Part shown: piece after piece, positions 1 through 7,009 of the stretch | How positions within the stretch are numbered: position 1 is the first letter of the stretch | Layout: every line of letters begins with the position of its first letter | Virus record (IMG/VR): IMGVR_UViG_2690316166_000010 | Length of the DNA stretch: 7,009 nucleotides | Origin: a virus | Lineage: Duplodnaviria; Heunggongvirae; Uroviricota; Caudoviricetes | Direction: 5' to 3' (one strand) | Translations under genes and position numbers: made by a program | Notes under the pieces: generated by a model | Databases searched by the model: none | Told to the model about the DNA's origin: nothing | What the model saw: only the letters and a program-made list of their open reading frames with translations

Positions 1-299
1 TTAACTTCAATCTTACTGAACATCGGGAACGTCACCCCCCATGTGGTGGTACAGTAAGTTTTAATCTCTTCATCGCTGCCCGGTTCTTGTTCCAGAAACT
101 GGTTGCACGGGAATCCCAGCACCACAAAACCTCGATCGGCCCAGGCTTTCTGAATATTCTCCAACTGCTCATATTGCGGCGTTAAGCCACACTTTGAGGC
201 GACATTGACAATCAACAGCACATTACCGGCGTACTTCTCCAGCGTGGTCACTTCACCGTCGATATCTTTCACTACGGTCGTCAGAATGGAATCTTGCAT
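1..299 (-). CDS. btuE: Glutathione peroxidase BtuE, N-terminal ~99 codons; gene continues beyond the left window edge
   Basis: Reverse complement of 1..299 translates from ATG (complement of 297..299) as MQDSILTTVVKDIDGEVTTLEKYAGNVLLIVNVASKCGLTPQYEQLENIQKAWADRGF..., which I recognise as E. coli BtuE. AGGAG Shine-Dalgarno (complement of 305..309) lies 5 nt upstream. Confidence 0.9.
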   Translation of the reverse strand, partial: MQDSILTTVVKDIDGEVTTLEKYAGNVLLIVNVASKCGLTPQYEQLENIQKAWADRGFVVLGFPCNQFLEQEPGSDEEIKTYCTTTWGVTFPMFSKIEV

Positions 300-361
300 C
301 GTTTCTCCTGGGTGTGGTCAGTAAAAATCTTAGCTTTTAATCATAGACCGTCTTTTTGCGG

Positions 362-1342
362 CTAACGTCCTGCTTTTAACAATAACCAGATAAACACCGG
401 CGCACCCAACGTTGCGGTGACCACGCCAATAGGCAGCTCTGCGGCAGCTAATGCCAGGCGCGCTACAATATCGGCCAGCAGCACTGCGCTCGCCCCTGCC
501 AGCGCGCAGCCGGGAAGTAATACGCGATGATCGGTTAAACCACACAACCGAAGAATATGTGGGATCACCAGACCAATAAAGCCGATAGCACCCGCCAGCG
601 CCACACTGACGCCAACCATCCAGCCGGTCGCTGCCACCAGCACATTGCGCCAGAACCACAGGGGTAAACCCAGTTGCCGCGCCGAGATCTCGCCAAGTGC
701 TAACATATTCATCGGCCTGGACTGACAACAGATCCACAACAACACGGGGATCAATGCCAGCATCAGCCAGCTTTGCCGCCAGTCTACGCCGCCAAAACCG
801 CCCATCATCCAGTACATCAGCTGACGTAAATCAACAGAGGTGGAAAAGTAGATAGCCCACGTCATTAGTGCGCTACAGATAATCCCTAATGCAACGCCAG
901 CCAGCAATAACCGACTGGTCGAAAGATGACGACGGGCGAAACGTAAGAGTATTAAAGTGATGATAAGCGCGCCAGCAATCGCACACAGCCCTAGCGCCCA
1001 GTTGGGGAGTTGCCCTTGCCCAAGCAATACCGCGGCGATAAGCCCCACGCCTGCGCCGTTAGAGACGCCAAGTAGTCCAGGTTCTGCCAGAGGATTTTCA
1101 AACAACGCCTGCATTACAGCGCCGGATATAGCCAGCGCCGCACCAACCAGCAATACAGCCAGCGTACGTGGCAGGCGAATTTGCCAGACGAACAGTTCGC
1201 CACGAGGAGTAAACCAGTCACCTGGCGAAATCCATTGTTCACCGGCGCAAAGGCTTAAGAGAAGCGCCAGCAGCATCAAAACTGACAGGCATAATAACCA
1301 GCGAATATTTTGTCGCTGTTGTTGGCGGGCAAGTGTCAGCAT
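362..1342 (-). CDS. btuC: Vitamin B12 ABC transporter permease BtuC (326 aa)
   Basis: Six-frame ORF 362..1342 (-) translates as [44 protein letters not shown]...LLLKAGR, which I recognise as E. coli BtuC. Highly hydrophobic polytopic membrane protein; sits directly upstream of btuE as in the btuCED operon. Confidence 0.95.
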
Positions 1343-1398
1343 GGTATCCGTTCTGCTGAAGTGTCATGGCGTTGATTTTACGGTGACTCTTCGACAGT

Positions 1399-1425
1399 GA
1401 AAAGAAAAAAGGCCGCAGAGCGGCC
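1399..1425 (-). terminator. Rho-independent terminator acting on leftward (minus-strand) transcription
   Basis: Perfect inverted repeat GGCCGC (1411..1416) / GCGGCC (1420..1425) with 3-nt loop. On the minus strand it is followed by TTTTTTCTTTTC (complement of 1399..1410). Lies downstream of the minus-strand ORF ending at 1535 and upstream of the btuC start. Confidence 0.7.
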
Positions 1426-1534
1426 ATAAACACAAACAAAAATCAATAAGTTAGGTAATTATCAAAGACTTACAGACACACAAAAACACAGCCAACCACA
1501 ACAAATAACAGAGATGTGGTCAATTTGTGGATCA

Positions 1535-2089
1535 TCAGCCAACAAATTTAGCAACAAATACAGCAACCGCCGCTGTGAAAATGGTTGTGCACACTGGCAC
1601 AATAATGCCACTCCAACGCCACTTCGTATTATCATCAACCTTGTCAAACCGCCGATTCATCTCATCCATAATCTTGTCAAAGCGTTTATCCATCGCTTCG
1701 GTAAGCTCACCCTTCAGGCTGTTAATGTCTGATTTGAGCTGCTCTTTCAGGTTAGCTGTATCAGATTTAAGCTCACCTTTCAGATTCGCAATATCGCATT
1801 CAAGATCACCTTTCAGATGTGCTATGTCTGCTTTGAGTTCACCTTTCACCTCACCAACATCGGCTTTAGTTGAGAGGTTTGTAGTGCGTTCAGCAAGCGT
1901 CGCAAGGTCGTTTCTTGTTAGCGATAAATCACCTTCGAGCCGCTCAATTCGCCTTTCAAGTTTATCTGACATTCCGCCTCCACTACTGCCGCCATCGCCA
2001 CCATGATAAAGCACATCACGCTCAGAATGCGACACACTACCTGCTGAATTACCGAAAAGATTTCTTGCTACATTACCCATTATCACCAT
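1535..2089 (-). CDS. Tail-anchored coiled-coil protein with five 11-residue (hendecad) repeats and a C-terminal transmembrane helix; hypothetical prophage cargo protein
   Basis: ORF 1535..2089 (-). N-terminal Gly-rich stretch (GGDGGSSGGG), then consecutive 11-aa units (VKGELKADIAH / LKGDLECDIAN / LKGELKSDTAN / LKEQLKSDINS / LKGELTEAMDK), then C-terminal hydrophobic segment WSGIIVPVCTTIFTAAVAVFVAKFVG. A more likely start is ATG at complement of 1970..1972 (MSDKLERR...), preceded by GGAGG (complement of 1977..1981) with 4-nt spacer, giving 145 aa. Terminator downstream at 1399..1425. Confidence 0.65.
   Translation of the reverse strand: MVIMGNVARNLFGNSAGSVSHSERDVLYHGGDGGSSGGGMSDKLERRIERLEGDLSLTRNDLATLAERTTNLSTKADVGEVKGELKADIAHLKGDLECDIANLKGELKSDTANLKEQLKSDINSLKGELTEAMDKRFDKIMDEMNRRFDKVDDNTKWRWSGIIVPVCTTIFTAAVAVFVAKFVG
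1705..1869. repeat. Five imperfect tandem copies of a 33-bp unit inside the coiled-coil CDS
   Basis: Units at 1705..1737, 1738..1770, 1771..1803, 1804..1836 and 1837..1869 share a conserved core CTTTCAG(G/A)T and GATTT(G/A)A ends (e.g. GCTCACCTTTCAGATTCGCAATATCGCATTCAA). Each encodes one 11-residue protein repeat on the minus strand. Confidence 0.85.
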
Positions 2090-2333
2090 CCTGCGCTTTG
2101 TCTTTCTCCAACCACTTCAGCACCGCAGACGTACGATAAAGGCTCAGGTAACCACAATTCAGGCAATGCAGCGTGTAATAAGTTTTGCGCATATCAGGTA
2201 TGCTCTTAACATCACCCAAAAAAGCATAAGATACATAATGCTTTATGTTCTCTTTAATTAACTCACTCTGTTCCTCCAGGGGTAGATTGTTAAAATTTTC
2301 TGGTTTCTTATTTTTATCCCAGCAAAGATCCAT
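2073..2333 (-). CDS. Hypothetical protein, 86 aa if it starts at the visible ATG; the true 5' end may lie in the masked region
   Basis: Minus-strand reading frame open from the N-run down to stop TAA (complement of 2073..2075): MDLCWDKNKKPENFNNLPLEEQSELIKENIKHYVSYAFLGDVKSIPDMRKTYYTLHCLNCGYLSLYRTSAVLKWLEKDKAQDGDNG. AT-rich DNA. Its 3' end overlaps the 2089 start of the coiled-coil gene, suggesting an operon. No convincing Shine-Dalgarno at the visible ATG (2331..2333). Confidence 0.35.
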   Translation of the reverse strand: MDLCWDKNKKPENFNNLPLEEQSELIKENIKHYVSYAFLGDVKSIPDMRKTYYTLHCLNCGYLSLYRTSAVLKWLEKDKAQDGDNG

Positions 2334-3156
2334 ACTTTCTGGAACAGATAATCNNNNNNNNNNNNNNNNNNNNNNNNNNNNNNNNNNNNNNNNNNNNNNN
2401 NNNNNNNNNNNNNNNNNNNNNNNNNNNNNNNNNNNNNNNNNNNNNNNNNNNNNNNNNNNNNNNNNNNNNNNNNNNNNNNNNNNNNNNNNNNNNNNNNNNN
2501 NNNNNNNNNNNNNNNNNNNNNNNNNNNNNNNNNNNNNNNNNNNNNNNNNNNNNNNNNNNNNNNNNNNNNNNNNNNNNNNNNNNNNNNNNNNNNNNNNNNN
2601 NNNNNNNNNNNNNNNNNNNNNNNNNNNNNNNNNNNNNNNNNNNNNNNNNNNNNNNNNNNNNNNNNNNNNNNNNNNNNNNNNNNNNNNNNNNNNNNNNNNN
2701 NNNNNNNNNNNNNNNNNNNNNNNNNNNNNNNNNNNNNNNNNNNNNNNNNNNNNNNNNNNNNNNNNNNNNNNNNNNNNNNNNNNNNNNNNNNNNNNNNNNN
2801 NNNNNNNNNNNNNNNNNNNNNNNNNNNNNNNNNNNNNNNNNNNNNNNNNNNNNNNNNNNNNNNNNNNNNNNNNNNNNNNNNNNNNNNNNNNNNNNNNNNN
2901 NNNNNNNNNNNNNNNNNNNNNNNNNNNNNNNNNNNNNNNNNNNNNNNNNNNNNNNNNNNNNNNNNNNNNNNNNNNNNNNNNNNNNNNNNNNNNNNNNNNN
3001 NNNNNNNNNNNNNNNNNNNNNNNNNNNNNNNNNNNNNNNNNNNNNNNNNNNNNNNNNNNNNNNNNNNNNNNNNNNNNNNNNNNNNNNNNNNNNNNNNNNN
3101 NNNNNNNNNNNNNNNNNNNNNNNNNNNNNNNNNNNNNNNNNNNNNNNNNNNNNNNN

Positions 3157-3776
3157 ACACGGCGCTGCTCCAGTGCCGCTACCTCGCCCCATCGCGCCCC
3201 GGTCGACAGAAGGATTTCGACGGCCAGCCGTTCATCGGGATTTTCAGCCAGTGCATCCAGCAACTGAACACATTCAGACTTACTCAGATATCCCATTTCA
3301 CGCTCGTTAACCTTCATTCCTTTAAGGCCTTGAACGGGGTTATCGTTAAGAAAATGGCCGGATGAGATGAGTGCGGTAAACATCGCGCTTAACGCCCCAA
3401 TCTCTCGATTTATGGTGCTGGGCTGTATCCCCTGCTCTATCCTGGACACACGTAGCTCGGTGAGCATCGTTGTATTAAGTTTATGCACGCACGGGTCATC
3501 CATTGCCTCACTCAAGCGCAGCAATTTAAGGCGCGTGTTATGCCCTGACTTCATTAGCTGGCCGTGGTATTTCCACCACAAGTCAATAAGCACTGACAGC
3601 GGACGGCGATCAATGGAGTTTCCTTTCCACTCATTGTTATGCTGTTGCGCCAGCACCCACCGCTCATATAAAACTGCATCCGATTTCGTTTTAAATTTTT
3701 TGCGAATGCGTTTGCCTTTACGCCCCTCAGGACGCATGTCAAGAAGATACCCTCCCGGAATTGATTTTATGCTCAT
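3157..3776 (-). CDS. int: P2-like phage integrase (tyrosine recombinase), N-terminal ~206 codons visible; 3' end hidden in N-run 2354..3156
   Basis: From ATG at complement of 3774..3776 the frame reads MSIKSIPGGYLLDMRPEGRKGKRIRKKFKTKSDAVLYERWVLAQQHNNEW...LSTGARWGEVAALEQRR. This closely parallels the phage P2 integrase N-terminal region as I recall it (GRKGKRIRKKF, DDPC, QGIQPSTINRE, LSTGARWGE motifs). The 617-aa six-frame ORF is a chimera across the N-run. Confidence 0.85.
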
Positions 3777-3825
3777 TCGTGAAGCCCCAGCGTTACAAGA
3801 CCACCATGCCCCCAGCGTTCCATGA

Positions 3826-4137
3826 TTAGCCGGGCTGTGTGCCAGTCTTGCGGGATTTTTGAGAAGACGATGTGTTTTCTGGCCCATCAGGGGAGAGAGA
3901 AGGACTGATCTGCCCAGCAGCCTCATTTGTTTCGTTACTCATCAACCACGTAGTGTATTTTTTAAATTCCGGGTGCATTGTGATTTTCAGTAAAACCTCC
4001 GTTCCCACACCTCGAATACCAGTCTCGTATTGCTTAACCGTACCAACCGCAATACCTATTGAATCCGCGAACTTTGCCTGACTAAGCCCCTCAGATTCTC
4101 GAATTGCTTTTAGCTTCTTTGATATCTCTATTGACAT
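3826..4137 (-). CDS. C: P2 C-like immunity repressor (103 aa, helix-turn-helix)
   Basis: ATG at complement of 4135..4137, preceded by AGGTG (complement of 4144..4148). Product MSIEISKKLKAIRESEGLSQAKFADSIGIAVGTVKQYETGIRGVGTEVLLKITMHPEFKKYTTWLMSNETNEAAGQISPSLSPDGPENTSSSQKSRKTGTQPG resembles the P2 C repressor as I recall it (FTKYTLWFMTNQ...GQIAP...SGQKTG) in length and motifs. Position between int and a divergent cox-like gene fits. The six-frame ORF start at 4239 is an upstream extension. Confidence 0.8.
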   Translation of the reverse strand: MSIEISKKLKAIRESEGLSQAKFADSIGIAVGTVKQYETGIRGVGTEVLLKITMHPEFKKYTTWLMSNETNEAAGQISPSLSPDGPENTSSSQKSRKTGTQPG

Positions 4138-4232
4138 GGTGTGCACCTGAATACTATATTGGTTATCAGTTGAGTACCACTTGACGCTACAAAGAGCCAC
4201 AAATAGCACCAGATTGAATAGGTTATCACACC
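4138..4232. promoter_or_regulatory. Divergent switch region between the repressor and cox-like genes (candidate Pc/Pe promoters and operators)
   Basis: 95-bp intergenic region between divergently oriented repressor (start 4137, -) and cox-like gene (start 4233, +). Contains direct repeats TATTGGTTATCAG (4157..4169) and AATAGGTTATCAC (4217..4229) sharing the 8-mer GGTTATCA. TTGACG -35-like hexamer at 4181..4186 (+). TATAGT -10-like hexamer on the minus strand (complement of 4153..4158). Hexamer assignments are tentative. Confidence 0.55.
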
Positions 4233-4511
4233 ATGGCAAAAGTCCTTAACACATACGAACAAGCGGATTTTGAGCGTTTGGCGGCGTTCTACCCATACCG
4301 TAATGAACATGGGCTACCGGTACTTGAAGAAAGCCTAGAGGATTATGCGAAACGCACAAATCAAAGCATTCTCGCTGTAAGAAGGCAGGCTGATAGATCG
4401 GTAATTCCCGTTACTCAAGAAGGAAGAAACACAAAACGCAAAGTAAATCTCTTCGCAATTTTCCTGAAAACCATCAGAAACGCAGAGAAATACGTGCAGA
4501 TGACAAAATAA
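4233..4511 (+). CDS. cox: Cox/Apl-like excisionase and transcriptional regulator (92 aa)
   Basis: First gene of the rightward operon, divergent from the repressor as in P2 and 186. Product MAKVLNTYEQADFERLAAFYPYRNEHGLPVLEESLEDYAKRTNQSILAVRRQADRSVIPVTQEG... The segment YAKRTNQSILAVRRQADRSVIPV resembles the DNA-binding region of P2 Cox as I recall it (FAKLIGKSTGAVRRMIDKGKLPVI). Confidence 0.6.
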   Translation: MAKVLNTYEQADFERLAAFYPYRNEHGLPVLEESLEDYAKRTNQSILAVRRQADRSVIPVTQEGRNTKRKVNLFAIFLKTIRNAEKYVQMTK

Positions 4512-4525
4512 CGAGGTGTCATTTT

Positions 4526-5036
4526 ATGCTGAAGCAACGCCGTAATTTTTGTACCGGAACAGAACGCCACGCTAACCGTTTCACTACCAGTGCATCACGC
4601 AGCAACATCCGCTACAGCCTGAGTGATACACACGCAACGCCGGATGGCTACCCAGTAAAACAAATCGGCGAGCACGCCTGGCTGATTGAGAAAGCTGGAA
4701 TCGTGATCCACAAATGCCCACGCAATCCGTTTACCGGAAACCGCATTTTTGCACTGAGCTGTGGCGACAATCAGTTCGGGCAGGATTTCACATTATACGA
4801 AGCACTTCGCACGGTTGATCGTCTGCTTCGCGGGCAAAGTTTTATTAAACAGGCTGATNNNNNNNNNNNNNNNNNNNNNNNNNNNNNNNNNNNNNNNNNN
4901 NNNNNNNNNNNNNNNNNNNNNNNNNNNNNNNNNNNNNNNNNNNNNNNNNNNNNNNNNNNNNNNNNNNNNNNNNNNNCTTCGCACGGTTGATCGTCTGCTT
5001 CGCGGGCAAAGTTTTATTAAACAGGCTGATTTATAA
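4526..5036 (+). CDS. Hypothetical early-operon protein, interrupted by N-run 4859..4976; about 112 aa if the flanking 54-bp repeat is a gap artefact
   Basis: ATG 4526 preceded by GAGGTG about 8 nt upstream. Frame open to the N-run: MLKQRRNFCTGTERHANRFTTSASRSNIRYSLSDTHATPDGYPVKQIGEHAWLIEKAGIVIHKCPRNPFTGNRIFALSCGDNQFGQDFTLYEALRTVDRLLRGQSFIKQAD. The same final 18 codons recur after the gap, followed by L and stop TAA (5034..5036). Several Cys/His residues; no family recognised. Confidence 0.5.
4805..5030. repeat. Perfect 54-bp direct repeat flanking the 118-nt N-run
   Basis: 4805..4858 (CTTCGCACGGTTGATCGTCTGCTTCGCGGGCAAAGTTTTATTAAACAGGCTGAT) is identical to 4977..5030. The N-run lies exactly between the two copies. 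Confidence 0.9.
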
Positions 5037-5046
5037 CAGGTGCTTT

Positions 5047-5334
5047 ATGACCAAAGACAATGCACAAGGTGTATTTATCCGTTTTATTGATTTTCGCGGT
5101 GAACTGTTATTACGTGCATCCGCTATTGACGGAGTGACTCCGGCGGGTAAAAACGGAGCCGACGAAGCCACTTACGTTTATCTGAACGGCACGCGACTGC
5201 TTGTGGAACTTCCGTACCAGACCGTACGAGAAATCATCAGCGAAGATGAAAAGGCACGCCAGGTTAATGGCGATGAACCCTATATCGAAATTATTTGTAT
5301 GGATTCAGAAGCTGAAATACAGAAAGCAGATTAA
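5047..5334 (+). CDS. Hypothetical early-operon protein (95 aa)
   Basis: ATG 5047 preceded by AGGTG (5038..5042) with 4-nt spacer; stop TAA 5332..5334. Product MTKDNAQGVFIRFIDFRGELLLRASAIDGVTPAGKNGADEATYVYLNGTRLLVELPYQTVREIISEDEKARQVNGDEPYIEIICMDSEAEIQKAD. The six-frame ORF start at 4987 is an upstream extension. No family recognised. Confidence 0.6.
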   Translation: MTKDNAQGVFIRFIDFRGELLLRASAIDGVTPAGKNGADEATYVYLNGTRLLVELPYQTVREIISEDEKARQVNGDEPYIEIICMDSEAEIQKAD

Positions 5335-5345
5335 AGGGCGTTGTG

Positions 5346-5588
5346 ATGGGCAAAGAATATAAAACTCTCATTAACAAAGCACTTGAGCGTTTTTATTTTC
5401 GCTTAAGTGCATCAGGCGCTCATGCTGAACGTGCGGCCCGTGACTCATTGACCAGAGCAATCCGAAGTCTGTATGACGTGGCTTTTTACGCTGATGATCT
5501 GGATGCACTTAACGAACTTTCCGAGCTGATCTGTGCCGCAGAATGCGGGGAACATATTGAACCGTATAAGCTGGGAAATATCGCATGA
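5346..5588 (+). CDS. Hypothetical early-operon protein (80 aa; alternative GTG start at 5343)
   Basis: ATG 5346 with AGGG 7 nt upstream; stop TGA 5586..5588. Product MGKEYKTLINKALERFYFRLSASGAHAERAARDSLTRAIRSLYDVAFYADDLDALNELSELICAAECGEHIEPYKLGNIA. Same strand and close spacing as neighbouring genes. Confidence 0.55.
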   Translation: MGKEYKTLINKALERFYFRLSASGAHAERAARDSLTRAIRSLYDVAFYADDLDALNELSELICAAECGEHIEPYKLGNIA

Positions 5589-5698
5589 GTATATTTATTT
5601 CATGGCTTGTTCTGATTATTTCGGTGGTCTGCGCCATTGGGATTATGCGAATTATTAATTCAGTAAAAAAGATTGAACGCTTTTTCACTGAAGAATAA
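5585..5698 (+). CDS. Small hydrophobic single-pass membrane peptide (37 aa), absent from the supplied ORF track
   Basis: ATG 5585..5587 overlaps the upstream stop TGA 5586..5588 (ATGA coupling). Product MSIFISWLVLIISVVCAIGIMRIINSVKKIERFFTEE, stop TAA 5696..5698. One hydrophobic helix followed by a charged tail. Confidence 0.45.
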   Translation: MSIFISWLVLIISVVCAIGIMRIINSVKKIERFFTEE

Positions 5699-5784
5699 CC
5701 GCGCAAATAAGACCCCAGGTTAAATAAGAAAATGTGAAAACAATCCGCATTCGCGGAGGTATTCGCACACGCCAAGGAGGCGTA

Positions 5785-5988
5785 ATGGCAATTAAGCATT
5801 TTCCTGTCGTTCGTTTCACCTCCAGAGGACGTGAATACGAAGTTGACGAACGCCTGATTACCACAATCGACAAACACCGTTCAGAAAAGGATGCACATCA
5901 TATCTATCTCACTGACGGCACTTACTTCTGCGCCACCAACGTGGTGCAGGTGAATCTTATCAGACAGGTACAGGAGTCACGCAGATGA
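5785..5988 (+). CDS. Hypothetical early-operon protein (67 aa)
   Basis: Strong Shine-Dalgarno AAGGAGG (5774..5780) with 4-nt spacer before ATG 5785. Product MAIKHFPVVRFTSRGREYEVDERLITTIDKHRSEKDAHHIYLTDGTYFCATNVVQVNLIRQVQESRR. Stop TGA 5986..5988 overlaps the next start (ATGA). The six-frame ORF start at 5734 (GTG) is an upstream extension. Confidence 0.65.
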   Translation: MAIKHFPVVRFTSRGREYEVDERLITTIDKHRSEKDAHHIYLTDGTYFCATNVVQVNLIRQVQESRR

Positions 5989-6157
5989 CCATTCTGGACT
6001 ACATCGCTGCCAATCCGGGTTGTAGCAGTGGAGAAATCGCCGCAGCACTGAATACACCAACCACAACCATTAATGCGGAGCTACGCCGTCTCTGGCGCAG
6101 CGGTTTAGTCACAAGAAAAGAGCGCAAAACAGGCGGTCGCTTTTCTTATCAGGTAAA
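5985..6157 (+). CDS. Putative winged-helix DNA-binding protein, N-terminal 57 codons visible; 3' end hidden in N-run 6158..6405
   Basis: ATG 5985 with AGGAG (5972..5976) 8 nt upstream. Product MTILDYIAANPGCSSGEIAAALNTPTTTINAELRRLWRSGLVTRKERKTGGRFSYQV has the helix-turn-helix-wing pattern typical of MarR/winged-helix domains (pattern-based, not searched). Confidence 0.5.
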
Positions 6158-6431
6158 NNNNNNNNNNNNNNNNNNNNNNNNNNNNNNNNNNNNNNNNNNN
6201 NNNNNNNNNNNNNNNNNNNNNNNNNNNNNNNNNNNNNNNNNNNNNNNNNNNNNNNNNNNNNNNNNNNNNNNNNNNNNNNNNNNNNNNNNNNNNNNNNNNN
6301 NNNNNNNNNNNNNNNNNNNNNNNNNNNNNNNNNNNNNNNNNNNNNNNNNNNNNNNNNNNNNNNNNNNNNNNNNNNNNNNNNNNNNNNNNNNNNNNNNNNN
6401 NNNNNACATCTGTAACAAGAGGATTGCCGCA

Positions 6432-6797
6432 ATGATTCTCGCCAACGACTTTCTTGAATACCTGCTCAACACAGAGCGTGATCTTGCCGCTCGCGTGCGT
6501 GATCGTTATGACATGTACCTGAAATCCCTGCCTGTACCGCAGCTCGCTGACGGAAAGATTGTTATTGATGGTCGCTACATGATTGACAGCCACGAGGGAA
6601 ATTACAGGCTTTACCGCATTGAAGGTGGCACCCCGTCCGTTATTGGCATTTACCAGCGCCCATCCTCTGCAATCGTCGATGTGATTGCCGACAGCATCCG
6701 CATCACACATCGCCATGCCGACACAGAAGACACCGTGCTGGAAATTCAGCGGCTGGCTACAGTCTGCCGCGACACCCTGAATGGCATGACGAAGTAA
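6432..6797 (+). CDS. Hypothetical early-operon protein (121 aa), or the C-terminal part of the preceding gene if the masked region has no stop
   Basis: ATG 6432 preceded by AAGAGG (6417..6422) with 9-nt spacer; stop TAA 6795..6797. Product MILANDFLEYLLNTERDLAARVRDRYDMYLKSLPVPQLADGKIVIDGRYMIDSHEGNYRLYRIEGGTPSVIGIYQRPSSAIVDVIADSIRITHRHADTEDTVLEIQRLATVCRDTLNGMTK. Confidence 0.5.
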   Translation: MILANDFLEYLLNTERDLAARVRDRYDMYLKSLPVPQLADGKIVIDGRYMIDSHEGNYRLYRIEGGTPSVIGIYQRPSSAIVDVIADSIRITHRHADTEDTVLEIQRLATVCRDTLNGMTK

Positions 6798-6803
6798 ATC
6801 ACT

Positions 6804-7009
6804 ATGACGGCAGAGTACATCAGGGACTGGCAACAACCGCGCCACGCAGTGGGGCGTGAAGGAACGGGGATCCCCGCTCCTGAATCCGCGCTTTCCTCCT
6901 GGCTGGATGCCCACCGGGCAGAGAACGAGCGCCGCCAGGAAATGGCTGATGCGGCGTTCTCCGCCACGCCACTGGGCAACCTGATTAATAAAAGCCTGGA
7001 CGCACAGGA
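6804..7009 (+). CDS. Start of a probable phage replication initiation gene (P2 gene A-like), 68 codons; continues beyond the right edge
   Basis: ATG 6804, 6 nt after the previous stop, open to the window end: MTAEYIRDWQQPRHAVGREGTGIPAPESALSSWLDAHRAENERRQEMADAAFSATPLGNLINKSLDAQ. Sits where P2-family phages carry gene A. I tentatively recall a similar PREAVGRE motif near the N-terminus of P2 A. Absent from the ORF track because no stop is reached. Confidence 0.4.
   Translation, partial: MTAEYIRDWQQPRHAVGREGTGIPAPESALSSWLDAHRAENERRQEMADAAFSATPLGNLINKSLDAQ

Follow-up and report, generated by a model that had tools for sequence, protein, structure and literature searches.

The btuC-ihfA locus and the genes beside it

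The window, by which we mean the whole stretch of 7,009 nucleotides that was analysed, begins in native Escherichia coli chromosome and ends 5.6 kb into a prophage. The native part, 1..1425, consists of a truncated btuE, btuC and 83 nt of the btuC-ihfA spacer, and was found in all 5426 complete E. coli genomes; accessory sequence starts at 1426. The features of the window are listed below, with coordinates and, where it applies, strand.

1..299, minus strand: 5' part of btuE, native, truncated at the window edge and colinear with btuE of strain RM8426 (L001 18649..19200)
362..1342, minus strand: btuC, vitamin B12 ABC transporter permease, a 326-aa ORF annotated as btuC in all matching genomes
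1343..1400: btuC-proximal native spacer, the same as in the empty site
-35 hexamer 1403..1398 and -10 hexamer ending at 1375, minus strand: candidate btuC promoter, proposed from its match to the consensus
1401..1425: attachment core (common core O of attL), AAAGAAAAAAGGCCGCAGAGCGGCC, identified as an exact 25-nt direct repeat, by terminator scan and by RNA fold
1426..1534: putative integrase-proximal arm of attP (P' in the lambda convention), missing in empty sites, conserved beside differing cargo and a compositional outlier
1441..1453, plus strand: candidate IHF site AATCAATAAGTTA, matching the consensus WATCAANNNNTTR; the SE11 variant AATCAACAAGTTA also fits
1460..1472, plus strand: second candidate IHF site TATCAAAGACTTA, matching the consensus and identical in SE11 and RIVM_C039227
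1515..1533, plus strand: tandem candidate integrase arm-type sites TGTGGTCA and TGTGGATC, a TGTGG pair spaced 11 nt start to start and a GTGG-N7-GTGG match
1535..1972, minus strand: cargo gene for a 145-aa coiled-coil protein (RefSeq DUF1640/CCDC90) with a C-terminal hydrophobic segment
2073..2353, minus strand: second cargo gene, for a 166-aa hypothetical protein (phrog_4293), of which the 3' part is readable and the remainder falls under an N run; colinear with L001 20974..21474
3157..3776, minus strand: 5' two thirds of a P2-type tyrosine integrase gene, its 3' part under the N run 2354..3156; colinear with L001 21477..22454
3826..4137, minus strand: C-type immunity repressor, 103 aa, HTH_3
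4233..4511, plus strand: 92-aa gene in cox position, divergent from the repressor gene; phrog_11533, function unknown

Small early genes follow the 92-aa gene. The four readable segments of the window follow the order of the prophage of E. coli O26 strain RM8426 and share 99.7-100% identity with it. That prophage continues with replication endonuclease A, ParM, a complete P2-type late region, ogr and hok/gef. The same family of late genes is found in RM8426, SE11 and RIVM_C039227, namely those for portal, terminase, GPO scaffold, P2-family capsid and gpM, for tail sheath and tube, gpE and the baseplate proteins V/W/J/I, and ogr, which together make up a P2-family late set. A phage-inducible chromosomal island (PICI) or satellite, as an integrase, a repressor and small divergent genes might suggest, was considered and rejected on the strength of this full late-gene set in colinear genomes.

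The RM8426 prophage also carries several accessory genes: ParM and a partition protein after the replication gene (L001 28149..29424), a serine O-acetyltransferase in the Z/fun position (L004 5015..5587), a 500-aa PIN-domain protein between gene D and ogr (L004 12822..14324), and a hok/gef toxin gene beside the far att arm, convergent with ihfA (L004 15019..15159). Some of these slots are filled by other genes in SE11 and RIVM_C039227.

Three N runs interrupt the window (2354..3156, 4859..4976 and 6158..6405) and break the colinearity with RM8426, which is otherwise 99.7-100% identical. The first has 803 N against 580 nt in RM8426 and the third 248 N against 188 nt, while the second is flanked by a 54-nt duplication (4805..4858 = 4977..5030) that is present in RM8426 as a single copy with no gap. 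These runs look like gaps left in scaffolding where contig ends overlap, or like masking that changed the length, rather than biology. They hide part of the integrase and cargo genes. Given the lack of colinearity, the prophage of the window could differ from that of RM8426 or be defective.

The two cargo genes between the arm and the integrase gene gave Pfam hits that were all of coiled-coil type and below the curated cut-offs. A role in defence or virulence was rejected, the PADLOC matches to LmuB, ZorA and LeoBC being weak and likewise of coiled-coil type. The open frame of the DUF1640-like gene encodes 184 aa from an ATG at 2089 and would overlap the upstream gene (2073..) by 17 nt, against a RefSeq start at 1972. 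The content of the slot varies: RIVM_C039227 has one 131-aa protein there (L003 20433..20828), and SE11 has two other hypothetical proteins (L005 1857..2656). The slot looks like a small variable cargo locus between an arm and an integrase gene that are both conserved.

The integrase shows the Pfam domains Int_N (1.5e-28) and Phage_integrase (1e-19), and tblastn against the Int proteins of P2, Wphi and fiAA91-ss aligned it over 100% of its length with 48.6-48.9% identity (E about 1e-81), as is characteristic of a P2-type enzyme. In the phage collection, no match to it exceeds 56.5% identity. For the 92-aa protein next to the repressor Pfam gave no hit, and neither a Cox nor an excisionase domain can be recognised; it matches phrog_11533 only. 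From its position this protein is a candidate switch protein and excision directionality factor. In the 95-nt interval between the repressor gene and the 92-aa gene, a direct repeat (ATTGGTTATCA / ATAGGTTATCA) occurs at 4158..4168 and 4218..4228, 60 nt apart, and an inverted repeat links 4128..4143 and 4227..4242. By analogy with the P2 switch, the direct repeat may serve the C-type repressor as an operator pair.

The breakpoint and the attachment core

In the prophage-free strain 2013C-3181 (L002), which provides the empty site, btuC has ihfA 100 nt upstream on the same strand. In the window, the ORF list contains no ihfA beyond btuC. When 1100..2340 was compared with the 5426 complete E. coli genomes by megablast, all of them matched up to 1425, and only 23 matched at least 80% of the query. 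The breakpoint, at 1425/1426, is therefore sharp: homology to 2013C-3181, as to the 5426 genomes, goes no further, and related genomes have a conserved empty site, as expected of an attL.

To locate the core, a three-way comparison set the window against the empty site of 2013C-3181 and the far junction of the RM8426 prophage (L004). To the left of the core the window equals the empty site, and to its right the far junction equals the empty site. Exact copies of AAAGAAAAAAGGCCGCAGAGCGGCC occur at 15424..15448 of the RM8426 far junction and at 3302..3326 of the empty site, and the identity between the window and the far junction is exactly 25 nt, without extension at either side. The core is repeated at both prophage ends, exactly in RM8426 and SE11 and as a single-base variant in RIVM_C039227; a direct core repeat identical to attB is thus present in near-identical genomes, the far repeat and intact ihfA having been read from genomes 99.7-100% identical over the window. 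The two copies in RM8426 are 35,098 nt (35.1 kb) apart. The far one is separated by 17 nt from the stop codon of ihfA, which is intact and has pheT and pheS behind it; SE11 and RIVM_C039227 too have an intact ihfA at the far junction. The integrase gene is near the junction, about 1.15 kb from the core in RM8426.

These results bear out the essentials of the earlier note, which had been made from the letters of the window. It had read the interval 1343..1534 as a prophage-chromosome junction that displaces ihfA from btuC, with no IhfA-like coding sequence in view; P2-family prophage genes do lie beyond the point at which chromosomal homology stops, ihfA is about 35 kb away in RM8426, and the absence of its coding sequence from the window was confirmed. 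The alignment to a prophage-free ihfA-btuC region that it had proposed gave the breakpoint itself. It had also placed the att core in this interval, and the core is indeed within 1343..1534; its narrower suggestion of 1426..1534 did not hold, since the three-way comparison assigns the core to 1401..1425, and the direct repeat of part of 1426..1534 that was to be sought at the other prophage end is absent from the far junction of RM8426.

The core as the terminator of ihfA

Read on the minus strand, the core is a hairpin (1425..1411, GGCCGCTCTGCGGCC) followed by a T-tract (1410..1401, TTTTTTCTTT). The stem has six G-C pairs and the loop 3 nt, with TTTTTTCTTT directly after it. The predicted RNA fold of the hairpin has a free energy of -12.3 kcal/mol (z = -3.5), and none of 200 shuffles was as stable. 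In the empty site this structure stands 17 nt past the ihfA stop codon, so that a GC-rich hairpin with an adjoining U-tract is found 3' of a gene on the same strand, as in rho-independent terminators. Judged by sequence and fold, 1401..1425 comprises the whole intrinsic terminator of ihfA, which is read on the minus strand. The earlier note had described a terminator following btuC; the hairpin is real, but it is upstream of the btuC start codon and points at btuC, and it is therefore not the terminator of btuC.

In RIVM_C039227 a G-to-A change occurs in the hairpin loop (GGCCGCAAAGCGGCC), in both copies of the core (L003 20311..20335 and L006 ~4306..4330). The presence of the variant in both copies indicates that the core tolerates it and that the att copies were either homogenised or matched at integration, and it makes the variant uninformative on the position of the crossover.

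The C/A-rich stretch as an attP arm

Directly after the core lies a stretch of unusual composition. Positions 1426..1510 contain 48 A, 19 C, 12 T and 6 G in 85 nt, and no other 85-nt segment of the window is poorer in G or richer in A+C; as low a G content is reached in only 3 of 5504 sliding windows, each of which overlaps these positions. The description of this stretch in the earlier note as almost devoid of G was accurate. The block 1426..1534 is kept in SE11 and RIVM_C039227 despite different cargo, with 6 of 109 positions differing in SE11. In these two genomes homology ends directly after 1534, right behind the second TGTGG repeat.

Two matches to the IHF consensus occur in the 7-kb window, both in the arm, against 0.32 expected from shuffles of the whole window; the arm is A-rich, so that the local chance of a match is higher. 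The far arm has one more match, at a distance of 3 nt from the core (L004 15408..15420). The tandem TGTGG repeats also have a counterpart there: the pair TGTGGACA / AGTGGAAC at L004 15368..15386 has the same 11-nt spacing and orientation and is the sole GTGG-N7-GTGG match across 25 kb of L004. A full-text literature search for TGTGGACA returned unrelated primer sequences only. The arm consensus of P2-type systems is tgTGGaCa (PMC3448106), and repeats that resemble it are found on both sides of the core, so that by sequence resemblance the arrangement is of P2 type. As to the substitutions in SE11 and RIVM_C039227, a small sample, those within the IHF motifs are at N positions, and those among the TGTGG repeats are in the spacers and spare TGTGG itself.

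Considering the conservation of the arm, the IHF matches, the TGTGG repeats in both arms and the positions of the substitutions, we regard 1426..1534 as most likely a functional attP arm with candidate IHF and integrase sites rather than spacer DNA. Binding of IHF and integrase to these motifs is predicted from the consensus matches.

Another repeat, CAACAAAT, occurs three times, at 1499..1506, 1540..1547 and 1552..1559, the last two as part of a 12-nt tandem (CAACAAATTTAG / CAACAAATACAG) at 1540..1563. As these two copies are inside the 3' end of the cargo gene, which is not conserved in SE11, they are probably not related to the att site.

Occurrence of the prophage at this site and prior publication

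The uninterrupted spacer is present in 5118 of the 5426 complete E. coli genomes, including K-12 MG1655, while the integrase-side junction was found in 304 and the far junction in 297. The prophage lineage is thus carried by about 5.6% of complete E. coli genomes; O26, O103:H2 12009, O145 and O157:H7 are represented, with STEC strains among them. Since the empty and occupied counts together leave hardly any genome, this type of attP is essentially the sole occupant of the site. In species-representative genomes, among which there is one E. coli representative, exact-pattern scans for the integrase-side junction and for the far arm with the core found neither, so that this collection gives no sign of the attP in species other than E. 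coli.

An insertion of this kind has been reported before. The SE11 genome paper (Oshima et al. 2008, DNA Res 15:375, PMC2608844) lists in its Table 2 a P2-like prophage, PP_SE11-4, as lying "between btuC and ihfA", with a 25-nt duplication and the coordinates 1,928,706-1,964,507; the paper gives the site and the length of the repeat only, without analysis of the att site. In SE11 (NC_011415) we located the core copies at 1,928,706..1,928,730 and 1,964,508..1,964,532, which coincide with the published bounds. The insertion site and repeat length are accordingly already known, and in this respect the finding is correct and ordinary; the remark of the earlier note that no known att core is recognisable in the interval does not hold in view of that publication.

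Comparison with known prophages and phages

PP_SE11-4 is one of the closest known systems. It occupies the same site between btuC and ihfA with the same 25-nt duplication, is full-length at 35.8 kb, and has the same gene order (att, cargo, int, C, 'cox' ... ogr, hok, att). It differs in carrying two unrelated hypothetical cargo proteins in place of the DUF1640-like and 166-aa proteins of the window.

The P2/Wphi system shares the type of integrase (Int_N plus catalytic domain, aligned at full length) and the arrangement of int near attP followed by a divergent C/cox-position pair. In that system the attP core lies between arm-type direct repeats, and the tgTGGaCa-like tandem repeats and IHF matches described above suggest a similar layout here. 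P2-type integrases mostly target intergenic sites, and their core-binding domain is the variable part (PMC3448106); in keeping with this, the insertion in the window is intergenic and not in a tRNA gene. The core sequence and the chromosomal site differ, however, P2 and Wphi being inserted at positions 2165238 and 4104392 of MG1655 (PMC3448106), and the Int proteins are 48.6-48.9% identical. The window further differs in having two cargo genes between the arm and int and in a cox-position protein without detectable similarity to the Pfam Cox family. In P2 one arm has the IHF site and the opposite arm the Cox boxes, whereas in the present case IHF-like matches are found in both arms. With regard to Cox boxes, no k-mer longer than 8 nt is common to the P' arm and the intergenic region between C and 'cox'. 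The integrase is thus a P2-type enzyme with, judging from these comparisons, its own target specificity.

A different relationship is seen in the early region. From about window position 4560 onward the prophage resembles P88-like phages (Xuanwuvirus, Peduoviridae; Escherichia phage P88, NC_026014), with 95-97% identity from the DUF4761 gene to the replication endonuclease gene. In contrast, the att-cargo-int-C-'cox' module (L001 20327..23238, window 1426 to about 4560) is unmatched by megablast in 50,697 phage records. Sequence comparison thus identifies a module swap, that is, a P2-family prophage whose integration module is exchanged relative to P88-like phages, which presumably integrate elsewhere. 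A megablast search with 1426..2340 against the same 50,697 records also gave no match, and no circular or free-phage record with this attP is present in that collection. The integration module is known only from prophages.

Alternative explanations of the junction

Three other explanations of the junction were weighed. The stretch beside the breakpoint is a compositional outlier, and att regions are often AT-rich, which might place the att core inside the C/A-rich 1426..1534 and reduce the terminator to adjacent host DNA. We consider this next to impossible, because neither the empty site nor the far junction contains anything from 1426 on, the identity being confined to 1401..1425, and because the published coordinates of the SE11 duplication coincide with the same 25 nt in NC_011415 (PMC2608844). 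Nor is it at all probable that this lineage had the interval and the genes downstream of it natively, without integration, and that ihfA was lost or relocated by some other rearrangement. The window does contain only one junction, but the uninterrupted spacer of 5118 of the 5426 genomes, the roughly 300 occupied genomes with both junctions, each bounded by the same core, and a content that amounts to a complete P2-type phage genome all speak against such a history. A native locus in prophage-free strains is what the earlier note had named as grounds for abandoning its view, and the sequence from 1426 onward is missing from those 5118 genomes.

It is improbable too, if somewhat less so, that the element in the window is a degraded remnant or a satellite-like island at the same att site. 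The visible part is 5.6 kb long, and N runs that differ in length from RM8426, one with a 54-nt duplication, point to a fragmentary source assembly. Against this, the four readable segments are 99.7-100% identical to the full-length RM8426 prophage and in the same order, and all three of the examples inspected at the site, RM8426 (35.1 kb), SE11 (35.8 kb) and RIVM_C039227, are full-length.

We therefore prefer, with a probability of roughly 93%, to read 1401..1534 as attL (B-O-P'), the integrase-side junction of a P2-family prophage of about 35 kb that was inserted by a tyrosine integrase into the 100-nt ihfA-btuC spacer.

A model of integration and its significance

Under the attL reading, the phage attP would hold the same 25-nt core as the host spacer, attP being the far arm …AATCAATCAGTTATTG joined through the core to ATAAACACAAAC…, and attB being the uninterrupted spacer. 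Recombination of the phage core with the host core would then duplicate the terminator, given that attP supplies the same 25 nt. One copy would stay 17 nt behind the intact ihfA at the far junction. The other would stay ahead of btuC and behind the cargo and int genes of the phage, which read toward btuC. The 58 nt from the core to btuC would remain as in the empty site, including the promoter-like match whose -35 hexamer overlaps the edge of the core. The putative IHF bending sites (1441..1453 and 1460..1472), the tandem integrase arm sites (1515..1533) and the mirror set in the far arm may together form the intasome. In this model strand exchange would take place inside the core, and the duplicated terminator would have an insulating effect.

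The identity of the core with a complete terminator may also be more than incidental. It is conceivable, though we hold it to be doubtful, that the phage copy terminates the phage's own int/cargo unit in both attP and attL, that the dyad (GGCCGC-AGA-GCGGCC) provides the core-type integrase sites, that integration is scarless and that the system has a distinct recombination specificity.

For annotation, which is where the result mainly matters, the exact prophage boundary is fixed at 1425/1426 and the att core at 1401..1425. A candidate map of the attP arm is also provided for a catalogued integrase specificity, and such integrases are sometimes useful as orthogonal genome-engineering tools. 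Should the tentative proposal on the core be true, the set of Int, attP and the 92-aa protein would represent a biochemically uncharacterised specificity, no isolated phage in the collection having an Int more than 57% identical, and a possible orthogonal integration tool. For the host, the insertion leaves ihfA and the upstream region of btuC intact, and integration would, if the same proposal holds, be transcriptionally scarless for both genes.

Follow-up and report, generated by a model that had tools for sequence, protein, structure and literature searches.

A zinc-ribbon gene and an anchored coiled-coil gene forming a cassette in the int-to-att interval of a P2-like Escherichia coli prophage

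Organization of the locus and boundaries of the prophage

The window analyzed (the whole 7,009-nucleotide stretch of the IMG/VR record IMGVR_UViG_2690316166_000010) carries a two-gene cassette in the int-to-att interval of a P2-like E. coli prophage: gene A encodes a zinc-ribbon protein and gene B an anchored coiled-coil protein. The features are listed in Table 1. The true length of the interval is about 1.15 kb, where the initial annotation had given about 0.9 kb; its AT-rich character, which had been pointed out, is confirmed by a GC content of 41%, as against 49% in int and 52.6% in the remaining prophage.

The att core lies on the btuC side of the cassette, and its sole other copy lies 35 kb off, beside ihfA. 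Exactly two copies occur in 41 kb, one at each end of the prophage, the chance expectation being 0, and the btuC-ihfA intergenic region of strain K-12 matches both prophage ends in such a way that the two matches overlap by 25 bp. The presence of only two copies agrees with the earlier proposal that prophage cargo is inserted between int and the chromosomal junction. The possibility that the cargo might be a separate element integrated in tandem was rejected, a third att core being absent. Read on the minus strand, the att core is an intrinsic terminator of the ihfA type, GGCCGCTCTGCGGCC followed by a T run, in which a strong hairpin occupies positions 1411-1425 and the T run positions 1401-1410. 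This hairpin is the only strong minus-strand terminator of the region, and the int-A-B transcription unit would end there; what had been taken for the module's own terminator is really this core, in which the terminator of ihfA is duplicated. The core falls inside the STnc540 locus of Rfam, intact in K-12. An Rfam scan of the cassette yielded no RNA family. The non-coding arm next to the core shows 97.6-99% identity across all the cassette alleles and stops being conserved exactly at the B stop codon; it is probably the attP arm, with putative binding sites for recombination proteins. At the other end of the prophage, a Hok/Gef gene adjoins the far att site, and a complete lysis cassette (holin, endolysin, and LysB/LysC-like genes) is located elsewhere in the prophage.

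The 3' end of int and the beginning of gene A fall into a run of Ns (2354-3156), for which the complete genome NZ_CP028116.1, 99.7% identical, served as the reference. The run counts 803 Ns where the reference has 580 bp, and it behaves like a wrongly sized scaffold gap; a 617-aa ORF read through the Ns is therefore an artefact. In the reference, the int stop codon is located 2 nt ahead of the ATG of A, and a strong GGAGGA ribosome-binding site for A lies inside the last int codons. On the minus strand, neither a strong terminator nor a sigma-70-like promoter was found between the repressor gene and the att core. The repressor gene is presumed to be the first gene of a C-int-A-B lysogenic transcription unit, and A and B are probably expressed in lysogens.

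Table 1. Features of the int-to-att interval and adjoining genes (window coordinates)
Feature	Position	Strand	Remarks
int-proximal att core	1401..1425	.	25 bp, AAAGAAAAAAGGCCGCAGAGCGGCC
Non-coding att arm	1426..1534	.	109 bp, 32% GC, from att core to B stop codon
Gene B	1535..2080	-	181 aa; ORF 1535..2089, conserved start ATG 2080
B C-terminal transmembrane anchor (predicted)	1550..1606	-	residues 159-177 of 181
B 11-residue (33-bp) repeats, n = 5	1682..1846	-	residues 79-133
Layout of B			variable N-tail 1-26; Gly-rich linker 27-36; helix 37-69; L-S-T-K-A-D 69-74; repeat stalk; C-terminal membrane helix
Gene A, visible C-terminal 92 codons and stop	2073..2353	-	N-terminal 74 codons in N run
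P2-type tyrosine integrase (int), visible N-terminal part	3157..3776	-	325 aa in reference; 3' end in N run
C-type helix-turn-helix immunity repressor	3826..4137	-	from annotation

The proteins encoded by genes A and B

The two co-oriented, overlapping minus-strand ORFs recognized at the outset between int and btuC (1535..2089, and from 2073 upward) were both recovered. The upper one, described as a partly masked upstream ORF, is indeed a real gene, but neither a fragment nor a part of int: it encodes the obligate 166-aa zinc-ribbon partner of B. In the reference it forms a separate ORF of 166 aa (L003, 1998-2498), and the full sequence was taken from NZ_CP028116.1. Gene A thus encodes a separate small Cys4 zinc-ribbon protein, predicted to be cytoplasmic, in which F54, F57, L58, C67, C70, G71, C137, C140, G141, Y146, and W154 are invariant. 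Its AF2 model has a mean pLDDT of 83.6, it matches phrog_4293 at 8e-23, and its dN/dS of 0.12-0.15 indicates purifying selection. No Pfam family and no structural match were found for A. When the A-family profile was compared with 1.84 billion cluster representatives, 198 relatives were obtained, all but one of which are small stand-alone proteins, and no informative domain fusions occurred among them. NCBI annotates A as a hypothetical protein only. Its identification as a zinc finger of the Ogr/Delta type was rejected in the absence of a PF04606 match.

The start of B at ATG 2080 is backed by P0001 (181 aa, 98 member sequences) and by an identical 8-nt overlap in the allele L022. The A and B frames overlap by 17 nt if B starts at 2089 and by 8 nt with the conserved start; this overlap, or the abutment seen at other loci, suggests translational coupling. 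All the elements attributed to B in the initial annotation, namely the Gly-rich linker (G27-G36), five 11-residue repeats, and a C-terminal hydrophobic segment, were found. The AF2 model shows disorder in residues 1-36 and helices at 37-69, 72-145, and 150-180. The repeats read KGELKADIAHL, KGDLECDIANL, KGELKSDTANL, KEQLKSDINSL, and KGELTEAMDKR, and TRF detects them at 1744-1848 as a period of 33 bp with a score of 105. A coiled coil built on 11-residue repeats is compatible with the hydrophobic periodicity, whose maximum is near 3.67-3.75 residues. The B homologues of 192, 181, 170, 159, and 148 aa differ in steps of whole repeats, and the strict repeat pattern occurs in 0-6 copies among the homologues. 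After the stalk, a single C-terminal transmembrane anchor is predicted, based on the segment IIVPVCTTIFTAAVAVFVA (Kyte-Doolittle mean 2.43 over 19 residues) and on the modelled helix 150-180; a conserved juxtamembrane motif, K-W-R-W-S-G, is located just ahead of it. T71, K72, D74, and W154 are invariant in B, which matches phrog_9415 at 6.5e-15 and has a dN/dS of 0.33, again indicating purifying selection. Since both genes are under purifying selection, have homologues in four genera, and match PHROG families, A and B are real genes. That they might be chance or decaying frames in AT-rich att-proximal DNA, as their low GC content and the bare NCBI annotation of A could suggest, is effectively refuted by the same selection, by the four-genus conservation with invariant Cys4 and motif residues, by the confident A model, and by the obligate pairing and PHROG matches.

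Pfam, NCBIfam, and PADLOC scans of A, B, and the other alleles gave nothing above threshold, the matches of B being mostly coiled-coil noise, and the sequence profile of B matched PDB chains only marginally (engineered beta-layer constructs and 6h9l, E 0.005-0.12). Sequence features nevertheless place B, though below the Pfam threshold, in the DUF1640/CCDC90-like/Bdr superfamily as one of its divergent members. Among the Pfam matches of B, PF07798 ranks third, the alignment covering profile positions 68-171 of 175, with 24.1 bits for the B of the window and 25.1 bits for P0001 against a gathering threshold of 33.5 bits, which is passed by a Bdr protein (41.1 bits) and by P0051 (46.1 bits). In a search of 5.8 billion sequences, the E values of the matches to B were 3e-12 for P0048 and 4e-8 for P0051. 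The beta-layer motif of DUF1640 proteins, [aliphatic]-A-T-K-[polar]-[D/E] (PMC4786415), has its counterpart in L-S-T-K-A-D at the start of the repeat stalk; T71, K72, and D74 do not vary among 20 homologues, the diverged alleles have F-A-T-K-S-D, and the AF2 helix break falls exactly at residues 70-71, within the motif. The name given to B by NCBI, DUF1640/CCDC90, agrees with this placement and with the DUF1640-type architecture proposed earlier. The XhlA-type likeness proposed along with it is only weakly apparent: XhlA (PF10779) is the best Pfam match of the shorter, 99-aa allele (L024), at 18.5 bits against a threshold of 34.7, whereas the B of the window has no match at E up to 1. A BLASTP comparison with the Bdr proteins of Borrelia gave 2e-13 for B, the match covering the repeats together with the KW..G-plus-membrane-helix ending, a region that is compositionally biased. 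The repeats of B lack the KID/KIE tripeptide by which Bdr is defined (PMC4370689). Since the likeness lies mostly in a repetitive region of biased composition, common descent and convergence are not cleanly separable here.

Pairing, distribution, and exchange of the cassette

A and B are adjacent in all the 33 viral contigs carrying B in IMG/VR; at each of these loci, an ORF with the A signature has its end at 0 to -17 nt relative to the start of B, and the integrase gene is located just upstream. The pair also occurs in E. coli (alleles L004, L005, L007, L022, and L024), Salmonella (L012), Klebsiella (L009), and Providencia (L015). In the contig L078, A is truncated by an insertion sequence and the B-like gene is intact. 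Among the deposited phage records, B was found in one from Klebsiella and in Liberibacter and APSE phages, and none of the 50,697 records has an A homologue. The order int-A-B, followed by late genes, was observed in a circular or episomal Klebsiella phage record.

Among 5426 complete genomes of E. coli, about 306 carry the integrase. The slot next to it holds one of several diverged A+B pairs in about 144 of these carriers and an unrelated gene, encoding a 131-aa protein, in 158. The exchange has precise boundaries, namely the B stop codon at one end and the last int codons at the other, and the flanks are 97.6-99.8% identical; the comparison of int-to-att intervals among these prophages thus bears out the suspicion that the module is variable cargo. 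The pair qualifies as a prophage cargo (moron) cassette, since it is located within the att boundaries, can be dispensed with, and is swapped among phages that are nearly identical in other respects; its dispensability follows from the deposited phages, in which A is unmatched and B matched in only a few. A random cargo slot is a less apt description of the locus than a slot which diverged versions of a single pair occupy about half the time. Many of the carriers are pathogenic E. coli, Shiga-toxin-producing or otherwise (O26, O103, O145, and O157).

The A types are only 22-27% identical to each other, although the adjacent int genes are 98-99% identical. B has a mosaic structure that breaks at the Gly-rich linker, and the type of its N-tail always travels with the type of A: A166 with MGN..RDV.Y, and A132/129 with M.YAK..G.T.IR. 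This co-variation could merely mirror physical adjacency.

Possible function and comparison with known systems

Conserved catalytic residues and enzyme domains were looked for in A and B and not found, which fits a binding or membrane mechanism. Phage exclusion or defence is a reasonable role to propose for the pair, and we consider it possible, if rather short of probable, that A and B form a membrane complex that is expressed in lysogens and takes part in phage-phage conflict. The lysogenic-conversion or exclusion function suggested in the initial annotation would likewise follow from the position, the likely expression, and the diversification of the pair. The divergence of A, the changes in repeat number, the mosaicism of B, and the joint travel of N-tail and A amount to a rapid diversification typical of conflict genes. 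The expression signals point in the same direction, as does the position, since the int-att interval of P2-like phages has been reported to be a minor defence hotspot accounting for 3% of P2 defence systems (PMC13586616). Such a complex would be transcribed with the repressor and the integrase from the lysogenic promoter, the transcript stopping at the att-core hairpin. The C-terminal helix of B would sit in the inner membrane, and the helical stalk, of variable length, would project from it and end in the flexible Gly-rich linker and the short, variable N-tail; as in other DUF1640 proteins, the stalk might be cytoplasmic and trimeric. A would dock on the N-tail and might, at the inner membrane face, sense or capture some component of a phage entering the cell, the outcome being either exclusion by sequestration or membrane damage via the B helices that would abort the infection. 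The more specific proposal that the pair constitutes an unrecognized, fairly widespread two-component anti-phage or anti-satellite system, with a zinc-ribbon sensor docked on the flexible N-tail of a trimeric, tail-anchored stalk whose length is tuned as 33-bp repeats are gained and lost, is somewhat doubtful. The characterized relatives of B, the mitochondrial MCUR1 and CCDC90B, are scaffolds and do not point to defence. In PADLOC-DB v2, all that B matched, and weakly, were coiled-coil segments of LmuB, ZorA, and LeoBC (E of at least 4e-5, at most 21 bits), and A and the other alleles gave nothing meaningful. Guilt by association is of no help, because the function of the alternative 131-aa allele (158 genomes) is likewise unassigned, and neither an experiment nor a paper tying A or B to defence, nor anything else on these genes, was found in the literature.

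The pair might instead serve the prophage's own life cycle, either as an XhlA-like lysis accessory or as a membrane-tethered modulator of integration and excision translated along with Int. The tight coupling of A to int, by 2-nt spacing or overlap, would suit such a role, as would the weak XhlA match of the short B allele and the weak matches of the B of the window to PHROG holins, hemolysins, and spanins (E 0.004-0.03). However, the XhlA and holin matches are all far below threshold, the prophage already has a complete lysis cassette, and the pair is dispensable, being replaced by an unrelated gene in about half of otherwise near-identical prophages and almost absent from the deposited phage records; this explanation therefore seems unlikely. 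A low probability is likewise given to lysogenic conversion of the host physiology, in which B would be a membrane scaffold, comparable to MCUR1/CCDC90B or to Borrelia Bdr, altering a host membrane process such as transport, the stress response, or colonization, and A its regulator. The superfamily to which B is assigned and the pathogenic, including Shiga-toxin-producing, nature of many carriers are consistent with this idea, and Bdr family members associate with the inner membrane, are encoded by cp32 prophages, and are made during infection (PMC10016077). No host partner is indicated, however, and the extreme divergence of the alleles and the swapping of the cassette would not be expected of a scaffold acting on conserved host machinery; moreover, the chromosomal DUF1640 homologue has no A partner, which argues that the addition of A and the N-tail is specific to phages. 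It is improbable that the pair is an addiction module stabilizing the prophage, with B as a membrane toxin and A as its antidote. A small membrane protein apparently coupled in translation to a small cytoplasmic partner would fit this scheme, and the Hok/Gef gene beside the far att site would play a similar role at the other end; but the B-like gene has stayed intact where A is truncated by the insertion sequence, B greatly exceeds typical membrane toxins in size and consists mostly of a soluble stalk, and no antitoxin-like DNA-binding or protease domain was found in A.

Should the conflict reading be correct, a small, enzyme-free, membrane-tethered mechanism would be added to the prophage defences, and the int-att slot of P2-like phages would be a place to seek more of them. 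If the two-component defence proposal were true, bacterial DUF1640 proteins would acquire their first experimentally tractable function, and, by extension, there would be a hint as to the role of the cp32 Bdr proteins of Borrelia, which have been studied since 1999 and whose role is, to our knowledge, still not known. A function of the DUF1640/Bdr type would become testable in E. coli, with the variable repeat number, the modular N-tail, and the obligate partner as mechanistic handles. Even if the pair had no phage phenotype, it would still be a clean case of precise cassette exchange beside an attachment site.

The closest parallels to the conflict reading in terms of logic are the RexA and RexB proteins of phage lambda, a cytoplasmic and an inner-membrane protein encoded by dispensable prophage genes and transcribed with the repressor in lysogens, and the mycobacteriophage prophage-mediated defence pairs, which adjoin the immunity cassette and follow the same logic. 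The membrane protein RexB is polytopic, and the size of RexA far exceeds that of A. Only this logic is shared with A and B, without any relationship in sequence or fold, and the comparison with RexA/RexB may thus indicate a possible working mode rather than a family membership. Like the accessory (defence) hotspots of P2-like phages, the A+B slot has precise bounds and holds a swappable cassette flanked by conserved phage genes; the two classic hotspots are located elsewhere (in the gpA-Q interval and within the tail genes), and the int-att slot differs from them in holding, about half the time, diverged versions of one pair instead of unrelated systems. XhlA, which is associated with PBSX lysis, resembles B as a tail-anchored protein consisting of a short coiled coil and a C-terminal membrane helix, whereas the A and B genes lie outside any lysis cassette.

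The Bdr (KID-repeat) proteins are encoded, like B, on prophages or plasmids (cp32 prophages and linear plasmids), and their 11-residue repeats are close in sequence to those of B (VKSDLKSDIMS compared with LKGELKSDTAN), but they belong to another phylum and phage type, and no zinc-ribbon partner is known for them. With the DUF1640/CCDC90-like proteins (PF07798; MCUR1, CCDC90B, and their prokaryotic homologues), B has in common a helical stalk and one C-terminal membrane helix, and the canonical members have a similar ending formed by KW...G and the membrane helix. B differs from these relatives in its phage-specific variable N-tail and Gly-rich linker, in its tandem K-G-E-L-K-x-D array of variable copy number, and in its obligate zinc-ribbon partner; in the distant chromosomal DUF1640 homologue examined, the A partner, the N-tail, and the Gly-rich linker are all absent.

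The prophage end and its attachment site

Beyond position 1342, the window runs into a P2-like prophage, about 35 kb long, of which it covers the left end. The nearest complete genome, that of E. coli O26 RM8426 (NZ_CP028116.1, hereafter the reference), is 99.7–100% identical across all the unmasked stretches, and its prophage separates btuC from ihfA, two genes with just 100 bp between them in K-12. Alignment of the K-12 intergenic region with the lysogen yielded a 25-bp direct repeat, AAAGAAAAAAGGCCGCAGAGCGGCC, the second copy of which lies 35 kb away next to ihfA; exactly two copies were found in the 41 kb covered, where none is expected by chance, and this repeat is the att core. Read on the minus strand, it is the intrinsic terminator of ihfA and the sole strong minus-strand terminator of the region, so that the terminator which the initial annotation credited to the cargo module is in fact the attachment site. 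The site lies inside a match to the Rfam sRNA family STnc540 (RF02082; window 1326-1466, and 5154-5312 in the K-12 locus L002), which spans the 3' end of ihfA, its terminator and the btuC leader. STnc540 scores 67.4 bits at the empty K-12 site versus only 22 bits at the btuC-side junction of the lysogen (threshold 38): integration of the prophage cuts the locus in two yet doubles the terminator hairpin.

In comparison with the reference, the three N runs look like scaffold gaps of wrongly judged size (803 N versus 580 bp, 118 N versus a 54-bp overlap, and 248 N versus 188 bp), and the second is flanked by 54-bp duplicated ends (4805-4858 and 4977-5030 are the same). ORFs read across these runs are therefore unreliable, and a 617-aa ORF spanning the first run was rejected as an artefact, the length of that gap disagreeing with the reference.

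Features located in the window
Feature	Position	Strand	Remarks
E. coli btuE and btuC	1-1342		
att core	1401-1425		25-bp direct repeat
Gene B	1535-2080	minus	181 aa; conserved start ATG at 2080
N run 1	2354-3156		
N run 2	4859-4976		
N run 3	6158-6405		

A cargo cassette of two coupled genes

The minus strand of the reference carries, in this order, a C-type repressor, the integrase (325 aa), genes A and B, 109 bp of non-coding DNA and the att core. Gene A (166 aa) begins 2 nt past int, with a GGAGGA ribosome-binding site within the final int codons, and B overlaps the A stop codon by 8 nt. The cargo module initially proposed was confirmed with corrections, and its partly masked upstream ORF is a real gene, the full form of which is A. 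The start of B is backed by a 181-aa cluster representative (98 member sequences) and gives the same 8-nt overlap as in a 76%-identical allele; the 145-aa call of B by NCBI drops an N-terminal region which is kept in frame in every allele. In P2, repressor C and int are co-transcribed from the lysogenic promoter. Since neither a promoter-like site nor a strong terminator was detected along the stretch from C through int and A to B, a unit which would end at the att-core hairpin, the A and B pair is probably made in lysogens.

This integrase was identified in 306 of the 5426 complete E. coli genomes. Among the prophages carrying it, the flanks are 97.6–99.8% identical as far as the stop codon of B at one end and the final codons of int at the other, with a complete replacement of what lies in between, so that the int-att interval is variable, as its interpretation as cargo had implied. 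The slot harbors a window-type B with a 166-aa or 132-aa A (39 genomes), a strongly diverged pair of 120 and 145 aa (86 genomes), a short pair of 127 and 99 aa (19 genomes) or an unrelated 131-aa gene (158 genomes). The latter, the commonest alternative occupant, encodes a single soluble protein (L006 1607-2002 in E. coli 1303) for which no Pfam or PADLOC match was found. A recombination breakpoint is located inside B at the Gly-rich linker, so that one and the same stalk-and-anchor part is combined with various N-tails. Across genera, a given type of N-tail invariably accompanies a given type of A, which fits a binding of A to the N-tail and could also reflect adjacency alone. A and B form a cargo cassette within the prophage, consisting of two coupled, fast-diversifying genes.

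A and B are obligate partners. Each of the 33 IMG/VR contigs carrying a B homolog also has an ORF that bears the A signature and terminates 0 to -17 nt from the start of B, with an integrase immediately upstream of the pair. The same arrangement occurs at the btuC site in Salmonella, where A was missing from the gene calls, and next to dadX in Klebsiella, with a different integrase. Providencia stuartii (L015 5001-5817) carries a minimal pair, a 166-aa A and a 107-aa B devoid of 11-residue repeats, next to ogr instead of an integrase; the int-att slot is thus not the only place where the module occurs. No A-like partner accompanies a distant, chromosomal DUF1640 gene. Purifying selection acts on A and B alike (dN/dS 0.12-0.15 for A and 0.33 for B; 0.07 for int).

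Insertion sequences were found to truncate A in an IMG/VR contig whose B-like gene is intact (L078 2612-3282), and B in E. coli M1/5 (L008 4110-5624). Outside the window, the reference prophage (locus L003) also carries genes for a 500-aa PIN-domain protein between gene D and ogr (33822-35324), a Hok/Gef toxin adjoining the far att site (36019-36159), ParM and a partition protein after the replication gene (9173-10448), and a serine O-acetyltransferase next to the tail-fibre genes (26015-26587). A 37-codon ORF of the early operon (window 5585-5698, plus strand), annotated in the reference as a hypothetical protein, encodes one hydrophobic helix (MSIFISWLVLIISVVCAIGIMRIINSVKKIERFFTEE).

Features of the A and B proteins

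B is predicted to be a tail-anchored stalk with A as its zinc-ribbon partner. Its N-tail is variable, about 26 residues long and predicted to be disordered; then come a Gly-rich linker (GGDGGSSGGG), a helix starting M-S-D-K-L-E-R-R-I-E-R-L-E, and the motif L-S-T-K-A-D, at which the predicted helix breaks. Five 11-residue repeats follow, patterned as K-G-E-L-K-x-D-x-A-x-L, and beyond them a conserved segment M-D-K-R-F-D-K, the motif K-W-R-W-S-G and, at the C-terminus, a hydrophobic helix of 19 residues. At the DNA level the repeats are 33-bp tandem repeats, and the homologs of 192, 181, 170, 159 and 148 aa differ in length by whole repeats. Since B lacks a signal peptide and has its membrane helix at the very end, after 150 hydrophilic residues, the stalk should stay cytoplasmic.

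Against PF07798 (CCDC90-like, formerly DUF1640), B scores 24.1 bits, under the 33.5-bit threshold. It matches proteins passing this threshold (the cluster representative P0051, for example, at E 4e-8) and carries, with T, K and D invariant, the beta-layer motif [aliphatic]-A-T-K-[polar]-[D/E] which has been described as the hallmark of DUF1640 proteins at the point where their stalk begins (PMC4786415). A plasmid search unexpectedly returned the Borrelia Bdr proteins, which, like B, show near-identical 11-residue repeats and a KW..G juxtamembrane motif followed by an anchor (BLASTP 2e-13); Bdr itself passes PF07798 (41.1 bits versus 33.5; L027 175-849, on the lp29 plasmid of Borrelia miyamotoi). 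On the basis of the motif, these matches and the likeness to Bdr, B was filed as a putative divergent member of the DUF1640/Bdr superfamily, not as a certified Pfam member. The DUF1640-type affinity initially suggested therefore holds, and XhlA, named along with it, was a weak best match for a short B allele only. Bdr are inner-membrane proteins of cp32 prophages, the function of which "has yet to be discovered" (PMC10016077), and their likeness to B may connect two prophage-borne families without known function.

A has no family in Pfam, NCBIfam or PADLOC and falls in PHROG 4293. Its diverged versions measure 120, 127, 129, 132 and 160-166 aa, and the residues invariant in those aligned (F54, F57, L58, C67, C70, G71, C137, C140, G141, Y146 and W154) form the pattern of a helix followed by a putative Cys4 zinc ribbon. 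When 1.84 billion cluster representatives were searched with a profile of A, 198 relatives emerged; all but one are small and stand-alone, and no domain fusion suggesting an activity was found among them. Neither A nor B was found to contain conserved catalytic residues or an enzyme domain.

Possible functions and known systems

A role in phage conflict is tentatively proposed for the pair: A might dock at the tip of a trimeric B stalk, and the complex might detect or capture some part of an infecting phage at the membrane's inner face, which would result in exclusion, or in abortive infection via the B membrane helices. The int-att slot has been reported to be a minor defence hotspot of P2-like phages, accounting for 3% of the systems (PMC13586616). 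It seems improbable that the pair serves the lysis or integration of the phage itself, since it is dispensable and a full lysis cassette is present elsewhere in the prophage. That A and B form a scaffold altering host physiology, as a Bdr- or MCUR1-like system might, is likewise doubtful. An addiction module is a still poorer candidate, given the contig in which B is intact beside a truncated A, and the idea that A and B are non-functional ORFs is effectively excluded.

No mention of either protein was found in the searchable literature. A candidate defence role open to testing is the main interest of the module, along with the entry which it provides to the function of the bacterial DUF1640 and Bdr proteins. 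Its resemblance to RexA/RexB of lambda is one of logic only; the module is undescribed, and it combines parts of kinds already known, namely an anchor of the DUF1640/Bdr type, a zinc-ribbon partner and a prophage slot for cassettes.

Follow-up and report, generated by a model that had tools for sequence, protein, structure and literature searches.

Introduction

The C-type repressors of P2-type phages have operators whose spacing is known to vary, from 22 bp in P2 to 26 bp in P2 Hy dis and 34 bp in WPhi (PMC1904268). In the annotated P2 record, the -35 element of the early promoter Pe lies over the start of C, the operator O1 sits in the promoter spacer and O2 follows three bases after the -10, which places O1 and O2 22 bp apart, while the repressor promoter Pc is found on the other strand near cox. 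The P2 cox-boxes, which are 10-11 bp apart, overlap Pc, itself located ~60 bp from Pe (PMC3936717).

Here, we follow up an earlier note on a 7009-base stretch of DNA (hereafter the window), in which a piece of Escherichia coli chromosome (with btuC at 362-1342, minus strand) is followed by a P2-like prophage. The note had singled out two copies of a short element between divergent C-like and cox-like genes, which it read as immunity operators set unusually far apart. Although tempting, this appears to be a misreading: the conspicuous exact repeat is very probably not the operator pair and there would be no unusual 60-bp geometry. What emerges is a testable operator assignment (O1 at 4137-4156 and O2 at 4160-4179) for a C-type immunity class often met with in prophages of E. 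coli and Salmonella, together with a clear modular build in which the repressor domain, Pe and the operators on the one hand, and cox, Pc and a Cox array on the other, would be exchanged independently.

The locus and its repressor

The region of interest is a 95-bp intergenic gap (4138-4232) flanked by the gene of a C-type immunity repressor (3826-4137, minus strand; 103 aa) and by a cox-like gene (4233-4511, plus strand; 92 aa), with which the early operon begins. A 695-bp stretch (3826-4520) is identical in E. coli O26 RM8426 and, among the matches listed, in ten further complete genomes, and the locus is present in ~30 of 5426 complete E. coli genomes (at least 94% identity, full coverage). 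In public assemblies, thousands of indexed blocks contain a Salmonella variant of the class-A switch. In the RefSeq annotation of RM8426, an integrase gene and an HTH regulator (the C-like gene) are followed across the gap by a 92-aa hypothetical protein (the cox-like gene), DUF4761 and DUF4754, with a replication endonuclease and ParM further downstream. The prophage backbone is P88-like, given that its DUF4761 gene shares 88-98% identity with its counterparts in phage P88 and other Xuanwuvirus records. Rfam and tRNA scans of the 7009-base window gave no matches.

The repressor, which consists of an N-terminal HTH domain and a C-terminal tail common to heteroimmune classes (see below), matches the P2 C structures PDB 2XCJ/2L49 over residues 1-99 (phmmer, E=5.5e-18), is 47-49% identical to C of P2, WPhi and L-413C (tblastn), and is a full-length match to phrog_147 (E=4.9e-34), with Pfam HTH_3 also matched. 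Judged by its sequence, it is a bona fide P2 C homologue. This end-to-end homology, the gene order and a Pe whose -35 lies over the C start (see below) bear out the divergent P2-type layout that had been recognised from the first, and the 95-bp gap is likely to be the lysis/lysogeny switch of a P88/P2-like E. coli prophage.

Immunity classes I-VII were reportedly defined by Karlsson et al. in 2006. The best C gene in the phage collection that we searched is at most 63% identical to that of the window, and the recognition helix is GTVKQYE in class A, as against STIKKYE in a sister specificity group (L010, L033 and L034). We are apparently dealing with an uncharacterised immunity class of standard geometry, as seen in a partial comparison with the ten classes of the literature, among which class IX (PhiECO5, UTI89) was inspected and found to have a different C and a 173-aa Cox. 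A scan of species-representative genomes with a two-sequence repressor alignment returned four distant loci (in Photorhabdus, Kosakonia, Dryocola and Pelagimonas), which were left out.

The repeat pair

The repeat itself is exactly where the earlier note had placed it. Two copies of GGTTATCA are found at 4161-4168 and 4221-4228, both on the plus strand and thus direct, 60 bp apart from start to start and inside the 95-bp gap, and no third exact copy occurs on either strand of the window. The match is 8/8 over the element and 10/11 when extended (ATTGGTTATCA / ATAGGTTATCA). When the 95 bases were shuffled with their dinucleotides preserved, 71/2000 shuffles (3.6%) had a direct 8-mer repeat that was exact and 24/2000 (1.2%) a 10/11 direct match. 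The repeat is therefore real yet just mildly unusual, and on its own it is no strong evidence for function.

Copies that are exact, direct and confined to the switch region are nevertheless what one would look for in an operator, especially since P2-type repressors use direct repeats with a spacing that ranges from 22 to 34 bp. The two elements could then be operator half-sites set wider than in P2, P2 Hy dis and WPhi. We consider this highly improbable. A site at the start of cox would be ~60 bp downstream of the Pe -10 and of no help in occluding Pe, and the left copy has a nearer and conserved partner at the canonical distance of 23 bp, which is described next; the distribution of the right copy among relatives and heteroimmune prophages, to which we come thereafter, speaks against it as well.

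The early promoter and its probable operators

The early promoter Pe (4131-4160, plus strand) has a -35 TTGACA (4131-4136), an 18-bp spacer and a -10 TATATT (4155-4160), matches the consensus at 11/12 positions and is the sole promoter-like match found between 3800 and 4600 by a standard scan. Its -35 overlaps the C start codon (CAT, 4135-4137), in the same place as in the annotated P2 record, and its start is predicted, at the sequence level, near 4167.

An unbiased scan for 17-nt direct repeats points to two sites that flank the Pe -10, with centres 23 bp apart. The probable operator O1 (4137-4156, TGGTGTGCACCTGAATACTA) takes up the Pe spacer, and the complement of the C Shine-Dalgarno sequence lies within it as well. 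The probable operator O2 (4160-4179, TGGTTATCAGTTGAGTACCA) extends from the last base of the Pe -10 across the predicted transcription start; its left half (4161-4168, plus strand) is none other than the left GGTTATCA, directly after the -10, where P2 has its O2, and its right half is TGAGTACC. The 17-nt cores, GGTGTGCACCTGAATAC (4138-4154) for O1 and GGTTATCAGTTGAGTAC (4161-4177) for O2, form a direct repeat at an offset of 23, their agreement in the window being just 11/17. We also considered reading O2 as an 11-bp tandem (TTGGTTATCAG / TTGAGTACCAC / TTGACGCTACA), which was rejected: the third unit is unconserved in relatives and O1 does not fit.

How much weight can this pair bear? In an anchored shuffle test on the window alone, the O1/O2 repeat was equalled in 93/5000 cases. 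Every class-A relative has a 17-nt repeat right after the C start codon, with an offset of 23-25 and 11-13/17 matches, which ranks at or near the top, and the same scan recovers the known pairs of P2 (22 bp) and WPhi (34 bp). A half-site matrix built from non-E. coli relatives alone (consensus TGGTAATCAG) gives 14.1 and 13.1 bits for the halves of O2 and 11.0 and 12.2 bits for those of O1, so that the four half-sites are among the six best matches in the whole window. The half-sites have the form TGGTnnnCA and each site, of ~20 bp, is weakly palindromic. Further evidence comes from the sister lineage L010, which has GGTTCATTCCTATGATC / GGTTCATGCTAATGAAC at the O1/O2 positions. By comparison with L031 (GGTGTGCACCTGATTAC / GGTTAGCAGTTGAGTAC), positions 6, 7, 12, 13 and 15 have changed in parallel in both sites, as expected if one protein reads both.

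Judging from these sequence patterns, O1 and O2 together are probably the repressor operator. Read in this way, the left GGTTATCA makes up the left half of O2, and it is O1, 23 bp upstream, with which it is paired. The suggestion of an additional unseen half-site thus proved perceptive, since a degenerate partner (O1) was indeed there to be found, but the wide geometry that accompanied it has to be given up in favour of a probable operator spacing of 23 bp, against 22 bp in P2.

Relatives with class-A-type repressors

When the first 77 residues of the repressor were used as the query of a protein search, Salmonella and Klebsiella relatives with 61-99% identity came up (one Klebsiella record was taken from the phage collection). 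This led to a set of ten distinct class-A-type loci from E. coli, Salmonella and Klebsiella, whose repressors are 70-100% identical over these 77 residues and which have at least three different cox types. The segment corresponding to 4128-4179 is almost invariant in these loci and better conserved than the adjoining C codons. Conservation ends abruptly, and the loci are unalignable beyond ...GAGTACC (4179). O1 is invariant or nearly so in all 10, although this is not independent proof of an operator because O1 carries the C ribosome-binding site and the Pe spacer. A scan of IMG/VR with the Pe/O1 pattern found 27 loci and no new variants.

The two copies of the repeat behave very differently in this set. 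The left 8-mer is GGTTATCA, GGTTAACA, GGTTAGCA or GGTAAGCA. The right element goes with the neighbouring cox: next to the MAKVLN-type cox or a close variant of it, one finds AGGTTATCAC, AGGTTAACAC or AGGGTATCAC, and next to the Klebsiella-type cox AGGATATCAC, AGGATACCAT or AGGATAACAC; there is none in L026, which has yet another cox type but in which O1 and O2 are intact. Left and right copies do not vary in concert. It also counts against their being two halves of one operator that the right element is GGTTAACA in relatives whose recognition helix is identical, and GGATATCA, GGATACCA or missing in others. The idea that the repeats were inherited together with repressor specificity is accordingly half right. 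It holds for the left copy, which is conserved with class-A repressors, and fails for the right copy, which follows cox.

Heteroimmune prophages and the limits of the immunity cassette

Heteroimmune sister prophages were found by a distant blastn search of E. coli genomes. They fall into class B (O104:H4 and others; L003-L005 and L007) and class C (E2348/69, O157:H7, SE11 and others; L006 and L008). Both classes share with the window the integrase, the C-terminal tail of C, a Pe of the form TTGACA-18-TAnnnT, the cox-like gene (whose product is 67-82% identical to that of the window) and the cox-proximal 40 bp including AGGTTATCACA, but they differ from it in their N-terminal DNA-binding domains and operators. 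The operator repeats are two copies of AGACGACT 32 bp apart in class B and two copies of TATAAGTACAC 34 bp apart in class C.

The limits of an immunity cassette were set at 3930-4195 from the identity to L003, L005 and L006 in sliding windows: over this segment, identity to these heteroimmune E. coli prophages is ~50%, as against 80-100% in the flanks. Up to ~3915, classes B and C are 93-100% identical to the window (the more distant L005, 87-93%), and identity is back to 80-90% from ~4197 through cox. The cassette therefore ends ~25 bp before the right GGTTATCA (4221-4228, plus strand), which lies outside it, in the cox-linked module. Directly 5' of the cox ATG, AGGTTATCACA is retained in classes B and C despite their unrelated operator repeats. 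Being outside the cassette, kept in heteroimmune classes and cox-following, the right copy cannot define immunity specificity, contrary to what had been suspected, and this also speaks against the repeat pair as an operator.

The heteroimmune classes shed light on the symmetry of the sites too. Over 20 bp, self-complementarity is 14/20 for O2 and 12/20 for O1, which is not significant alone in the window because a 20-mer with at least 14/20 arises in 661/2000 shuffles. Equivalent sites reach 16/20 in the sister group, 14/20 and 18/20 in the two 20-mers of class B, and 16/20 and 20/20 in the two 20-bp sites of class C. Palindromic symmetry is thus a pattern at the level of the lineage and not stand-alone evidence. 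On a further reading, which we hold to be unlikely, the clear tandem palindromes of classes B and C would show that what are called direct repeats in the C family are really tandem dimer sites.

The cox-proximal module

If the right GGTTATCA is not part of the operator, what is it? It lies in a densely packed segment, where it overlaps the likely cox Shine-Dalgarno AGG (4220-4222), the -35 of a candidate Pc and the fourth unit of a 10-bp periodic array. The AGG is the sole Shine-Dalgarno-like element for cox; in the Klebsiella-type module, there is an AGGA 6 nt from the cox ATG. What explains the conservation of the right copy is the initiation of cox translation, not repressor specificity; Pc and the Cox array, both of which are candidate elements, probably contribute.

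The array (4190-4229; CAAAGAGCCA / CAAATAGCAC / CAGATTGAAT / AGGTTATCAC) resembles cox-boxes and is a candidate binding array for the Cox-like protein. Its best 17-mer at an offset of 10 matches at 12/17 positions, a value reached by 1/1000 shuffles. Most relatives share the periodicity in a weaker form (4/12 at no more than 16/1000 shuffles and 5 more at 29-60/1000), and there is none in L010. As a control, the same test on P2 gave a peak at an offset of 10 in the Pc-proximal part (0/1000 shuffles). With this periodicity as the basis, we suggest that the array is probably bound by the Cox-like protein.

No leftward promoter came out of the standard scan of 3800-4600. The best leftward candidate of a relaxed scan, with 7/12 matches, is a weak Pc (4200-4229, minus strand) with a -35 GTGATA (4229-4224), an 18-bp spacer, a -10 TATTTG (4205-4200) and an extended TGn. 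Its position is analogous to that of the annotated Pc of P2 and WPhi, beside cox. With a Pe start near 4167, the two predicted transcripts would overlap by ~25 nt; in P2, the Pe and Pc transcripts overlap by roughly 30 nt. Another leftward candidate, GTGGTA-16-TATAGT (4180-4153), was discarded, as its transcript would begin within the C ribosome-binding site.

The cox-like protein belongs with phrog_11533 (unknown function; E=4e-53) and matches phrog_575 ('Cox-like excisionase and repressor') weakly (E=0.008). Against a P2/WPhi Cox profile, hhalign gives a 67% probability (E=5e-5) over 36 residues of the HTH segment. Position and size fit Cox, and a single-sequence AlphaFold model (pLDDT 57) was too weak to use. 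The protein may tentatively be seen as the positional equivalent of Cox, with weak homology.

The composition of this segment leaves some room for the right copy to be more than a bystander. It could be a low-affinity half-site for C, placed over the Pc -35 and the cox ribosome-binding site, in a switch where O1 and O2 remain the main operator; at high repressor levels, such a third site would lower C synthesis or stabilise a wrapped or looped complex. Regulation of this kind would not be out of character, since P2 C is reported to up-regulate itself at low and down-regulate itself at high concentration (PMC3448106). The exact 8-mer is mildly improbable by chance (as is the 10/11 match), the right copy lies 60 bp (~six helical turns) from the O2 left half and hence on the same face of the DNA, Salmonella relatives retain a 7/8 match, and with 9.3 bits the right copy ranks seventh in the window by the independent half-site matrix. 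Yet it ranks there as a lone half-site, with no partner (CCATGGCAA is not TGGTnnnCA-like), and two better lone matches arise by chance in the coding sequence of the window. Furthermore, the sequence of the right element is identical in prophages of unrelated repressor specificities, changes with the type of cox and not with C, does not co-vary with the left copy, and is missing altogether in L026 in spite of intact O1 and O2. We therefore find this reading unlikely, and its most elaborate form, in which one wrapped or looped three-site repressor array silences Pe, limits Pc and masks cox translation initiation, somewhat harder still to credit. We know of no P2-type switch for which a three-site geometry with a distal half-site has been described.

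The same element might instead be read by the Cox-like protein, or by a host factor. For the right copy, this would mean a place as the final unit of the array, and the left copy would nucleate or receive a Cox filament that shuts Pe too, giving Cox autoregulation as in P2. The phasing is suggestive, with array units starting at 4190, 4200, 4210 and 4220 and the left copy (4160-4161) in phase six periods away from the last, and for P2 a spread of the Cox filament in the direction of Pe, which is ~60 bp from Pc, has been proposed (PMC3936717). The left copy, however, is conserved with C and not with cox, and classes B and C, despite their closely similar Cox-like proteins, are without a GGTTATCA-like sequence near Pe, which makes this a very improbable explanation. 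As for host factors, readings of TTATCA as an IHF site or a DnaA box were dismissed as poor by eye, with at least 2 mismatches each.

A switch probably built of two modules

The anatomy of the locus, the boundaries of conservation, the C homology and the changes that run parallel in O1 and O2 are direct observations. We propose that the switch probably consists of two modules with separate evolutionary histories, which are exchanged independently. The left module (4131-4179), made of Pe, O1 and O2, is likely to travel with the DNA-binding domain of the repressor, and there is a good chance that the right module (~4190-4232), made of the 10-bp array, the weak Pc and the cox ribosome-binding site, travels with cox. 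The exact 8/8 match between a half-site in the former and a translation start in the latter is most likely fortuitous, and we doubt that the right copy amounts even to a weak accessory half-site.

By analogy with what is known in the P2 family, protein binding, Pc activity and the role of the Cox-like protein would fit together as follows. Two C dimers would bind O1 and O2 cooperatively and occlude Pe from RNA polymerase, as in P2. Transcription from Pc would run leftward across the operators to C and int. The Cox-like protein would polymerise on the 10-bp array and shut Pc.

Comparison with known switches

How does this switch compare with those that have been described? Phage 186, with its CI/Apl system, has face-to-face lytic and lysogenic promoters as well, and also a small protein with the double role of excisionase and repressor, which binds to direct repeats spaced by one helical turn. 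Its CI, however, is larger and unrelated to C, and it has CII in addition (PMC1904268; PMC3448106). The window has a C-type repressor and is therefore not a 186-type switch.

WPhi (class III) and P2 Hy dis both have C-type repressors that act on two direct repeats near Pe, and in WPhi the annotated Pe also lies over the C start, with Pc abutting cox. In WPhi, however, the half-sites are of 10 bp and 34 bp apart, against 23 bp for the pair in the window, and the half-sites of P2 Hy dis, 26 bp apart, flank the -35, whereas those of the window flank the -10.

There is also a close likeness to P2 itself (immunity class I). Its repressor, of ~100 aa, is homologous (48% identity, end-to-end with 2XCJ). 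In both switches, int and C are read leftward and cox is read rightward, and the C start codon is overlapped by the Pe -35. Of the two repressor sites, known in P2 and probable here, one occupies the Pe spacer and the other comes directly after the -10, about two helical turns away (at 22 bp in P2 and 23 bp in the window). The cox-proximal half, where Pc lies in P2 and would lie here, has an array of 10-bp period. The differences are as follows: the operator sequences are unrelated (TTTAGAT(C/G) in P2), with 8-bp non-palindromic repeats in P2 as against weakly palindromic sites of 17-20 bp here; the intergenic gap is 114 bp in P2 and 95 bp here; Cox is only marginally similar; and the backbone is that of a P88-like Xuanwuvirus and not of a Peduovirus. 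For specialists of these phages, the locus brings confirmation and extension rather than surprise, its geometry being standard for the family.

Exchange of immunity cassettes

The repressor gene of the P2-like prophages compared here is conserved very unevenly. Its tail, that is, the last ~30 codons (NEAAGQISPSLSPDG...; window 3826-3915), shows 93-100% DNA identity across three heteroimmune E. coli classes, whereas the stretch comprising the HTH domain and the operators (window 3930-4195) is only ~50% identical among them. Immunity cassettes are therefore exchanged through recombination that takes place within the repressor gene itself. A further case, in which the whole switch has been replaced on the same backbone, comes from the E. 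coli UTI89 prophage PhiECO5. Its switch (L037:1861-2827), tentatively immunity class IX, consists of a 113-aa HTH repressor unrelated to that of the E. coli RM8426 prophage and a 173-aa 'Cox family' protein. The UTI89 and RM8426 prophages encode an identical DUF4754 protein (WP_000514277.1) and differ in integration site, the former adjoining dmsA.

Two sister prophages carry damaged switches. In Ecol_224 (L007:813-1140), the cox-like gene is truncated after ~30 codons, while in O157:H7 BB24-1 (L008:906-1570) cox is interrupted by an IS1203 element. Both are repressor-only remnants, which should still be able to confer immunity.

Prophage setting and cargo

The prophage directly adjoins btuC (window 1343-2200; L001:3741-4970 in RM8426), with a DUF1640 ORF (1535-2089, minus strand) and one hypothetical gene separating btuC from int. 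In the RM8426 prophage (L001:11646-12695), ParM and a plasmid-partition gene directly follow the gpA-like replication endonuclease; integrated P2-like prophages do not usually carry such genes. Three masked runs of N break up the integrase region (window 2354-3156), the DUF4761 gene (4859-4976) and a downstream ORF (6158-6405). Compared with the RM8426 locus, the window is shifted by 223 bp on the left side of the first run, and therefore either the length of the masked run is not the true one or the source strain differs slightly from RM8426.

Sequence elements around the repressor and cox-like genes

Just upstream of cox are four in-phase 10-bp units, CAAAGAGCCA / CAAATAGCAC / CAGATTGAAT / AGGTTATCAC (window 4190-4229). 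Relatives with other cox types have arrays of different sequence in which the 10-bp periodicity is retained, as exemplified by L029 (CCTAAAACTG / CTTAAACTTG / CGTAAACACG). These arrays are probably equivalents of the P2 cox-boxes, one for each Cox-like protein.

An inverted repeat (14/16; window 4128-4143 and 4227-4242) spans both start codons, giving the repressor gene (minus strand) and cox (plus strand) a common CACACC-ATG-G context; the other classes have only part of it. Within the cox-like coding region, a terminator-like hairpin is followed by a T-run (4437-4457, minus strand). It is the sole such match in 3800-4600 and probably arose by chance, since shuffled sequences average 0.7 matches.

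Operator symmetry

The early promoters of the heteroimmune classes B and C carry 'direct repeats' that are in fact tandem palindromes. In class C, represented by the E. coli E2348/69 prophage (L006:614-633 and 648-667, 34 bp apart), AGTGTTCCTATAAGTACACT is self-complementary at 16/20 positions and GGTGTACTTATAAGTACACC at 20/20; in class B, represented by the O104:H4 prophage (L003:612-631 and 644-663, 32 bp apart), the corresponding values are 14/20 and 18/20. This arrangement suggests that some C-family repressors may be ordinary palindrome-binding dimers set in tandem. How the symmetric P2 C dimer reads direct repeats is a published puzzle (PMC2995052), on which this possibility bears.

Follow-up and report, generated by a model that had tools for sequence, protein, structure and literature searches.

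Seven small genes between cox and gpA as the probable conserved core of the early operon in a P88-like Escherichia coli prophage

The seven small rightward genes that lie between the cox-like gene and the replication gene in a 7,009-nt stretch of viral DNA (IMG/VR record IMGVR_UViG_2690316166_000010, hereafter the window) probably make up the conserved core of a prophage's early (Pe) lytic operon. The prophage is a Xuanwuvirus (P88-like, Peduoviridae) adjoining btuC in the E. coli chromosome, and its early operon is already known from Pfam DUF and PHROG families and from the ICTV genus Xuanwuvirus. By megablast, the window is 99.4-99.9% identical to at least 20 complete E. coli genomes, and DNA matching it is present in 1,410 of the 5,426 complete genomes of this species. 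The phage matches are Xuanwuvirus P88, P88_4B11 and Citrobacter phiSM. Unmasked twins of the window (E. coli O26 RM8426) are 99.7-100% identical to it.

Gene content of the early operon

A preliminary description of the window reported a tight rightward array of small genes at 4526-6797, running from a cox-like gene to the replication endonuclease gene, with ATGA start/stop overlaps at 5585 (g3/g4) and 5985 (g5/g6). We confirm this layout, the successive spacers being 14, 10, 11, -4, 86, -4, and 6 nt (Table 1). The proposed count of six or seven genes holds insofar as seven are intact, but comparison with the unmasked twins adds one pseudogene remnant and identifies two of the listed ORFs as artefacts.

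The window contains three N runs (2354-3156, 4859-4976, and 6158-6405), and we mapped it, N runs included, onto the twin locus L001, whose gene set was taken from the RefSeq annotation. The 154-aa ORF at 4526-4990 results from read-through of an N run, the twin having a 112-aa DUF4761 gene instead. In the window, codons 1-111 of this gene, g1, occur at 4526-4858 and its last codon and stop at 5031-5036, the interruption consisting of the second N run plus a duplicated 54 bp (4805-4858 = 4977-5030). The 270-aa ORF at 5985-6797 is a read-through artefact of the same kind, its region in L001 holding an 81-aa winged-helix (wHTH) gene, an ash/derepression pseudogene remnant, and the 121-aa gene equivalent to window 6432-6797. 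From cox to gpA, the twin encodes DUF4761 (112 aa), an acidic protein of 95 aa, DUF4754 (80 aa), a 37-aa membrane peptide, a 67-aa protein, the 81-aa winged-helix protein, the ash/derepression remnant, and a 121-aa apparent relative of P2 Orf81/Orf83 (DUF5405); the seven intact genes are called g1 to g6 and g8 here.

The earlier statement that none of the products is recognisable was too strong, as g1 is a DUF4761 protein, g3 a DUF4754 protein, g6 a MarR-type wHTH protein, and g8 DUF5405-like, and PHROG families were assigned to all genes except g4 (6/7). The Cys/His-rich product that had also been mentioned does not exist among the corrected proteins, where the highest C+H fractions are 7.5% (g5, with one Cys and four His) and 6.2% (g1). 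A zinc or other metal site in g1 was considered and rejected: none of its three Cys is conserved among 27 homologues, which have R instead of Cys9, Y/G instead of Cys64, and S/N/R instead of Cys79.

The product of the cox-like gene shows a weak match to phrog_575 (Cox-like excisionase) and aligns with P2 Cox by BLASTP (E 3e-4). Upstream, a leftward C-type repressor gene (3826-4137) encodes a product 40% identical to P2 C. The candidate early promoter, located at L001 4932-4961 and mapped to the window, overlaps the start of this repressor gene, in a position that mirrors P2 Pe. It agrees with the consensus at 11 of 12 positions, in a region where sigma-70 consensus matches are no commoner than in shuffles (2 found, 3.4 expected). 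In the absence of the C-type repressor, we infer that the array would be transcribed as a single message and translated by coupling.

Table 1 Features of the early region of the prophage, in window coordinates
Feature	Position	Strand	Remarks
Candidate early promoter (Pe-like)	4131..4160	+	TTGACA, 18-nt spacer, TATATT; consensus match only
cox-like first operon gene, 92 aa	4233..4511	+	phrog_11533 (E 4e-53)
g1, DUF4761 protein, 112 aa	4526..5036	+	interrupted in window by N run
g2, acidic 95-aa protein (pI 4.4)	5047..5334	+	phrog_3800
g3, DUF4754 protein, 80 aa	5346..5588	+	Pfam PF15946
g4, single-pass membrane peptide, 37 aa	5585..5698	+	ATG overlaps g3 stop (ATGA at 5585)
Slot A, empty form, 86-bp gap	5699..5784	+	tblastn coordinates of related loci
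g5, 67-aa protein	5785..5988	+	phrog_3459
g6, winged-helix (MarR-type) predicted DNA-binding protein	5985..6157 visible	+	phrog_1687; ATG overlaps g5 stop
N run hiding g6 end and slot B	6158..6405	.	mapping to twins
g8, 121-aa protein	6432..6797	+	phrog_3237; stop 6 nt before gpA start
gpA start, rolling-circle replication endonuclease	6804..7009	+	940 aa in twins

A fixed core with two variable slots

Across 87 related loci, gene variation is limited to two slots, slot A between the 37-aa and 67-aa genes and slot B between the wHTH and 121-aa genes, the rest being in fixed order; g1-g4 are present and contiguous in every locus. According to tblastn coordinates, the slot A gap measures 88-100 bp in 47 of these loci and 355-845 bp in the other 40, and the cargo of relatives there is a gene whose product has about 136 or about 105 aa. 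Slot B of the twins contains a 144-bp remnant, listed in the annotation as an 'ash family' pseudogene, of an isrK/C4/derepression cassette. In the window, at most about 175 nt of the masked stretch are left after the 73 nt still needed by g6, which is too short for isrK, C4, and a derepression gene. The prophage of the window is the empty form of both slots (slot B being masked here), without the accessory cargo of many relatives.

The distant relative L170 has recognisable homologues of five of the seven genes (g1, g3, g4, g5, and g8), in the same order upstream of gpA. Identities are 59% for DUF4761, only 45% for DUF4754, 73% for the membrane peptide, 34% for the g5-like protein, and 22% for the g8-like protein. 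Those five genes keep their order down to about 45% identity.

The interval had been presented as variable and poorly characterised. Variability is indeed found in the cargo of the relatives, but the genes in the window are the invariant core, with the slots empty. That the interval is poorly characterised is borne out: we found no functional assignment for the products other than the wHTH, with no significant fold match. PDB sequence and profile searches with g1, g2, g3, g5, g6, and g8 returned nothing, NCBIfam and PADLOC gave no functional matches, and we found no papers on DUF4761/DUF4754 or on the RefSeq protein accessions.

Anti-defence cargo and the exchangeable gene g2

The interval had also been put forward as a place for anti-defence or host-modulating genes. 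For the genes present, this is unsupported, as they belong to a fixed core under purifying selection and PADLOC returned only generic wHTH matches for g6 and a single 11-bit match for g3. We see no sign that the seven genes are variable anti-defence cargo. The products do not, however, each show confident homology to characterised proteins, which leaves room for an anti-defence role of one of them.

An early accessory factor that would neutralise a host immune system or switch off some host process is worth weighing for at least one small product, the best candidates being g2 and g4, even if we judge it unlikely. Gene g2 is small and acidic, with a beta-rich fold containing one long helix, and is the least constrained of the core genes (pN/pS 0.32, the highest of the set), yet selection on it, as on all the genes, is purifying and not diversifying. 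It occurs in 92-aa and 95-aa allele classes (74-100% identity) beside an invariant g3, and in L170 it is swapped for a non-homologous 84-aa gene at the same position, whereas g1, g3, and g4 are fixed in 87/87 loci. Similarly, the early position in the operon, the accessory cargo that the interval takes in relatives, and the Fil-like cell-division inhibitor gene adjoining the DUF4761 core in SEN5 would all suit such a factor. Against this, the products match neither functional PADLOC models nor PDB sequences, the matched PHROG families fall outside the host-takeover category, and the documented P2-like defence hotspot lies elsewhere, between gpA and gpQ (PMC9122126).

Several g2 variants in databases switch to the +1 frame and have a common basic tail. 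We reject programmed frameshifting and dual coding for the 3' part of this gene, as only 1 of 79 loci shows the +1-frame switch, and these variants are most likely decay or sequencing variants.

The left block, g1-g4

The g1 protein covers the whole of Pfam DUF4761 (PF15958; residues 8-112 on profile positions 1-105 of 105), scoring 225.4 bits against a cutoff of 27. It is basic (pI 9.7), with 30 disordered N-terminal residues followed by five strands and a C-terminal helix. The match of g3 to DUF4754 is equally complete (residues 1-80 on profile positions 1-80 of 80; 181.7 bits, cutoff 27), and phmmer gave only 21 matches among 1.84 billion representatives. This is the most constrained gene of the set (pN/pS 0.08), 38 distinct DNA alleles encoding three proteins. 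The hydrophobic stretch of g4, IFISWLVLIISVVCAIGIM, can be read directly from the sequence, and its counterpart in P88 is annotated 'membrane protein'. The order of g1-g4 is kept from 100% to about 45% identity, with g4 as the best-conserved member.

These four genes occupy the position of cII-fil-dhr in 186 and of orf78-B in P2. The analogy is positional, no sequence similarity to cII, fil, dhr, or B being found by BLASTP. By this analogy, we tentatively suggest, at slightly less than even chances, that g1-g4 would serve in early regulation or host takeover, with the inner membrane as the site of action of g4.

The coupled pair g5 and g6

The Shine-Dalgarno sequence of g5, AAGGAGG, is the strongest in the operon, and in phrog_19053 g5 is fused to a g6-like wHTH. 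The first 57 of the 81 residues of g6 are visible in the window, the C-terminus being masked. The winged-helix-like N-terminus that had been noticed in the gene at 5985 is well supported, as the visible part scores 35.8 bits with MarR_2 (cutoff 27) and 34.1 bits with HTH_24 (cutoff 21.9) over residues 2-52, all of them unmasked; the classic MarR model gives 23.8 bits, just under its cutoff of 24.6. Full-length members of the MarR family are about 140-150 aa long and have the wHTH flanked by dimerisation helices at both termini. Because it is 81 aa long with the wHTH at residues 2-52, g6 is by its domain layout a stand-alone wHTH protein, for which 'MarR family' names the fold and not the architecture. 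We consider with some confidence that g6 would bind DNA, as a regulator and possibly together with its coupled partner g5. A search within the operon for repeats usable as g6 operators found nothing convincing.

g8 and its link to gpA

The last small gene, g8, appears to encode a divergent, DUF5405-like relative of P2 Orf81/Orf83, extended at its N-terminus by a conserved stretch of about 40 aa. The window protein scores 13.9 bits with DUF5405 (PF17399, which includes P2 Orf81/Orf83 and 186 CP83), under the cutoff of 21.6. Among its relatives, P0016 (72% identical) passes with 26.5 bits and two others score 17.7 and 18.4 bits. BLASTP of g8 against P2 Orf81 gives an E-value of 7e-4, and hhalign aligns the g8 family with Orf83/CP83 over 75 columns at E 1.8e-4, with a probability of only 48%. 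A scan of genome contigs with g8 returned a single locus.

The gpA protein is 31% identical to P2 A (E 1e-79) and 35% identical to 186 A, and its gene has a weak Shine-Dalgarno sequence. In the related loci, a g8-family gene always lies directly upstream of gpA. Furthermore, g8 becomes a 22%-identical form of 129 aa exactly where gpA is an 83-91% allele, a co-variation for which physical linkage alone may be the reason. RNA structure occluding the start of gpA was tested as an explanation and rejected, the folding of the junction being no more stable than that of shuffles (z = -0.41), so that the case for coupling between g8 and gpA consists of their spacing and the 186 precedent, in which, according to the database record, A seems to be translated only when orf84 is translated to its end. 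By analogy, g8 may belong with gpA, at least delivering ribosomes to the poorly signalled gpA start and perhaps acting with gpA, a proposal to which we give even chances.

Absence of a gpB gene

The interval had been described as lacking an obvious P2 B-type gene, and BLASTP, tblastn, and hhalign searches agree, none finding a gpB homologue in it. Of 50,697 phage records searched by tblastn, no more than 76 contain gpB, each of the P2-genus type and at least 85% identical, and a gpB query of viral contigs returned only copies with at least 99% identity, too similar to yield a useful profile. Judged from these searches, the absence of gpB is not anomalous but normal outside the P2 genus, since gpB is confined to P2-genus records and is missing from 186 (tblastn and annotation) and from all Xuanwuviruses. 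Phage 186 reportedly depends on host dnaC. Because no gpB-type loader is present, we somewhat favour a scheme in which replication would use gpA and the host helicase loader, by analogy with 186.

A different reading would make g3 (DUF4754) a cryptic, shortened counterpart of P2 gpB, a factor loading the DnaB helicase; P2 B, a protein required for lagging-strand synthesis, binds DnaB, according to Odegrip et al. 2000 as cited in PMC11087808. When all products were compared with gpB (166 aa) by BLASTP, only g3 gave a match (E 0.003 in a 21-sequence set), its residues 8-52 aligning with gpB 115-155 at 29% identity with an RD-L-RA-R-L motif (E 3e-4 as a single comparison), but the E-value becomes about 0.06 after correction for about 210 pairwise comparisons. 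The strong constraint on g3 is what would be expected for the partner of a conserved host protein; its length, on the other hand, is half that of gpB. The pairwise match failed both further tests: hhalign of a seven-member DUF4754 profile (down to 38% identity) against gpB gave a probability of 0.24% (E 0.25, 12 columns), and the exhaustive phmmer search with g3 found no gpB-like protein. We consider this reading very improbable and reject g3 as a gpB relative.

Coding status of the seven genes

By their substitution pattern, the seven small genes are real coding genes and not chance ORFs, because third codon positions vary most in all of them and pN/pS is 0.08-0.32, indicating purifying selection similar to that on cox (0.19) and gpA (0.17). 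That they are chance open frames or decayed prophage remnants, as the two N-run artefacts, the true pseudogene remnant inside the interval, and the rare frameshifted g2 variants might suggest, is refuted by this pattern and is the least credible reading of all, given also the lack of internal stops in 17-87 loci per gene, the plausible ribosome-binding sites, the assigned Pfam and PHROG families, the gene order kept at 22-73% identity, and the fact that P88 and its relatives are viable, inducible phages (PMC5285337).

Comparison with P88, P2, 186 and P4-type systems

The window belongs with P88, P88_4B11, 520873, and Citrobacter phiSM, whose early operons share its genes and their order (cox, DUF4761, 92/95-aa, DUF4754, 37-aa membrane peptide, 67-aa, wHTH, 121-aa, gpA), the proteins being 74-100% identical. 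Compared with P88, the window copy is minimal. It has no slot-A gene. Its slot B is down to the remnant seen in the twins, whereas the P88 slot carries genes for an Ead/Ea22-like product, a membrane protein, a Band_7/SPFH lipoprotein, and a derepression-family protein as well as the isrK and C4 RNAs. P88 and the window also differ in the immunity region, having different C and cox alleles.

The early operon of P2 (cox, orf78, B, orf80, orf81, orf82, orf83, A) shares with the window the convergent-switch layout with a C-type repressor, cox in first position, and a series of small genes whose last member, immediately before the A endonuclease gene, is of the DUF5405 type in P2 and apparently so in the window, orf83 overlapping the start of A in P2. 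Unlike P2, the window has no homologues of orf78, B, orf80 (DUF2732), or orf82 (TraR/DksA zinc finger), and P2 lacks DUF4761, DUF4754, the membrane peptide, and the wHTH gene.

In 186, the operon comprises apl, cII, fil, dhr, CP80-CP84, and A, with no B gene annotated. Its left block, made up of small genes with regulatory or host-directed roles, is followed by a gap with a terminator and a right block of non-essential genes, in which the DUF5405 gene (CP83) lies two genes before A. The window shows the same arrangement of left block, gap, and right block and likewise has no gpB gene, but it lacks exonuclease and PAPS-reductase-like genes, its 86-bp gap has no plus-strand terminator-like site, and BLASTP found no similarity of g1-g5 to cII, fil, or dhr.

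Finally, slot B of the relatives contains isrK (64 bits), C4 (83 bits), and a PF25738 derepression gene, resembling antirepressor control of the P4 epsilon/P1 c4 type. In this prophage type, by contrast, the cassette is deleted, its last part surviving in the twins, and no Rfam matches were found in the window or L001.

Discussion

We can imagine, although we think it doubtful, that g1-g4 form an undescribed P88-like host-takeover module with at least one member inhibiting a conserved host target, and that the g8 family is a specificity partner of gpA. Conceivable targets may be cell division, FtsH-type membrane proteolysis, or an immune system, and the inhibitors may be the membrane peptide g4 or the exchangeable acidic g2.

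The finding is of limited importance. Near-identical copies of the region are carried by roughly one in four complete E. coli genomes. The practical gains are that masking artefacts are exposed, that the absence of gpB is recognised as normal outside the P2 genus, and that the variable slots are mapped and empty here. P88 lysogens are mitomycin-inducible and genetically tractable (PMC5285337), and the minimal form of the operon described here is the cleanest background for finding out what DUF4761, DUF4754, and the 37-aa peptide do.

Gene set of the early operon

The interval between the cox-like gene and gpA, the rolling-circle replication endonuclease gene, is the core that Xuanwuviruses conserve in their early operon, here free of cargo, and all of its parts are already catalogued and widespread. 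The phage records matching it are Xuanwuvirus P88_4B11, phage P88, phage 520873 and Citrobacter phage phiSM, all Peduoviridae of the genus Xuanwuvirus. By megablast, 1,410 of 5,426 complete E. coli genomes match window positions 4200-7009, and 64 cover at least 80% of this query (best identity 99.4-99.9%). To the left, the P2-family prophage begins after the chromosomal btuC with a DUF1640 gene of coiled-coil type, followed by a partly masked gene, the integrase, the repressor and the cox-like gene. For the DUF1640 region, Pfam and PADLOC gave weak coiled-coil-type matches only.

Three runs of N interrupt the window. The genes were mapped by alignment to locus L001 of E. coli O26 RM8426, an unmasked twin to which the window is 99.7-100% identical outside the runs. 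All three runs differ in length from the twin sequence they replace (803 vs 580 and 248 vs 188 for two of them), and a 54-bp segment present once in L001 and in the 99.7-100% identical genomes occurs on both sides of the middle run, splitting g1, the first of the seven small genes. The duplicate and this run look like a scaffold-gap or masking artefact. The middle run is accordingly expected to hide no sequence, and the third to cover the last 24 codons of g6 and about 115-175 nt of remnant. Given these features and the near-identity elsewhere, the 154-aa (4526-4990) and 270-aa (5985-6797) reading frames of the preliminary description are artefacts of reading through N runs; a 617-aa "integrase" frame (2073-3926) is another such fusion.

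Features of the window and of related loci (window coordinates unless a locus is named)
Feature	Coordinates	Size	Strand	Remarks
btuE', then btuC	btuC 362-1342		minus	E. coli chromosome, left part of window
DUF1640 coiled-coil gene and 166-aa gene	1535-2353; L001 2559-3597		minus (window)	prophage left edge, between btuC and integrase gene
N run	2354-3156	803 nt
C-type repressor	3826-4137		leftward	40% identity to P2 C
Pe-like promoter candidate	4131-4160			TTGACA, 18 nt, TATATT
cox-like gene	4233-4511		rightward
g1	4526-4858, tail 5031-5036	112 aa		DUF4761; twin annotation and mapping
Repeated segment	4805-4858 and 4977-5030	54 bp
N run	4859-4976	118 nt
g2	5047-5334	95 aa
Open +1 frame relative to g2	5201-5362
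g3	5346-5588	80 aa		DUF4754
g4	5585-5698	37 aa
Gap (slot A)	5699-5784	86 bp		empty
In-frame GTG extension of g5	5734-5784			g5 would be 84 aa
g5	5785-5988	67 aa
g6	from 5985	81 aa		masked beyond 6157
N run	6158-6405	248 nt
Remnant				"ash family" pseudogene by annotation; masked in window
g8	6432-6797	121 aa
gpA	start 6804			replication endonuclease
gpA of twin	L001 7373-10195	940 aa
Two direct repeats with hairpins	L001 10129-10243	42 nt each
ParM-like and plasmid-partition-family genes	L001 10272-11547			right after gpA, outside window
isrK and C4 RNA genes under Ash frame	L004 3363-3437, 3473-3560; L007 (phage P88) 5028-5102, 5138-5225			Rfam

The operon thus reads cox, a fixed four-gene left block (g1 to g4), a gap, the g5/g6 pair with its probable DNA-binding protein (g6), and the g8-gpA pair. 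Both ATGA overlaps reported earlier, at 5585 and 5985, are seen in the sequence. Most genes have a plausible ribosome-binding site; the sites are weak at g4 and g6, both of which overlap their predecessor, and at gpA. The operon would be expressed from the Pe-like promoter candidate, a consensus match.

Third codon positions are the most variable in every gene among related loci, with zero internal stops. Pooled pN/pS is 0.21 for g1, 0.32 for g2, 0.16 for g5, 0.21 for g6 and 0.28 for both g4 and g8, compared with 0.19 for cox and 0.17 for the first 900 nt of gpA; the value of 0.08 for g3 is biased low by sampling, because the loci were picked as best matches to g3. Several g2 variants in the databases (P0186, P0187, P0200, P0208, P0229, P0242, P0244) switch to the +1 frame at differing points and share one basic tail (...KRHARLMAMNPISKLFVWIQKLKYRKQIKGRCDGQRI) extending beyond the g3 start, and this frame is also open in the window. 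Since the switch was found in only 1 of 79 loci, these variants are probably decay or sequencing error.

Family assignments

In Pfam, g1 matches DUF4761 (225 bits) and g3 DUF4754 (182 bits), and g2, g4, g5 and g8 have no significant match. The winged-helix N-terminus noticed earlier belongs to g6 (MarR_2, 35.8 bits, and HTH_24, 34.1 bits, residues 2-52). The supposed Cys/His-rich product did not materialize, as Cys plus His make up at most 7.5% of the products and all three g1 Cys are unconserved. Every gene but g4 has a PHROG family, all of "unknown function" except that of g6; PHROG 19053 fuses g5-like and g6-like parts. NCBIfam and PADLOC searches of the products returned nothing further.

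In the databases the families are narrow and of enterobacterial origin: there are 35 clusters for g8, all at least 64% identical, 154 for g1, of which the best 120 are all at least 67% identical, and 105 for g2, with identity down to 52%. Searched exhaustively with HMMER against 1.84 billion representatives, g3 gave 21 proteins, the distant members being 38-44% identical and 80-81 aa long. AF2 models from shallow alignments show, for g1 (pLDDT 71.5), a disordered basic N-terminus followed by five strands and a helix, and for g2 (pLDDT 78.6, pTM 0.69) five strands, a long helix, another strand and a short terminal helix. Foldseek against BFVD found uncharacterised phage proteins only, and we draw no functional conclusion for g1 or g2 from the models.

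In the distant relative L170, where g3 is only 45% identical, DUF4761 (59%), DUF4754, the membrane peptide g4, a g5-like gene (34%) and a g8-like gene are retained in unchanged order; the g2 position holds a different gene, and other cargo lies further right. The 37-aa membrane peptide (L170 3235-3360) is 73% identical although the flanking DUF4754 is only 45% identical, an unusually strong conservation for a gene of this size. Senquatrovirus SEN4/SEN5 and Enterobacter phage phiT5282H also have the folded DUF4761 core, which in SEN5 adjoins a Fil-like gene.

From its position, the interval was earlier called a plausible place for anti-defence or host-modulating genes. It is rather unlikely that g2 or g4 is an anti-defence factor; the sole positive support is position and the exchangeability of g2. 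In P2-like phages the known hotspot for defence genes is between gpA and gpQ (PMC9122126).

Replication genes

The preliminary description saw no gene of the gpB type (the P2 DnaB-binding replication protein), and indeed no product resembles gpB at BLAST level apart from a 45-residue match of g3 (BLASTP E 3e-4 for a single comparison). We reject g3 as a gpB relative because a seven-member DUF4754 profile gave a probability of 0.24% against gpB and the exhaustive g3 search contained no gpB-like protein. Phage 186 depends on host dnaC. gpB is missing from the 186 record, and of 50,697 phage records only 76 have it, each at least 85% identical and of the P2 genus type; its absence is thus the rule in Peduoviridae outside the P2 genus.

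Both P2 Orf81 (119.5 bits) and Orf83 (50 bits) belong to DUF5405. The g8 of the window scores only 13.9 bits against this family, short of the 21.6 cutoff, which a relative with 72% identity exceeds at 26.5 bits. BLASTP of g8 with Orf81 gives E 7e-4, and hhalign of the g8 family with Orf83/CP83 aligns 75 columns (E 1.8e-4, probability 48%). By these similarities, g8 appears to be the counterpart of P2 Orf81/Orf83.

A g8-family gene always lies directly upstream of gpA in the loci compared. Wherever gpA is of an 83-91% identical allele (L010, L012, L013, L022, L028, L047-L049, L055, L060, L067, L071, L072, L080, L084, L085, L088, L089), the place of g8 is taken by a 129-aa protein, which can be aligned with it over the full length at 22% identity (E 2e-5) and is 29% identical to a 137-aa protein in the same position of a distant relative. 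The upstream gene thus co-diverges with gpA. The Shine-Dalgarno sequence of gpA is weak and 6 nt past the g8 stop, and according to the 186 record A translation apparently requires translation through the end of orf84. We therefore infer that g8 and gpA would be translationally coupled, and they are possibly also functionally paired. The local RNA fold at the junction (z = -0.41) adds no independent support for coupling.

The gpA of the twin phage is longer than P2 A (761 aa), and the alignment stops near residue 744, so that gpA extends about 190 residues further at its C-terminus. Direct repeats and partition-type genes are located near its end (Table).

Accessory slots

Gene order was compared in 80 loci from IMG/VR, in six from related phages or genomes, and in the twin. 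The interval had been described as variable, which is true of two slots among relatives, A between g4 and g5 and B between g6 and g8, but g1 to g4 are contiguous in all 87 loci, slot A of the window is empty and slot B of its twins is a remnant.

Of the 87 loci, 47 have an empty slot A (88-100 bp), and the others carry a gene of about 136 or 105 aa there that has no family. The in-frame GTG in the gap of the window would give g5 the start MKTIRIRGGI, with which the inserted gene also begins in relatives whose slot A is 355 bp; given this shared start, the gap may contain a translation start that is conserved and serves slot-A cargo.

In slot B, 9 of 57 loci have a 144-bp remnant; elsewhere the slot measures 0.8-2.0 kb, with cargo in combinations: an Ead/Ea22-like gene, a 67-aa membrane protein with a 276-aa Band_7/SPFH lipoprotein, a 183-aa HTH protein, isrK and C4 RNAs, and a 76-aa derepression-family gene. 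In the membrane protein and lipoprotein pair (e.g. L007 3884-4914, L052, L056), the Band_7/SPFH domain scores 108 bits and has weak HflK/HflC similarity, and there are zero PADLOC matches.

In relatives, a 205-aa frame annotated as "Ash family" or "transcriptional regulator" overlies Rfam isrK (64 bits) and C4 antisense RNA (83 and 80 bits), followed in a different frame by the derepression-family (PF25738) gene. This Ash frame was probably over-called, the stretch being an antirepressor cassette under RNA control. The masked stretch after g6 holds at most about 175 nt, so the RNA-plus-derepression cassette cannot fit slot B of the window, and an Rfam search of the window and L001 gave no match. 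The cassette is deleted in this prophage type. P88 itself is mitomycin-inducible (PMC5285337), and the deletion may affect inducibility.

Follow-up and report, generated by a model that had tools for sequence, protein, structure and literature searches.

The 37-codon reading frame at positions 5585 to 5698 (+) of the analyzed DNA is, on comparative evidence, a genuine protein-coding gene, and its product (MSIFISWLVLIISVVCAIGIMRIINSVKKIERFFTEE) is predicted to be a single-pass inner-membrane microprotein, encoded directly behind and overlapping with a DUF4754 gene in the early operon of a P88-like prophage. The analysis covered one strand of 7,009 nucleotides from the virus record IMGVR_UViG_2690316166_000010, referred to here in its full length as the window. 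That the frame encodes a real, translated membrane microprotein appears highly probable to us. The best explanation overall combines this microprotein with a mode of action by binding to another protein, and we favor it with moderate confidence; the binding-partner mechanism taken on its own is a tentative proposal that we hold with less than even confidence.

The window begins with the Escherichia coli gene btuC (362 to 1342, −) and continues into a prophage. This prophage region is 92 to 96% identical to the genomes of phage P88 and other members of Xuanwuvirus (Peduoviridae, P2 family) and 99.9% identical to prophages of several complete E. coli genomes. The small ORF thus belongs to a prophage of the P88 type (Xuanwuvirus, P2 family) that has inserted next to btuC. 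An integrase gene (−) and a C-like HTH repressor gene (3826 to 4137, −) are followed by a Pe-like early promoter (TTGACA-18-TATATT, 11/12; 4131 to 4160, +), a cox-like gene (4233 to 4511, +), DUF4761, the gene of a phrog_3800 protein, DUF4754 and the small ORF. Behind the small ORF, the plus strand encodes a phrog_3459 protein and then a winged-helix protein, and a replication endonuclease gene lies at a greater distance. The Pe-like site was recognized by its match to the consensus only, but its placement with respect to the C repressor and cox genes equals that of the annotated Pe in P2, and it would drive the operon of the ORF. All plus-strand genes from the cox-like gene to the replication endonuclease gene are connected by short or overlapping junctions, and around the ORF we found neither a promoter of its own above background nor a plus-strand terminator. 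The ORF shares strand and unit with the genes from cox to A and lies downstream of a Pe-like promoter that faces the C repressor, as is typical of an early lytic operon gene in the P2 family. The early-operon setting proposed in the initial annotation therefore holds, because the layout is syntenic with the annotated switch and early operon of P2.

Two other parts of the window deserve mention. Within the DUF4761 gene, a run of 118 N (4859 to 4976) lies between the exact copies of a direct duplication of about 54 nt (cttcgcacggttgatcgtctgcttcgcgggcaaagttttattaaacaggctgat; region 4806 to 5030), and at this run the window exceeds strain M10, from which it hardly differs otherwise, by 172 nt. The N run together with the duplication looks like a scaffold-gap or masking artefact, which also creates two spurious terminator-like matches at 4821 and 4993. 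Between btuC and the integrase gene, a 184-aa ORF (1535 to 2089, −) encodes a protein with a long coiled coil and, at its C-terminus, a hydrophobic segment. Matches were obtained to phrog_9415 (E=6.5e-15) and, weakly and through the coiled coil, to CCDC90-like, ZorA and LmuB models. Possibly this ORF is cargo carried at the end of the prophage, a place where other strains have different genes.

According to the sequence and the list of ORFs, the 37-codon frame begins with ATG AGT ATA and ends with GAA GAA TAA, with the start codon at 5585 and the stop codon at 5696 to 5698. The ATG shares the tetranucleotide ATGA (5585 to 5588, +) with the TGA of the DUF4754 gene (5586 to 5588), which agrees with the stop-start overlap reported at first and forms a putative site of termination-reinitiation coupling. 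The overlap is retained even in lineages in which DUF4754 has only 31 to 41% identity. In the lineage of the window, the start codon is preceded by a weak Shine-Dalgarno-like GGGAA (5573 to 5577, +; 8 to 12 nt 5' of the ATG), and its pairing energy of −4.6 kcal/mol is not better than that of shuffled sequences. Divergent lineages have AGGAGG (−10.3 kcal/mol), GGAGG (−9.3 kcal/mol) or GAGGAG (−8.5 kcal/mol) at the same site, 5 to 8 nt 5' of the ATG, and the strengths across these lineages range from −7 to −10.3 kcal/mol. Their strong sites are embedded in DUF4754 codons that specify differing amino acids. Because the Shine-Dalgarno element is weak in the lineage of the window, ribosomes that end translation of DUF4754 probably reinitiate at the ATGA, and initiation of the 37-codon ORF in this lineage probably depends on this step. 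Since reinitiation at the ATGA follows translation of DUF4754, both proteins would be made together.

The length of the ORF alone is not beyond chance, as 78 ORFs in the window reach at least 25 aa. What goes well beyond chance is the comparative evidence, that is, the open frame, its retention and a synonymous excess that is specific to this frame. To avoid selecting on the peptide, we fetched homologous loci via the DUF4754 protein alone, and all 95 loci (80/80 close and 15/15 divergent) showed the ATGA overlap and, starting from it, an ORF whose hydrophobic helix is intact. Among 70 distinct 111-nt haplotypes of the ORF, the annotated frame was open in every case, in contrast to 7 and 0 haplotypes for the other two plus-strand frames. 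For close relatives, pN/pS was 0.31 in frame versus 1.27 and 1.09 in the shifted frames. The comparison of the window with locus L090 resulted in a pS of 0.83 and a pN of 0.23 (Fisher p=1.7e-7), and four further pairs of deep lineages gave p values from 1.6e-6 to 1.3e-3. Over all deep pairs, pS was 0.54 to 0.83 versus a pN of 0.14 to 0.29 in frame 0 only, with no synonymous excess in the shifted frames; synonymous sites are near saturation in these lineages and nonsynonymous change is low. The peptide is 50 to 68% identical in lineages where DUF4754 falls to the low identity given above, with a pN of 0.2 to 0.3 in divergent lineages compared to 0.4 to 0.56 for DUF4754, and it evolves at about half the rate of this neighbor. 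These patterns indicate that the amino-acid sequence of the peptide is under purifying selection.

The same data bear on the reading that the frame is not a gene, either because it arose by chance within a spacer or because the true gene is the antisense 122-aa ORF (5509 to 5877, −). Short ORFs are indeed common in the window and the antisense ORF is the longer of the two, but the best antisense frame is open in just 29 of the 70 haplotypes and spans anything from 28 to 172 codons depending on the context, whereas the sense frame is open in all of them and carries the frame-specific synonymous excess. We consider the chance that this reading is correct to be negligible.

Frameshifts or stops in close homologues had been named initially as the observation that would speak against a coding function. 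Instead, the frame is kept in close and distant homologues, and the sole recurrent frameshift arises at a T5 run (5681 to 5685, +), where deletion of one base leads to a 45-aa variant with only the last 4 residues replaced. This form was present in 7/80 of the close loci selected by DUF4754, and the isolated phages PhiR44_2 and Chuche, in which the match is restricted to residues 1 to 33, are consistent with it. Rarer frameshift forms originate from an A6 run (5665 to 5670, +), one copy of the ORF is interrupted by an IS3 element, and damaged copies of the gene are rare. Judging by these forms, constraint rests on the helix and the KKIERF segment of the peptide, and the extreme C-terminus can be regarded as dispensable, given that the 45-aa variant occurs in viable phages.

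One hydrophobic helix and a charged C-terminal tail, as described in the initial annotation, are both found in the sequence. Hydropathy and AlphaFold2 predict a transmembrane helix SIFISWLVLIISVVCAIGIM for codons 2 to 21 (5588 to 5647, +), and residues 1 to 21 are strongly hydrophobic, with a Kyte-Doolittle mean of 2.6 to 2.8 and a summed value of −2.6 to −3.4 on the Hessa scale. Codons 22 to 37 (5648 to 5695, +) encode the amphipathic tail RIINSVKKIERFFTEE, to which the charged residues are confined (R22, K28, K29, E31, R32, E36 and E37) and which has a hydrophobic moment of 0.80 for residues 23 to 34. In the AlphaFold2 model, residues 2 to 36 form a single unbroken helix with a pLDDT of 94. 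An N-out/C-in topology with a cytoplasmic tail is predicted by the positive-inside rule, because almost no residues precede the helix and R22, K28 and K29 follow it. The product would therefore be a 37-aa inner-membrane microprotein with a single pass, of which only Met-Ser faces the periplasm, and the transmembrane helix of about 20 residues would run on into an amphipathic, Lys/Arg-flanked cytoplasmic tail of about 14 residues. Comparing 49 distinct intact peptides, M1, S6, W7, L10, G19 and I24 were invariant and A17, K28, I30, E31 and F34 nearly so, and 11 positions do not vary between the 37-aa and 41-aa branches of the family. S2, S6, S13 and A17 lie on one face of the helix (100 to 160 degrees) and may represent a small-residue stripe of the type used in helix-helix packing. 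Charged or strongly polar residues that could line a pore are absent from the transmembrane segment.

The upstream partner gene (5346 to 5588, +) encodes an 80-aa protein with a full-length match to Pfam PF15946 (DUF4754, E=2.8e-54), modeled by AlphaFold2 as a soluble two-helix hairpin (pLDDT 89). A fold search of this model against the PDB and BFVD gave no match with E<0.1, and the fold yields no functional lead because a significant structural neighbor is missing in both collections. With the 4-nt ATGA overlap, the peptide and DUF4754 can be described as a fixed two-gene module. The protein database contains "DUF4754" proteins of 103 to 128 aa (P0024, P0027, P0028, P0033, P0039, P0045, P0056 and P0060), which we examined as candidates for natural fusions of both partners and rejected, since a frameshift makes them continue in the third frame across the small ORF (HEYIYLMACSDYFGGLRHWDYANY...). 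These artefacts are mostly singletons from raw-read assemblies, and no natural fusion of DUF4754 with the peptide was found among the DUF4754 proteins in the databases.

Located 46 nt 3' of the stop codon, a conserved hairpin TCCGC-ATTC-GCGGA is followed by GGT (5744 to 5760, +), so that its end reads as a Shine-Dalgarno-like GGAGGU, although a suitably spaced start codon is lacking. The hairpin was also detected in L004, L090, L092, L095 and about 220 other loci. Nearly all lineages preserve the 5-bp stem but differ in the loop (ATTC, ATTA, ACTC, TCAC, ATCT, AACG, ATGC and ACCC). The top pair shows a double change between CG and UA in 8 distinct sequences, and two variants contain G.U pairs, which are valid solely in the RNA of the plus strand. 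Unlike the terminators of P2 and 186 (tR1) at the corresponding position, it lacks a T-run on the plus strand, and an intrinsic terminator of their type was rejected for this direction; the minus strand scores as terminator-like. A repeated operator was rejected, since the palindrome is present only once in the window, and so was a mini-ORF at the hairpin (GTG at 5734, 'IRxxGGI'), as its start is not conserved (GTG, CTG, ATG, GTA or GAG). An Rfam search returned nothing above noise. Our guess is that the hairpin is an mRNA processing or stabilizing element.

The gene 3' of the hairpin differs by lineage, and its start is always found 25 to 32 nt past the hairpin. This slot (5761 to 5785 and the equivalent positions in L004, L007, L090, L092 and L095) is used by at least seven unrelated genes of 67, 71, 87, 92, 97 and 136 to 138 aa, and the 136-aa gene of the UTI89/O157 type has no Pfam match. 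As the next gene varies and yet starts at this constant distance, the hairpin marks the border of an exchangeable slot. A lineage represented by the prophage of E. coli G8 has no hairpin; here, a second hydrophobic ORF of 31 to 34 aa (MKNVKAIHTIATVWVIFQVSALIWLALKIWE) starts 12 nt after the stop of the 41-aa peptide. It was found at 2141 to 2236 of locus L006 (the G8 prophage) and also in L253, L258, L259 and L260, is absent from the RefSeq annotation and is conserved at the protein level in four variants.

With the ATGA coupling upstream and the conserved hairpin with its GGAGGU ahead of a variable gene downstream, one could imagine that only the act of translating 5585 to 5698 matters, for the coupling or for control of the hairpin or the following gene, and that the peptide has no function of its own. 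In that case, a pN far below pS in the peptide frame only, pointing to selection on amino acids, would not be expected, nor would the 11 positions shared between both branches and the slow evolution relative to DUF4754. Moreover, the stop codon is too distant from the hairpin for a terminating ribosome to melt it, and the G8 lineage retains the peptide without the hairpin. A pure leader or spacer ORF is consequently very improbable.

Type I toxins such as Fst/Ldr, Hok and TisB measure about 30 to 50 aa and combine one hydrophobic helix with a short tail of charged residues. The phage peptide resembles them in length, in its single N-terminal helix and in its charged tail, most of all Fst/Ldr, a likeness of size and architecture. 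It could accordingly be asked whether the peptide oligomerizes and depolarizes or permeabilizes the inner membrane, in the manner of these toxins or of a holin-like peptide, leading to host shut-off or abortive killing. The conserved small-residue face could allow self-association, and the terminator-like hairpin on the minus strand could in principle end an antisense RNA. On the other hand, searches of Pfam, NCBIfam and PADLOC gave no match to a toxin family at E<=1 beyond noise, and compared to the loci of Hok/Gef, Ldr/Fst, TisB, Ibs and ShoB the gene lacks a family match, an antisense RNA locus and a stand-alone promoter, being coupled inside an operon. Minus-strand promoter-like sites were not found between 3800 and 6200, the DNA to the right of the hairpin is the variable slot and leaves no room for a conserved antisense promoter or transcript, and the G.U variants of the hairpin pair on the plus strand only. 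The transmembrane segment, with its lack of pore-lining residues, does not fit a channel either, and depolarization early in infection would presumably harm phage replication. A holin or antiholin would be expected in the late lysis cassette beside endolysin and spanin genes; the position of this gene in the early operon, flanked by the cox-like and the replication endonuclease genes, is far from the late lysis genes, and the peptide has no match to a holin in PHROGs or Pfam. Taken together, we regard a membrane-damaging toxin as unlikely.

Superinfection exclusion, in which the peptide would bind an inner-membrane component used by incoming phage DNA and thereby shield the infected or lysogenic cell like T4 Imm or HK97 gp15, is in our view somewhat less likely still. 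The predicted location in the inner membrane would suit such a block of injection, known exclusion proteins are often small membrane proteins, and the family is widespread in E. coli prophages (about 1,330 of 5,426 complete genomes). An exclusion protein of the Imm, SieA/B or gp15 type would be expressed in the lysogen, from a promoter of its own or one on the repressor side; the gene sits on the Pe (lytic) side of the switch, in an early operon that the C repressor should silence in a lysogen. The one internal promoter-like site (5371 to 5399) is weak, scoring 9/12, with site counts below the shuffle expectation. PADLOC gave no match for the peptide, and neither Pfam nor PHROGs related it to an exclusion protein already described. 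The roles in host takeover, exclusion or toxicity put forward in the initial annotation are plausible analogies, and neither homology nor defense-model matches nor the literature favor any one of them.

The nearest parallel in position within the P2 family comes from phage 186, where the genes fil (annotated 'overexpression blocks cell division') and dhr (annotated 'inhibits host DNA replication') are located just before the terminator tR1. Both are small and non-essential and lie, like DUF4754 and the peptide gene, at the end of the first block of the early operon, with an RNA hairpin element following. Sequence similarity is absent, however; Fil (75 aa) and Dhr (66 aa) look like soluble proteins without a transmembrane helix, and tR1 possesses a T-run, which is missing in the hairpin of the window. 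With fil and dhr of 186 at the same operon position, we propose a host-directed role also for the module described here; with low certainty, a non-essential early function that the peptide exerts together with DUF4754 is most likely.

With respect to the mode of action, the peptide resembles bacterial regulatory small membrane proteins such as AcrZ, MgtS, SgrT and CydX in having a single transmembrane helix, a short cytoplasmic extension and a conserved face suited to a larger partner. For conserved hydrophobic microproteins of enterobacteria, binding of neighboring proteins has been proposed (PMC11188072). The phage peptide differs from both groups in being phage-encoded and without homology to them, and its partner is a candidate only. 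Following this line, the early transcript would yield DUF4754 and the peptide together, and the peptide would insert into the inner membrane with its N-terminus out and its C-terminus in. It would then act through binding by its helix or tail and not as an indiscriminate pore, possibly by tethering or partnering the soluble DUF4754 hairpin at the membrane. Alternatively, it might dock onto a host inner-membrane protein via the conserved Ser/Ala/Gly face. With either target, the peptide would act on the host during early lytic growth without being essential. A more far-reaching idea, which we consider rather improbable in its entirety, is that DUF4754 and the microprotein constitute an unrecognized two-component, membrane-acting early module of P88-like phages and that the hairpin with its GGAGGU is a new signal for mRNA processing or stabilization, heading an exchangeable cargo slot. 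If this were true, one version could be that the DUF4754 hairpin is brought to the inner membrane by the peptide so as to inhibit a host process, for instance division, transport, proteolysis or secondary DNA entry.

The description of the ORF as unannotated was correct for the track used in the initial annotation but not for public records, since RefSeq, GenBank and UniRef carry the CDS. The product is listed as the 'hypothetical protein' WP_000021668.1 in RefSeq, as the 'membrane protein' AIZ95115.1 of phage P88 in GenBank and as 'Prophage membrane protein' in UniRef, and the related RefSeq entries WP_000021656.1 and WP_000021655.1 are both termed 'hypothetical protein'. All these records describe the same gene under automatic or descriptive names and without a family model. 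Strain M10 encodes exactly this peptide and P88 a version with 92% identity, and in both the gene follows DUF4754 at the same place and through the same ATGA overlap. As the gene is already part of public annotation and small phage membrane proteins are a familiar class, nothing is overturned by this finding.

Family searches placed the peptide in no Pfam, PHROG, NCBIfam or PADLOC family: PHROGs returned only phrog_5620 (E=0.58), whose function is not known, PADLOC gave 0 families, and a sequence and profile search against the PDB gave noise only. A phmmer search against 1.84 billion cluster representatives recovered only 8 clusters, all of this peptide type, comprising 37-aa forms, 41-aa forms ending in FTGDKRRK, and frameshifted or truncated variants. 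The 41-aa branches are E. coli prophage genes, too, present in 27 and 10 complete genomes. Members have 37 to 41 aa and share the signature M-[SN]-[IV]-[FL]-[ILM]-S-W followed by A17-x-G19 and I-I-x-x-x-K-x-I-E, together with a start that overlaps the DUF4754 stop in ATGA; the peptide of the window shows both features. In the phage collection, the peptide and DUF4754 occurred in exactly the same 14 records, all of them P88-like, and P2 and 186 have neither. The family is narrow, with records from Escherichia as well as Shigella, Salmonella and Citrobacter, and its members are invariably linked to DUF4754. Functional data did not emerge from literature searches on DUF4754, Xuanwuvirus, CP-933T and the sequence and accessions of the peptide.

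Within E. coli the gene is frequent. The 90%-identity cluster of the peptide has 118 member sequences, and its exact sequence is found on at least 1000 contigs. The surrounding 643 nt were detected in 1,396 of 5,426 complete E. coli genomes, in 1,327 of them with a coverage of at least 80%; the carriers, roughly a quarter of the genomes, include O157:H7, the UPEC strain UTI89 and ST131 strains. A gene of this frequency is nevertheless part of no curated family, and no publication on it was found. It offers a clean and well-supported case of a phage microprotein that is conserved and paired with one fixed partner gene, and it is tractable for the study of small membrane proteins in the early development of temperate phages.

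A scan of genome contigs added nothing beyond E. albertii and an assembly labeled 'Vagococcus' that is probably contaminated, and so did not extend the taxonomic reach. The latter (L088, NZ_JBQPOM010000071.1, 'Vagococcus sp. WN89Y') carries a module of the E. coli type on a 226-kb contig, with 92% identity for the peptide and 97% for DUF4754; given the Gram-positive label, assembly contamination or mislabeling is the most likely cause. E. coli LH50-c (NZ_CP100500.1) has two different divergent modules of DUF4754 and a 41-aa peptide at separate chromosomal sites (H124 and H129), which indicates that related prophages with the DUF4754-peptide module can reside in the same cell.
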